NCBI RefSeq assembly: GCF_988242995.1
Contig: NZ_OZ547043.1
Reading direction: 5' to 3' (one strand)
DNA: 64,000 bases
The notes beneath the pieces were generated by a model. It was not told where the DNA came from, did not search any database, and saw nothing but the letters and a program-made list of their open reading frames with translations. Numbering within the stretch: the stretch's first letter is position 1; each line of letters opens with the position of its first letter. Below are positions 1 to 64,000 of this stretch, piece after piece. Position numbers and translations under genes: made by a program.

Positions 1-2
1 GC

Positions 3-71
3 ATTTTTGAACGCGCGGACTGGGAAGCGTCTCTCCAGGGGCTGGAGCGTATTTTCCCGACAGTGTCATAA
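3..71 (+). CDS. fliI: Flagellar ATPase FliI, C-terminal end (partial, gene starts upstream of window)
   Basis: Frame-3 translation ends ...LQGLERIFPTVS*, matching the FliI C-terminus; directly precedes fliJ. Confidence 0.8.
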   Translation: MFERADWEASLQGLERIFPTVS

Positions 72-89
72 CCCAGGAGATAACGGCAG

Positions 90-533
90 ATGGCAGAACA
101 TGGCGCGCTGGCGACCCTGAAAGATCTGGCAGAAAAAGAGGTAGAGGATGCCGCGCGCCTGCTGGGTGAAATGCGTCGCGGATGTCAGCAGGCGGAAGAA
201 CAACTCAAAATGCTGATCGATTATCAGAATGAATATCGCAATAACCTCAACAGCGATATGAGTGCTGGGATGACCAGCAACCGCTGGATCAACTATCAGC
301 AGTTTATCCAGACGCTGGAAAAAGCCATTACTCAGCATCGCCAGCAACTTAATCAGTGGACGCAGAAAGTTGATATTGCCCTGAACAGCTGGCGAGAAAA
401 GAAACAACGTTTGCAGGCCTGGCAGACACTGCAGGAACGGCAATCCACGGCGGCACTGCTTGCAGAAAACCGCCTCGATCAGAAAAAGATGGATGAGTTC
501 GCCCAGCGCGCCGCCATGAGGAAACCTGAATGA
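90..533 (+). CDS. fliJ: Flagellar export chaperone/stalk protein FliJ
   Basis: 147-aa [28 protein letters not shown]... recognised as FliJ; synteny fliI-fliJ-fliK. Confidence 0.93.
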
Positions 534-1657
534 TTCGCTTAGCGCCCTTGATTACCGCCGACGTTGACACCACCACATTGCCTGGCGGCAAAGCCAGCGA
601 TGCTGCACAAGAATTTCTCGCGTTGTTGAGCGAAGCATTAGCAGGCGAGACAACTACCGACAAAGCGGCCCCCCAGTTGCTGGTGGCAACAGATAAGCCC
701 ACGACAAAAGGCGAGCCGCTGATCAGCGATATTGTTTCCGACGCGCAACAAGCGGATTTACTGATCCCTGTGGATGAAACACCGCCTGTCATCAACGACG
801 AACAATCCACATCAACACCATTAACAACCGCTCAGACAATGACGTTGGCTGCGGTGGCTGACAAAAATACGACAAAAGACGAAAAAGCGGATGATCTGAA
901 TGAAGACGTCACCGCAAGCCTGAGCGCCCTTTTTGCGATGTTGCCGGGTTTTGACAATACGCCCAAAGTGACTGATGCGCCGTCAACCGTGTTACCGACA
1001 GAGAAACCAACGCTCTTCACAAAACTGACTTCTGAGCAACTCACAACAGCACAGCCTGATGACGCCCCCGGCACACCAGCTCAGCCATTAACACCGCTGG
1101 TAGCAGAAGCCCAGAGTAAAGCGGAAGTCATCAGCACACCTTCACCGGTGACCGCTGCCGCCAGCCCGCTAATCACTCCACACCAGACACAGCCACTGCC
1201 CACCGTCGCCGCACCTGTTTTGAGTGCACCGCTGGGTTCTCACGAATGGCAACAATCATTAAGCCAGCATATTTCGCTGTTCACCCGCCAGGGGCAACAA
1301 AGTGCAGAGTTGCGACTGCACCCACAGGATTTAGGTGAAGTGCAAATCTCCCTCAAAGTGGATGATAACCAGGCGCAAATCCAGATGGTTTCACCGCATC
1401 AGCATGTACGCGCCGCCCTGGAAGCAGCGCTGCCGGTACTGCGTACGCAGCTGGCCGAAAGTGGCATTCAGTTAGGGCAAAGCAACATCAGTGGCGAAAG
1501 CTTTAGTGGTCAGCAGCAGGCCGCTTCCCAACAACAGCAAAGCCAACGCACAGTAAACCATGAACCTCTGGCGGGGGAAGACGACGATACGCTTCCGGTT
1601 CCCGTCTCTTTACAAGGGCGCGTAACAGGCAACAGCGGCGTTGATATTTTCGCCTAA
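530..1657 (+). CDS. fliK: Flagellar hook-length control protein FliK
   Basis: 375-aa Pro/Thr/Gln-rich ORF overlapping the fliJ stop (ATGA); typical FliK composition and position. Confidence 0.9.
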
Positions 1658-1705
1658 CGTCAGAGGTAGCACCGTAATCCGCGTCTTTTCCCCGCTTTGT
1701 TGCGC

Positions 1706-1732
1706 TCAAGACGCAGGATAATTAGCCGATAA
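1706..1732 (+). promoter_or_regulatory. Flagellar-type promoter upstream of fliL (TCAA-N15-GCCGATAA)
   Basis: GCCGATAA at 1725-1732 is the sigma-28-type -10 element that is also found in class 2 flagellar promoters; spacing to TCAA is 15 nt. Confidence 0.5.
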
Positions 1733-1761
1733 GCAGTAGCGACACAGGAAGACCGCAACAC

Positions 1762-2226
1762 ATGACTGATTACGCGATAAGCAAGAAAAGCAAGCGATCG
1801 CTTTGGATCCCGATTCTGGTATTCATTACCCTCGCGGCCTGTGCCAGCGCAGGTTACAGCTACTGGCATTCGCATCAGGTTGCCGCTGACGACAAAGCGC
1901 AGCAACGCGTCGTGCCCTCACCGGTCTTCTATGCGCTGGATACCTTTACGGTCAATCTGGGCGATGCGGATCGCGTGCTTTATATCGGCATAACCTTGCG
2001 CCTGAAAGATGAAGCTACCCGCTCGCGGCTGAGTGAGTATTTGCCGGAAGTCCGTAGCCGTTTGCTGTTACTGTTTTCGCGTCAGGATGCTGCCGTACTG
2101 GCGACAGAAGAAGGCAAGAAAAACCTGATTGCCGAGATTAAAACCACACTTTCCACCCCGCTTGTTGCCGGGCAACCGAAACAGGATGTCACCGACGTGC
2201 TGTATACCGCTTTTATTCTGCGATAA
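1762..2226 (+). CDS. fliL: Flagellar basal-body-associated protein FliL
   Basis: 154-aa ORF with an N-terminal TM segment; first gene of fliLMNOPQR. Confidence 0.9.
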
Positions 2227-2230
2227 CGAC

Positions 2231-3235
2231 ATGGGCGATAGTATTCTTTCTCAAGCTGAAATTGATGCGCTGTTGAATGGCGACAGCGAAGTCAAAGACG
2301 AACCGACAGCCAGTGTTAGCGGCGAAAGTGACATTCGTCCGTACGATCCGAATACCCAACGACGGGTTGTGCGCGAACGTTTGCAGGCGCTGGAAATCAT
2401 TAATGAGCGCTTTGCCCGCCATTTTCGTATGGGGCTGTTCAACCTGCTGCGCCGTAGCCCGGACATTACCGTCGGGGCCATCCGCATTCAGCCGTACCAT
2501 GAATTTGCCCGCAACCTGCCGGTGCCGACCAACCTGAACCTTATCCATCTGAAACCGCTGCGCGGCACAGGGCTGGTGGTGTTCTCGCCGAGTCTGGTGT
2601 TTATCGCCGTGGATAACCTGTTTGGCGGCGATGGACGCTTCCCGACCAAAGTGGAAGGTCGCGAGTTTACCCATACCGAACAGCGCGTCATCAACCGCAT
2701 GTTAAAGCTGGCGCTTGAAGGCTATAGCGACGCCTGGAAGGCGATTAATCCGCTGGAAGTTGAGTACGTGCGTTCGGAAATGCAGGTGAAATTTACCAAT
2801 ATCACCACCTCGCCGAACGACATTGTGGTTAACACGCCGTTCCATGTGGAGATTGGCAACCTGACCGGCGAATTTAATATCTGCCTGCCATTCAGCATGA
2901 TCGAGCCGCTACGGGAATTGTTGGTTAACCCGCCGCTGGAAAACTCGCGTAATGAAGATCAGAACTGGCGCGATAACCTGGTGCGCCAGGTGCAGCATTC
3001 ACAGCTGGAGTTGGTCGCCAACTTTGCCGATATCTCGCTACGCCTGTCACAGATTTTAAAACTGAAACCCGGCGACGTCCTGCCGATAGAAAAACCCGAT
3101 CGCATCATCGCTCATGTTGACGGCGTTCCGGTGCTGACCAGTCAGTACGGCACTCTCAACGGTCAGTATGCGTTACGGATAGAACATTTGATTAACCCGA
3201 TTTTAAATTCTCTGAACGAGGAACAGCCCAAATGA
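2231..3235 (+). CDS. fliM: Flagellar motor switch protein FliM
   Basis: Start trimmed to ATG at 2231 (MGDSILSQAEIDALL...); 334 aa; the upstream ORF extension overlaps fliL. Confidence 0.92.
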   Translation: MGDSILSQAEIDALLNGDSEVKDEPTASVSGESDIRPYDPNTQRRVVRERLQALEIINERFARHFRMGLFNLLRRSPDITVGAIRIQPYHEFARNLPVPTNLNLIHLKPLRGTGLVVFSPSLVFIAVDNLFGGDGRFPTKVEGREFTHTEQRVINRMLKLALEGYSDAWKAINPLEVEYVRSEMQVKFTNITTSPNDIVVNTPFHVEIGNLTGEFNICLPFSMIEPLRELLVNPPLENSRNEDQNWRDNLVRQVQHSQLELVANFADISLRLSQILKLKPGDVLPIEKPDRIIAHVDGVPVLTSQYGTLNGQYALRIEHLINPILNSLNEEQPK

Positions 3236-3645
3236 GTGACATGAATAATCCGGCCGATGACAACAACGGCGCAATGGACGATCTGTGGGCTGAAGCGTTG
3301 AGCGAACAAAAATCAACCAACAGCAAAAGCGCTGCCGACGCGGTGTTCCAGCAATTTGGCGGTGGTGATGTCAGCGGAACGTTGCAGGATATCGACCTGA
3401 TTATGGATATTCCGGTCAAGCTGACCGTCGAGCTGGGCCGTACGCGGATGACCATCAAAGAGCTGTTGCGTCTGACGCAAGGGTCCGTCGTGGCGCTGGA
3501 CGGTCTGGCGGGCGAACCACTGGATATTCTGATCAACGGTTATTTAATCGCCCAGGGCGAAGTTGTCGTAGTCGCTGATAAATATGGCGTGCGGATCACC
3601 GATATTATTACCCCGTCTGAGCGAATGCGTCGCCTGAGCCGTTAG
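3232..3645 (+). CDS. fliN: Flagellar motor switch protein FliN
   Basis: 137-aa ORF overlapping the fliM stop; C-terminal SpoA-like region ...GYLIAQGEVVVVADKYGVRITDIITPSERMRRLSR. Confidence 0.93.
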   Translation: MSDMNNPADDNNGAMDDLWAEALSEQKSTNSKSAADAVFQQFGGGDVSGTLQDIDLIMDIPVKLTVELGRTRMTIKELLRLTQGSVVALDGLAGEPLDILINGYLIAQGEVVVVADKYGVRITDIITPSERMRRLSR

Positions 3646-4013
3646 TGATGAATAACCACGCTACTGTGCAATCTTCCGCGCCGGTTTCTGCTGCGCCACT
3701 GCTGCAGGTGAGCGGCGCACTCATCGCCATTATTGCCCTGATCCTCGCTGCTGCCTGGCTGGTAAAACGGCTGGGATTTGCCCCTAAACGCACTGGCGTT
3801 AACGGTCTGAAAATTAGCGCCAGTGCTTCGCTGGGCGCGCGTGAACGGGTCGTGGTGGTCGATGTGGAAGATGCACGGCTGGTGCTCGGCGTTACCGCAG
3901 GGCAAATCAATCTGCTGCATAAACTTCCCCCTTCAGCACCAACGGAAGAGATACCGCAGACCGATTTTCAGTCGGTCATGAAAAACTTGCTTAAGCGTAG
4001 CGGGAGATCCTGA
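3645..4013 (+). CDS. fliO: Flagellar biosynthesis protein FliO
   Basis: 122-aa ORF with a single TM helix between fliN and fliP. Confidence 0.88.
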
Positions 4014-4750
4014 TGCGTCGTTTGTTGTCTGTCGCCCCTGTCCTTCTCTGGCTGATTACGCCCCTCGCCTTCGCGCAACTGCCGGGTATCACCAGCCAGC
4101 CGCTGCCTGGCGGTGGACAAAGCTGGTCGCTCCCGGTGCAGACGCTGGTGTTCATCACCTCGTTGACGTTTATTCCGGCAATTTTACTGATGATGACCAG
4201 TTTCACCCGCATCATCATTGTTTTTGGTTTATTGCGTAACGCGCTGGGAACACCCTCCGCGCCACCTAACCAGGTATTGCTGGGGCTGGCACTGTTTTTG
4301 ACCTTTTTTATTATGTCGCCAGTGATCGACAAAATTTATGTCGATGCGTACCAGCCATTCAGCGAAGAGAAAATATCAATGCAGAAGGCGCTGGAAAAAG
4401 GGGCGCAGCCGCTGCGTGAGTTTATGCTGCGTCAGACCCGTGAGGCAGATTTAGGGTTGTTTGCCAGACTGGCGAATACCGGCCCGTTGCAGGGACCTGA
4501 AGCCGTGCCGATGCGCATTTTGCTCCCGGCCTACGTGACCAGCGAGTTGAAAACCGCATTTCAGATAGGCTTCACGATTTTCATCCCTTTTTTGATTATC
4601 GACCTGGTGATAGCCAGCGTGTTGATGGCATTGGGGATGATGATGGTTCCCCCCGCCACCATTGCTCTGCCCTTTAAACTGATGCTGTTTGTACTGGTGG
4701 ATGGTTGGCAATTGCTGGTCGGTTCGCTGGCGCAGAGCTTTTACAGCTAG
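4013..4750 (+). CDS. fliP: Flagellar type III export apparatus protein FliP
   Basis: 245-aa polytopic membrane protein with signal peptide; conserved order. Confidence 0.93.
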
Positions 4751-4759
4751 AGAGGCAAA

Positions 4760-5029
4760 ATGACACCTGAATCGGTCATGATGATGGGGACTGAAGCGAT
4801 GAAAGTCGCGCTGGCACTGGCTGCCCCGCTGTTGCTGGTGGCGCTGGTCACGGGCCTTATCATCAGTATTTTGCAGGCCGCCACGCAGATTAACGAAATG
4901 ACGCTGTCGTTTATTCCAAAAATCATCGCCGTATTTATTGCCATTATTATTGCCGGACCGTGGATGCTCAATCTGTTGCTGGATTACGTCCGCACCTTGT
5001 TCACTAACCTGCCGTATATCATCGGGTAG
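4760..5029 (+). CDS. fliQ: Flagellar export apparatus protein FliQ
   Basis: 89-aa two-TM protein. Confidence 0.93.
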
Positions 5030-5036
5030 CCGTACT

Positions 5037-5822
5037 ATGTTGCAGGTGACAAGCGAACAATGGCTATCCTGGTTAAGCCTGTACTTCTGGCCGTTACTGC
5101 GCGTGCTGGCGCTGATCTCCACCGCGCCGATTCTGAGCGAACGCAGCGTACCGAAACGGGTAAAACTGGGTCTGGCAATGATGATCACGTTCGCCATTGC
5201 CCCATCATTACCTGCCAACAATGTTCCTGTTTTTTCGTTCTTTGCTCTGTGGCTGGCCGTGCAGCAGATCCTGATCGGCATTGCGCTTGGTTTTACCATG
5301 CAATTTGCCTTTGCCGCTGTGCGAACCGCTGGCGAAATTATCGGTCTGCAAATGGGGCTGTCATTTGCGACATTTGTCGATCCGGCCAGCCATCTCAATA
5401 TGCCTGTTTTAGCGCGTATCATGGATATGCTGGCGTTACTACTGTTCCTGACATTTAACGGTCATTTATGGTTGATTTCACTGCTGGTCGATACCTTTCA
5501 CACCCTGCCAATTGGTGGCGAACCGTTGAACAGCAATGCGTTTCTGGCACTCACCAAAGCAGGGAGTTTGATTTTCCTTAACGGGCTGATGCTGGCGTTA
5601 CCGCTCATTACTCTGCTGCTGACACTGAATCTGGCATTAGGTTTACTTAATCGTATGGCCCCGCAATTATCCATTTTTGTTATTGGATTTCCATTAACTC
5701 TGACTGTCGGTATCTCTTTAATGGCGGCATTAATGCCGTTAATTGCACCTTTTTGCGAACATTTATTCAGTGAGATGTTTAATTTGCTGGCTGATATTAT
5801 TAGTGAATTGCCATTAATATAA
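5037..5822 (+). CDS. fliR: Flagellar export apparatus protein FliR
   Basis: Start trimmed to ATG 5037 ([13 protein letters not shown]...); 261-aa polytopic membrane protein. Confidence 0.9.
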
Positions 5823-6111
5823 TTCCGTAACGTTTATCATGTTATCCTAAGGATTATCCGAAAAATAATACCTACGAACATCTTCCAGGATACTCCTGCG
5901 GCGAAATATTTGTTTTAAGGTCACTCACATATCGCAACATTTACTTTACTTTAAGACAATTCCAGGCAAATTATACAACACTTTACGGGATAGTAAGTCC
6001 GCCTGAAAAATCGCGAGAGTGGCGCATTAGGTGACCCATGTTGTTCCGTTTAGTCATGATGAAATATTCAGGTAAGGGGAATTATCGTTACGCATTGAGT
6101 GAGGGTATGCC

Positions 6112-6735
6112 ATGTCAACGATTATTATGGATTTATGTAGTTACACCCGACTAGGTTTAACCGGGTATCTGTTGAGTAGAGGGGTTAAAAAAAGAGAAAT
6201 CAACGACATTGAAACCGTTGATGACCTTGCCATAGCTTGTGATTCACAGCGCCCTTCAGTGGTGTTTATTAATGAGGACTGTTTCATCCATGATGCTTCT
6301 AACAGTCAGCGCATCAAGCACATCATTAATCAACATCCCAATACGTTATTTATCGTTTTTATGGCAATTGCCAATGTTCATTTTGATGAATATCTATTGG
6401 TCAGAAAAAATTTATTGATCAGTTCTAAATCGATTAAACCGGAATCTCTCGACGATATCCTTGGCGATATTCTGAAAAAAGAGACAACGATAACCTCTTT
6501 TTTAAATATGCCGACGTTATCATTGAGCCGAACCGAATCGAGTATGTTGCGAATGTGGATGGCAGGTCAGGGAACCATTCAAATCTCTGACCAAATGAAT
6601 ATCAAAGCCAAGACCGTTTCATCGCATAAAGGTAATATTAAACGTAAGATCAAAACGCATAATAAACAGGTTATCTACCATGTCGTCCGACTGACGGATA
6701 ATGTGACTAATGGTATTTTTGTCAACATGCGCTAA
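6112..6735 (+). CDS. rcsA: Colanic acid capsule regulator RcsA (LuxR-type HTH)
   Basis: 207-aa ORF with C-terminal LuxR-type HTH; AT-rich gene with long AT-rich leader, as expected for rcsA. Confidence 0.9.
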
Positions 6736-6778
6736 CACATTCTGACTGGTGGTTTCCCACCAGTCAGGCTGAATAAGA

Positions 6779-7057
<279 letters not shown>

Positions 7058-7129
7058 CTATACTTAAGAGATGCCAGGCGGACTTAACGACTGGCGGCAA
7101 CAACAGAGTAACGGTTGCGAGGAAAGATG

Positions 7130-7357
7130 ATGAAAACCGCAAAAGAGTACAGCGATACCGCAAAACGTGAGGTCAGCGTCGATGTCGATGCCCTGCTGGC
7201 GGCGATCAATGAAATTAGCGAAAGCGAAGTTCATCGCAGCCAGAACGATTCTGAACACGTTAGCGTCGATGGACGTGAATATCATACATGGCGTGAATTG
7301 GCGGATGCCTTCGAACTGGATATTCATGACTTCAGCGTCTCTGAAGTGAATCGTTGA
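7130..7357 (+). CDS. yodD: Small stress-induced protein YodD
   Basis: 75-aa protein MKTAKEYSDTAKREVSVDVDALLAAINEISE... Confidence 0.85.
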   Translation: MKTAKEYSDTAKREVSVDVDALLAAINEISESEVHRSQNDSEHVSVDGREYHTWRELADAFELDIHDFSVSEVNR

Positions 7358-7370
7358 ATGCACAATAAAA

Positions 7371-7457
7371 AAATCCCGACCCTGAGGGGGTCGGGATGAA
7401 ACTTGCTTAAGCAAGAAGCACTTAAAAAATTCGTTACACCAGGAAATCTGATGTGTT
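7371..7457 (-). ncRNA. dsrA: sRNA DsrA (Hfq-dependent regulator of rpoS and hns)
   Basis: Minus-strand sequence reads AACACATCAGATTTCCTGGTGTAACGAATTTTTTAAGTGCTTCTTGCTTAAGCAAGTTTCATCCCGACCCCCTCAGGGTCGGGATTT, the DsrA sequence including its terminator hairpin. Confidence 0.92.
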
Positions 7458-7636
7458 CATCACCTTATCCGCAATTTTTTTCGCTGACAAGAAAATATTC
7501 GCCATATGAATGATTAACGCTACTTATGAATAGAAATGTGACGCACGTCACCCCTTGGTGGCTCTGGCGTCAGCGGGATCGCTCCCGAAAAAATCATCTT
7601 TGATAATTTGTGCTGTTTTGAGAATCATCCTGGTAA

Positions 7637-10176
<2,540 letters not shown>

Positions 10177-10398
10177 CCTGCTTTTTTATGATTCTGGCAT
10201 AACCTGGCGATAGCGTACCGCAAAACAGCGATAATTTTATAATGGTGGCATGATAAGACGCGACAGACATCGATAGTTTTATAACGTAGGCATGATAAGA
10301 CGCGATAGCGTCGCATCAGGCAATTCAGTGCAGACACTGGCACACCCGACCGGATGCGACGTGAGCGCCACATCCGGTCGGGTGTTAATGATACCCTT

Positions 10399-10581
10399 TC
10401 AAACTTCTTCCGCAGGACGACTTCCCTCCCCCGGAACAAGCTCGGTTTCATGAAAAGCTTCCCGCTTGACCCCGTAACCGTCATACCAACGACACTCAAC
10501 CATACCGCTGGAGTATCCGGTGACAATCATCCGCGGGCCGCCCTCTTTAACCGTAACTTCCTCACTAACCATAAAGCTCAT
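10399..10581 (-). CDS. yodC: Small protein YodC
   Basis: 60-aa ORF MSFMVSEEVTVKEGGPRMIVTGYSSGMVECRWYDGYGVKREAFHETELVPGE... Confidence 0.8.
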   Translation of the reverse strand: MSFMVSEEVTVKEGGPRMIVTGYSSGMVECRWYDGYGVKREAFHETELVPGEGSRPAEEV

Positions 10582-10659
10582 ACTCGCCTCCTTTTTTCGA
10601 GTGAAACTTGTTCACCTTAGTTGAAGATGGCGAATTTTGCATAATAGCCTGTGCGAGTA

Positions 10660-11577
10660 TTAATGTGCCTGACCGCGTATTTTCGCTACGGCTTTCACTC
10701 CCAGCACCACGATGCCGCCGATGATAAATCCAAGAATCAGATTTAAAACAGTCGGTAATATCATCGCCACCACTGCACTTTGCTGCCCGGCGAAATGTTC
10801 AATGGCGTGATGCAGCGGCGCAATACCATGTACCACAATCCCGCCGCCGACGAGGAACATCGCCAGCGTGCCGACAATCGATAACGCTTTCATCAGCCAG
10901 GGCGCGATAATCAATAATCCTTTACCTAATGCCTGCATCAGCGCGCTGGATTTTTCCGCCAGCCAATACCCCAGGTCATCAATCTTAACGATAACCCCTA
11001 CCAGACCGTAGACGCCCACGGTCACTACCAGCGCGATGCCTGAAAGCACCAGCACCTGATTAAGCAACGGCGCTTCGGCCACAATCCCCAGCGTGATGGC
11101 GACGATTTCCGCAGACAATATAAAATCGGTACGAATCGCCCCTTTTATTTTGTCCTTTTCAAACTTCAGCGGATCCTGCGCCGCCAGCTTCTCCAGACGC
11201 TGCTGACTCTGCGCCGGATCTTCTTTATGTTTACGCGCCTCCAGCATATGCAGCACTTTCTCTCCCCCTTCAAAGCAGAGAAACGCGCCGCCAATCATCA
11301 ACAGTGGCGTAATCGCCCACGGGATAAACGCACTGATGATCAGCGCCAGCGGCACCAGAATCACTTTATTGATCAGCGATCCTTTCGCCACGCCCCAGAC
11401 CACGGGAAGTTCCCGGTTGGCCCGCACGCCTGAAACTTGTTGCGCATTGAGCGATAAGTCATCCCCTAATACACCGGCGGTTTTCTTCGCCGCCAGTTTG
11501 CCCATCACGGAGATATCGTCCAGTAGAGTGGCGATATCATCGAGCAACGTCAGTAAACTACTCCCGGCCAAAAGCAT
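10660..11577 (-). CDS. yedI: Inner membrane protein YedI (DUF808)
   Basis: 305-aa polytopic membrane ORF in conserved position. Confidence 0.85.
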
Positions 11578-11749
11578 TCCCTCTCATTTTTATTGTTGAA
11601 GGGTGTAAGTATGAAGCAAAAACGGCAGCTCTGATACTTGCTTCACAGGTCAACATTTTTTTAACAATCAAGTGCAATTATATCTCTCGCCAGCAGAATG
11701 ATTTTCACGTTTACTATGAACCACCTTTTTATTTCCACCGTGAGGGATT

Positions 11750-12670
11750 ATGCGTTTCCGCCAGTTGTTACCGCTTTTTGGCGCGCTGTTTGCGTTGTAT
11801 ATCATTTGGGGCTCAACCTATTTTGTCATTCGGATTGGCGTGGAAAGCTGGCCTCCGTTAATGATGGCAGGCGTTCGATTCCTGGCAGCCGGTATTTTAT
11901 TGATGGCATTTTTGCTACTGCGCGGACACAAACTCCCCCCGCTACGTCCGCTGCTCAATGCCGCGCTGATTGGCCTGTTATTGCTGGCTGTCGGTAATGG
12001 CATGGTGACGGTTGCCGAACATCAAAATGTTCCTTCCGGCATCGCCGCCGTAGTGGTTGCAACCGTGCCCCTCTTTACCCTGTGCTTCAGCCGCCTGTTT
12101 GGCATTAAAACGCGCAAACTGGAATGGGTGGGTATTGCCATTGGGCTTGCCGGAATCATCATGCTCAATAGCGGTGGAAATTTAAGCGGCAATCCGTGGG
12201 GCGCGATTCTGATTTTAATCGGCTCGATTAGCTGGGCGTTTGGCTCGGTTTATGGCTCGCGCATTACCTTACCTGTAGGGATGATGGCGGGTGCGATTGA
12301 GATGCTGGCGGCAGGCGTGGTGTTAATGATCGCGTCGATGATTGCAGGTGAAAAACTGACGGCACTCCCTTCCCTTTCAGGCTTCCTTGCGGTCGGCTAT
12401 CTGGCGCTGTTTGGTTCGATTATCGCCATTAACGCTTATATGTATTTAATCCGCAACGTCAGTCCGGCTCTCGCCACCAGCTACGCCTACGTTAACCCGG
12501 TGGTCGCGGTCTTGCTGGGTACGGGACTGGGCGGAGAAACGCTGTCGAAGATTGAATGGCTGGCGCTCGGCGTAATTGTCTTCGCGGTGGTACTGGTCAC
12601 GTTGGGAAAATATCTCTTCCCGGCAAACCCCGTAGTTGCGCCAGTTATTCAGGACGCATCAAGCGAGTAA
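11750..12670 (+). CDS. yedA: EamA/DMT-family transporter YedA
   Basis: 306-aa 10-TM protein. Confidence 0.88.
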   Translation: MRFRQLLPLFGALFALYIIWGSTYFVIRIGVESWPPLMMAGVRFLAAGILLMAFLLLRGHKLPPLRPLLNAALIGLLLLAVGNGMVTVAEHQNVPSGIAAVVVATVPLFTLCFSRLFGIKTRKLEWVGIAIGLAGIIMLNSGGNLSGNPWGAILILIGSISWAFGSVYGSRITLPVGMMAGAIEMLAAGVVLMIASMIAGEKLTALPSLSGFLAVGYLALFGSIIAINAYMYLIRNVSPALATSYAYVNPVVAVLLGTGLGGETLSKIEWLALGVIVFAVVLVTLGKYLFPANPVVAPVIQDASSE

Positions 12671-13129
12671 ATGAATCCCCTGCGTGTCGATCTGCGCGCT
12701 GGCACCTTCGCCGCAGATCCACTCTTCCAGACGCTCGCTAAGCGCTTCATCCGTCAGCTTCTCGCGCCCACGTAATGCACACTCCCAGACAATCAATACG
12801 CGCCAGCCGAGTTCCTGCAAACGACTGATATCGCGGCGATCGCGTTCAACATTTTTACCTATCTTCTCCAGCCAGAACTCGGTTCGAGTCGCAGGCACTT
12901 TAAACAGATAGCAGTGATGATGATGCCAGAAGCAGCCGTGGGTAAATATCACGCAGCGATATTCATCAACGACAAAATCCGGGCGTCCGGGCAGACTGGC
13001 GTCCTGAACGCGAAATGCCAGGCCCTGCCCGGTTAACAGACTGGCGAGGCGCTTCTCTATCGCCGTATCACGCGTGGCAATCGCGCGCATATTTTTGCTG
13101 CGAGTGGCCTTATCGTGAACGTCGGCCAT
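12659..13129 (-). CDS. vsr: Very-short-patch repair endonuclease Vsr
   Basis: Start trimmed to [25 protein letters not shown]... (156 aa); its 5' end overlaps the dcm 3' end. Confidence 0.92.
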
Positions 13130-14528
13130 GTTGTGCCTCTTGCTGACGCAACGCCACCGCCTGTTTGATTTTTGGCTCAAGCAGTTTTGCCACCGCGGCA
13201 AAGACCGGCACGACCACCGAGTTACCGAACTGGCGATAGGCCTGAGTGTCCGAAACCGGAATGCGGAATTTCGCTTCTCCCGGCGCTTCAAAACCCATTA
13301 AGCGCGCGCATTCCCGAGGCGTTAACCGACGTGGACGATGTTGCTGATTCAGCGGATCGTCAAAGTCTTTCTCACCCGTGGCCATATCCCAGCCGCGATC
13401 GATTAAAATTTCCGCGCCATCTTTGTAATAACGCGCAGACAGCGTACGCGTGACGCTTCGCGGATTGTTAGGATAGACCATTCCATAACCGAAGCCGTTA
13501 CCGCGCGCCTGATGTTTTTTCGCATAACGATAGAGGTACTTCCACAGCACCGGCGTCAGGATATATTTCGCCTCGACCATCGGGTCCAGCAGCTGCGCCA
13601 GCGTCACTCGCTGTGCAGGGAAACATTCGCTGATATCACGCAGAGTAAAATCGGCTTTCAGATTAAGATCGCGACGAAAACCCACCAGCACGATGCGTTC
13701 ACGGTGCTGCGGCAGAAAATGTTTACCATCGATGATTTTCGGATCGTCCGGCCCGTTATCTTCTGCATCAGCCACGTCATAGCCCAGTTCGTCCAGCGTC
13801 TGCATGATGATGCGGAACGTTTTACCCTGGTCGTGGCTTTTCAGGTTTTTGACGTTTTCGAGCACAAACATCGCCGGACGACGCGCGTCGATAATGCGCA
13901 CCACATCAAAGAACAGCGTGCCCTGAGTATCGCAGGCAAAACCGTGCGCCCGCCCGAGCGAGTTCTTTTTCGATACGCCAGCCAGCGAAAATGGCTGACA
14001 AGGGAAACCGGCCAGTAAAACATCGTGTTCAGGAATGTGTTTACGAATATGTTCCGCCGCCGCCTCATCACTCACGCCTTCTTTATGGCTGAGGGTGATG
14101 TCGCGGATATCTTCATTAAAATGATGCGTCGCCGGGTCGCAATAATGATTGGCTTTATAAGTGCGTACCGCATGTTTGTTCCATTCGCTGGTAAACACGC
14201 ATTGTCCGCCAATCGATTCAAAACCGCGACGGATGCCGCCAATTCCGGCAAATAGATCGATAAAGCGAAACGCATAATGCGGATGATGTGCCGGTGGTTT
14301 GGGTAACAACGTTTGCAGATGGGCGAACTCTTTCTCACTTAAACGGTGCCATGCCGAGTCATTCGCCAGCGCACGTTTTAAAATTGCCGCGCTCCAGTGA
14401 TTCTCACCCACACCATTAAGCTGCGCCACCAGCGTTTTAACATCATAAATTTGCAGCAGTTTCTCCAGCATTGCCTGTGCGGCATTCCCGGTGCTGTATG
14501 AATCGGTTACTGATATATTTTCCTGCAT
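13110..14528 (-). CDS. dcm: DNA cytosine-5 methyltransferase Dcm
   Basis: 472-aa ORF with C5-methyltransferase motifs (FAGIGG, PCQPFS, ENV). Confidence 0.93.
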
Positions 14529-14594
14529 AGATTTAACCGGCCATCTGAGATGGCCGACAGGTTAACATAATTACAGCCATTTAGGGCCACGCGC

Positions 14595-15290
14595 TTATCC
14601 CGCGGGTGAAAACGCATCTATCACCTTGTGATCGACACCTTCATTCTCCCCCGCCAGTTCGGCACTGAGCTTCGCCATAAACTCGACTAAAAAATGCGCG
14701 TTGTGCTGCGCCAGCTGCTTGCCTCTTGCGGTTTGCATGGTTTGCGGTAGCTTCAGCAACTTAGTCTGGAAATGATCCAGCGCGTAGCGTTTATCATCAA
14801 GCGGGCGATGCTGTGCGAACGGATCTTCACCATCAAACAGCGCCACGCCCAATGCCCCTGAAACGGCAAACACGCGCGCCAGGCCAATCGCCCCCAGGGC
14901 TTCCAGCCGATCCGCATCCTGGACGATTTTAGCTTCCGTTGTTAAGGGGGCGATTTGCGCGCTGAAACTGTGAGCGGCAATGGCATGACAAACGGCCTCG
15001 ATTTTCTCCGCCGGAAATTGCTCGAACTCTTCACGGAGCAGGCGACGCGTCTCTTCTGCCGCCAGGATTGAAGAACGCTGCCTTTGCGGATGATTTTTCG
15101 CCAGGCTCACAATATCGTGAAAATAACAGGCGGTTAAAATCACCAGCATATCGACATCGTCATCTGCCGCCAGCTTCTGTGCCGTAGCCCAGACGCGGCG
15201 AAAATGACACACGTCATGGGCCGCGTCCTGGTGCTGATGATGGTTTTTCAACCAATTTTCGAACTGTGCCTGCCAGTGTTGTAAGTCCAT
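14595..15290 (-). CDS. yedJ: HD-domain phosphohydrolase YedJ
   Basis: 231-aa ORF with an HD motif (...YFHDIV...). Confidence 0.85.
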
Positions 15291-15329
15291 ACGCGCTCCG
15301 TTGCCAAAGAGCCGCCACCTTAGCAGTTT

Positions 15330-15713
15330 TTATTCATAGCGTCTGCTACGTGCGGGACGAGGTCGGGTGTACCAGGCAATGCTGCCTAACAATGCCCCGA
15401 CCAGAGCCATAAATAAAAATCCGACCAGTGCCCCTAACCACTTTCCCGCGGTAGAGCCTAAATCGCTTTCAAATCCCGACACGGGGGCATCGGGGATCCG
15501 GCTCATCACCCAGATGTAACGCGCCATTGCCCAGACGAAATAGCCACACCATGTATAGAAAGCCCACAAAGCCAGTTTGCCGCCAGGGCTGCGAGAGAGT
15601 CTCTCTTCCATCTTTGTCGAACCGTATTCCATTTTGAGATAACCCGGAAAATTCAGACTTAGTACTATTATGTGATAAAAGTCACATTTTTCCACATTGG
15701 ATGAGCCAGTCAA
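15330..15713 (-). CDS. yedR: Inner membrane protein YedR
   Basis: Small two-TM ORF in conserved position; start codon uncertain. Confidence 0.75.
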   Translation of the reverse strand: MTGSSNVEKCDFYHIIVLSLNFPGYLKMEYGSTKMEERLSRSPGGKLALWAFYTWCGYFVWAMARYIWVMSRIPDAPVSGFESDLGSTAGKWLGALVGFLFMALVGALLGSIAWYTRPRPARSRRYE

Positions 15714-15859
15714 GACTCACTCATTTTTTGAACAAATAGATAATTTTTGCGCAACGGCAGTGAATACAGGAAAAATCGTTTTGAGCGATTTTATTTATCT
15801 TTGATATCGGCTTTATTAATTCATTTAATCAATATATTAGCACTGATTACAATTATACC

Positions 15860-15950
15860 TTTTTATTATTCTGTGTCATGATGCTTACGTTATTAGCCTT
15901 TTATCGTCTTGTTTATATTTTTTGGGCCGGCATGATGCCGGCTTTTTTTA
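15860..15950 (+). ncRNA. rseX: Candidate sRNA RseX, placed by synteny and terminator only
   Basis: Intrinsic terminator GCCGGC-ATGAT-GCCGGC plus T7 at 15926-15949 in the yedR-yedS intergenic region where RseX lies in E. coli K-12; RNA sequence not independently recognised. Confidence 0.35.
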
Positions 15951-16260
15951 TACCTTCATTAATGTGCGCGTGATCACACCAAGTGTTTAGCGCAACAATC
16001 ATTGATACTCCCTATCTTTCCGCTTAACTCATAACATATTGATATACATTTATAATTTTCATGAATATTTATATTTGGAATTCATAATTCTGAATTATAT
16101 TAAATAGATTAGAAACATTTTGAAATCTTTTAAATACATTTGTTACATGTAATCCTTAAAATAAAATGAACTTCATAGAATAGTATCCAAATGTGCTTTT
16201 TTTTGGATAACGGCACTTATTGATATATTCATGAAGATTATAATCACAAGGGAATACATA

Positions 16261-17319
16261 ATGAAAAGAAAAGTTCTGGCAATGCTGGTCCCGGCGTTAT
16301 TAGTTGCTGGCGCAGCAAATGCGGCTGAAATTTATAATAAAAATGGCAATAAACTGGATTTGTACGGCAAGATGGTTGGTGAGCGCATTCTGACCGACCG
16401 TGAAAATGGTGAAAAAGGCGATAATTCTCAAGATACCTCTTATGCCCGTGTAGGCGTGAAAGGTGAAACTCAGATCAACCCTGAATTGACTGGTTACGGT
16501 CAGTTTGAACTAGACCTGGAAGCATCAAACAGACACAACCCTGACCAAACTCGTTTGGCTTATGCTGGTTTGAGTTACAAAGATTTTGGTTCATTCGACT
16601 ATGGTCGTAATGTCGGTGTCGCGTATGATGCAGAAGCATTTACTGATATGTTTGTTGAGTGGGGCGGTGATTCATGGGCTGGTACTGACCTGTTCATGAC
16701 CAACCGTACCAACGGTGTTGCAACCTATCGTAACACAGATTTCTTTGGCATGGTTGAAGGTCTAAATTTTGCTCTGCAATATCAGGGTAAAAATGAAGGT
16801 ACAGGCAACTACAAAGCAAATGGCGATGGCCATGGTTTATCTGTAACTTACACTATTGACGGTTTCTCATTTGCTGGTGCTTACGCAAACTCTGATCGTA
16901 CTGATTTCCAGTCTAGTGATAGTAAAGGTGAAAAAGCAGAAGTTTGGGCACTGTCAACAAAATATGATGCCAACAACGTCTATGCTGCTGTGATGTACGG
17001 TGAATCTCACAACATGAATTCCGACGACGGTGATGTTGTGAACAAAACACAAAACTTCGAAGCTGTTCTGCAATATCAGTTCGACTTCGGTCTGCGTCCA
17101 TCCATCGGTTACTCCTATTCTAAAGCACTGGACGTAGCAGGTTACAAAGATTCTGATCGTCTGAACTACATTGAAATCGGTACCTGGTATTACTTCAATA
17201 AGAACATGAACGTATATACCGCTTATCAGATCAACCTGCTTGATAAGAGTGATTATGTTCTCGCTCATGGACTGAACACCGACGACCAACTCGCATTTGG
17301 TATCGTCTACCAGTTCTAA
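16261..17319 (+). CDS. yedS: OmpC/OmpF-family general porin (YedS type), intact
   Basis: Signal peptide MKRKVLAMLVPALLVAGAANA, porin beta-barrel with C-terminal ...FGIVYQF; start trimmed to ATG 16261. Confidence 0.85.
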   Translation: MKRKVLAMLVPALLVAGAANAAEIYNKNGNKLDLYGKMVGERILTDRENGEKGDNSQDTSYARVGVKGETQINPELTGYGQFELDLEASNRHNPDQTRLAYAGLSYKDFGSFDYGRNVGVAYDAEAFTDMFVEWGGDSWAGTDLFMTNRTNGVATYRNTDFFGMVEGLNFALQYQGKNEGTGNYKANGDGHGLSVTYTIDGFSFAGAYANSDRTDFQSSDSKGEKAEVWALSTKYDANNVYAAVMYGESHNMNSDDGDVVNKTQNFEAVLQYQFDFGLRPSIGYSYSKALDVAGYKDSDRLNYIEIGTWYYFNKNMNVYTAYQINLLDKSDYVLAHGLNTDDQLAFGIVYQF

Positions 17320-17361
17320 TCAGCCAACGCGCCGCGGCGTGTTACTGTAAAACTTAACACT

Positions 17362-17399
17362 AGCCTGAGTTCGTCCCTCATCGAACTCAGGCTTTTTTA
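17362..17399 (+). terminator. Rho-independent terminator after the porin gene
   Basis: Hairpin AGCCTGAGTTCG...CGAACTCAGGCT followed by TTTTTTAT. Confidence 0.8.
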
Positions 17400-17911
17400 T
17401 TGGCATTTTATCTCCCTCTGCGGCACGCGCAATTGCCAAAGCATATCGATACAGTACCTTACCCTGCCCCTGCTGGCACAATAACATCTACCAGCGACTC
17501 ATCCAGCCAACACTCCAAATACATTTCTTTATGAATTAACCCGCAACAAACACGCCTCCCATATAGAAATTTTTGCAAAAAAAGTGCATGGAAAAAGCTT
17601 TTTCTCTACCAATCCGCGATATAAATATTCATCAGTACCACAATATTTCACAGCACTAAATCTCTCCCCGCCGCCCCGTACCTTTGATAATGGTCTAAAA
17701 TCATTGAGGCCACTTGCGACGACGTTGCTCAATAAGGAAAATTTGGCGTGAATAATATTCAACACCAGTGCAGCATCATCATTACATACTTACACCCGCC
17801 GACTACCGCTTTCGATATATTGACTCAATTTTCCAGACTGGTTAAAAATAGCGACCAGCTCAGTCGCAAATATAGTGACTACCCTAACTAAGCAACAATA
17901 AGGAATACACT

Positions 17912-18763
17912 ATGACTGTTCAAACAAGTAAAAATCCGCAGGTCGATATTGCTGAAGATAATGCATTCTTCCCTTCAGAATATTCGCTTAGCCAATATAC
18001 CAGTCCCGTCTCTGATCTTGATGGCGTGGACTATCCAAAACCGTATCGCGGTAAGCATAAAATTCTGGTGATCGCCGCGGACGAACGTTATTTGCCAACC
18101 GATAACGGAAAACTGTTCTCGACCGGTAACCATCCGATTGAAACGTTGCTGCCGTTGTATCATCTCCATGCTGCAGGTTTCGAATTCGAAGTGGCGACCA
18201 TTTCCGGTCTGATGACCAAGTTTGAATACTGGGCTATGCCGCACAAAGATGAAAAAGTAATGCCATTCTTTGAGCAGCATAAATCGTTGTTCCGCAATCC
18301 GAAGAAACTCGCGGATGTTGTCGCCAGCCTCAACGCTGACAGCGAATATGCAGCAATCTTTGTTCCTGGTGGTCATGGCGCACTTATTGGTTTACCAGAA
18401 AGCCAGGACGTAGCTGCTGCTTTGCAGTGGGCAATCAAAAATGACCGTTTTGTTATCTCCCTTTGCCACGGCCCGGCGGCTTTTCTGGCGCTTCGCCACG
18501 GCGATAACCCACTGAATGGTTATTCCATTTGCGCATTCCCAGACGCCGCAGACAAACAAACGCCAGAGATAGGCTATATGCCGGGTCATCTCACCTGGTA
18601 CTTCGGCGAAGAGCTGAAGAAAATGGGCATGAACATTATTAATGACGACATCACCGGGCGAGTACATAAGGACCGTAAAGTTCTCACCGGCGACAGTCCT
18701 TTCGCAGCGAATGCGTTGGGTAAACTGGCGGCGCAGGAAATGCTGGCAGCTTATGCGGGTTAA
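17912..18763 (+). CDS. hchA: Hsp31 glyoxalase III / chaperone HchA (DJ-1/PfpI family)
   Basis: 283-aa ORF MTVQTSKNPQVDIAEDNAFFPSEYSLSQYTSPVSDLDG... Confidence 0.92.
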   Translation: MTVQTSKNPQVDIAEDNAFFPSEYSLSQYTSPVSDLDGVDYPKPYRGKHKILVIAADERYLPTDNGKLFSTGNHPIETLLPLYHLHAAGFEFEVATISGLMTKFEYWAMPHKDEKVMPFFEQHKSLFRNPKKLADVVASLNADSEYAAIFVPGGHGALIGLPESQDVAAALQWAIKNDRFVISLCHGPAAFLALRHGDNPLNGYSICAFPDAADKQTPEIGYMPGHLTWYFGEELKKMGMNIINDDITGRVHKDRKVLTGDSPFAANALGKLAAQEMLAAYAG

Positions 18764-18801
18764 TCCCTGTTACGTATGAATGTAAGCGCATAATCAATCG
18801 C

Positions 18802-18838
18802 AGCCACGTTAATACTCACGACGTGGCTGCGTTTTTTC
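18802..18838. terminator. Hairpin terminator between convergent hchA and hprS
   Basis: AGCCACG...CGTGGCTGC followed by GTTTTTTC. Confidence 0.7.
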
Positions 18839-18870
18839 ATGGTTGATTTATGGCGTACTGAAGCCCTATG

Positions 18871-20229
18871 TTAATTTCTTTGCGGTAACATAATCCGGAA
18901 CACATTATGCTTATTGAGATAGTGATACGTAGCACTTCCCCCATGTAATTCGGCAATCGCTTTGACTAAAGAAAGACCAAGTCCCTGACCTACGGAATGA
19001 CGCGAATTATCTCCCCGCCAAAATCTACGGAAGAGTTTTTCAGGCTCATGAATTTTCGTTCCAGGACTGGCGACATCAATATTAAGATAGCCGTTGGTAT
19101 CAAGAAAACTGGTTATCTCAATACGCGATTTTTCTGGTGAATATCTAATGGCATTAACAATAAGATTCGATAACATTCGTTGCAGTAAAATTTTATCCGC
19201 AAAGATTTGCTGATTGCACTCGACCTTAAAGCAAATCTCTTTCTCGTCTGAAAGGTATTCAAGATAATCCAACAAATTTTCGACTTCCTTATTGAGAGAA
19301 AGCGAGTCCAGTTTCACCAAAACATTGTTTTTATCTGCCCGGGCAAGAAACAGTATGTTCTCTGTTAACCGCGAAATATTTTCCAGCTCTTCAATGTTAC
19401 CGGCAATTGTTTTTTGATATTCAGCGATACTTCTGGTTTGACTGAGCGTAACCTGATTCTGACCCAGTAATGCATTAATGGGCGTTCTAAGTTCATGAGC
19501 GAGATCGTCAGCAAATTGACTTAGGCGTTCAAAATCTTTGACTAAAGCATGATGCATTTTATTCAACGCCTGCCCAAGAGGTTTTAGTTCTCTCGGTAAT
19601 GCGCTAACCTCAACAGGCTCCCGGCTATCGTTATAATTCAGCGCTTCCGTTACACCACTCAACTTTTTGATCTCTCGTAACCCCGTTCGGATTAACAGCG
19701 GACTTAATACTGAGCACAGTATAATGGCGACAATGCAAATTATAATGCTATTGATTTTATACTGTTCAAGCATGTTATGTCTGGCTGAAGCCAATTTAGC
19801 CACAGTAACCGTTAATGATGGCGAAACTTCATCAATATTAATTCGTAAAGCATCTATCTCTGTATCATTAATAATGCTTCTGTAAATGCCAGCTGCGCTG
19901 ATTGTCTCACTAGCAGGTATGTTATTTAACATGCCATCACTGACATTTGTCCGGTTAACAATTTTATTGATGCTATCACCATGAATGATCAAGATATCCT
20001 GACTAACATCCATCATCCGGTTAAAGTACACAGGTAACGTATCTGGATTTACCCCATCAATTAACAACTGCTTGATCTGTGCTGTCCGGTTAATGAGTGT
20101 TGTATCATCGCGCCATTTCAACTCACTTGCCAGGCCATTATAGAGAGTCCAGACAATTCCAGCACCAGCAACAGACAGTAGCAATATAAAAAGCAAGGTT
20201 AAACGGACGGTTATAGACAATCTTTTCAT
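18871..20229 (-). CDS. hprS: Two-component sensor histidine kinase HprS (YedV)
   Basis: 452-aa ORF with TM segments, HisKA (HELRTP) and HATPase domains. Confidence 0.9.
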   Translation of the reverse strand: MKRLSITVRLTLLFILLLSVAGAGIVWTLYNGLASELKWRDDTTLINRTAQIKQLLIDGVNPDTLPVYFNRMMDVSQDILIIHGDSINKIVNRTNVSDGMLNNIPASETISAAGIYRSIINDTEIDALRINIDEVSPSLTVTVAKLASARHNMLEQYKINSIIICIVAIILCSVLSPLLIRTGLREIKKLSGVTEALNYNDSREPVEVSALPRELKPLGQALNKMHHALVKDFERLSQFADDLAHELRTPINALLGQNQVTLSQTRSIAEYQKTIAGNIEELENISRLTENILFLARADKNNVLVKLDSLSLNKEVENLLDYLEYLSDEKEICFKVECNQQIFADKILLQRMLSNLIVNAIRYSPEKSRIEITSFLDTNGYLNIDVASPGTKIHEPEKLFRRFWRGDNSRHSVGQGLGLSLVKAIAELHGGSATYHYLNKHNVFRIMLPQRN

Positions 20230-20900
20230 TATTTTTTTACCGCTACGAACGAATATCCCATCCCACGGATTGTGGCAATTAGCTTTTCAGGAAAAGGATC
20301 ATCAACTTTTGCGCGGAGCCTGCGAATGGCGACGTCCACCGTATTGGTATCACTATCAAAGTTGATTCCCCAAATTTCACTCGCAATAACCGTTCTGGGT
20401 ATAATTTCGCCAGCTCTGGAGGCCAGTAGCCAAAGTAACTGAAACTCCTTGCGCGTCAGTGTAATACTGATATTGTCCCTGCTCACACTTTGACTAACAG
20501 AGTCCATTCTTAAGCCGCTGATTTCCAATGTTGAATTCAAAGCGTGATGTTGCCTTAATTGTGCCCGAACCCTTGCCAGCAACTCAGAAAATGAAAAAGG
20601 TTTTACCAGATAATCATTTGCCCCACTGTCCAGCCCTCTGACTCTGTCATCGACAGAATCCCTTGCAGTAAGGCAAATAACAGGGGTTTGCTTTGCTGTT
20701 CTTAACGTTTGTAAGATCTGCCAGCCATCCATACCCGGAAGCATAATATCCAGAATGATCAATGCATAATCATCCTTCAGCGCAAGATAAAGCCCATCTC
20801 TGCCATCAGAAACGGCATCAATGACATAACCCGCTTCGGAAAGCCCCTGCGTTACCCACTCCTGGGTCCTTTGATTATCTTCAATAAGTAAAATCTTCAT
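20229..20900 (-). CDS. hprR: OmpR-family response regulator HprR (YedW)
   Basis: Start trimmed to MKILLIEDN...; receiver plus winged-helix domains; overlaps the hprS start. Confidence 0.9.
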   Translation of the reverse strand: MKILLIEDNQRTQEWVTQGLSEAGYVIDAVSDGRDGLYLALKDDYALIILDIMLPGMDGWQILQTLRTAKQTPVICLTARDSVDDRVRGLDSGANDYLVKPFSFSELLARVRAQLRQHHALNSTLEISGLRMDSVSQSVSRDNISITLTRKEFQLLWLLASRAGEIIPRTVIASEIWGINFDSDTNTVDVAIRRLRAKVDDPFPEKLIATIRGMGYSFVAVKK

Positions 20901-21032
20901 GAAAATAATATGCCATAAATCATATGTTATAGAAACAGCCTGGTTCATTACAAAATTGTAATGCTGCTGTAAGGTTACCCTGGACGCTTTTTCGCTATCC
21001 TCAAAACTCATTCACATGACAAGGATATAAAC

Positions 21033-21446
21033 ATGTTAAAGCGTTATTTAGTACTCTCCGTAGTAACGGCTGCATTTTCATTACCTTCTTTGGTCTATGC
21101 TGCACAACAAAACATTCTTAGCGTGCACATTTTGAACCAGCAAACAGGAAAACCCGCTGCCGACGTGACAGTCACTCTTGAAAAGAAAGCGGACAACGGC
21201 TGGTTACAACTTAATACCGCCAAAACAGATAAGGATGGACGAATTAAGGCACTGTGGCCCGAGCAAACTGAAACTACGGGCGATTACCGTGTCGTATTTA
21301 AAACCGGGGACTATTTCAAGAAACAAAATCTTGAAAGTTTCTTCCCTGAGATCCCCGTTGAATTTCATATTAATAAAGTGAACGAGCATTATCATGTGCC
21401 TTTATTACTTAGCCAATATGGGTATTCAACCTATCGTGGCAGTTAA
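21033..21446 (+). CDS. hiuH: 5-hydroxyisourate hydrolase (transthyretin-like periplasmic protein) HiuH/YedX
   Basis: 137-aa ORF with signal peptide and C-terminal YRGS motif. Confidence 0.9.
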
Positions 21447-21548
21447 TGCATAAATATGTAAAAGCAGATCTCTGCTACTGTTAGGGAGGACACTCCCTGA
21501 CAGATTAACAGTAAACGGCTCTTGCTGGCTAACGACAAAAAAGTGTGA

Positions 21549-22559
<1,011 letters not shown>

Positions 22560-23195
22560 ATGCGTCTGACAGTAAAACAGGTGACATGGCTGAAAGTTTG
22601 CCTGCATCTTGCCGGATTGTTGCCGTTTCTCTGGCTGGTCTGGGCGATCAATCACGGTGGACTGGGTGCCGATCCGGTGAAAGATATTCAGCATTTTACC
22701 GGTCGCACTGCACTGAAATTTTTGCTGGCGACCTTGTTAATCACACCTCTGGCACGCTACGCAAAACAGCCGTTATTGATACGCACTCGCCGCCTGTTAG
22801 GCTTATGGTGCTTTGCCTGGGCGACACTGCATTTAACCAGTTACGCATTGCTGGAGCTGGGCGTGAATAATCTGGCGTTATTAGGCAAGGAGTTAATTAC
22901 CCGGCCTTATTTAACGTTAGGAATTATCAGCTGGGTTATTTTGCTTGCTTTAGCGTTTACTTCAACCCAGGCGATGCAGCGAAAACTCGGCAAGCACTGG
23001 CAACAGTTGCATAACTTCGTCTATCTTGTCGCGATCCTGGCCCCAATACATTATTTGTGGTCAGTGAAGATTATTTCACCGCAGCCACTCATCTACGCTG
23101 GGCTGGCGGTACTGCTTTTAGCCTTACGGTATAAGAAGTTGCTTTCCTTTTTCAACCGGTTACGCAAGCAGGTTCACAACAAATTATCTCTATAA
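22560..23195 (+). CDS. msrQ: Haem-binding membrane subunit MsrQ (YedZ)
   Basis: 211-aa polytopic membrane protein immediately after msrP. Confidence 0.92.
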
Positions 23196-23430
23196 CTTCA
23201 TATTGCCGACAAAGTACGCGTTATCCCTGCCGGATGCGGCGCGAGCGCCCTATCCGGCCTACGCAGATCACATCAGGTTATGTTTCGTTTGTCATCAACC
23301 TCAAATTATCAACATAATTCATTTTATTTCAATAAGATAGATAAGTACACCTGAGAAAACTATGCTCTCATCTCCTAAGAGTTGTTGCATTTTGTAATAT
23401 GTTACAATATAACATTACACATCATATACA

Positions 23431-24102
23431 ATGACTCTGGAGGAAACTGTTTTGGCGATTCGTCTTCACAAACTGGCTGTTGCTTTAGGTGTCTTTATTG
23501 TTAGCGCTCCTGCCTTTTCGCATGGTCATCACTCACACGGCAAACCCTTAACAGAGGTCGAACAAAAAGCTGCTAATGGTGTTTTTGATGATGCCAATGT
23601 ACAAAACCGAACGCTCAGTGACTGGGATGGAGTCTGGCAATCCGTTTATCCTTTACTGCAAAGTGGCAAACTTGACCCCGTCTTTCAGAAGAAAGCGGAT
23701 GCAGATAAAACTAAAACATTTGCTGAAATTAAAGATTATTATCACAAAGGTTATGCAACAGATATCGAGATGATTGGCATTGAGGACGGCATTGTTGAAT
23801 TCCATAGAAATAATGAAACAACATCCTGTAAATATGATTACGATGGATACAAAATACTCACCTATAAATCAGGCAAGAAAGGCGTTCGTTACTTATTCGA
23901 ATGTAAAGATCCTGAAAGCAAAGCCCCTAAATATATACAATTTAGCGATCATATAATTGCACCACGAAAATCATCTCATTTTCACATTTTTATGGGTAAT
24001 GATTCACAGCAATCTTTATTAAATGAAATGGAAAACTGGCCAACGTATTATCCATATCAGTTGAGTAGTGAAGAAGTGGTCGAGGAAATGATGTCTCATT
24101 GA
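23431..24102 (+). CDS. zinT: Periplasmic zinc/cadmium-binding protein ZinT (YodA)
   Basis: His-rich N-terminus [20 protein letters not shown]...; true start is probably a few codons inside the ORF. Confidence 0.9.
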
Positions 24103-24444
24103 GTATTCTCATGATAACGCCTCGATGCCGCTTTAGTAAGTCATCATAACTGCCACTGGTCCATCCACAAACGCCACTGAACGCAAGCTAACTACAGACA
24201 CGCTCATCACTATGACGTGTCTGTATATTAATAAGCTAACCCGCATTGAGTTAACCAATAACGGATTCCATACACAATACGGCCAACAGAGAAAGATACC
24301 TGTGCTCACGCCATTGCTTATATTGGCTGGTTACAATGTGCACTATCAATTTTTTAAATAACAAATTCTTAAAACCACATCTGTATAAGGAATTTTTAAG
24401 GTTCGTGGGATAGCTTGACTGTGAAAATTACAGGAGCTACAAAA

Positions 24445-24975
24445 ATGAACCGATTCTCAAAAACTCAAATTTATTTACATTGGATAACGCTGCTTTTCGT
24501 TGCAATAACCTATGCCGCGATGGAACTCCGTGGCTGGTTTCCTAAAGGTAGTAGTACTTATCTGCTGATGCGAGAAACACATTACAATGCGGGTATATTC
24601 GTTTGGGTGTTAATGTTTTCACGCCTGATTATAAAACACCGTTATAGTGATCCTTCTATTGTGCCACCGCCACCTGCCTGGCAAATGAAAGCGGCTTCGC
24701 TAATGCACATCATGCTTTATATAACCTTCCTTGCACTTCCTCTGCTGGGGATTGCTTTGATGGCTTACAGTGGAAAATCGTGGAGTTTCCTTGGTTTCAA
24801 TGTGTCTCCCTTTGTTACCCCAAACAGCGAAATTAAAGCACTGATAAAAAATATTCACGAAACCTGGGCAAATATAGGCTACTTTTTAATCGCAGCTCAC
24901 GCTGGCGCAGCACTCTTTCATCACTACATTCAGAAAGATAATACTCTGTTACGAATGATGCCTCGCCGCAAATAA
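24445..24975 (+). CDS. yodB: Cytochrome b561 homologue YodB
   Basis: 176-aa four-TM protein starting MNRFSKTQIYLHWITLLFVA... Confidence 0.85.
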   Translation: MNRFSKTQIYLHWITLLFVAITYAAMELRGWFPKGSSTYLLMRETHYNAGIFVWVLMFSRLIIKHRYSDPSIVPPPPAWQMKAASLMHIMLYITFLALPLLGIALMAYSGKSWSFLGFNVSPFVTPNSEIKALIKNIHETWANIGYFLIAAHAGAALFHHYIQKDNTLLRMMPRRK

Positions 24976-25544
24976 GTCGATCCCCTGACAAGGAAATGTG
25001 CACTATGGACATCAACGCGTCATAAATGTTTACGCAAGTGCACAATGCACCCTTTCCACTATCAACAAGGAGGAGCAGAAACTGTGTAAATCGTACAATG
25101 GTAAGACTTATCAAAAATACAGGTTAATTTTGGTATTTAAACCTTTTTTACTTGTTAGTATGATACAAAGGCTTTCAAAAAAGCTGGGAAATTCAACAAC
25201 TCTTGGAAATTATGGACTTTGTCCCGCGGCTTTAATCTGACGGCCGCGTTCCTTTTTTGACTCAATTATTGACCCCTTCTCTACGCAACTTCAGTTCCCA
25301 CCACCAACTTTGCGGCAGTTTCATAGGATGAATGTCTAAAAGAATAATGGTGAGCGATAAGAAAACGACTGAATAACTGCACATTTTCGCTCGAAAGCTT
25401 CCTGTCAGATCCATAGCGAATCAAGTGCTGAATGTCACAGTATCGAACAGAAAACAGTGACGATCTAACCCTTCAAGAATATTCTACGATTGTTCTGTTT
25501 AGGAAAAGCAAGGCGGGAAGTCGGGAGATAAGTCATTGATAAAG

Positions 25545-25634
25545 TGGCGGAGAGAGGGGGATTTGAACCCCCGGTAGAGTTGCCCCTACTCCGGTTTTCG
25601 AGACCGGTCCGTTCAGCCGCTCCGGCATCTCTCC
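25545..25634 (-). tRNA. serU: tRNA-Ser
   Basis: Minus strand reads GGAGAGATGCCGGAGCGGCTGAACGGACCGGTCTCGAAAACCGGAGTAGGGGCAACTCTACCGGGGGTTCAAATCCCCCTCTCTCCGCCA (long variable arm, CCA end). Confidence 0.92.
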
Positions 25635-25727
25635 GTTCAGATGGTTGCCATGATGCCAGGAAATTTGGCATTTTAACAGTCCCTGTCCGTGCAATTTTGT
25701 TCAAGTGACGAGTTTGCGAGCAAAACG

Positions 25728-26525
25728 ATGATTAAGTGGCCCTGGAAAGTACAAGAATCAGCACATCAAACTGCCCTTCCCTGGCAGGAAGCACTATCGA
25801 TCCCCCTTTTAACGTGTCTGACGGAACAGGAACAAAGCAAATTAGTCACTCTTGCCGAACGTTTTTTACAGCAAAAGCGGCTTGTTCCTTTACAGGGCTT
25901 TGAACTGGATTCATTAAGAAGCTGCCGGATAGCACTTCTATTTTGCCTACCCGTTCTGGAGTTAGGACTGGAATGGCTGGATGGTTTTCATGAAGTCTTA
26001 ATTTATCCTGCGCCATTTGTGGTCGATGATGAATGGGAAGACGATATCGGTCTGGTGCATAACCAACGTATTGTTCAGTCAGGTCAGAGCTGGCAGCAAG
26101 GGCCTATCGTTTTGAACTGGTTGGATATACAAGATTCTTTTGATGCTTCTGGTTTTAACCTGATTATTCATGAAGTCGCTCATAAGCTGGACACCCGTAA
26201 CGGCGATCGCGCCAGCGGAGTTCCCTTTATTCCGTTGCGTGAGGTTGCTGGCTGGGAACACGATCTTCATGCTGCAATGAACAACATTCAGGAAGAAATC
26301 GAATTGGTTGGCGAGAATGCGGCGAGCATTGATGCTTATGCTGCCAGTGATCCTGCTGAATGTTTTGCCGTACTTTCTGAATATTTCTTTAGCGCCCCAG
26401 AACTTTTTGCTCCTCGTTTCCCTTCATTGTGGCAACGTTTCTGCCAATTTTATCAACAAGATCCTTTGCAGAGACTGCATCGCGCTAATGATACAGATTC
26501 GTTTTCGGCGACGAATGTTCATTAA
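25728..26525 (+). CDS. mtfA: Mlc titration factor MtfA (zinc aminopeptidase-like)
   Basis: Start trimmed to [23 protein letters not shown]...; contains a HEVAH zinc motif. Confidence 0.9.
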
Positions 26526-26625
26526 TTAACAACTTTGCAGATTAATTAACCAATTGAAATGACTTATGAAATTTAGTGTTGACAGACAAGGTACCGCTAA
26601 GTAATATGCGCCCCGTTCACACGAT

Positions 26626-26701
26626 TCCTCTGTAGTTCAGTCGGTAGAACGGCGGACTGTTAATCCGTATGTCACTGGTTCGAGTCCAGTCAGAGGAGCC
26701 A
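26626..26701 (+). tRNA. asnT: tRNA-Asn (GTT)
   Basis: TCCTCTGTAGTTCAGTCGGTAGAACGGCGGACTGTTAATCCGTATGTCACTGGTTCGAGTCCAGTCAGAGGAGCCA. Confidence 0.95.
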
Positions 26702-26863
26702 GATTCAAGTTTTCATGCTTATCTGTACGTTTATATTTGTTTACGATTCAGTAAGTTAGCGTGAAAATCCTTGCCGGTGCGTATCTGGTTTTATCTCCGC
26801 ATCGGGATAATTTGGTGGTCAGATCTGGGGTCAGTTTGGTTCGATTCTGGAGTGACCCCCAAA

Positions 26864-27743
26864 ATGTCTTTAAACGATTCTAAAATCCGCAAGTTAAAAT
26901 CTTCTTCCCGTCCGGTAAAACTCTCCGACTCTCACGGTCTGTATCTGCTCGTCAATCCGGGCGGTTCGCGCATCTGGTATCTCAAATATCGTTTCAACGG
27001 AAAAGAATCCAGAGTCAGTCTTGGCGCATACCCGCTGGTCTCACTGGCAGAAGCCAGGCAACAGCGCGACGGTATCCGCAAGTTACTGGCGCAGAATATC
27101 AACCCGGCGCAGCAGCGCATGGCAGAGAAAGCCGCCTGCTCCCCTGAAAAGTGCTTTAAAGCGGTGGCGCTGGCCTGGCACAAAACCAACAAAAAATGGT
27201 CGGCTGATTATGCCGCCCGTATTCTCGCCAGTATGGAAAACCATATCTTCCCGGCGGTTGGTCATTTGCCCGTTGCCAAACTTAAAACGCAGGATTTCAC
27301 TGCCCTGCTGAGGGTTATTGAGGATAAGGGCTTTCTGGAAGTCGCGTCCCGCACGCGGCAGCAACTCAGCAACATCATGCGCTATGCCGTATAGCAGGGG
27401 CTTACCGAAAGCAATCCGGCGCAGCATCTGGATGGCGTTGTCTCCTCCCCCGTAAAGAATCACTACCCCGCGTTACCGCTGGAGCGGTTGTCCGAACTGC
27501 TTGGCCGCATCGGTGACTATCAGCAGGGCCGGGAGTTAACCCGGCTGGCGGAGGTGCTGACACTGCACCTGTTCATCCGTTCCAGCGAACTGCGTTTCGC
27601 CCGCTGGAGCGAGATCGATTTCAGGCACAAAATCTGGACCATCCCCGCCACCCGCGAGGCCATCGACAAAGTTCGGTTTTCGGGGCGTGGCGCAAAAATG
27701 CGTACTCCGCATATCGTACCGCTCTCCCGCCAGGCGATTGCCC
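26864..27743 (+). pseudogene. P4-type tyrosine integrase remnant: in-frame TAG at 27395-27397 and 3' truncation by IS1
   Basis: N-terminal MSLNDSKIRKLK...GLYLLVNPGGSRIWYLKYRFNGKE... typical of tRNA-associated P4-like integrases; the same frame continues after the TAG (QGLTESNPAQHLDG...) and stops at the IS1 end. Confidence 0.8.
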
Positions 27744-27758
27744 GGTAATGACTCCAAC

Positions 27759-28262
27759 TTATTGATAGTGTTTTATGTTCAGATAATGCCCGATGACTTT
27801 GTCATGCAGCTCCACCGATTTTGAGAACGACAGCGACTTCCGTCCCAGCCGTGCCAGGTGCTGCCTCAGATTCAGGTTATGCCGCTCAATTCGCTGCGTA
27901 TATCGCTTGCTGATTACGTGCAGCTTTCCCTTCAGGCGGGATTCATACAGCGGCCAGCCATCCGTCATCCATATCACCACGTCAAAGGGTGACAGCAGGC
28001 TCATAAGACGCCCCAGCGTCGCCATAGTACGTTCACCGAATACGTGCGCAACAACCGTCTTCCGGAGACTGTCATACGCGTAAAACAGCCAGCGCTGGCG
28101 CGATTTAGCCCCGACATAGCCCCACTGTTCGTCCATTTCCGCGCAGACGATGACGTCACTGCCCGGCTGTATGCGCGAGGTTACCGACTGCGGCCTGAGT
28201 TTTTTAAGTGACGTAAAATCGTGTTGAGGCCAACGCCCATAATGCGGGCTGTTGCCCGGCAT
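27759..28262 (-). CDS. insB: IS1 InsB (expressed as InsAB' by -1 frameshift)
   Basis: 167-aa ORF overlapping insA in the -1 frame. Confidence 0.93.
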
Positions 28263-28456
28263 CCAACGCCATTCATGGCCATATCAATGATTTTCTGGTG
28301 CGTACCGGGTTGAGAAGCGGTGTAAGTGAACTGCAGTTGCCATGTTTTACGGCAGTGAGAGCAGAGATAGCGCTGATGTCCGGCGGTGCTTTTGCCGTTA
28401 CGCACCACCCCGTCAGTAGCTGAACAGGAGGGACAGCTGATAGAAACAGAAGCCAC
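28181..28456 (-). CDS. insA: IS1 InsA
   Basis: 91-aa [94 protein letters not shown]. Confidence 0.93.
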
Positions 28457-28512
28457 TGGAGCACCTCAAAAACACCATCATACACTAAATCAGTAAGTTG
28501 GCAGCATCACCG

Positions 28513-29268
28513 AAAATTAGCGCAATTGATTACAGTCAAAATATCAACGGTGATTACAAAGCCACCATTACAGGCGGCGGAGAGGGTATCGCAACGCTGA
28601 TCCCTGTATTGAATGGTGTTCATCAAGCTGGTCTGAGTACCACAATACAATTCACTCGCGCAGAAGACAAAATAATGAGCGGTACAGTATCAGTCAATGG
28701 TACTGACCTACCGACAACTACATTCCCTTCGCAGGGGTTCACCGGGGCGTATTATCAGTTGAATAATGACAACTTTGCCCCAGGAAAAACGGCGGCTGAT
28801 TATGAGTTTTCAAGCTCTGCCTCCTGGGTCGATGTTGATGCTACCGGTAAAGTGACATTTAAAAATGTCGGCAGCAATTGGGAAAGGATTACGGCGACGC
28901 CAAAATCAGGAGGCCCTAGCTATGTATACGAAATCCGTGTGAAGAGTTGGTGGGTGAACTCCGGCGATGCTTTCATGATATACAGCCTTGCTGAAAATTT
29001 TTGCAGTAGCAATGGCTACACACTTCCCCGTGCAGACCATTTAAACCATAGTCGTTCCCGAGGCATCGGGTCACTGTACAGTGAATGGGGAGATATGGGG
29101 CATTACACGACTGAAGCTGGTTTTCAATCAAATATGTATTGGTCATCTAGTCCCGCAAACTCAAGCGAACAATACGTAGTTTCCCTGGCAACAGGTGATC
29201 AAAGCGTATTTGAAAAGCTTGGGTTTGCTTATGCGACATGTTATAAAACCTGTGATTTTCCGTTATAA
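28513..29268 (+). pseudogene. yeeJ: C-terminal fragment of a large adhesin (YeeJ-like), 5' part removed at the IS1 junction
   Basis: Coding sequence starts abruptly at the IS1 end with no start codon; YeeJ assignment is by position next to asnT and yeeL. Confidence 0.6.
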
Positions 29269-29274
29269 TTTCTT

Positions 29275-29306
29275 AAAGAGTGCTCCATTCGGAGCACTCT
29301 TTTTTA
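29275..29306 (+). terminator. Rho-independent terminator after the adhesin fragment
   Basis: AAGAGTGCTCC-ATTC-GGAGCACTCTT followed by TTTTTAC. Confidence 0.75.
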
Positions 29307-29516
29307 CATTCCCTCTATAGAGCTTGCCCTTCTCTCACAGAAAATGAATAAATAAAACTGCTGCACCGCAAGAATCGCGTTCGATGTGACTATGATCGTA
29401 TCCGGTGAGTACAGCTTTGATCCAAAGGCTGGTTTTCTGTGATGATTGACCAGCCTCAGAGTATTGATGACACCACCGTTCATAACAGATCGGCATTACT
29501 ATGCATAAGTACTGTC

Positions 29517-30632
29517 TCATATTCTCGCCAAAACACTTTTTAATGCCTTTGCGAATTCATCCAGACTTATATTGTCAATTTTTTGCCCAACGACGACTGA
29601 CTCCGAAACATCGGCCATTGCGGGCCATCGCGTTTTGTAATCAGCATAAATTGCAACAACGGGAGTATTATAGGCACTTGCCATATGTAATATTGAGGTG
29701 TCAGGAGTTATTGCGATATAAGCATCTTTTATGATTGCTGCTGAACGTTTAATCGAGGGTGATAAGGATAAACGGTAGACATTATTATAACAATCCACTA
29801 ATACCCTGGCTTTATCTTCCCCTTTTGGTCCATGAACGATCACTATTGGTATATCTGTTTCACTTTGAATTTTTGCTATTAGATTTTCTGCAATCGATAA
29901 TGAAAATGTACGTTCCTGCGAGCTACCTTCTAAATTGAACGCAATGTAAGATCCTAACGATCGCATTTCCTCGCGCACCTCATCGAGTACATCCTCACTT
30001 AGTGGCAATTCATATATTGGCCTGACTGCTGGAAAACCCGCCTCACGCATCATAAATGCCCATGTCATAGGTACGGGAGCCCGGAGTTTCTGATCCATAC
30101 GGGACGCGTTCTTGCACAAAGGGGAGTAGCAATTCATGGTTATACCAACAACCTGAAAATTCGTTTTTGCTTTCAACTGACTGATAAATAACATCGTTTT
30201 CAGGTTCTTTTTACGCATCGCCTCTATACAAAGATCCGGCGTACCGTATTGCTGTGTTATGTTCTTCGCTAAATCTTTTATTTCTTTTAATGTTGCGTGA
30301 TCCTGCATAGTCATTGTGACTAATGTTAATTTAGTCTTTTCAAGTTTAAGTGCATTAAACACTTCTAAATTAATTGTCGACGTAACAATTAAAAGATGCT
30401 TAATTTTATGCAATTCAAGCGCCCGAATAACAGGAAAGATGGCCATAGCATCGCCAATCTGGTCGGGAATATGGATAACAACAAACTCTGTTTTTTCAAT
30501 ATTAAAATTATAAGCTTTATAATCGTAGTAACTAAATGCAATACGTCTCAACAATGATGCTAAAAACATACCTAACCTCGCCTCCCTACTGGTTATAATG
30601 CATTGCAGTCTATCAGACTCATCATGGCGCAA
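29517..30632 (-). CDS. yeeL: Glycosyltransferase family 9 (heptosyltransferase-like) protein
   Basis: 371-aa ORF with GT-B/heptosyltransferase features; gene symbol assigned by synteny (asnT-yeeJ-yeeL-shiA). Confidence 0.7.
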   Translation of the reverse strand: MRHDESDRLQCIITSREARLGMFLASLLRRIAFSYYDYKAYNFNIEKTEFVVIHIPDQIGDAMAIFPVIRALELHKIKHLLIVTSTINLEVFNALKLEKTKLTLVTMTMQDHATLKEIKDLAKNITQQYGTPDLCIEAMRKKNLKTMLFISQLKAKTNFQVVGITMNCYSPLCKNASRMDQKLRAPVPMTWAFMMREAGFPAVRPIYELPLSEDVLDEVREEMRSLGSYIAFNLEGSSQERTFSLSIAENLIAKIQSETDIPIVIVHGPKGEDKARVLVDCYNNVYRLSLSPSIKRSAAIIKDAYIAITPDTSILHMASAYNTPVVAIYADYKTRWPAMADVSESVVVGQKIDNISLDEFAKALKSVLARI

Positions 30633-30883
30633 TTTTGTGCATATGCGGACTTTTATGTTTCATATCTCGAACCTGTGGGTCCTCTGCTTAATCCTTAAAC
30701 AACACCAGCAACTCCTGCGCTTTCATCTTCCAGCGAATTTTTCATGTTGCCGTTAATCGGCCATAAAATCATTTGCAGATGCGCTCTGTCGAGGTAGTCT
30801 CATAAGGTTCGTTTATAGATCGACGGCAATGTGAGTTACCTTTTCCATACTAATTATAAAAAGACAGTACAAACAGGATCATT

Positions 30884-32200
30884 ATGGACTCCACGCTCAT
30901 CTCCACTCGTCCCGATGAAGGGACGCTTTCGTTAAGTCGCGCCCGACGAGCTGCGTTAGGCAGTTTCGCTGGTGCCGTCGTCGACTGGTATGATTTTTTA
31001 CTCTATGGCATTACCGCCGCACTGGTGTTTAATCGCGAGTTTTTTCCGCAAGTAAGCCCGGCGATGGGAACGCTCGCCGCATTTGCCACCTTTGGCGTCG
31101 GATTCCTTTTCCGTCCGCTCGGCGGTGTCATTTTCGGTCACTTTGGCGACCGACTGGGACGTAAGCGCATGTTAATGCTGACCGTCTGGATGATGGGCAT
31201 CGCGACAGCCTTGATTGGTATTCTTCCTTCCTTCTCGACCATTGGGTGGTGGGCACCTATTTTACTGGTGACGCTGCGTGCCATTCAGGGATTTGCCGTC
31301 GGCGGCGAATGGGGAGGCGCGGCGTTGCTTTCCGTTGAAAGTGCACCGAAAAATAAAAAAGCCTTTTACAGTAGCGGTGTACAAGTTGGCTACGGTGTAG
31401 GTTTACTGCTTTCAACCGGACTGGTTTCATTGATCAGTATGATGACGACTGACGAACAGTTTTTAAGCTGGGGCTGGCGCATTCCTTTCCTGTTTAGCAT
31501 CGTACTGGTACTGGGAGCATTGTGGGTGCGCAATGGCATGGAGGAGTCCGCGGAATTTGAACAACAGCAACATTATCAAGCTGCCGCGAAAAAACGCATC
31601 CCGGTTATCGAAGCGCTGTTACGACATCCCGGTGCTTTCCTGAAGATTATTGCGCTACGACTGTGCGAATTGCTGACGATGTACATCGTTACTGCCTTCG
31701 CACTTAATTATTCAACCCAGAATATGGGGTTACCGCGCGAACTTTTCCTCAATATTGGTTTGCTGGTAGGTGGATTAAGCTGCCTGACAATTCCCTGTTT
31801 TGCCTGGCTTGCCGATCGTTTTGGTCGCCGCAGGGTTTATATCACAGGCGCGTTAATCGGAACGTTGAGCGCATTTCCTTTCTTTATGGCGCTTGAAGCA
31901 CAATCTATTTTCTGGATAGTTTTCTTCTCCATAATGCTGGCAAACATTGCGCATGACATGGTGGTGTGTGTGCAACAACCGATGTTTACCGAAATGTTTG
32001 GTGCCAGTTATCGCTATAGTGGCGCTGGAGTCGGTTATCAGGTTGCCAGTGTGGTTGGCGGTGGATTTACACCTTTTATTGCCGCTGCACTCATCACTTA
32101 CTTTGCCGGGAACTGGCATAGCGTCGCCATTTATTTGCTGGCTGGATGCCTGATTTCCGCAATGACCGCTTTGTTGATGAAAGACAGTCAACGCGCTTGA
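30884..32200 (+). CDS. shiA: Shikimate:H+ symporter ShiA (MFS)
   Basis: 438-aa 12-TM MFS protein. Confidence 0.88.
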   Translation: MDSTLISTRPDEGTLSLSRARRAALGSFAGAVVDWYDFLLYGITAALVFNREFFPQVSPAMGTLAAFATFGVGFLFRPLGGVIFGHFGDRLGRKRMLMLTVWMMGIATALIGILPSFSTIGWWAPILLVTLRAIQGFAVGGEWGGAALLSVESAPKNKKAFYSSGVQVGYGVGLLLSTGLVSLISMMTTDEQFLSWGWRIPFLFSIVLVLGALWVRNGMEESAEFEQQQHYQAAAKKRIPVIEALLRHPGAFLKIIALRLCELLTMYIVTAFALNYSTQNMGLPRELFLNIGLLVGGLSCLTIPCFAWLADRFGRRRVYITGALIGTLSAFPFFMALEAQSIFWIVFFSIMLANIAHDMVVCVQQPMFTEMFGASYRYSGAGVGYQVASVVGGGFTPFIAAALITYFAGNWHSVAIYLLAGCLISAMTALLMKDSQRA

Positions 32201-32301
32201 TAGCCTGGCGAAGATCATCCGATCTTCGCCTTACACTTTTGTTTCACATTTCTGTGACATACTATCGGATGTGCGGTAATTGTATGGAACAGGAGACACA
32301 C

Positions 32302-33756
32302 ATGAATAATAAGGGCTCCGGTCTGACCCCAGCTCAGGCACTGGATAAACTCGACGCGCTGTATGAGCAATCTGTAGTCGCATTACGCAACGCCATTGGC
32401 AACTATATTACAAGTGGCGAATTACCTGATGAAAACGCCCGCAAACAAGGTCTTTTTGTCTATCCATCACTGACCGTAACCTGGGACGGTAGCACAACCA
32501 ATCCCCCCAAAACGCGCGCATTTGGTCGCTTTACCCACGCAGGCAGCTACACCACCACGATTACTCGCCCTACTCTCTTTCGTTCGTATCTTAATGAACA
32601 ACTTACGTTGCTGTATCAGGATTATGGTGCGCATATCTCTGTGCAACCCTCGCAGCATGAAATCCCCTATCCTTATGTCATCGATGGCTCTGAATTGACA
32701 CTTGATCGCTCAATGAGCGCTGGGTTAACTCGCTACTTCCCGACAACAGAACTGGCGCAAATTGGCGATGAAACTGCAGACGGCATTTATCATCCAACTG
32801 AATTCTCCCCGCTATCGCATTTTGATGCGCGCCGCGTCGATTTTTCCCTCGCACGGTTGCGCCATTATACCGGTACGCCAGTTGAACATTTTCAGCCGTT
32901 CGTCTTGTTTACCAACTACACACGTTATGTGGATGAATTCGTTCGTTGGGGATGCAGCCAGATCCTCGATCCTGATAGTCCCTACATTGCCCTTTCTTGT
33001 GCTGGCGGGAACTGGATCACCGCCGAAACCGAAGCGCCAGAAGAAGCCATTTCCGACCTTGCATGGAAAAAACACCAGATGCCAGCATGGCATTTAATTA
33101 CCGCCGATGGTCAGGGTATTACTCTGGTGAATATTGGCGTGGGACCGTCCAATGCTAAAACCATCTGCGATCATCTGGCAGTGCTACGCCCGGATGTCTG
33201 GTTGATGATTGGTCACTGTGGCGGATTACGTGAAAGTCAGGCCATTGGCGATTATGTACTTGCACACGCTTATTTACGCGATGACCACGTTCTTGATGCG
33301 GTTCTGCCGCCCGATATTCCTATTCCGAGCATTGCTGAAGTGCAACGTGCGCTTTATGACGCCACCAAGCTGGTGAGTGGCAGGCCCGGTGAGGAAGTCA
33401 AACAGCGGCTACGTACAGGTACTGTGGTAACCACAGATGACAGGAACTGGGAATTACGTTACTCAGCTTCTGCACTTCGTTTTAACTTAAGCCGGGCCGT
33501 AGCAATTGATATGGAAAGTGCAACCATTGCCGCGCAAGGATATCGTTTCCGCGTGCCATACGGGACACTACTGTGTGTTTCAGATAAACCATTACATGGT
33601 GAGATTAAACTTCCCGGTCAGGCTAACCGTTTTTATGAAGGTGCTATTTCCGAACACCTGCAAATTGGCATTCGGGCGATCGATTTGCTGCGCGCAGAAG
33701 GCGACCGACTACATTCACGTAAATTACGAACCTTTAATGAGCCGCCGTTCCGATAG
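32302..33756 (+). CDS. amn: AMP nucleosidase Amn
   Basis: Start trimmed to MNNKGSGLTPAQALDKLDALYEQ... (484 aa). Confidence 0.92.
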   Translation: MNNKGSGLTPAQALDKLDALYEQSVVALRNAIGNYITSGELPDENARKQGLFVYPSLTVTWDGSTTNPPKTRAFGRFTHAGSYTTTITRPTLFRSYLNEQLTLLYQDYGAHISVQPSQHEIPYPYVIDGSELTLDRSMSAGLTRYFPTTELAQIGDETADGIYHPTEFSPLSHFDARRVDFSLARLRHYTGTPVEHFQPFVLFTNYTRYVDEFVRWGCSQILDPDSPYIALSCAGGNWITAETEAPEEAISDLAWKKHQMPAWHLITADGQGITLVNIGVGPSNAKTICDHLAVLRPDVWLMIGHCGGLRESQAIGDYVLAHAYLRDDHVLDAVLPPDIPIPSIAEVQRALYDATKLVSGRPGEEVKQRLRTGTVVTTDDRNWELRYSASALRFNLSRAVAIDMESATIAAQGYRFRVPYGTLLCVSDKPLHGEIKLPGQANRFYEGAISEHLQIGIRAIDLLRAEGDRLHSRKLRTFNEPPFR

Positions 33757-34098
33757 TAAGTTCTGAACCTTCTTATCAAAAATAGATGTGAAGGATTAAG
33801 TAAGACATCTGGCAAATAACCCGCAATAAACGCGGGCTGTTTGCTTCCTTGGGCGGATACGAGTTTTATTATCGTCTTAATGATTTCCACATATTAAAAG
33901 CAAGTATGCTTTCAAAACACAATTATAAAAAATCCCGCCAACAATATATGTTTTTATAAAAATAAATATATGATTATGGCTTTAGAATATTTTTATTTCT
34001 AATAGACGAGATTTTTCCTGTTATGATATAATATGCCGAATTAACACATGTTAACGATTTACCAGTAATGTAAATAAATTTTCGAGGAGATCATTCCA

Positions 34099-34815
34099 GT
34101 GGGACGTAAATGGGCCAATATTGTTGCTAAAAAAACGGCTAAAGACGGTGCAACGTCTAAAATTTATGCAAAATTCGGTGTAGAAATCTATGCTGCTGCT
34201 AAACAAGGTGAACCCGATCCAGAATTAAACACATCTTTAAAATTCGTTATTGAACGTGCAAAGCAGGCACAAGTTCCAAAGCACGTTATTGATAAAGCAA
34301 TTGATAAAGCCAAAGGCGGCGGAGATGAAACGTTCGTGCAGGGACGTTATGAAGGCTTTGGTCCTAATGGCTCAATGATTATCGCCGAGACATTGACTTC
34401 AAATGTTAACCGTACGATTGCTAACGTTCGCACAATTTTCAATAAAAAAGGCGGCAATATCGGAGCGGCAGGTTCTGTCAGCTATATGTTTGACAATACG
34501 GGTGTGATTGTATTTAAAGGATCAGACCCTGACCATATTTTTGAAATTTTACTTGAAGCTGAAGTTGATGTTCGTGATGTGACTGAAGAAGAAGGTAACA
34601 TTGTTATTTATACTGAACCTACTGACCTTCATAAAGGAATCGCGGCTCTAAAAGCATCTGGAATCACTGAGTTCTCAACAACAGAATTAGAAATGATTGC
34701 TCAATCTGAAGTTGAGCTTTCCCCAGAAGATTTAGAAATCTTTGAAGGGCTTGTTGATGCCCTTGAAGATGACGACGATGTACAAAAAGTTTATCATAAC
34801 GTCGCAAATCTCTAA
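34099..34815 (+). CDS. yeeN: YebC/PmpR-family transcriptional regulator YeeN
   Basis: 238-aa ORF (GTG start) [26 protein letters not shown]... Confidence 0.9.
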
Positions 34816-34822
34816 TTATATT

Positions 34823-34856
34823 TTAAAGAAATCTGTCTTTATGGCAGATTTCTTTA
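34823..34856 (+). terminator. Putative terminator hairpin after yeeN
   Basis: AAAGAAATCTG...CAGATTTCTTT; weak U-tract. Confidence 0.4.
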
Positions 34857-35270
34857 ATCTCATAGAATCCTTATAAAAAATATAATGTTTAACTCATCAT
34901 ATTGCTTATAAAAAATCCCCGTCCCCAGAGAAATAATATTTATTAAAATGGCAGGTCTTCTTTTTCTGATTACCGAAGACAAAGTGGCAATTACGTATAG
35001 TTTCCCGATAAAGACGCGACAGCTACATCCCGCATAAGGCATTTTTCTCTTTATCTTTGTACGGTACTTCATGGAACAGAATTTTTGACCTTGTGAATCG
35101 TGATGTCTGTTGGGGAGGGGCAATTTGCTCACTGAAGCGTGAGACTCAATTAAGCGCACGAAACACAGAAATCAAAAAACCCGGTCACTTTTTTACAAGG
35201 TAACCGGGTAAAAATAATTTTTATTTTTTAACTGCTTTGAGACTCATAGAGATGTCTCAAAACTAAAATT

Positions 35271-35346
35271 TGGCTCCTCTGACTGGACTCGAACCAGTGA
35301 CATACGGATTAACAGTCCGCCGTTCTACCGACTGAACTACAGAGGA
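35271..35346 (-). tRNA. asnW: tRNA-Asn (GTT)
   Basis: Reverse complement is identical to asnT. Confidence 0.95.
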
Positions 35347-35446
35347 ATCGTGAGAACGAGGCGAATATTAGCGATGCCCACCCACAATGTCAAAGCCTGT
35401 TTTTTAAATTTGAAATCGTTTGCTGAAATAATCTGCATTTTGTCGT

Positions 35447-37087
35447 TTATTCCGACACAACTGGCTTTTTTTCACACTTTTGCGACTCGGATCGAGGGTA
35501 TTTCCATAGCCAACGTCCAGTAACCATTCGCCAGTAAAACAGCACGGCCCGCACAGCCCAGTCGGCAAACATTCCCATCCAGACACCAACCACACCCCAG
35601 CCAAGCATGATTCCCAGCACATAACCGACTACAACCCGACAACCCCACATGCTCAACATCGAAACCCACATGGCGTAACGGGCATCACGAGCACCTTTAA
35701 ATCCAGCGGGTAGCACCCATGAGGCGGACCAAATAGGCATAAATAAAGCATTTAGCCAAATCAGAATCACAACGACATGTTTAACCTGTGGATCCTGGGT
35801 GTAAAACGATGCCATAAGCCCGGCAAAGGGAGCCGTTAGCCAGGCGATGGCCGTTAATCCAAGAGTGGACAGCCAGAACACATGCCGCAACTGAATCTCT
35901 GCTTGCGCTATCTGCCCTACCCCCAACCTTCGGCCTGTAATGATCGTAGAAGCAGAGCCGAGCGCACTTCCGGGTAAGTTGATAAGAGCCGCAATTGAAA
36001 ACGCGATAAAATTTCCGGCAATAACACTGGTCCCCATTCCGGCAACGAACATTTGGGTTAATAACCGACCACTGGTAAATAACACTGATTCGACACTCGC
36101 TGGAATACCAATCCCCATGACTTCCCAGATAATGCTAAAATTCAGCGGTTTAAAATAGCTCTTTAACGAAATCCTTAGCGCAGGATTAAAACCTATCGCC
36201 AGCACCCACAAAATTGCAACTGCGCCAATATAACGAGAAATGGTTAAACCCAACCCAGCCCCGACAAATCCCAGTCCCGGCCAGGAGAAAAGGCCGTAAA
36301 TCAATATGCCGCTAATAATAATATTAAGAATATTCAGGCTACCGTTAATCAGTAGCGGTATTTTCGTATTCCCTGCACCACGAAGTGCCCCACTACCAAT
36401 CAAAGTGATGGCAGCTGCTGGATAACTGAGTACCGTCAGCTCCAGATAAGTCAACGCCAGTGCTTTAACTTCTGTCGTGGCATCACCCGCGACGAAATCA
36501 ATAATTTGTTCGCCAAAATGATGAATAAGCGTTGCCAACAGTACGGCAAACAACGTCATGATCACCAATGACTGCCGCGTCGCCACCCTCGCTCGTCGTC
36601 GATCCCGCTTACCGAGACTAAATGCCACAACGACAGTGGTACCAAGATCGATAGCAGCAAAAAAAGCCATAATGACCATATTGAAGCTGTCCGCCAATCC
36701 CACGCCGGCCATCGCATCTTTTCCCAGCCAGCTGACCAGAAAAGTGCTCAGGACACCCATCAACAGGACACAGGCATTCTCCATGAAGATAGGAACAGCA
36801 AGCGGGGTTATCTCGCGCCAGAACAACACTTTGTAGCTCTTGCGTTTAGCGTGCCAGCGAGTGCCGTGAACAACCTGGCGTAAAGCAGAGGAGATATTCA
36901 AAGCCGACCTTAATTGCAGAAAGTGAAACCACATTTCAAATAATGAGGGAGAATCAGCAAAGCTGCAAAGATTTTCGCCAACAAATTGTCTGCAAATGCA
37001 ACAAACTGTTGATAGAAACGGCAAACAGTTGGGGAATTTAAAAATCGGGTTTGACAAAAGATTTTTCGCCGTTAAGATGTGCCTCAA
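35447..37087 (-). CDS. yeeO: MATE-family efflux transporter YeeO
   Basis: 12-TM MATE protein; the ORF is probably over-extended at its N-terminus (true start likely an internal Met). Confidence 0.85.
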   Translation of the reverse strand: MRHILTAKNLLSNPIFKFPNCLPFLSTVCCICRQFVGENLCSFADSPSLFEMWFHFLQLRSALNISSALRQVVHGTRWHAKRKSYKVLFWREITPLAVPIFMENACVLLMGVLSTFLVSWLGKDAMAGVGLADSFNMVIMAFFAAIDLGTTVVVAFSLGKRDRRRARVATRQSLVIMTLFAVLLATLIHHFGEQIIDFVAGDATTEVKALALTYLELTVLSYPAAAITLIGSGALRGAGNTKIPLLINGSLNILNIIISGILIYGLFSWPGLGFVGAGLGLTISRYIGAVAILWVLAIGFNPALRISLKSYFKPLNFSIIWEVMGIGIPASVESVLFTSGRLLTQMFVAGMGTSVIAGNFIAFSIAALINLPGSALGSASTIITGRRLGVGQIAQAEIQLRHVFWLSTLGLTAIAWLTAPFAGLMASFYTQDPQVKHVVVILIWLNALFMPIWSASWVLPAGFKGARDARYAMWVSMLSMWGCRVVVGYVLGIMLGWGVVGVWMGMFADWAVRAVLFYWRMVTGRWLWKYPRSESQKCEKKPVVSE

Positions 37088-37094
37088 CAGCGAT

Positions 37095-37170
37095 TCCTCT
37101 GTAGTTCAGTCGGTAGAACGGCGGACTGTTAATCCGTATGTCACTGGTTCGAGTCCAGTCAGAGGAGCCA
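37095..37170 (+). tRNA. asnU: tRNA-Asn (GTT)
   Basis: Identical to asnT. Confidence 0.95.
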
Positions 37171-37179
37171 AATTTCTGA

Positions 37180-37207
37180 AAAGCCCGCTTTTATAGCGGG
37201 CTTTTTG
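37180..37207. terminator. Hairpin terminator between asnU and cbl
   Basis: AAAGCCCGCT-TTTAT-AGCGGGCTTT followed by TTG. Confidence 0.75.
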
Positions 37208-38158
37208 CTATATCTGATAATCAATTTCCTCTTCACTGTTTTCCATCACCTGCCGCTTGATATCCTCAACTGAAAGTCCTGCATTACAAAGTTCCAGAAA
37301 GCGCCAGACATAGTTACGCTGAAGTTGCCCTCGCTTGAGTCCCAACCAGACAGTATTAGCATCGAAAAGATGCCGCGTATCCAGGCGGATTAAATTCTTT
37401 TCCTCTTGTTCACCGCTGGATTGTTCGGCAACTAATCCGATCCCCAGCCCAAGAGCAACATAGGTTTTAATGACATCAGAATCCTGCGCACTTAATACAA
37501 TATCTGCCAGCAAACCTTTGCGGGCAAATGCGTCATCAATACGTGAGCGCCCCGTAATCCCCTGTCGGTAAGTGATTAACGGCCACTTCGCTATTGATTC
37601 CAGCGTCAATGGTGTAATTTGCGTCAAGGGATGATCGAGTGGAACAAGCAAACTATGGTGCCAACGAAACCACGGGAAGGCGACGAGCTGCGGGTCATTA
37701 CTCAAACGCTCGCTGGCGATACCAATATCAGCTTCGCCATTTTGCAACAACGTCGCAATTTCCTGTGGCGTCCCCTGGATTAGCTCGAGCCGAACCTCCG
37801 GGAAAAGTTCGCGAAAAGCTTTAATGACCCCTGGCAAGCTATAACGCGCCTGAGTATGCGTCGTTGCAATAGTGAGAACGCCAGACGTATCGTTGGTAAA
37901 CAGGTCTGCAAGCCGACGAACATTACTGGCTTCATTCAGAATACGTTCTGCAATGACCAGTAATGCTTTGCCCGGTTCAGTCATGCCCAGCAGTCGCTTA
38001 CCTCGTCGAACAAATATTTCGATGCCAAGTTCATCCTCCAGTTCCCGAATATGACGGCTGACGCCTGACTGTGAGGTAAAAAGCATATTCGCAACCTCTG
38101 TCAGGTTGTAATCCTGACGTGCAGCTTCGCGGATTATCTTTAGTTGTTGGAAATTCAC
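37208..38158 (-). CDS. cbl: LysR-family regulator Cbl (sulfonate utilisation)
   Basis: 316-aa LysR-type ORF MNFQQLKIIREAARQDYNLTEVANMLFTSQSGVSRHIRELE... Confidence 0.9.
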   Translation of the reverse strand: MNFQQLKIIREAARQDYNLTEVANMLFTSQSGVSRHIRELEDELGIEIFVRRGKRLLGMTEPGKALLVIAERILNEASNVRRLADLFTNDTSGVLTIATTHTQARYSLPGVIKAFRELFPEVRLELIQGTPQEIATLLQNGEADIGIASERLSNDPQLVAFPWFRWHHSLLVPLDHPLTQITPLTLESIAKWPLITYRQGITGRSRIDDAFARKGLLADIVLSAQDSDVIKTYVALGLGIGLVAEQSSGEQEEKNLIRLDTRHLFDANTVWLGLKRGQLQRNYVWRFLELCNAGLSVEDIKRQVMENSEEEIDYQI

Positions 38159-38259
38159 GGTAAACTCCGGGCAGTTCAGATATCCCGTTATTGTTAAAGT
38201 CTAACGCCCGGCATAACAAATAATAAAAACCCGCATCTTATTCCATCCCGATATAACGC

Positions 38260-49516: not shown

Positions 49517-50551
49517 ATGAAAGATTATCTACAAACTGTGACGGGCCCCGTCGCCCGTGAAGATATGGGGCTAACACTTCCTCATGAACATCTGTTCAAC
49601 GATCTTTCCTCTGTTGTGGATGCTCCTTGCTATCCTTTTTCACAACGGCTTGTTGATAAAAAAGTCACGGCAGAAATCCAGTGGGCATTAAAACACGATC
49701 CTTATTGCTGCGCTGATAATATGGACCGCAAACCTATTGAAGATGTGATCTTCGAAATTAATAACTTTATCTCGCTCGGTGGTCGCACCATTGTTGATGC
49801 CACAGGGTCTGAGTCTATCGGACGAGATGCGCAGGCATTACGAGAAGTCGCATTAAAAACAGGTCTGAATATTGTTGCTTCCTCCGGTCCCTACCTGGAA
49901 AAATTTGAAAGCCAGAGAATTCATAAAACGGTTGATGAACTGGCGACAACGATCGATAAAGAATTGAATCAAGGGATTGGCGATACGGATATTCGTGCCG
50001 GAATGATCGGTGAAATAGGTGTTTCACCGACATTTACCGAAGCCGAGCATAACAGCTTGCGGGCTGCCTCGCTGGCACAGATTAACAATCCTCATGTGGC
50101 GATGAATATTCACATGCCGGGCTGGCTTCGTCGCGGTGATGAAGTACTCGACATTGTGTTAGGTGAAATGGGCGTCTCGCCAAATAAAGTCTCTCTCGCA
50201 CACTCGGATCCGTCAGGAAAAGACGTGGCGTATCAGCGGAAAATGCTTGATAAAGGTGTCTGGCTGGAATTCGACATGATTGGCCTAGACATTACCTTCC
50301 CGAAAGAGGGAATAGCGCCAGGGGTGCAGGAGACTGCCGATGCCGTCGCTCATCTCATTGAGTTGGGTTACGCCGATCAGCTTGTTCTCAGCCACGATGT
50401 CTTCCTTAAACAAATGTGGGCTAAAAATGGCGGTAATGGCTGGGGATTTGTTCCAGATGTTTTTCTGGCCTATCTGGCGGAGCGCGGCGTCGATAAAACG
50501 ATCCTCAAAAAACTCTGTATCGATAATCCCGGACGATTATTGACCGCATAA
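49517..50551 (+). CDS. Phosphotriesterase-family (PTE/Php-like) metal-dependent hydrolase
   Basis: 344-aa ORF with GLTLPHEHLF (HxH), IGEIG and SHD motifs of the PTE TIM-barrel amidohydrolases. Confidence 0.8.
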   Translation: MKDYLQTVTGPVAREDMGLTLPHEHLFNDLSSVVDAPCYPFSQRLVDKKVTAEIQWALKHDPYCCADNMDRKPIEDVIFEINNFISLGGRTIVDATGSESIGRDAQALREVALKTGLNIVASSGPYLEKFESQRIHKTVDELATTIDKELNQGIGDTDIRAGMIGEIGVSPTFTEAEHNSLRAASLAQINNPHVAMNIHMPGWLRRGDEVLDIVLGEMGVSPNKVSLAHSDPSGKDVAYQRKMLDKGVWLEFDMIGLDITFPKEGIAPGVQETADAVAHLIELGYADQLVLSHDVFLKQMWAKNGGNGWGFVPDVFLAYLAERGVDKTILKKLCIDNPGRLLTA

Positions 50552-50560
50552 AACCATTAT

Positions 50561-50928
50561 CCCCCGGCACATTGCGCCGGGGGATGTCAATTAATACCCC
50601 GCCGTTAAATCATCCACCAAGCGCGAGTCGGATGCGCCGTACAACTCACCATCCGACCCAACCATAATGCTTTGCGTGCTGCCCATCGCCTCATTCAGCG
50701 CCACTTTCTGACCTTTTGCATCCAGCAGCTTGAGCGTATCCGGACTAAACCCTTTTCAACACGCAGCTCGTCCGGCAACCACTGATAGTGGAAACGAGGC
50801 GCATTGGTCGCTTCGGCAACATTCATTCCACAATTGATGCTGTTCACCACCATTTGCAGCACGGTAGTGATGATCCAGCTACCGGTAACAAAGTGAGTAC
50901 ATAAAGGCCATACTGTCACGAACAGTGC
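50561..50928 (-). pseudogene. ggt: 3' fragment of gamma-glutamyltranspeptidase (ggt), frameshifted and 5'-truncated
   Basis: Minus-strand translation ...IITTVLQMVVNSINCGMNVAEATNAPRFHYQWLPDELRVEKG and ...YGASDSRLVDDLTAGY* in two frames matches the Ggt C-terminus; ends at the ISL3 inverted repeat. Confidence 0.8.
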
Positions 50929-52663
50929 AAAAGTGGCTCTTCCGCAACCTGGGTGAAGATTTTCATGCCAGTGGACTCATTACCCTCCGCCTAAGTAGTT
51001 CAAGTCCGGCTCGACCATACATCTGGCGTATCAGCACCTTCAGGCGATTTACATGACCTTCGACAACACCAGTACTCCAGCGACTGCTGATTGCCTCACA
51101 TATAGCCGCAGCATCAGCTTCCATCCCCGCAGCTACGCACCGAAGTTCTGCTGAGCCGCTTTCGTGGACCCGAGTGAACCAGCTGCTTAGCTGTGATTTA
51201 TTTTAGGTTTTCAGAATACGGTAGAACTCGAGTACCAGTTGCTGCGCTATTTTCAACTCCGGTTCTTTTTCACACATCAGACTAATAAATCGGAAAGCAT
51301 AATTTTCTTCACCCCTGATTATTCTCCAGGGCATCAACCAGCGGCTTACCCGGGACACTGAAGGAAGTCTTGCGGCAGTAGTAACCGGTGGGATCCAGCC
51401 TTTACGCCATTTGGCAACAGCATCCCTGACGATGGTTTCACTGCCTGTAACCCCCCTGGCCACCATTTCCCGCCATATCCGGCCGGAGTTATAATTACCA
51501 CATTCTCGTTGCTCTTTTAACCACTCCCTCCATGGGTCCAGAAGCCCTCGCTTTGGAGGCCTAGTTGACATTTCAGGGAATGTTCCTGAACCCACCCAGC
51601 GACTGACTGTCACTCGCGACAGGCCTGTAATACGGGATATTTCCCTGAAACTACATCCCTTGTTATGCAGGGCCATAACCTCTGTCCAACGCTGATGCCG
51701 TTTTTTGCGGATGTGCTGTTTAAGGCGTTCCAGACGACGGAGCGATGCTACAGGCACAGATATTTCTGGCTCAGGTGATTTCTTCAGTGATAACTCTCTG
51801 ACAACAAGACGTATCAGAGGCATATGTCTGTACATCATTCGTTCAGGCTCATCACCAATATTTTTTAGCAGGTGCCATCGATCGGCCACCTGTCTGGCCT
51901 GAGGTGCACCTTCACGTGCTGCTGTCGCATAGACTCCACTGCGATCACGCGAGACAACCTGTATTTCCGGATATTTTCTGAACCAGGTCGCCAGCGTACG
52001 CTGATCACGGCCGGGAAGCAGGACGAGGGGACGGTGAGTATCAAGATTGACTATTAACATACCGCAGCAGTGGCCCCGATGCCACGCCCACTCATCAATA
52101 CCGACATGAGGCGCGCCTGACTGTTTCGTCTCCGGGGTATTGATAACCCTGCGAAGAAGAGTATCAGCACTGCAACGGAGACCCGCTGCCGTTGCAGCCC
52201 GTTTTCCAGCCTCACCTCCAGCTATTAATCCCAGTTGACGTTGTAAATTTTGTAACGCCTGTGAAGACTGCTGGTGTGAACCGGCGAAGGGAGCAAGCGA
52301 CTCGGCAAAAATTTTACGTGAACAAGCCGGGTTACGGCAGTACCAGTGGCGGACGGAAAATACAAGCCATAGCGTCTGCCCTGAGCAGGGTAGATGCTGT
52401 ATCCGGCGCCGACGACAACTATGAACAGAGTCGCTACGCTTAAAGCATTCAGGACATTGTGCTGTTTTGCGTTTTCCGTGGAGATGGAGGGTTATACCGT
52501 CAGAGCTAATAATTTGTCGACTGCATCGCCATCCGCAAGGTAACTGTAGAAGTGTCTTAAGAGAGTGCATTGCGTTGCCCATAACTTAAAACAGCTTAGA
52601 TCCTTGTTCGCCAGAAAGTTTCATCCATTTTCTTCCACCCAGGTTGCGGAAGAACCACTTTTC
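50929..52663 (-). mobile_element. ISL3-family insertion sequence (~1.7 kb) with imperfect 27-bp terminal inverted repeats and no target-site duplication
   Basis: Inverted repeats AAAAGTGG(C/T)TCTTCCGCAACCTGGGTG at 50929-50955 and 52637-52663; flanks differ. Confidence 0.7.
50964..52582 (-). pseudogene. ISL3-family transposase with an in-frame TAA
   Basis: zf-ISL3-like Cys pairs, DDE motifs (IDEWAWHRGH..., DRWHLLKN) and a C-terminal ...VEGHVNRLKVLIRQMYGRAGLELLRRRV in the same frame after a TAA stop near 51200. Confidence 0.75.
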
Positions 52664-52865
52664 ATCCGTCGTTGACAGATGTGAAGTATGCGGGAGAAAA
52701 AGTGAATATCTAACTGTAATAACTCAGACCGGTACGAGTACTCGGAACGTCTACAATCATTCAGGGCAAAGTGCTAAAATTTCTCTATCCCGGGATGCCC
52801 CTACCAACGCAGCACTCCCGGAGATATCATTACAGCTCTGCAACTGATTTCCGCGACTGAACCGC

Positions 52866-53276
52866 TCAGTTCCTATCCTTCCAGTTGCCTTCCTGCAGCC
52901 CCCCCTCCCTGCTGTATACCCCGGTACCACAACGCGGGCAGCACTTTTCTCCTTCATAATCTTCGTCACACATCACACAAAACCACTTTCTCACCTTCAC
53001 CGTATAATCCGGAACCGTCATACCCTGCAGATGCAAACGACGGGCCTCTTTCTCTGCCGGGTCAAGCCAGGTGCATCGCAGCAGGATTTTCTCAGCGACA
53101 GTCATCTGGTCATGTTCAAACCACGGTGGTTGTCCGTCATTGCCCCGCTGAAGTGTTAACGGGCATCCACAGGACACACAGCACAAAACGTCCTGGCGGT
53201 TGTGCTTCGCTGCTTCTTTCGCCGTAACAAAATGGCCTTTGCTGTCATTCGCCATATAACAGTTCAGAATTCGCAT
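52866..53276 (-). CDS. Hypothetical double zinc-ribbon protein (paralogue B)
   Basis: Start MRILNCYMAN... preceded by GGAGG; motifs CxxC...PWFEH...C and WxCxxCxxDYxGExxCxxCxTG; overlaps the end of paralogue A. Confidence 0.6.
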   Translation of the reverse strand: MRILNCYMANDSKGHFVTAKEAAKHNRQDVLCCVSCGCPLTLQRGNDGQPPWFEHDQMTVAEKILLRCTWLDPAEKEARRLHLQGMTVPDYTVKVRKWFCVMCDEDYEGEKCCPRCGTGVYSREGGLQEGNWKDRN

Positions 53277-53671
53277 ATTTCCTCCTGAGTTGTCCGGGGA
53301 ATACTGAATCCTCCGGTCTGGCAGTGTGTGCAGTACCGCTCCCCATAATAATCGTGGTGACATTGTCTGCAGTGCCAGCTGGCTTTACGCACCACGGGTA
53401 AGGCATCCGGTACGAATTGCTGCAGACGTTTAATCAACTGTATTTCTCTGCGCTCCGGCCTGACATAAGGGCACTGTTGACCGTGCTCTGTCAGCCTGTC
53501 GTCAGTGTGTTCAAACCAGGGAAGTTCAGTGTCGTATTGCGGATGGTATCTGAGTGCACTGCCACACAAGTGGCAGGTGTAGTTAGCATAAGGTGCGGCC
53601 TGTGCAGTACGGGCGCCCGTCAGACGTCCGTTGCCATCAAGAGCGATAAAGGATTTTGCGTACATAGTCAT
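53264..53671 (-). CDS. Hypothetical double zinc-ribbon protein (paralogue A)
   Basis: 135-aa ORF with YTCHLCG...PWFEH...C and WHCRQCHHDYYGERYCTHCQTG; same motif layout as paralogue B. Confidence 0.6.
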   Translation of the reverse strand: MTMYAKSFIALDGNGRLTGARTAQAAPYANYTCHLCGSALRYHPQYDTELPWFEHTDDRLTEHGQQCPYVRPERREIQLIKRLQQFVPDALPVVRKASWHCRQCHHDYYGERYCTHCQTGGFSIPRTTQEEICEF

Positions 53672-53924
53672 ATTCCTCAGCCGCCAGACGACACGCAGGC
53701 AACAGCCGTCCCGGTACGGGCAGCGTGGTCAGGGTGTGAATGGCGGTTCAGTTAAAATCTGGACTGGAGTTTGGGTAAAGCAGGCTGGTTGCTGTTACAG
53801 CACTGTGGTTGTCACACAATGGAACACTGACGTAAAAAACAGTCAGTGGGCGAGTGGATACATCGTTGCCGCCAGACAACAACCCATACTTTTGGTTTGC
53901 CGGATATTGGCGCGCCAGTCGTGC

Positions 53925-54530
53925 TCAACTCCGGCTACAGCCAAAATTGCGCTCACCGGTGCAGTGAGCTTTGGTATGTTCCTTCGCCAGATAGTCAGCA
54001 CGTTCCAGCACCTGCTGAAAGCCAGTGTCATCATCGCGTTCCAGCCACACCGCCGGCCAGGCCGGAAAATGCACCAGCGTGGCATGGCACCCGACATCCA
54101 CTCCCAGGGCACTGCACCACGCCTGTTTAATCATCCCGGCCAGTGATCCCGGAGCACGGTAATCACCGGCACGACACCAGGTATCCCGGTTAACCAGCAG
54201 CATCAGGTGATAGTGTTTTTTACCTTTGCACTCCCCAAACTCCCGGGCCCAGACGTAATGCAGGGTGGTGGGATGCACGCGTTTACCTTCCCGATGCTTA
54301 CGTTTCTGGTAAGCGTCGATTCGGGCTTTCAGGGCATTGATGAAGCGGGATATCACAGCTGCGTCCGTTGCTGCCGGTACATCCGGGAAACGCAGGTCAA
54401 CCCGCAATGCCGTCAGGCGGGGATGAACATTCAGTGCGTGCCGCACCGTCTCACGAATACGTTGCTGCCAGAAGGGGTTGTATTTGTAGGTCATGGTTAA
54501 ATCTCCGTATGGTTCATACGGAATAGCCAC
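53925..54530 (-). CDS. YagK/YfjJ-family (inovirus Gp2-like) prophage-island protein
   Basis: 201-aa ORF MTYKYNPFWQQRIRETVRHALNVHPRLTALRVDLRFPD... recognised as the YagK/YfjJ family found in CP4-type cryptic prophages. Confidence 0.75.
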   Translation of the reverse strand: MAIPYEPYGDLTMTYKYNPFWQQRIRETVRHALNVHPRLTALRVDLRFPDVPAATDAAVISRFINALKARIDAYQKRKHREGKRVHPTTLHYVWAREFGECKGKKHYHLMLLVNRDTWCRAGDYRAPGSLAGMIKQAWCSALGVDVGCHATLVHFPAWPAVWLERDDDTGFQQVLERADYLAKEHTKAHCTGERNFGCSRS

Positions 54531-54693
54531 GTCGTAAAAAATGCGCAGAGTCCCTGAAGTGACCTCCGGCAGGACACTGTCTCAGGCACTCTGTGATAAC
54601 CCGAACGGTCGTCTCCGGACTGACGGTTGAATTTTCAGCGTTGTTTTTTTAATGTAAAAAACCGGTTACGGGTAAGGCTGTGAGGAGGGAGTG

Positions 54694-54894
54694 ATGGTGA
54701 TACGCAAAAAGAAGTGCAGGGACTGTGGAAACGCGATTACTCATAATACAGTGTGTTGCCCGTATTGTGGTTCTGTCGACCCCTTCGGCTATTACCGGAA
54801 TACAGACCGTATCGTTACCATACTGCTGGCACTGATTATTGTGGTCCTGCTGACTACTGTCAGCGTCAGTGTGTATATACTGTGTAGCTGGTGA
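54694..54894 (+). CDS. Small zinc-ribbon protein with C-terminal transmembrane helix
   Basis: CRDCGNAITHNTVCCPYCG followed by hydrophobic helix IVTILLALIIVVLLTTVSVSVYIL; divergent from the YagK-like gene. Confidence 0.5.
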   Translation: MVIRKKKCRDCGNAITHNTVCCPYCGSVDPFGYYRNTDRIVTILLALIIVVLLTTVSVSVYILCSW

Positions 54895-55288
54895 GATAAC
54901 GGTTCATGTATCCCCTGAGCTGACAGTGTACCGGGTATATTAAGCGTAACCGACAGGTTCTCCTTCATACCATATTAAATTTTTCCAGGTATTGCCGCTG
55001 CCTTATTTCGTCCCATACAGGAAAACTCGTCTGGGTTTCTGACAAATACGCGAAACTCACAGCCCCTCAATATCAACCACACGCTGTAAGCCGGTAATAC
55101 CTGAAAATCAGCCTATTACCGCCCGCGCCTCCGTTACCGAACGCTCAGGTGACCAGACTGAAGCCCAGCACGCACTCGTAAAATTTGCGGTCAGTTCCGT
55201 CAGTCAGTGGGCAACCGCAGAGTTACGGGCTTCCAGGTCCACAGGAGTGAGTCTATAAGTAAGCGTCAACGGAGCACCGTATTGACGC

Positions 55289-56902
55289 TTATTTATTGGT
55301 GAGTACTACGTTCCATGGCAGGAGTTCGCCAACTCGGTTGGAAGGCCATTCCGGCAGTACGCTCAGAATATGGCGCAGATACGCTTCCGGATCGATACCG
55401 TTCAGACGGCAGGTGCCGATCAGCCCGTACAGCAGTGCACCACGCTCGCCGCCGTGATCGCTACCGAAGAACACGTAATTTTTCTTTCCGAGACAGACTG
55501 CACGAAGCGCTCTTTCCGCTGTGTTATTGTCCGCCTCCGCCAGACCGTCATCACAGAAGTTGCACAACGCAACCCAGTGCTTCCTGATATACCGGAACGC
55601 ATCTCTCAGACGGCATTTTTTCGATAACGTGTGTTCTTTCTCCTGCATCAGCTTATACAGGGAAGTCAGTAGCGGTTTACTCTGCATTTGCCTGACCGCC
55701 AGGCGTTCAGACACCGGCAACCCGCGTATTTCGTGCTCAATGGCGTACAGTTCACCGATTAGTTTCAGTGCTTCTTCCGCCGTCGCGCTTTTGGTACTGA
55801 TATATACATCGTGGATTTTGCGCCGTGCATGAGCCCAGCATCCTGCTTCCGTCAACGCGCCGCCTTCACGTTCGGCACTGAACAGCCGATCGTAACCTGC
55901 GAACGCATCTGCCTGCAGGATACCCCGGAAGGGACGAAGGTGTTGCTCCGGATGTTTACCCTGATGGTCCGGTGAGTAGGCGAACCAGACCGCCGGAGGT
56001 TCTGGCGAACCGGCATTTCGGTCATCCCGGACATACGTCCAGATATATCCTGTTTTCGCCTTCTTCCTGCCCGGTGCCAGTACTTTTACTGGTGTGTCAT
56101 CAGTGTGAACCTTGCGGGTGTTCATCACATAACTGTACAGGGCATCATTCAGCGGAGTCATTAACTGGCAGCACGCATCAACCCAGTTGGAGAGTAAGGC
56201 ACGGCTCAGTTCGACACCCTGGCGGGCAAAGATTTCACTCTGACGATACAGTGGCAGATGTTCGCAGTATTTTCCCGTTAACACGCGGGCAAGTAACTCC
56301 GGGCCCGCGATACCACGCTCTATCGGACGGGATGGTGCCGGTGCTTCAACGATGCAGTCACATTTTGTACAGGCTTTTTTTACCCGTTCTGTGCGGATCA
56401 CTTTCAGGGCGCTGCTCACCAGTTCCAGTTGTTCTGCACTGACTTCCCCCAGATAATCCAGCTCACCGCCACACTCCGGGCAACAGCTTTCTTCAGGCTC
56501 CAGGCGGTTTATTTCGCGGGGCAGAAGCTCCGGTAACGGACGACGATGGCGTGACTGTCGCAACTGGCGGGGAACCTGCGGGTCATCCTCTCGCCCACTG
56601 TAACGATCGCTGTCCTGTTCGCGTTGCTTCAGCAGGGCCTCAGCCTGTTCAACTTCACGACGCAGTTTTTCAGAACGGGTACCGAACAGCATCCGGCGCA
56701 GTTTTTCTATCTGAGCCCGCAGATGTTCTATTTCCCGTTCATCTTCTTCGATCTTTTCTTCGGCACGTGCCAGCACAGAACGCAGGAAGGCCTCCGTCTC
56801 TTCAACCAGACTCAGTTGTTGGTCTTTCTGACGGAGGGCTTCAGCCTGCTCAGAGAGCAACCTTTCCAGCTCTGCGATGCGAATGAGGTATTTCTGACTC
56901 AT
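55289..56902 (-). CDS. IS66-family transposase TnpC
   Basis: 537-aa ORF with leucine-zipper N-terminus, CPECGG zinc motif and DDE region. Confidence 0.92.
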   Translation of the reverse strand: MSQKYLIRIAELERLLSEQAEALRQKDQQLSLVEETEAFLRSVLARAEEKIEEDEREIEHLRAQIEKLRRMLFGTRSEKLRREVEQAEALLKQREQDSDRYSGREDDPQVPRQLRQSRHRRPLPELLPREINRLEPEESCCPECGGELDYLGEVSAEQLELVSSALKVIRTERVKKACTKCDCIVEAPAPSRPIERGIAGPELLARVLTGKYCEHLPLYRQSEIFARQGVELSRALLSNWVDACCQLMTPLNDALYSYVMNTRKVHTDDTPVKVLAPGRKKAKTGYIWTYVRDDRNAGSPEPPAVWFAYSPDHQGKHPEQHLRPFRGILQADAFAGYDRLFSAEREGGALTEAGCWAHARRKIHDVYISTKSATAEEALKLIGELYAIEHEIRGLPVSERLAVRQMQSKPLLTSLYKLMQEKEHTLSKKCRLRDAFRYIRKHWVALCNFCDDGLAEADNNTAERALRAVCLGKKNYVFFGSDHGGERGALLYGLIGTCRLNGIDPEAYLRHILSVLPEWPSNRVGELLPWNVVLTNK

Positions 56903-56932
56903 GACCGTTTTTATAATGCGGTCAGGAGTTTT

Positions 56933-57283
56933 TTACAACATTGTCAGTGAGTTAAGGCGGGATGTTTTTGGCTGACGCCAGTCCAGCTTATCGAGGAGCA
57001 TTACCAGTTGCGAACGGGTAATGGATACCTTGCCGTCACGTACCGCAGGCCAGATAAACTGGCCTTCCTCCAGGCGTTTGGTGAACAGGCACAGACCATC
57101 AGCATCAGCCCAAAGAATTTTAACGGTGTCACCCCGTCGGCCACGGAAGATAAACAGGTGGCCGGAGAAGGGATTATCATTCAGCACATGTTGTACCTGT
57201 TCTCCCAGTCCGTTGAAGGATTTACGCATATCGGTAACGCCGGCAACGAGCCAGATACGGGTACCTGATGGGAGTGAAATCAT
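56933..57283 (-). CDS. IS66-family TnpB (Orf2)
   Basis: 116-aa ORF MISLPSGTRIWLVAGVTDMRKSFNGL... Confidence 0.9.
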   Translation of the reverse strand: MISLPSGTRIWLVAGVTDMRKSFNGLGEQVQHVLNDNPFSGHLFIFRGRRGDTVKILWADADGLCLFTKRLEEGQFIWPAVRDGKVSITRSQLVMLLDKLDWRQPKTSRLNSLTML

Positions 57284-57705
57284 CTTCCCCTCCCGCTCAG
57301 TTCGCGGATCAACACCGTGAGCAGCTCTGGCGATGGATTTTCCAGCGTCATGTTACCGTGACGGAACTCCACCTTGCAGGAACTGGCACTGACTCTGGTC
57401 TGAGTGGAAGTGGATAAAGACGGCGCAATGGCCGCCACAGGTTTTTTCTGCTCATCCGGCGTTATTTCTACAGGTAATAATTCAACGCCAGTGTCAGAAG
57501 AGGTCGTTACCGGAAGACGCCGCGAAACACGCCCTTCGTTCTGCCAGAGCCTGAGCCATTTGAAAATAACATTATCATTGACGCCATTTTCACGTGCAAT
57601 CTGTGCAACACAAGCTCCAGGTTGTGATGCCAGTTCCACCATACGAAGTTTGAATTCATTCGAATAGTTTTTACGAGGTTCTTTTCGCCAGTCCTGTAAT
57701 TCCAT
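57280..57705 (-). CDS. IS66-family TnpA (Orf1, HTH)
   Basis: 141-aa ORF overlapping the tnpB start. Confidence 0.88.
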   Translation of the reverse strand: MELQDWRKEPRKNYSNEFKLRMVELASQPGACVAQIARENGVNDNVIFKWLRLWQNEGRVSRRLPVTTSSDTGVELLPVEITPDEQKKPVAAIAPSLSTSTQTRVSASSCKVEFRHGNMTLENPSPELLTVLIRELSGRGR

Positions 57706-58560
57706 ACTTAGATGTCCGTCTATATCAGATGGGCGTCTAAGTTACCAATTTTCGTCTGATGGCTACATACGGCGGTCAGTTTACGCTTACGTCTATAACG
57801 CGTGTGGGAAATCATTTTTTCTGGCGTTGACAGAACGCCTTACGGGCTGCTACTTACCCGGTGTCCCGCAATACAGCCTTAGTGTTCCGTTATCGGGGAT
57901 CCGGACGCACCGCAACAACCGGGGAAGTATTTCTGGTTAGAGCTGTGTCAAGAGGGATTTCTCAGCCCCTCACTCACCGGCTCAGTCTCAGGGCAGAAGC
58001 ATTAATACACTCAGTTCATGTCTTATACAGGAATGGGCATAGGGGGAGCTGGCGTGTCACTGCTGATTTTACGCATCAGCGTTCATGTATCTGCACTCTG
58101 ATACAGAATGCTTCACAGCGCTCTGTTACCGGAGAGATTTACTCTCTTAGGTTATTCTGGCAAATCCTTTACGTTACTCTCTGATGACTTCTTATATTTA
58201 TAATACCAATCAGACAACCTTATCCCATCGGTGATATCAGTCTCCTGCTCGCCAGGAACGGGCTGACTCACTGTAACCACCTCCGAAAACAACTCTGCAA
58301 TTATCAGAACGCCTGCTTCTCTCCCTGTCCTCACGAAAACTATCCCCTCTTTATCGCGCGTGCGTGCGGAAGCATCTTTTCGCAACACCCCCCTCCGGGA
58401 TTCCGCTACGGCTCTGCCATCGCAATCCCCCCGTTTATCTCCGGACAGCCACATTCCCGATTATTTTTTACGTTTCTCCCCGGTTGTTATGCCGGTGAAG
58501 GTGGCGCGCTGTTTTCATGACCACACCGGCTGGTTTAACAACATCCGGAGGAACATTCTC

Positions 58561-58767
58561 ATGGCTACCCCAGTTTCGCTGATGGATGACCAGATGGTCG
58601 ACATGGCGTTTATCACTCAACTGACCGGCCTAACCGATAAGTGGTTTGACAAACTCATCAAAGATGGGGGCTTTCCTGCGCCCATCAAAATGGGGCGCAG
58701 CTCCCGCTGGCTGAAAAGTGAAGTGGAAGCCTGGCTGCAGGCGCGTATTGCACAGTCCCGTCCGTAA
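58561..58767 (+). CDS. alpA: AlpA-family prophage transcriptional regulator (excisionase-like)
   Basis: MATPVSLMDDQMVDMAFITQLTGLTDKWFDKLIKDGGFPAPIKMGRSSRWLKSEVEAWLQARIAQSRP; start trimmed from the longer ORF. Confidence 0.85.
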   Translation: MATPVSLMDDQMVDMAFITQLTGLTDKWFDKLIKDGGFPAPIKMGRSSRWLKSEVEAWLQARIAQSRP

Positions 58768-58845
58768 TTTTTAACCACTAACCCTTCGCCCACAGCAGAC
58801 GCAATCTCCGGCCTGCCGGCGGCGCTCTGCTGCCTGTTATCCCCC

Positions 58846-64000: not shown

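What the first reader, a model, noticed from the sequence alone, without database searches (positions are those of the whole stretch)
16261..17319. yedS-type porin is intact here
The ORF encodes a complete OmpC/OmpF-like porin with signal peptide and C-terminal aromatic residue. From recollection this gene is a pseudogene in laboratory E. coli K-12, so an intact copy could affect outer-membrane permeability in this strain.
Basis: partly seen in the sequence, partly recalled or inferred. Interest (0 to 1): 0.3.

Follow-up and report, generated by a model that had tools for sequence, protein, structure and literature searches.

The report
Intact alternative porin at yedS locus
The gene is a real, intact outer-membrane pore protein at the site where lab strain K-12 has the dead gene yedS, but it is a common, very different version of that gene found in about a fifth of E. 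coli genomes, so the finding is largely ordinary.

Summary
Observation confirmed. Window 16261..17319 (+) is an uninterrupted 352-aa porin ORF. It has a full-length Pfam Porin_1 match, a Sec signal peptide, a C-terminal YQF and a predicted 16-strand barrel closest to OmpK35. It lies between rseX/drpB and hchA, the K-12 yedS position, and K-12 yedS is a pseudogene with one stop and one frameshift.

The interpretation needs correction. This is not K-12 yedS without its lesions. Promoter, 5'UTR, signal peptide and terminator are 93-100% identical to K-12. The mature-protein part is only about 60% identical in amino acids, no closer than the paralogues OmpF, OmpC and OmpN.

Among 5426 complete E. 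coli genomes the locus holds three deep allele classes:
- W (this one, 352 aa): about 1140 genomes, including Nissle 1917.
- X/Y (357/371 aa): about 1528 genomes.
- K (K-12 type, OmpN-like, 393-404 aa): about 1662 genomes, intact in some strains, dead in K-12 and an O157:H7 strain.

W is under strong purifying selection (dN/dS 0.04-0.12). It also occurs in a divergent Escherichia lineage whose flanks are about 90% identical, and it has no relative above 70% identity outside Escherichia.

A role for functional YedS in carbapenem susceptibility is already published (Warner 2013). Interest is low for the finding as stated and moderate for the cassette-like polymorphism.

The parts
15860..15949 (+). 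rseX small RNA gene, same orientation, 311 bp upstream of the porin start. It defines the locus as the K-12 rseX-yedS locus.
   Evidence: Rfam RF01401, 96.8 bits against a gathering score of 50. K-12 annotates rseX in the same relative position. One base differs from K-12.
15950..16260 (+). AT-rich regulatory region and 5'UTR, 88-100% identical to K-12 in 60-column windows (97-100% except around 15959-16018).
   Evidence: GC is 22-32% in 200-bp windows, against 52-55% in neighbouring genes.
15960..15980 (.). CRP-like palindrome TAATGTGCGCGTGATCACACC. It is the counterpart of a K-12 site assigned to yedS, with one spacer base different.
   Evidence: Read from the sequence. The K-12 site ggTGTGAtcaggcGCACAtta at 2033766 is listed in the Footprint-seq table (PMC12871828).
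16140..16167 (+). Sigma-70-like promoter candidate, TTGTTA-16-TAAAAT. Weak; consensus match only.
   Evidence: 9 of 12 matches. The region has fewer such sites than its shuffles, so this is not evidence of function.
16248..16253 (+). Shine-Dalgarno-like AAGGGA, 7 nt before the ATG.
   Evidence: Read from the sequence.
16261..16323 (+). Signal peptide coding part (MKRKVLAMLVPALLVAGAANA). The peptide is identical in all allele classes of the locus.
16324..17319 (+). Mature porin (331 aa) plus stop codon. This is the segment that differs between allele classes; it is the W class here.
16615..16704 (+). Loop L3 (residues 119-148), the constriction loop, with VEWGGD in place of the PEFGGD of E. coli OmpF/OmpC/PhoE.
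   Evidence: Secondary structure of the AlphaFold model. Alignments. D129 is invariant and E133 nearly invariant.
17362..17399 (+). Intrinsic terminator: 12-bp stem with 7 G-C pairs, followed by a T run.

Best explanation
Window 16261..17319 encodes a functional general-diffusion porin. It has a 352-aa precursor and a 331-aa mature chain. It is exported by a Sec signal peptide and inserted in the outer membrane as a 16-stranded barrel, with loop L3 folded in as the constriction. Like OmpF and OmpK35, it most likely forms trimers that let small hydrophilic solutes, including beta-lactams, diffuse through.

Genetically it is the 'W' allele class of the yedS locus. It shares promoter, 5'UTR, signal peptide and terminator with the K-12 pseudogene. 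Its mature part belongs to a different porin branch, OmpK35-like with a VEWGG L3 motif.

Because the regulatory region is the same AT-rich region as in K-12, the gene is probably a conditionally expressed ('quiescent') porin rather than a major one.

Shown here:
- intact ORF
- family membership
- predicted fold
- conserved pore residues
- locus identity
- allele classes and their frequencies
- purifying selection

Inferred:
- trimer formation
- channel activity
- conditional expression
- effect on antibiotic entry
For: Family and fold:
- Full-length Porin_1 match.
- End-to-end alignment to OmpK35, PhoE and OmpF structures, E 1e-132 to 1e-97.
- AlphaFold model with 16 strands, pLDDT 78.8. Foldseek TM-scores 0.87/0.90 to OmpK35 5o77.

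Pore residues: the equivalents of OmpF K16, R42, R82, R132 and D113 are invariant, and E117 nearly invariant, in a 30-sequence alignment.

Locus: synteny and rseX. The divergent segment has sharp borders at the signal peptide/mature junction and at the stop codon.

Allele classes: W in about 1140, X/Y in about 1528 and K in about 1662 of 5426 genomes, with identities.

Selection: W is under purifying selection. dN/dS is 0.12 against Nissle 1917 and 0.04-0.08 against a lineage with dS about 0.3.

Codon adaptation: 0.51 relative to ompF+ompC, like ompN (0.50), above phoE (0.39) and above neighbouring genes at 0.21-0.41.

Literature:
- Functional YedS together with MarR affects carbapenem resistance (Warner 2013, cited).
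- A porin '50% homologous to K-12 YedS' was detected in surface proteomics of an O26:H11 strain (PMC9731836).
Against: - There are no expression data for this strain or this allele.
- The only promoter candidate is a weak consensus match.
- The reported MicF control is not mirrored by a predicted MicF pairing at the translation start: -10 to -11.5 kcal/mol, at the median of random windows, against -27.4 for ompF.
- Strict OmpR-box patterns gave no match.
- The structural model has only moderate confidence in the loops.
- It scores below NCBIfam cut-offs for OmpF, PhoE and OmpC, so its solute preference cannot be read off a named equivalog.
Confidence: 0.8

Rival explanations
1. Silent relic. 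The ORF is intact but never expressed at a meaningful level because it is silenced by H-NS, so it has no effect on permeability.
For: The upstream region has 22-32% GC. The neighbouring rseX is reported to be H-NS-repressed (PMC8313858). The regulatory region is the same as in K-12. There is no strong promoter match.
Against: dN/dS of 0.04-0.12 over dS up to 0.3 shows that the protein is under selection. Codon adaptation is higher than in neighbouring genes. yedS transcript is measurable and responds to sigma-E induction in K-12 (PMC2731931). A YedS-like porin was detected by proteomics in an O26:H11 strain.
Confidence: 0.12
2. It is simply the un-mutated ancestral form of the K-12 yedS gene.
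For: Same locus, same signal peptide, same flanks.
Against: The mature part is about 60% identical in amino acids, with many indels. It falls in a different branch from K-12 YedS, which groups with OmpN with 82% bootstrap support; the split between the two groups has 99% support. True intact K-type alleles exist and are 86-95% identical to the repaired K-12 YedS.
Confidence: 0.02
3. Recent horizontal import. A foreign porin gene from another genus recently replaced the resident allele in this lineage.
For: The divergent segment has sharp borders. CDS GC is 43%, below the genome average. Mosaic alleles exist.
Against: No protein above 70% identity exists outside Escherichia among 5.8 billion sequences, apart from E. 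coli or metagenome mosaics. The W-specific L3 peptide was found in only one of about 100,000 species-representative genomes. That genome is a divergent Escherichia lineage in which the W gene (92.9% nt) has diverged about as much as its flanks (89-92%). W occurs in about 21% of genomes, in two sub-lineages at >=99% and about 97% identity.
Confidence: 0.06

Closest known systems
E. coli K-12 yedS (b4496; labelled 'yedS (ompS1)' in PMC2731931) and the functional YedS of Warner et al. 2013
   Same: Same chromosomal slot between rseX/drpB and hchA. The upstream 300 bp is near-identical, the signal peptide is identical, and the terminator region is similar. Same protein family.
   Different: The mature protein is only 60-61% identical. 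The K-12 type is 393-404 aa with long loops and a PEFGGD L3 motif, and it groups with OmpN. This one is 352 aa with short loops L4-L7 and a VEWGGD L3 motif. It is unknown which class Warner et al. studied, because the paper is not in the library.
Klebsiella pneumoniae OmpK35 (PDB 5o77, 9hn1), the OmpF orthologue
   Same: Best solved-structure match: E 3e-132, TM 0.87/0.90. It shares the VEWGGD L3 motif, similar length and the same constriction residues.
   Different: 59% identity in the Foldseek alignment. It sits at a different locus; OmpK35 is the ompF-locus gene. The score is below the NCBIfam OmpF cut-off, 413 against 583.
Unnamed syntenic porins of Klebsiella oxytoca, Citrobacter and Escherichia fergusonii, and the E. 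coli X/Y alleles
   Same: Same position after dcm-yedJ(-drpB). Same or nearly the same signal peptide, the VEWGGD L3 motif, and 351-371 aa.
   Different: They are 68-70% identical to W. By contrast, the X/Y alleles are 85% identical to the E. fergusonii gene and 77-80% to the Citrobacter gene. W is therefore the outlier of this syntenic family.
E. coli OmpF, OmpC, PhoE, OmpN
   Same: General-diffusion porin family, 16-strand barrel, conserved basic cluster and L3 acidic residues.
   Different: 54-58% identity. It lacks the PhoE Lys-125 equivalent: the sequence is MTNR instead of MTKR. It does not reach any equivalog cut-off.

Membership tests
General bacterial porin family (Pfam Porin_1, OmpF/OmpC/PhoE type) | Full-length match to PF00267 above the gathering score | tested here: met
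   368.4 bits against a cut-off of 23.7; profile positions 1-337 of 337.
General bacterial porin family (Pfam Porin_1, OmpF/OmpC/PhoE type) | N-terminal Sec signal peptide with an Ala-X-Ala cleavage site before AEIYNK | tested here: met
   MKRKVLAMLVPALLVAGAANA|AEIYNK aligns with the signal peptides of OmpF, OmpC and OmpN. No dedicated signal-peptide predictor was run.
General bacterial porin family (Pfam Porin_1, OmpF/OmpC/PhoE type) | 16-stranded beta-barrel with L3 folded into the lumen | tested here: met
   The AlphaFold model has 16 long strands and a helix-containing L3. TM-scores are 0.82-0.91 to solved porins. This is a prediction, not a solved structure.
General bacterial porin family (Pfam Porin_1, OmpF/OmpC/PhoE type) | Constriction residues: basic cluster (OmpF K16, R42, R82, R132) facing the L3 acidic residues (D113, E117) | tested here: met
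   All six are conserved: K37, R63, R98, R149, D129 and E133 in precursor numbering.
General bacterial porin family (Pfam Porin_1, OmpF/OmpC/PhoE type) | C-terminal beta-signal ending in an aromatic residue | tested here: met
   ...GIVYQF.
General bacterial porin family (Pfam Porin_1, OmpF/OmpC/PhoE type) | Trimer formation and passive channel conductance | not testable with these tools
   Needs biochemistry or electrophysiology.
Orthologue of K-12 yedS (b4496) | Same chromosomal position and shared regulatory region | tested here: met
Orthologue of K-12 yedS (b4496) | Mature protein closer to K-12 YedS than to paralogous porins | tested here: not met
   60-61% identity to repaired K-12 YedS, against 58% to OmpN and 54-55% to OmpF, OmpC and PhoE. 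The two fall in different branches of the tree.
OmpF / PhoE / OmpC equivalogs (NCBIfam) | Score above the curated cut-off | tested here: not met
   OmpF 413 against 583; PhoE 409 against 599; OmpC subfamily 391 against 484.
MicF-controlled porin mRNAs (ompF type) | Extended MicF 5'-end pairing over the SD and AUG | tested here: not met
   Best duplex is -10 to -11.5 kcal/mol, at about the 50th percentile of random windows. The ompF control gives -27.4, at the 0.05th percentile. This is in silico only.
Salmonella OmpS1-type quiescent porins | Sequence orthology to OmpS1, and OmpR/H-NS/LeuO control | not tested
   No Salmonella sequence was fetched. The label 'yedS (ompS1)' comes from PMC2731931. 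Strict OmpR-box patterns gave no match in the upstream region.

The most novel reading that the evidence does not exclude
The yedS locus may be a long-lived 'porin cassette' polymorphism. Three deeply divergent mature-porin classes (W, X/Y, K; 59-69% amino-acid identity between classes) each sit at about 20-30% frequency in E. coli. All three sit behind the same promoter and signal peptide. At least the W class is older than the split from a divergent Escherichia lineage. The classes would be maintained by frequency-dependent selection from phages, colicins or host immunity acting on a conditionally expressed porin. The W class, which has no close relative outside Escherichia and has never been characterised, would then be a distinct permeability route relevant to beta-lactam entry.
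Probability: 0.4. Interest if true: 0.5.

Novelty: new member of a known kind. Interest (0 to 1): 0.27.

Why it matters
For this strain, the result means a third OmpF-like channel may be available. It could partly offset loss of OmpF or OmpC, or add to beta-lactam entry, as reported for 'YedS' in a carbapenem-resistant isolate.

More generally, porin-based resistance predictions usually look only at ompF and ompC and treat yedS as a K-12-type pseudogene. Most E. coli genomes appear to carry a full-length gene from one of three very different porin classes at this locus. NCBI's pipeline even names the K-type 'ompC', which can confuse automated porin-loss calls.

The polymorphism itself is a candidate case of balancing selection on a surface protein.

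Tried and rejected
1. MicF pairing with the translation-initiation region. This was expected from my recollection of Warner 2013, but none was predicted, while the ompF control worked.
2. Other porin-regulating sRNAs. MicC, MicA and RseX seeds score at background. RybB is only in the top 10% of random windows.
3. OmpR boxes. Neither the ompC C1 box with up to 3 mismatches nor a GWWACA-N4-GWWACA pattern occurs in the upstream region.
4. Origin of the classes by loss of one gene from an ancestral tandem pair. E. fergusonii does have two porins in tandem here, but the second is NmpC-like and not K-type. The idea is therefore unsupported.
5. Reading Warner et al. 2013 directly. It is not held in the library.
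6. Placing W within the VEWGG group. The NJ bootstrap does not resolve whether it is sister to the syntenic family or to OmpK35-like porins.
7. Standard CAI table. It was unavailable, so an ompF+ompC reference was used instead. That reference is small and circular for those two genes.

Full report
**1. Observation**

The window has an open reading frame at 16231..17319. The homology-supported start is the ATG at 16261, seven bases after AAGGGA. A RefSeq genome that is 100% identical over the 1501 bases compared annotates exactly this CDS as 'porin'.

The 352-aa product has these features:
- It matches Pfam Porin_1 over the whole profile, E 5.5e-110.
- It aligns end to end with solved porins. 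The best is OmpK35 at E 3e-132, followed by PhoE, OmpF and OmpK36.
- It starts with the signal peptide MKRKVLAMLVPALLVAGAANA|AEIYNK and ends in GIVYQF.
- It has no internal stop or frameshift.

A strong intrinsic terminator follows at 17362-17393.

**2. Locus**

The neighbours are dcm, yedJ, drpB (yedR), the sRNA gene rseX (15860..15949; Rfam 96.8 bits), then the porin, hchA and hprS. K-12 MG1655 has the same order, with the pseudogene yedS (b4496) in the porin position. The K-12 sequence carries one in-frame stop and one frameshift.

**3. Not the same gene lineage**

A repaired K-12 YedS is 397 aa and only 60-61% identical to the window protein. That is no closer than the paralogues: OmpN 58%, OmpF 55-56%, OmpC 54-55%, PhoE 55%.

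A sliding comparison of the two loci shows:

| Window segment | Nucleotide identity to K-12 |
|---|---|
| From drpB to about 16330 (promoter region, 5'UTR, signal peptide) | 97-100%, apart from one 88% window near 15959-16018 |
| About 16335-17308 | 20-82% per 60-column window, with many indels |
| From 17309 to the hchA start | 85-100% |

The replaced segment is therefore exactly the mature-protein coding part.

In an NJ tree, K-12-type YedS groups with OmpN (82% bootstrap). The window protein lies on the other side of a 99%-supported split. That side also holds OmpK35-like porins and the syntenic porins of other genera. It carries VEWGGD in L3 where E. coli OmpF, OmpC, PhoE and OmpN have PEFGGD.

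**4. Allele classes in the population**

Searches of 5426 complete E. coli genomes used the mature-coding part of each type.

| Class | Precursor length | Genomes (>=80% query coverage) | Notes |
|---|---|---|---|
| W (this window) | 352 aa | about 1140 | 638 genomes at >=99% and 527 at 95-99% identity (best match per genome); includes Nissle 1917, NC101 and an ST131 strain |
| X/Y | 357 / 371 aa | about 1528 | X and Y are 90% identical to each other and 68-69% to W |
| K (K-12 type) | 393-404 aa | about 1662 | 84-100% nucleotide identity within the class |

All classes share the identical signal peptide.

K alleles are intact in strains SM107, MRSN346355, YZMc17-1 and TB4328. They are pseudogenes in K-12 and in an O157:H7 strain.

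All four W copies examined are intact 352-aa genes: this window, ST540, Nissle 1917 and L026. The 90% protein cluster holds 2356 sequences, mostly 352 aa. I could not count disrupted W alleles systematically.

Mosaic alleles exist:
- W-type 3' parts joined to other 5' parts (rows H81-H85).
- P0008, with an X-type N-terminal half and a W-type C-terminal half, on a 5.19-Mb contig.

Strains labelled ST131 or O25:H4 carry different classes: W in strain 5392, Y in CU568-3 and JJ1887.

**5. Age and origin of W**

Klebsiella oxytoca, Citrobacter and E. fergusonii carry a porin in the same position after dcm-yedJ(-drpB). Those proteins are closest to the X/Y class: 85% identity for the E. fergusonii gene and 77-80% for Citrobacter. 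They are only 68-70% identical to W.

Among 5.8 billion proteins, nothing outside Escherichia exceeds about 70% identity to W. The 72-92% hits are E. coli or metagenome mosaics.

A degenerate pattern for the W-specific L3 peptide hit only one of about 100,000 species-representative genomes. That genome is a divergent lineage filed as E. coli. There the gene sits in the same locus. The flanking genes are 89-92% identical to the window, and the W mature part is 92.9% identical. W has thus diverged along with its flanks. This argues that the class is old, not a recent import.

Within W, dN/dS is 0.12 against Nissle 1917 and 0.04-0.08 against the divergent lineage, at dS about 0.3. The protein is therefore under purifying selection.

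**6. Structure and likely function**

The AlphaFold model (pLDDT 78.8) has 16 strands and a helix-containing L3. It superposes on OmpK35 (5o77) with TM-scores of 0.87/0.90, and on OmpF, PhoE, OmpK36 and OmpC structures.

The OmpF constriction residues K16, R42, R82, R132, D113 and E117 are all conserved. The PhoE anion-selectivity lysine (K125) is replaced by Asn.

Compared with the other classes, identity is higher in strands (72-74% to X/Y, 60% to K) than in loops (49-51% and 43%). W also has very short loops L6 and L7.

The most likely function is a trimeric, non-specific or cation-preferring diffusion channel of the OmpF/OmpK35 type. The channel activity itself is inferred, not shown.

**7. 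Regulation (mostly inferred)**

The 300 bp upstream are 22-32% GC and essentially the same as in K-12, so K-12 knowledge should transfer:
- The adjacent rseX is reported to be H-NS-repressed (PMC8313858).
- yedS transcript falls 2.5-fold on sigma-E induction (PMC2731931).
- A CRP site is listed for yedS (PMC12871828). Its counterpart is at window 15960-15980.

A weak sigma-70-like site lies at 16140-16167.

I recall that Warner 2013 reported MicF control of yedS; this rests on memory, because the paper is not held. I found no ompF-like MicF pairing. I also found no strict OmpR boxes.

Codon adaptation relative to ompF+ompC is 0.51. That is like ompN (0.50), above phoE (0.39), and above the neighbouring genes at 0.21-0.41.

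Together these points suggest a conditionally expressed porin. A porin '50% homologous to K-12 YedS' was detected in surface proteomics of an O26:H11 strain (PMC9731836). I did not determine its class.

**8. Comparison with what is known, and verdict**

That yedS is dead in K-12 but functional in some clinical isolates, where it influences carbapenem susceptibility, is published (Warner et al. 2013, cited). The finding as written is therefore correct in its observation, ordinary in its frequency, and already anticipated in the literature.

I did not find the three-class structure described in the 35 papers that mention yedS. In that structure only the mature part is exchanged, behind a constant promoter and signal peptide. 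The library lacks most subscription journals, so this absence is weak evidence.

I rate the finding low (0.27). The cassette-polymorphism reading is moderately interesting if confirmed.

Noticed in passing
window 26771-29268: Just after tRNA-Asn (26626-26701) there are three elements in a row. First, a truncated P4-type integrase (207 aa; arm-binding and central domains only). Second, an IS1 transposase on the minus strand (27759-28262). Third, only a C-terminal invasin/intimin-like fragment (28498-29268) where K-12 has the large adhesin gene yeeJ. This looks like the remnant of an island at asnT with an IS1-associated deletion.
   Followed up: partly
window 15860-15949: rseX is present and intact (96.8 bits) and differs from K-12 by one base (TGCTTACG against TGCTTCCG). 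An sRNA that targets ompA and ompC sits next to an alternative porin gene. This parallels micF next to ompC and micC next to ompN in K-12.
   Followed up: partly
window 15960-15980: A CRP-like palindrome corresponds to a K-12 site listed for yedS in a 2026 Footprint-seq preprint, with one spacer base different.
   Followed up: partly
window 17309-17730: The 3' flank between the porin stop and the hchA promoter region is 85-95% identical to K-12. DNA further out is 97-100% identical. This may be diversity linked to the polymorphic porin segment.
   Followed up: no
L001, L014-L017 (K-type alleles in RefSeq genomes): NCBI's pipeline names K-type yedS alleles 'ompC: porin OmpC', both intact ones and pseudogenes. 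Such genomes therefore carry two genes called ompC, which could mislead automated porin-loss or resistome calls.
   Followed up: partly
L022 6001-7086 and 7663-8772 (E. fergusonii): E. fergusonii has two porin genes in tandem at this locus. The first is X-like (361 aa). The second is NmpC/OmpD-like (369 aa) with a different signal peptide. They are followed by a TrkH-like gene before hchA.
   Followed up: partly
proteins P0008, P0011, P0015, P0016, P0019; hits H81-H85: These are mosaic porins that join W-type halves to X/Y-type, NmpC-like, OmpF-like or OmpC-like halves. Those on multi-hundred-kb genome contigs (P0008, P0015) look like real intragenic recombinants. Those from single metagenome contigs (P0016, P0019) may be assembly chimeras.
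   Followed up: no
window 17320-17487 (- strand): A 55-aa ORF lies immediately downstream of the porin on the opposite strand and has no Pfam match. Some RefSeq genomes annotate a 'hypothetical protein' in the corresponding place.
   Followed up: no
window 7371-7457 (- strand); 25545-39579: The window also holds the dsrA sRNA gene (102.5 bits), one tRNA-Ser(CGA) and four tRNA-Asn(GTT) genes. This is the usual E. coli arrangement for the region.
   Followed up: no

Follow-up and report, generated by a model that had tools for sequence, protein, structure and literature searches.

The window, as we call the whole 64-kb stretch of DNA that was analysed, carries a compact series of elements running from the tRNA gene asnT to the tail of the adhesin gene yeeJ. 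We read these elements as follows:

26626–26701, plus strand: asnT, tRNA-Asn(GTT) (ARAGORN; Rfam tRNA, 72.6 bits)
26686–26706, plus strand: attL core, the last 16 nt of asnT and 5 nt more, reading CCAGTCAGAGGAGCCAGATTC
26864–27743, plus strand: P4-type tyrosine integrase pseudogene, codons 1–293 of 420 (reading frame, profile and alignment)
27744–28511, minus strand: IS1, 768 bp, intact (sequence comparison)
28512–29268, plus strand: 3′-terminal remnant of yeeJ, an inverse autotransporter adhesin (alignment to ATCC 8739 and K-12 yeeJ; Pfam)
29275–29302, plus strand: terminator-like hairpin after yeeJ, retained (12-bp stem followed by a T run)

A promoter scan placed a promoter-like site near asnT (26579–26607), and an Rfam scan of the scar found no RNA genes other than the tRNA.

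The frame beside asnT begins with an ATG at 26864, 162 nt past the tRNA gene, and is open to 27743 apart from a single TAG. It matches the NCBIfam profile PRK09692 ‘integrase’ (E = 3.7 × 10−40) and is identical at 286 of 293 residues to an intact 420-aa homologue from O145:H28. In that homologue Pfam identifies Arm-DNA-bind_3 (PF13356, 5.6 × 10−23), Phage_int_M (PF22022, 6.7 × 10−26) and Phage_integrase (PF00589, 2.3 × 10−15), and it is through the homologue that the Arm, central and C-terminal catalytic domains of a P4-type integrase are accounted for. The setting also fits this family, as the gene adjoins a tRNA gene and, in ATCC 8739, the 3′ end of that tRNA gene recurs at the other boundary of the island (attL/attR). 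The first-pass annotation had described a P4-type integrase frame directly after asnT, with an in-frame TAG and truncated by the IS1 end at 27744. This description holds, with the break falling after codon 293 of 420, except that the TAG lies at 27392–27394, 3 nt to the left of the position first given (27395–27397), where it replaces the CAG of Gln177. The frame ends about 70 residues inside the catalytic domain, and the HxxR and Tyr catalytic residues were lost with the 3′ end of the gene. Given the TAG at codon 177 and the loss of codons 294–420, the frame is a pseudogene of the P4-type family rather than a working member. The identical TAG is found in ATCC 8739 and at three other loci (L001, L002 and L006), while in O145:H28 the codon reads CAG and the gene is intact. 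Because relatives with an otherwise full-length integrase also carry the TAG, it is older than the truncation.

The IS1 copy that follows is the only one in the window and is intact. Its right inverted repeat (IRR, GGTAATGACTCC..., at 27744) abuts the integrase and its left inverted repeat (IRL, GGTGATGCTGCC..., at 28511) abuts yeeJ; the termini (GGTAATGACTCCAACTTATTGAT versus GGTGATGCTGCCAACTTACTGAT) form the imperfect repeats of about 23 bp that, with the length of 768 bp, characterize the element. NCBIfam transpos_IS1 matches both the insA (28181–28456) and insB′ (27759–28262) frames, the A6C frameshift site lies at about 28199–28207, and TTAAAAAAC is present, in keeping with a −1 frameshift fusion. 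InsA (91 aa) and the InsAB′ fusion (232 aa) are both intact; the fusion frame is open and identical to InsAB′ of an annotated IS1A, and the whole copy is 99.7% identical to an element annotated as IS1A. The sequences that border it, CGATTGCCC at the integrase end and GAAAATTAG at the yeeJ end, do not form an 8–9 bp target-site duplication, which leaves the assignment to the IS1 family unaffected. Intact termini with unlike flanks had been reported from the outset, along with the caveat that another alignment might expose a 9-bp duplication. We compared the flanks at every offset within 15 bp and found no duplication of 7–11 bp with up to two mismatches, and alternative IS1 boundaries that would yield one were likewise rejected. 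Two simple IS1 insertions in relatives (L020 and L024), their flanks treated in the same manner, served as positive controls and show duplications of 8–9 bp. The missing duplication implies either that a simple insertion did not bring this copy here or that it has since lost one of its flanks.

On the far side of IS1 lies the adhesin frame that had been noted to begin without a start codon. It proved to be the tail of yeeJ, collinear with the 3′ end of the gene in ATCC 8739 (7,076 bp) and K-12 (7,020 bp), and retains about the last 247 native codons (the last ~745 bp, about a tenth of the gene). The first 150 bp beyond the junction are 100% identical to ATCC 8739 yeeJ, and the right side as a whole, downstream genes included, is 98.8% identical across 7.1 kb. 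Pfam finds a partial Invasin_D3, Invasin_D4 (4.6 × 10−5) and Intimin_C (3.2 × 10−4), as expected in the intimin/invasin family of a C-terminal passenger region bearing invasin-type Ig domains and a C-type lectin domain of the intimin kind, and the encoded protein equals the ATCC 8739 YeeJ tail apart from its last residues. These are shifted by the loss of one A from a short run (A5 to A4, 29245–29248), which turns the native ...CYKNL* into ...CYKTCDFPL*, so that 29268 marks the end of the shifted frame and not the native end of yeeJ. The remnant lacks the N-terminal signal peptide, LysM domain and beta-barrel translocator, which export and anchoring require, as well as almost all of the Ig-like repeats; the window does not contain the initial 6,331 bp of yeeJ (89%). 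That the fragment might be a complete small gene in relatives had been raised as a possible objection; relatives carry a 7-kb gene at this position. Judged from sequence, 28512–29268 is a gene remnant, and YeeJ can be neither made nor exported in this strain.

Comparison with reference genomes reveals what the scar replaced. In ATCC 8739, asnT is followed by an 8.8-kb Rhs-type island and then by full-length yeeJ, whereas K-12 represents the empty site, with yeeJ directly after asnT; the limits of the island and its att repeat were defined by comparing these two genomes. The window follows ATCC 8739 up to nt 880 of the integrase and resumes at nt 6,332 of yeeJ, with IS1 standing in for 14,432 bp that comprise the integrase 3′ end, the rest of the island with attR, and 6,331 bp of yeeJ. 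Alignment to genomes with an intact asnT island and full-length yeeJ was a check suggested in the first-pass annotation, and its outcome bears out the proposed IS1-mediated deletion of the island together with the 5′ part of the adhesin gene. Within the 64-kb window, which is the only DNA of this genome covered, both flanks are collinear with and in the same orientation as K-12 and ATCC 8739, and the missing DNA was not found elsewhere. We thus read the event as a deletion and reject inversion or translocation within the window.

The att repeat is consistent with this account. A 21-bp direct repeat, CCAGTCAGAGGAGCCAAATTC, bounds the ATCC 8739 asnT island in two copies (attL/attR) and occurs once in K-12; the attL core of the window, CCAGTCAGAGGAGCCAGATTC, differs from the ATCC 8739 repeat by one SNP. 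A second, cognate copy of the asnT 3′ end had been suggested as something to look for downstream. No such attR is present in the 64-kb window, and its counterpart in ATCC 8739 falls inside the deleted stretch. With neither integrase nor attR, the island remnant is unable to excise.

The closest allele is that of strain 58-3, whose segment from attL through the integrase is 100% identical to the window and which still holds, besides the integrase pseudogene and yeeJ, another gene with an integrase domain, IS421, a 4.2-kb Rhs core gene and a 130-aa gene. To judge by such relatives, the lost island is best described as a small, already degenerate Rhs-type element and not the yersiniabactin high-pathogenicity island (HPI) with which asnT is commonly associated. 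These relatives are about 1% divergent, and the lineage’s own island may have differed in size and content; O145:H28 carries type VI secretion genes at this island position. We considered an HPI origin and rejected it, as the window integrase and the HPI integrase share only ~72% DNA identity, and relatives with the window's integrase allele carry Rhs genes in place of ybt/irp/fyuA. For comparison, the HPI strain CEA601S carries integrase-ybtS...fyuA downstream of asnT and has a different yeeJ truncation.

Taken together, these observations very probably describe the fossil of a small island that was once inserted into the 3′ end of asnT by a P4-type integrase and then decayed stepwise. The old CAG-to-TAG change at codon 177, visible in the relatives, inactivated the integrase first. 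An IS1-associated deletion then removed integrase codons 294–420, the remaining island with attR, a 308-bp spacer and ~6.3 kb of yeeJ (89%), leaving a single intact IS1 at the joint between unrelated sequences. Last, the 1-bp deletion in the A run altered the tail of the yeeJ remnant; it is present in all scar-bearing contigs and in no scar-less relative. The deletion and both its ends are read directly from the comparison, and the most likely molecular route is intramolecular transposition from an IS1 resident at one junction, the classical adjacent deletion. A precursor was sought in 5,426 complete E. coli genomes (IS1 at the left or right junction, the yeeJ side joined to IS1, or the opposite orientation) without an exact match, and no IS1 with a duplication at either window junction was found in complete E. 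coli genomes. As no precursor is available among these genomes, the route of the second step is inferred rather than demonstrated, and the term ‘IS1-mediated’ would fit at least three mechanisms that look alike in sequence: adjacent deletion, recombination between two IS1 copies, and one-step insertion with deletion.

Adjacent deletions by IS1 are well precedented. In the classical gal-region deletions of E. coli K-12 and the IS deletions of the long-term evolution experiment, as here, one intact IS remains at the joint with no duplication, several kilobases beside it are lost and the flanks stay collinear, a signature described by Ngan et al. 2024 (PMC11708052). The present case differs in offering only the end product, in a natural isolate.

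The second mechanism, which we hold to be possible though rather unlikely, invokes two IS1 copies in direct orientation, inserted separately into the integrase at CGATTGCCC and into yeeJ at GAAAATTAG, with RecA-dependent recombination deleting the interval and one IS1. The product would be the same, a single IS1 whose left flank comes from one insertion and whose right flank comes from the other. Relatives do carry IS1 insertions in or near yeeJ (L020; EC2641; PRO_A-1028; and L024, in yeeL), and Ngan et al. 2024 (PMC11708052) count recombination between IS copies among the common reasons why a duplication is absent. However, this mechanism needs two independent insertions plus a recombination event, neither insertion was found in the 5,426 genomes, and the same three steps would be required for each of 15 other IS1-bounded scars beside the integrase.

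Erosion here is thus recurrent: these 15 other IS1 copies, also lacking a duplication, lie against integrases of the same family beside asnT or asnV, with either IS1 orientation and at least three IS1 sequence variants represented. For the nine that lie at asnT (ten with the window) we mapped both deletion ends on ATCC 8739. The sister scars, found in complete E. coli genomes (among them HCP17S3_I4, 2022CK-00450, ET474, A23, the MB52/T28R, NT1F10 and E89 groups, and DAX4), share with the window asnT, the same TAG-bearing integrase pseudogene, an IS1 without duplication and then a truncated downstream gene, but in every one of them the junctions differ on both sides. In the nearest, HCP17S3_I4 (L001), the left side extends 477 bp further than in the window, while the right side is 11 bp shorter. 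Each of the two therefore retains DNA absent from the other, and neither derives from the other by a single deletion. A common origin of the two scars is possible: they share the integrase allele and the IS1 orientation, and their right junctions are close together. The outer flanks are ~1% divergent, and the yeeJ remnant offers few SNPs for comparison.

Such recurrence bears on the third mechanism, in which an IS1 copy became trapped at the joint while the 14 kb were being deleted, such as at a DNA break, with the usual target cleavage bypassed; we consider it highly improbable. In its favour, all 16 IS1 copies read beside the integrase family lack a duplication and have unique sequence on either side, and the same interval yielded no simple IS1 insertion. 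Yet IS1 is reportedly the classic adjacent-deletion element, a finding said to go back to Reif and Saedler in 1975. Moreover, intermediates missing from ~500 genomes are weak negative evidence, and selection for island loss would produce the same picture. Ngan et al. 2024 (PMC11708052) proposed one-step insertion with deletion for IS5 and IS481, but they assigned all 14 of the IS events that came with a deletion in the long-term evolution experiment to ordinary adjacent deletion.

We also asked whether the integrase 3′ end and the AT-rich stretch that follows it, at asnT and asnV, might be a specific hot spot for deletion-linked IS1 joints without duplication, and consider this doubtful. No duplication was seen in the 16 distinct joints read (window included). 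Two overlapping searches of 508 integrase carriers placed IS1 within ~580 bp of integrase nt 880 in 24 and 26 complete genomes, and a control anchor placed 2.1 kb further into the island had IS1 nearby in 0 of 400. A true hot spot, if neither an ascertainment effect nor selection, would be evidence on a population scale that IS1 can insert and delete in one step; alternatively, the pattern could reflect strong selection, acting repeatedly, for loss of the Rhs/YeeJ or sugar-transport (PTS) genes that asn-tRNA islands carry. The sister-scar series could be used as a natural data set to study where IS1 places the ends of its deletions.

That the joint is an assembly artefact, with two IS1 copies around an intact segment collapsed by the assembler, is scarcely credible: in the true genome IS1 would run into TTCTGAAACAG (the rest of the integrase) and the 5′ part of yeeJ would run into IS1, and although draft scaffold HG976952.1, whose flanks are 100% identical, has a 10-N gap across asnT, integrase and IS1, showing that the repeat is hard to assemble, two other assemblies span both junctions without gaps, short contigs begin within IS1 and enter the yeeJ remnant at the same junction, a frame runs from the integrase into IS1 on 18 contigs, and the yeeJ remnant has gained a lineage-private frameshift, as expected of a dead fragment.

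The exact scar occurs in ~43 public contigs and in none of the 5,426 complete E. coli genomes. The chimeric 256-aa ORF is present on 43 contigs, both junctions are identical in the independent assemblies L012 and L013, and the scaffold with matching flanks, HG976952.1, belongs to GCA_000731455.1; protein accessions CDU38186.1 and CDP70995.1 were found as well. A limited full-text literature search found no paper on this particular scar. Truncated yeeJ genes were reported in many E. coli strains by Martinez-Gil et al. 2017 (PMC5595812), who gave recombination at the adjoining asnT insertion site as the cause; that paper treats the yersiniabactin island and frameshifts, whereas IS1 has no occurrence in it and the Rhs-type island is not mentioned.

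The HPI at asnT offers a parallel in sharing the tRNA target and the P4-type integrase class, and in being lost or immobilized by insertion-sequence activity and integrase decay. In Yersinia pestis, the deletion of the pgm locus is flanked by IS100, and it resembles the present case in the same two processes. The likeness does not extend to content, as in relatives of the window allele the genes found are Rhs or type VI secretion genes and not ybt. The elements involved are already known and the process is textbook, leaving knowledge of IS1, P4-type integrases and YeeJ unchanged. What the locus provides is a clean, independently replicated case of how IS1 trims the tRNA-linked islands of E. 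coli and the core genes beside them. It also settles the annotation of this genome, in which the integrase, island remnant and yeeJ should be marked as pseudogenes or scar. The strain is unable to produce the YeeJ biofilm adhesin and carries an immobilized asnT island remnant, next to an IS1 that remains potentially active and could drive further deletions.

The asnT locus is best read as an ordinary IS1 deletion scar, an interpretation proposed by the first-pass annotation and supported by our analysis, which bears out that observation as a whole with a 3-nt correction to one stop codon. Every component of the scar belongs to a known family, and the scar is already known in kind.

Features of the asnT scar.
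26626–26701, plus strand: asnT, tRNA-Asn(GTT) (ARAGORN, Rfam)
26864–27743, plus strand: integrase frame from its ATG, with a single in-frame stop inside
27744–28511, transposase on minus strand: IS1, 768 bp, sole copy in the window
28512–29268: yeeJ C-terminal remnant, no native start (Pfam)
29275–29302: strong terminator-like hairpin after the yeeJ remnant

The integrase ATG lies 162 nt downstream of asnT, and its frame runs to 27743, where IS1 cuts it off as originally described. The in-frame TAG reported by the first-pass annotation is present, but at 27392–27394 (codon 177, CAG to TAG at Gln177) rather than at 27395–27397. Compared with an intact allele from an O145:H28 strain, whose Arm-DNA-bind_3, Phage_int_M and Phage_integrase domains form the P4-type architecture, the window frame is identical at 286/293 positions; membership tests agree that it is a P4-type integrase pseudogene. 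The family is present in 508 of 5,426 complete genomes, with at least 99% identity in 122 of those. Since the same TAG occurs in ATCC 8739, HCP17S3_I4 and 2022CK-00450, where the integrase is otherwise full-length, it is older than the IS1 event; the asnV-borne copy of EM18-18-42 shares it too.

IS1 lies with its right inverted repeat (IRR) toward the integrase and its left (IRL) toward the adhesin gene, placing its transposase on the minus strand. The element retains an intact InsA (91 aa), frameshift site (TTAAAAAAC) and 232-aa InsAB' fusion; both frames match NCBIfam transpos_IS1, and membership tests agree on an intact member of the known IS1 family. Its nine-base flanks differ, as first noted (CGATTGCCC on one side, GAAAATTAG on the other), and no alternative alignment yields a duplication: none of 7–11 bp with up to two mismatches was found at any offset within 15 bp. 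When the flanks of two simple IS1 insertions in relatives are compared in the same manner, their duplications do show: TAAAAACT for strain 58-3 and GGATAAACG for ET474.

To the right of IS1, the adhesin frame opens at 28512 lacking a native start, as the first reading had it, and encodes a partial Invasin_D3, an Invasin_D4 and an intimin C-type lectin domain (Pfam); membership tests agree that it is a C-terminal remnant of the known YeeJ family. The remnant has lost one A from an A5 run (29245–29248), turning the native tail ...CYKNL-stop into ...CYKTCDFPL-stop and moving the stop 12 nt further downstream, to 29266–29268. A5 is kept in all four relatives compared (ATCC 8739, HCP17S3_I4, 2022CK-00450 and K-12), and the 1-bp deletion is private to the scar-carrying lineage. 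Truncation of yeeJ beside asnT has been reported as frequent, with no mention of IS1 (PMC5595812).

From fliI to cobU, the window is collinear with K-12 except at asnT and two small variable spots. These other breaks, within fliI–cobU, fall at 16367–17305 and 10264–10372; they comprise the region of the yedS porin pseudogene and about 100 bp between dgcQ and yodC by K-12 coordinates. K-12, with an empty asnT site, carries a 7,020-bp yeeJ directly after asnT, and ATCC 8739 carries an island in between; the fragment is a complete small gene in neither.

Gene order after asnT in ATCC 8739.
1: 1,263-bp tyrosine-integrase pseudogene, annotated 'internal stop'
2: second integrase-domain gene
3: small ORF
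4: Rhs core gene, 5'-truncated
5: 130-aa gene
6: yeeJ, 7,076 bp

Aligning these two references reveals an 8.8-kb insertion in ATCC 8739 with the 21-bp direct repeat CCAGTCAGAGGAGCCAAATTC at both ends; because its first 16 nt are the asnT 3' end, the copies are attL and attR. Identity between the window and ATCC 8739 is 99.2% as far as integrase nt 880 and 98.8% from yeeJ nt 6,332 on, so that IS1 replaces 14,432 bp of the reference, no part of which was found elsewhere in the 64-kb window. The alignment to an island-bearing relative with full-length yeeJ, suggested as a check, supports the proposed loss of the island together with the adhesin 5' part; the cognate attR, expected downstream, instead belongs to the missing stretch.

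Segments of ATCC 8739 absent from the window.
7,793 bp: last 383 bp of the integrase and remaining island, including attR
308 bp: island–yeeJ spacer
6,331 bp: yeeJ 5' part

Judging from the genes annotated in relatives, the island probably carried Rhs-type or type VI effector cargo. Besides ATCC 8739, strain 58-3, whose attL–integrase segment is 100% identical to the window's, keeps yeeJ and the island (an intact 4.2-kb Rhs core gene, with an added IS421), and in the O145:H28 strain the intact integrase is followed by tssG, tssF and vgrG. The yersiniabactin high-pathogenicity island (HPI) was rejected as the lost island, as integrases of HPI strains share only ~72% DNA identity with the window's; HPI-bearing CEA601S has integrase-ybtS...fyuA at asnT and a different yeeJ truncation.

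IS-associated deletions are conventionally recognized by an intact element at the joint, collinear flanks and the lack of a duplication. Ngan et al. 2024 (PMC11708052) name two accepted causes, adjacent deletion and recombination of one IS copy with another, and propose one-step insertion with rearrangement as a further one. The most likely route here is adjacent deletion, which would proceed by intramolecular IS1 transposition from one prior insertion. We rank it first because that single insertion suffices and such deletions are classically associated with IS1; next comes recombination between a pair of IS1 copies, and the one-step route is third. No precursor with IS1 at either window junction was found among 5,426 complete E. 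coli genomes, and the data therefore do not tell the three apart. A collapsed assembly is unlikely given independent contigs with the same joints and the lineage-private frameshift, and collinear flanks exclude an inversion.

A 256-aa ORF running from a TTG start inside the IS1 IRL to the altered yeeJ tail is found on 43 public contigs (CDU38186.1, CDP70995.1), and joints identical to the window's recur in L012 and L013, independent assemblies that each read through both junctions; the scar is thus real and has become fixed in a lineage. In a third assembly, HG976952.1, the flanks match at 100% identity, but asnT, the integrase and IS1 fall in a 10-N gap. Neither junction occurs in the 5,426 complete RefSeq E. 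coli genomes. L012, a metagenome assembly, has 42 mismatches restricted to the IS1 interior (window 27851–28214), explained either by conversion from a divergent IS1 copy or by a chimerically assembled repeat. L012 and L013 also carry a phage-type integrase gene upstream of serU (window equivalent ~25529) that the window lacks, so that prophage content at this tRNA-Ser gene differs within the lineage.

In many other complete genomes, a duplication-free IS1 lies against the same TAG-bearing integrase pseudogene. We read 15 further joints of this kind, located at asnT or asnV and all differing in their junctions; in the interval concerned (equivalent to window 27700–28520), no simple insertion with duplication was seen. 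Both deletion ends were mapped for nine at asnT. The homologous asnV island carries sugar-transport (PTS) genes, and asnV joints have left ends only because their right flanks lack a match on ATCC 8739.

Ends of the missing stretch (left, right) in ATCC 8739 coordinates, read in the window's direction (the record reverse-complemented); integrase, 1418–2680.
Window: 2297, 16730
asnT, ET474: 2533, 17357
asnT, PCP06021: 2616, 19995
asnT, A23: 2759, 9653
asnT, HCP17S3_I4: 2774, 16741
asnT, E89 group: 2821, 18672
asnT, NT1F10 group: 2835, 18413
asnT, MB52/T28R group: 2853, 20082
asnT, 2022CK-00450: 2934, 16808
asnT, DAX4: 3501, 18684
asnV, EM18-18-42: 2277
asnV, STK78-E: 2302
asnV, T28R: 2569
asnV, A10: 2716
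asnV, D72: 2794

The joints include IS1 in either orientation and in at least three sequence variants, which marks them as independent events. Three (2277, 2297 and 2302) lie within 25 bp of each other inside the integrase. IS1 occurs within ~580 bp of an 80-bp integrase anchor in 24 genomes in the window's orientation and in 26 in the opposite one (the lists overlap), compared with 0/400 genomes for a control anchor placed 2.1 kb further into the island (one orientation tested). The DNA just past the integrase is AT-rich (62–72% AT), which fits the known IS1 target preference. We nevertheless give a true hot spot or special mechanism low probability, since the genomes are related, the control is single and selection to lose the island would look alike. 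T28R and the MB52 group (L009, L027) have two scars per chromosome (asnT–integrase pseudogene–IS1–truncated shiA, and asnV–truncated integrase–IS1–ldtA), so that islands at two asn-tRNA genes have been eroded by IS1 within one chromosome.

The window's four tRNA-Asn genes, asnT, asnW, asnU and asnV (starts 26626, 35271, 37095 and 39504), are identical over their last 25 nt, including the 16 nt that the tRNA contributes to the att core, and only asnT has an island remnant. Given these identical ends and the same integrase family at asnV in other strains, any of the four can act as an attachment site. Relative to CEA601S, the window is ~2% divergent between 29 and 41 kb and essentially identical from ~42 kb to its end (100.0% over 43000–64000), a pattern (29372–46355) suggestive of a recombination mosaic whose boundary lies near cobT/cobS. 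Beside cobU, 43200–64000 is an island rich in insertion sequences by the annotation of the identical CEA601S stretch: ISEc45 (IS110), two IS66-family elements including ISEc43, a decayed ISL3 and IS4/IS66 fragments, alongside PfkB kinase, amidotransferase, phosphotriesterase-related and inovirus Gp2-like genes.
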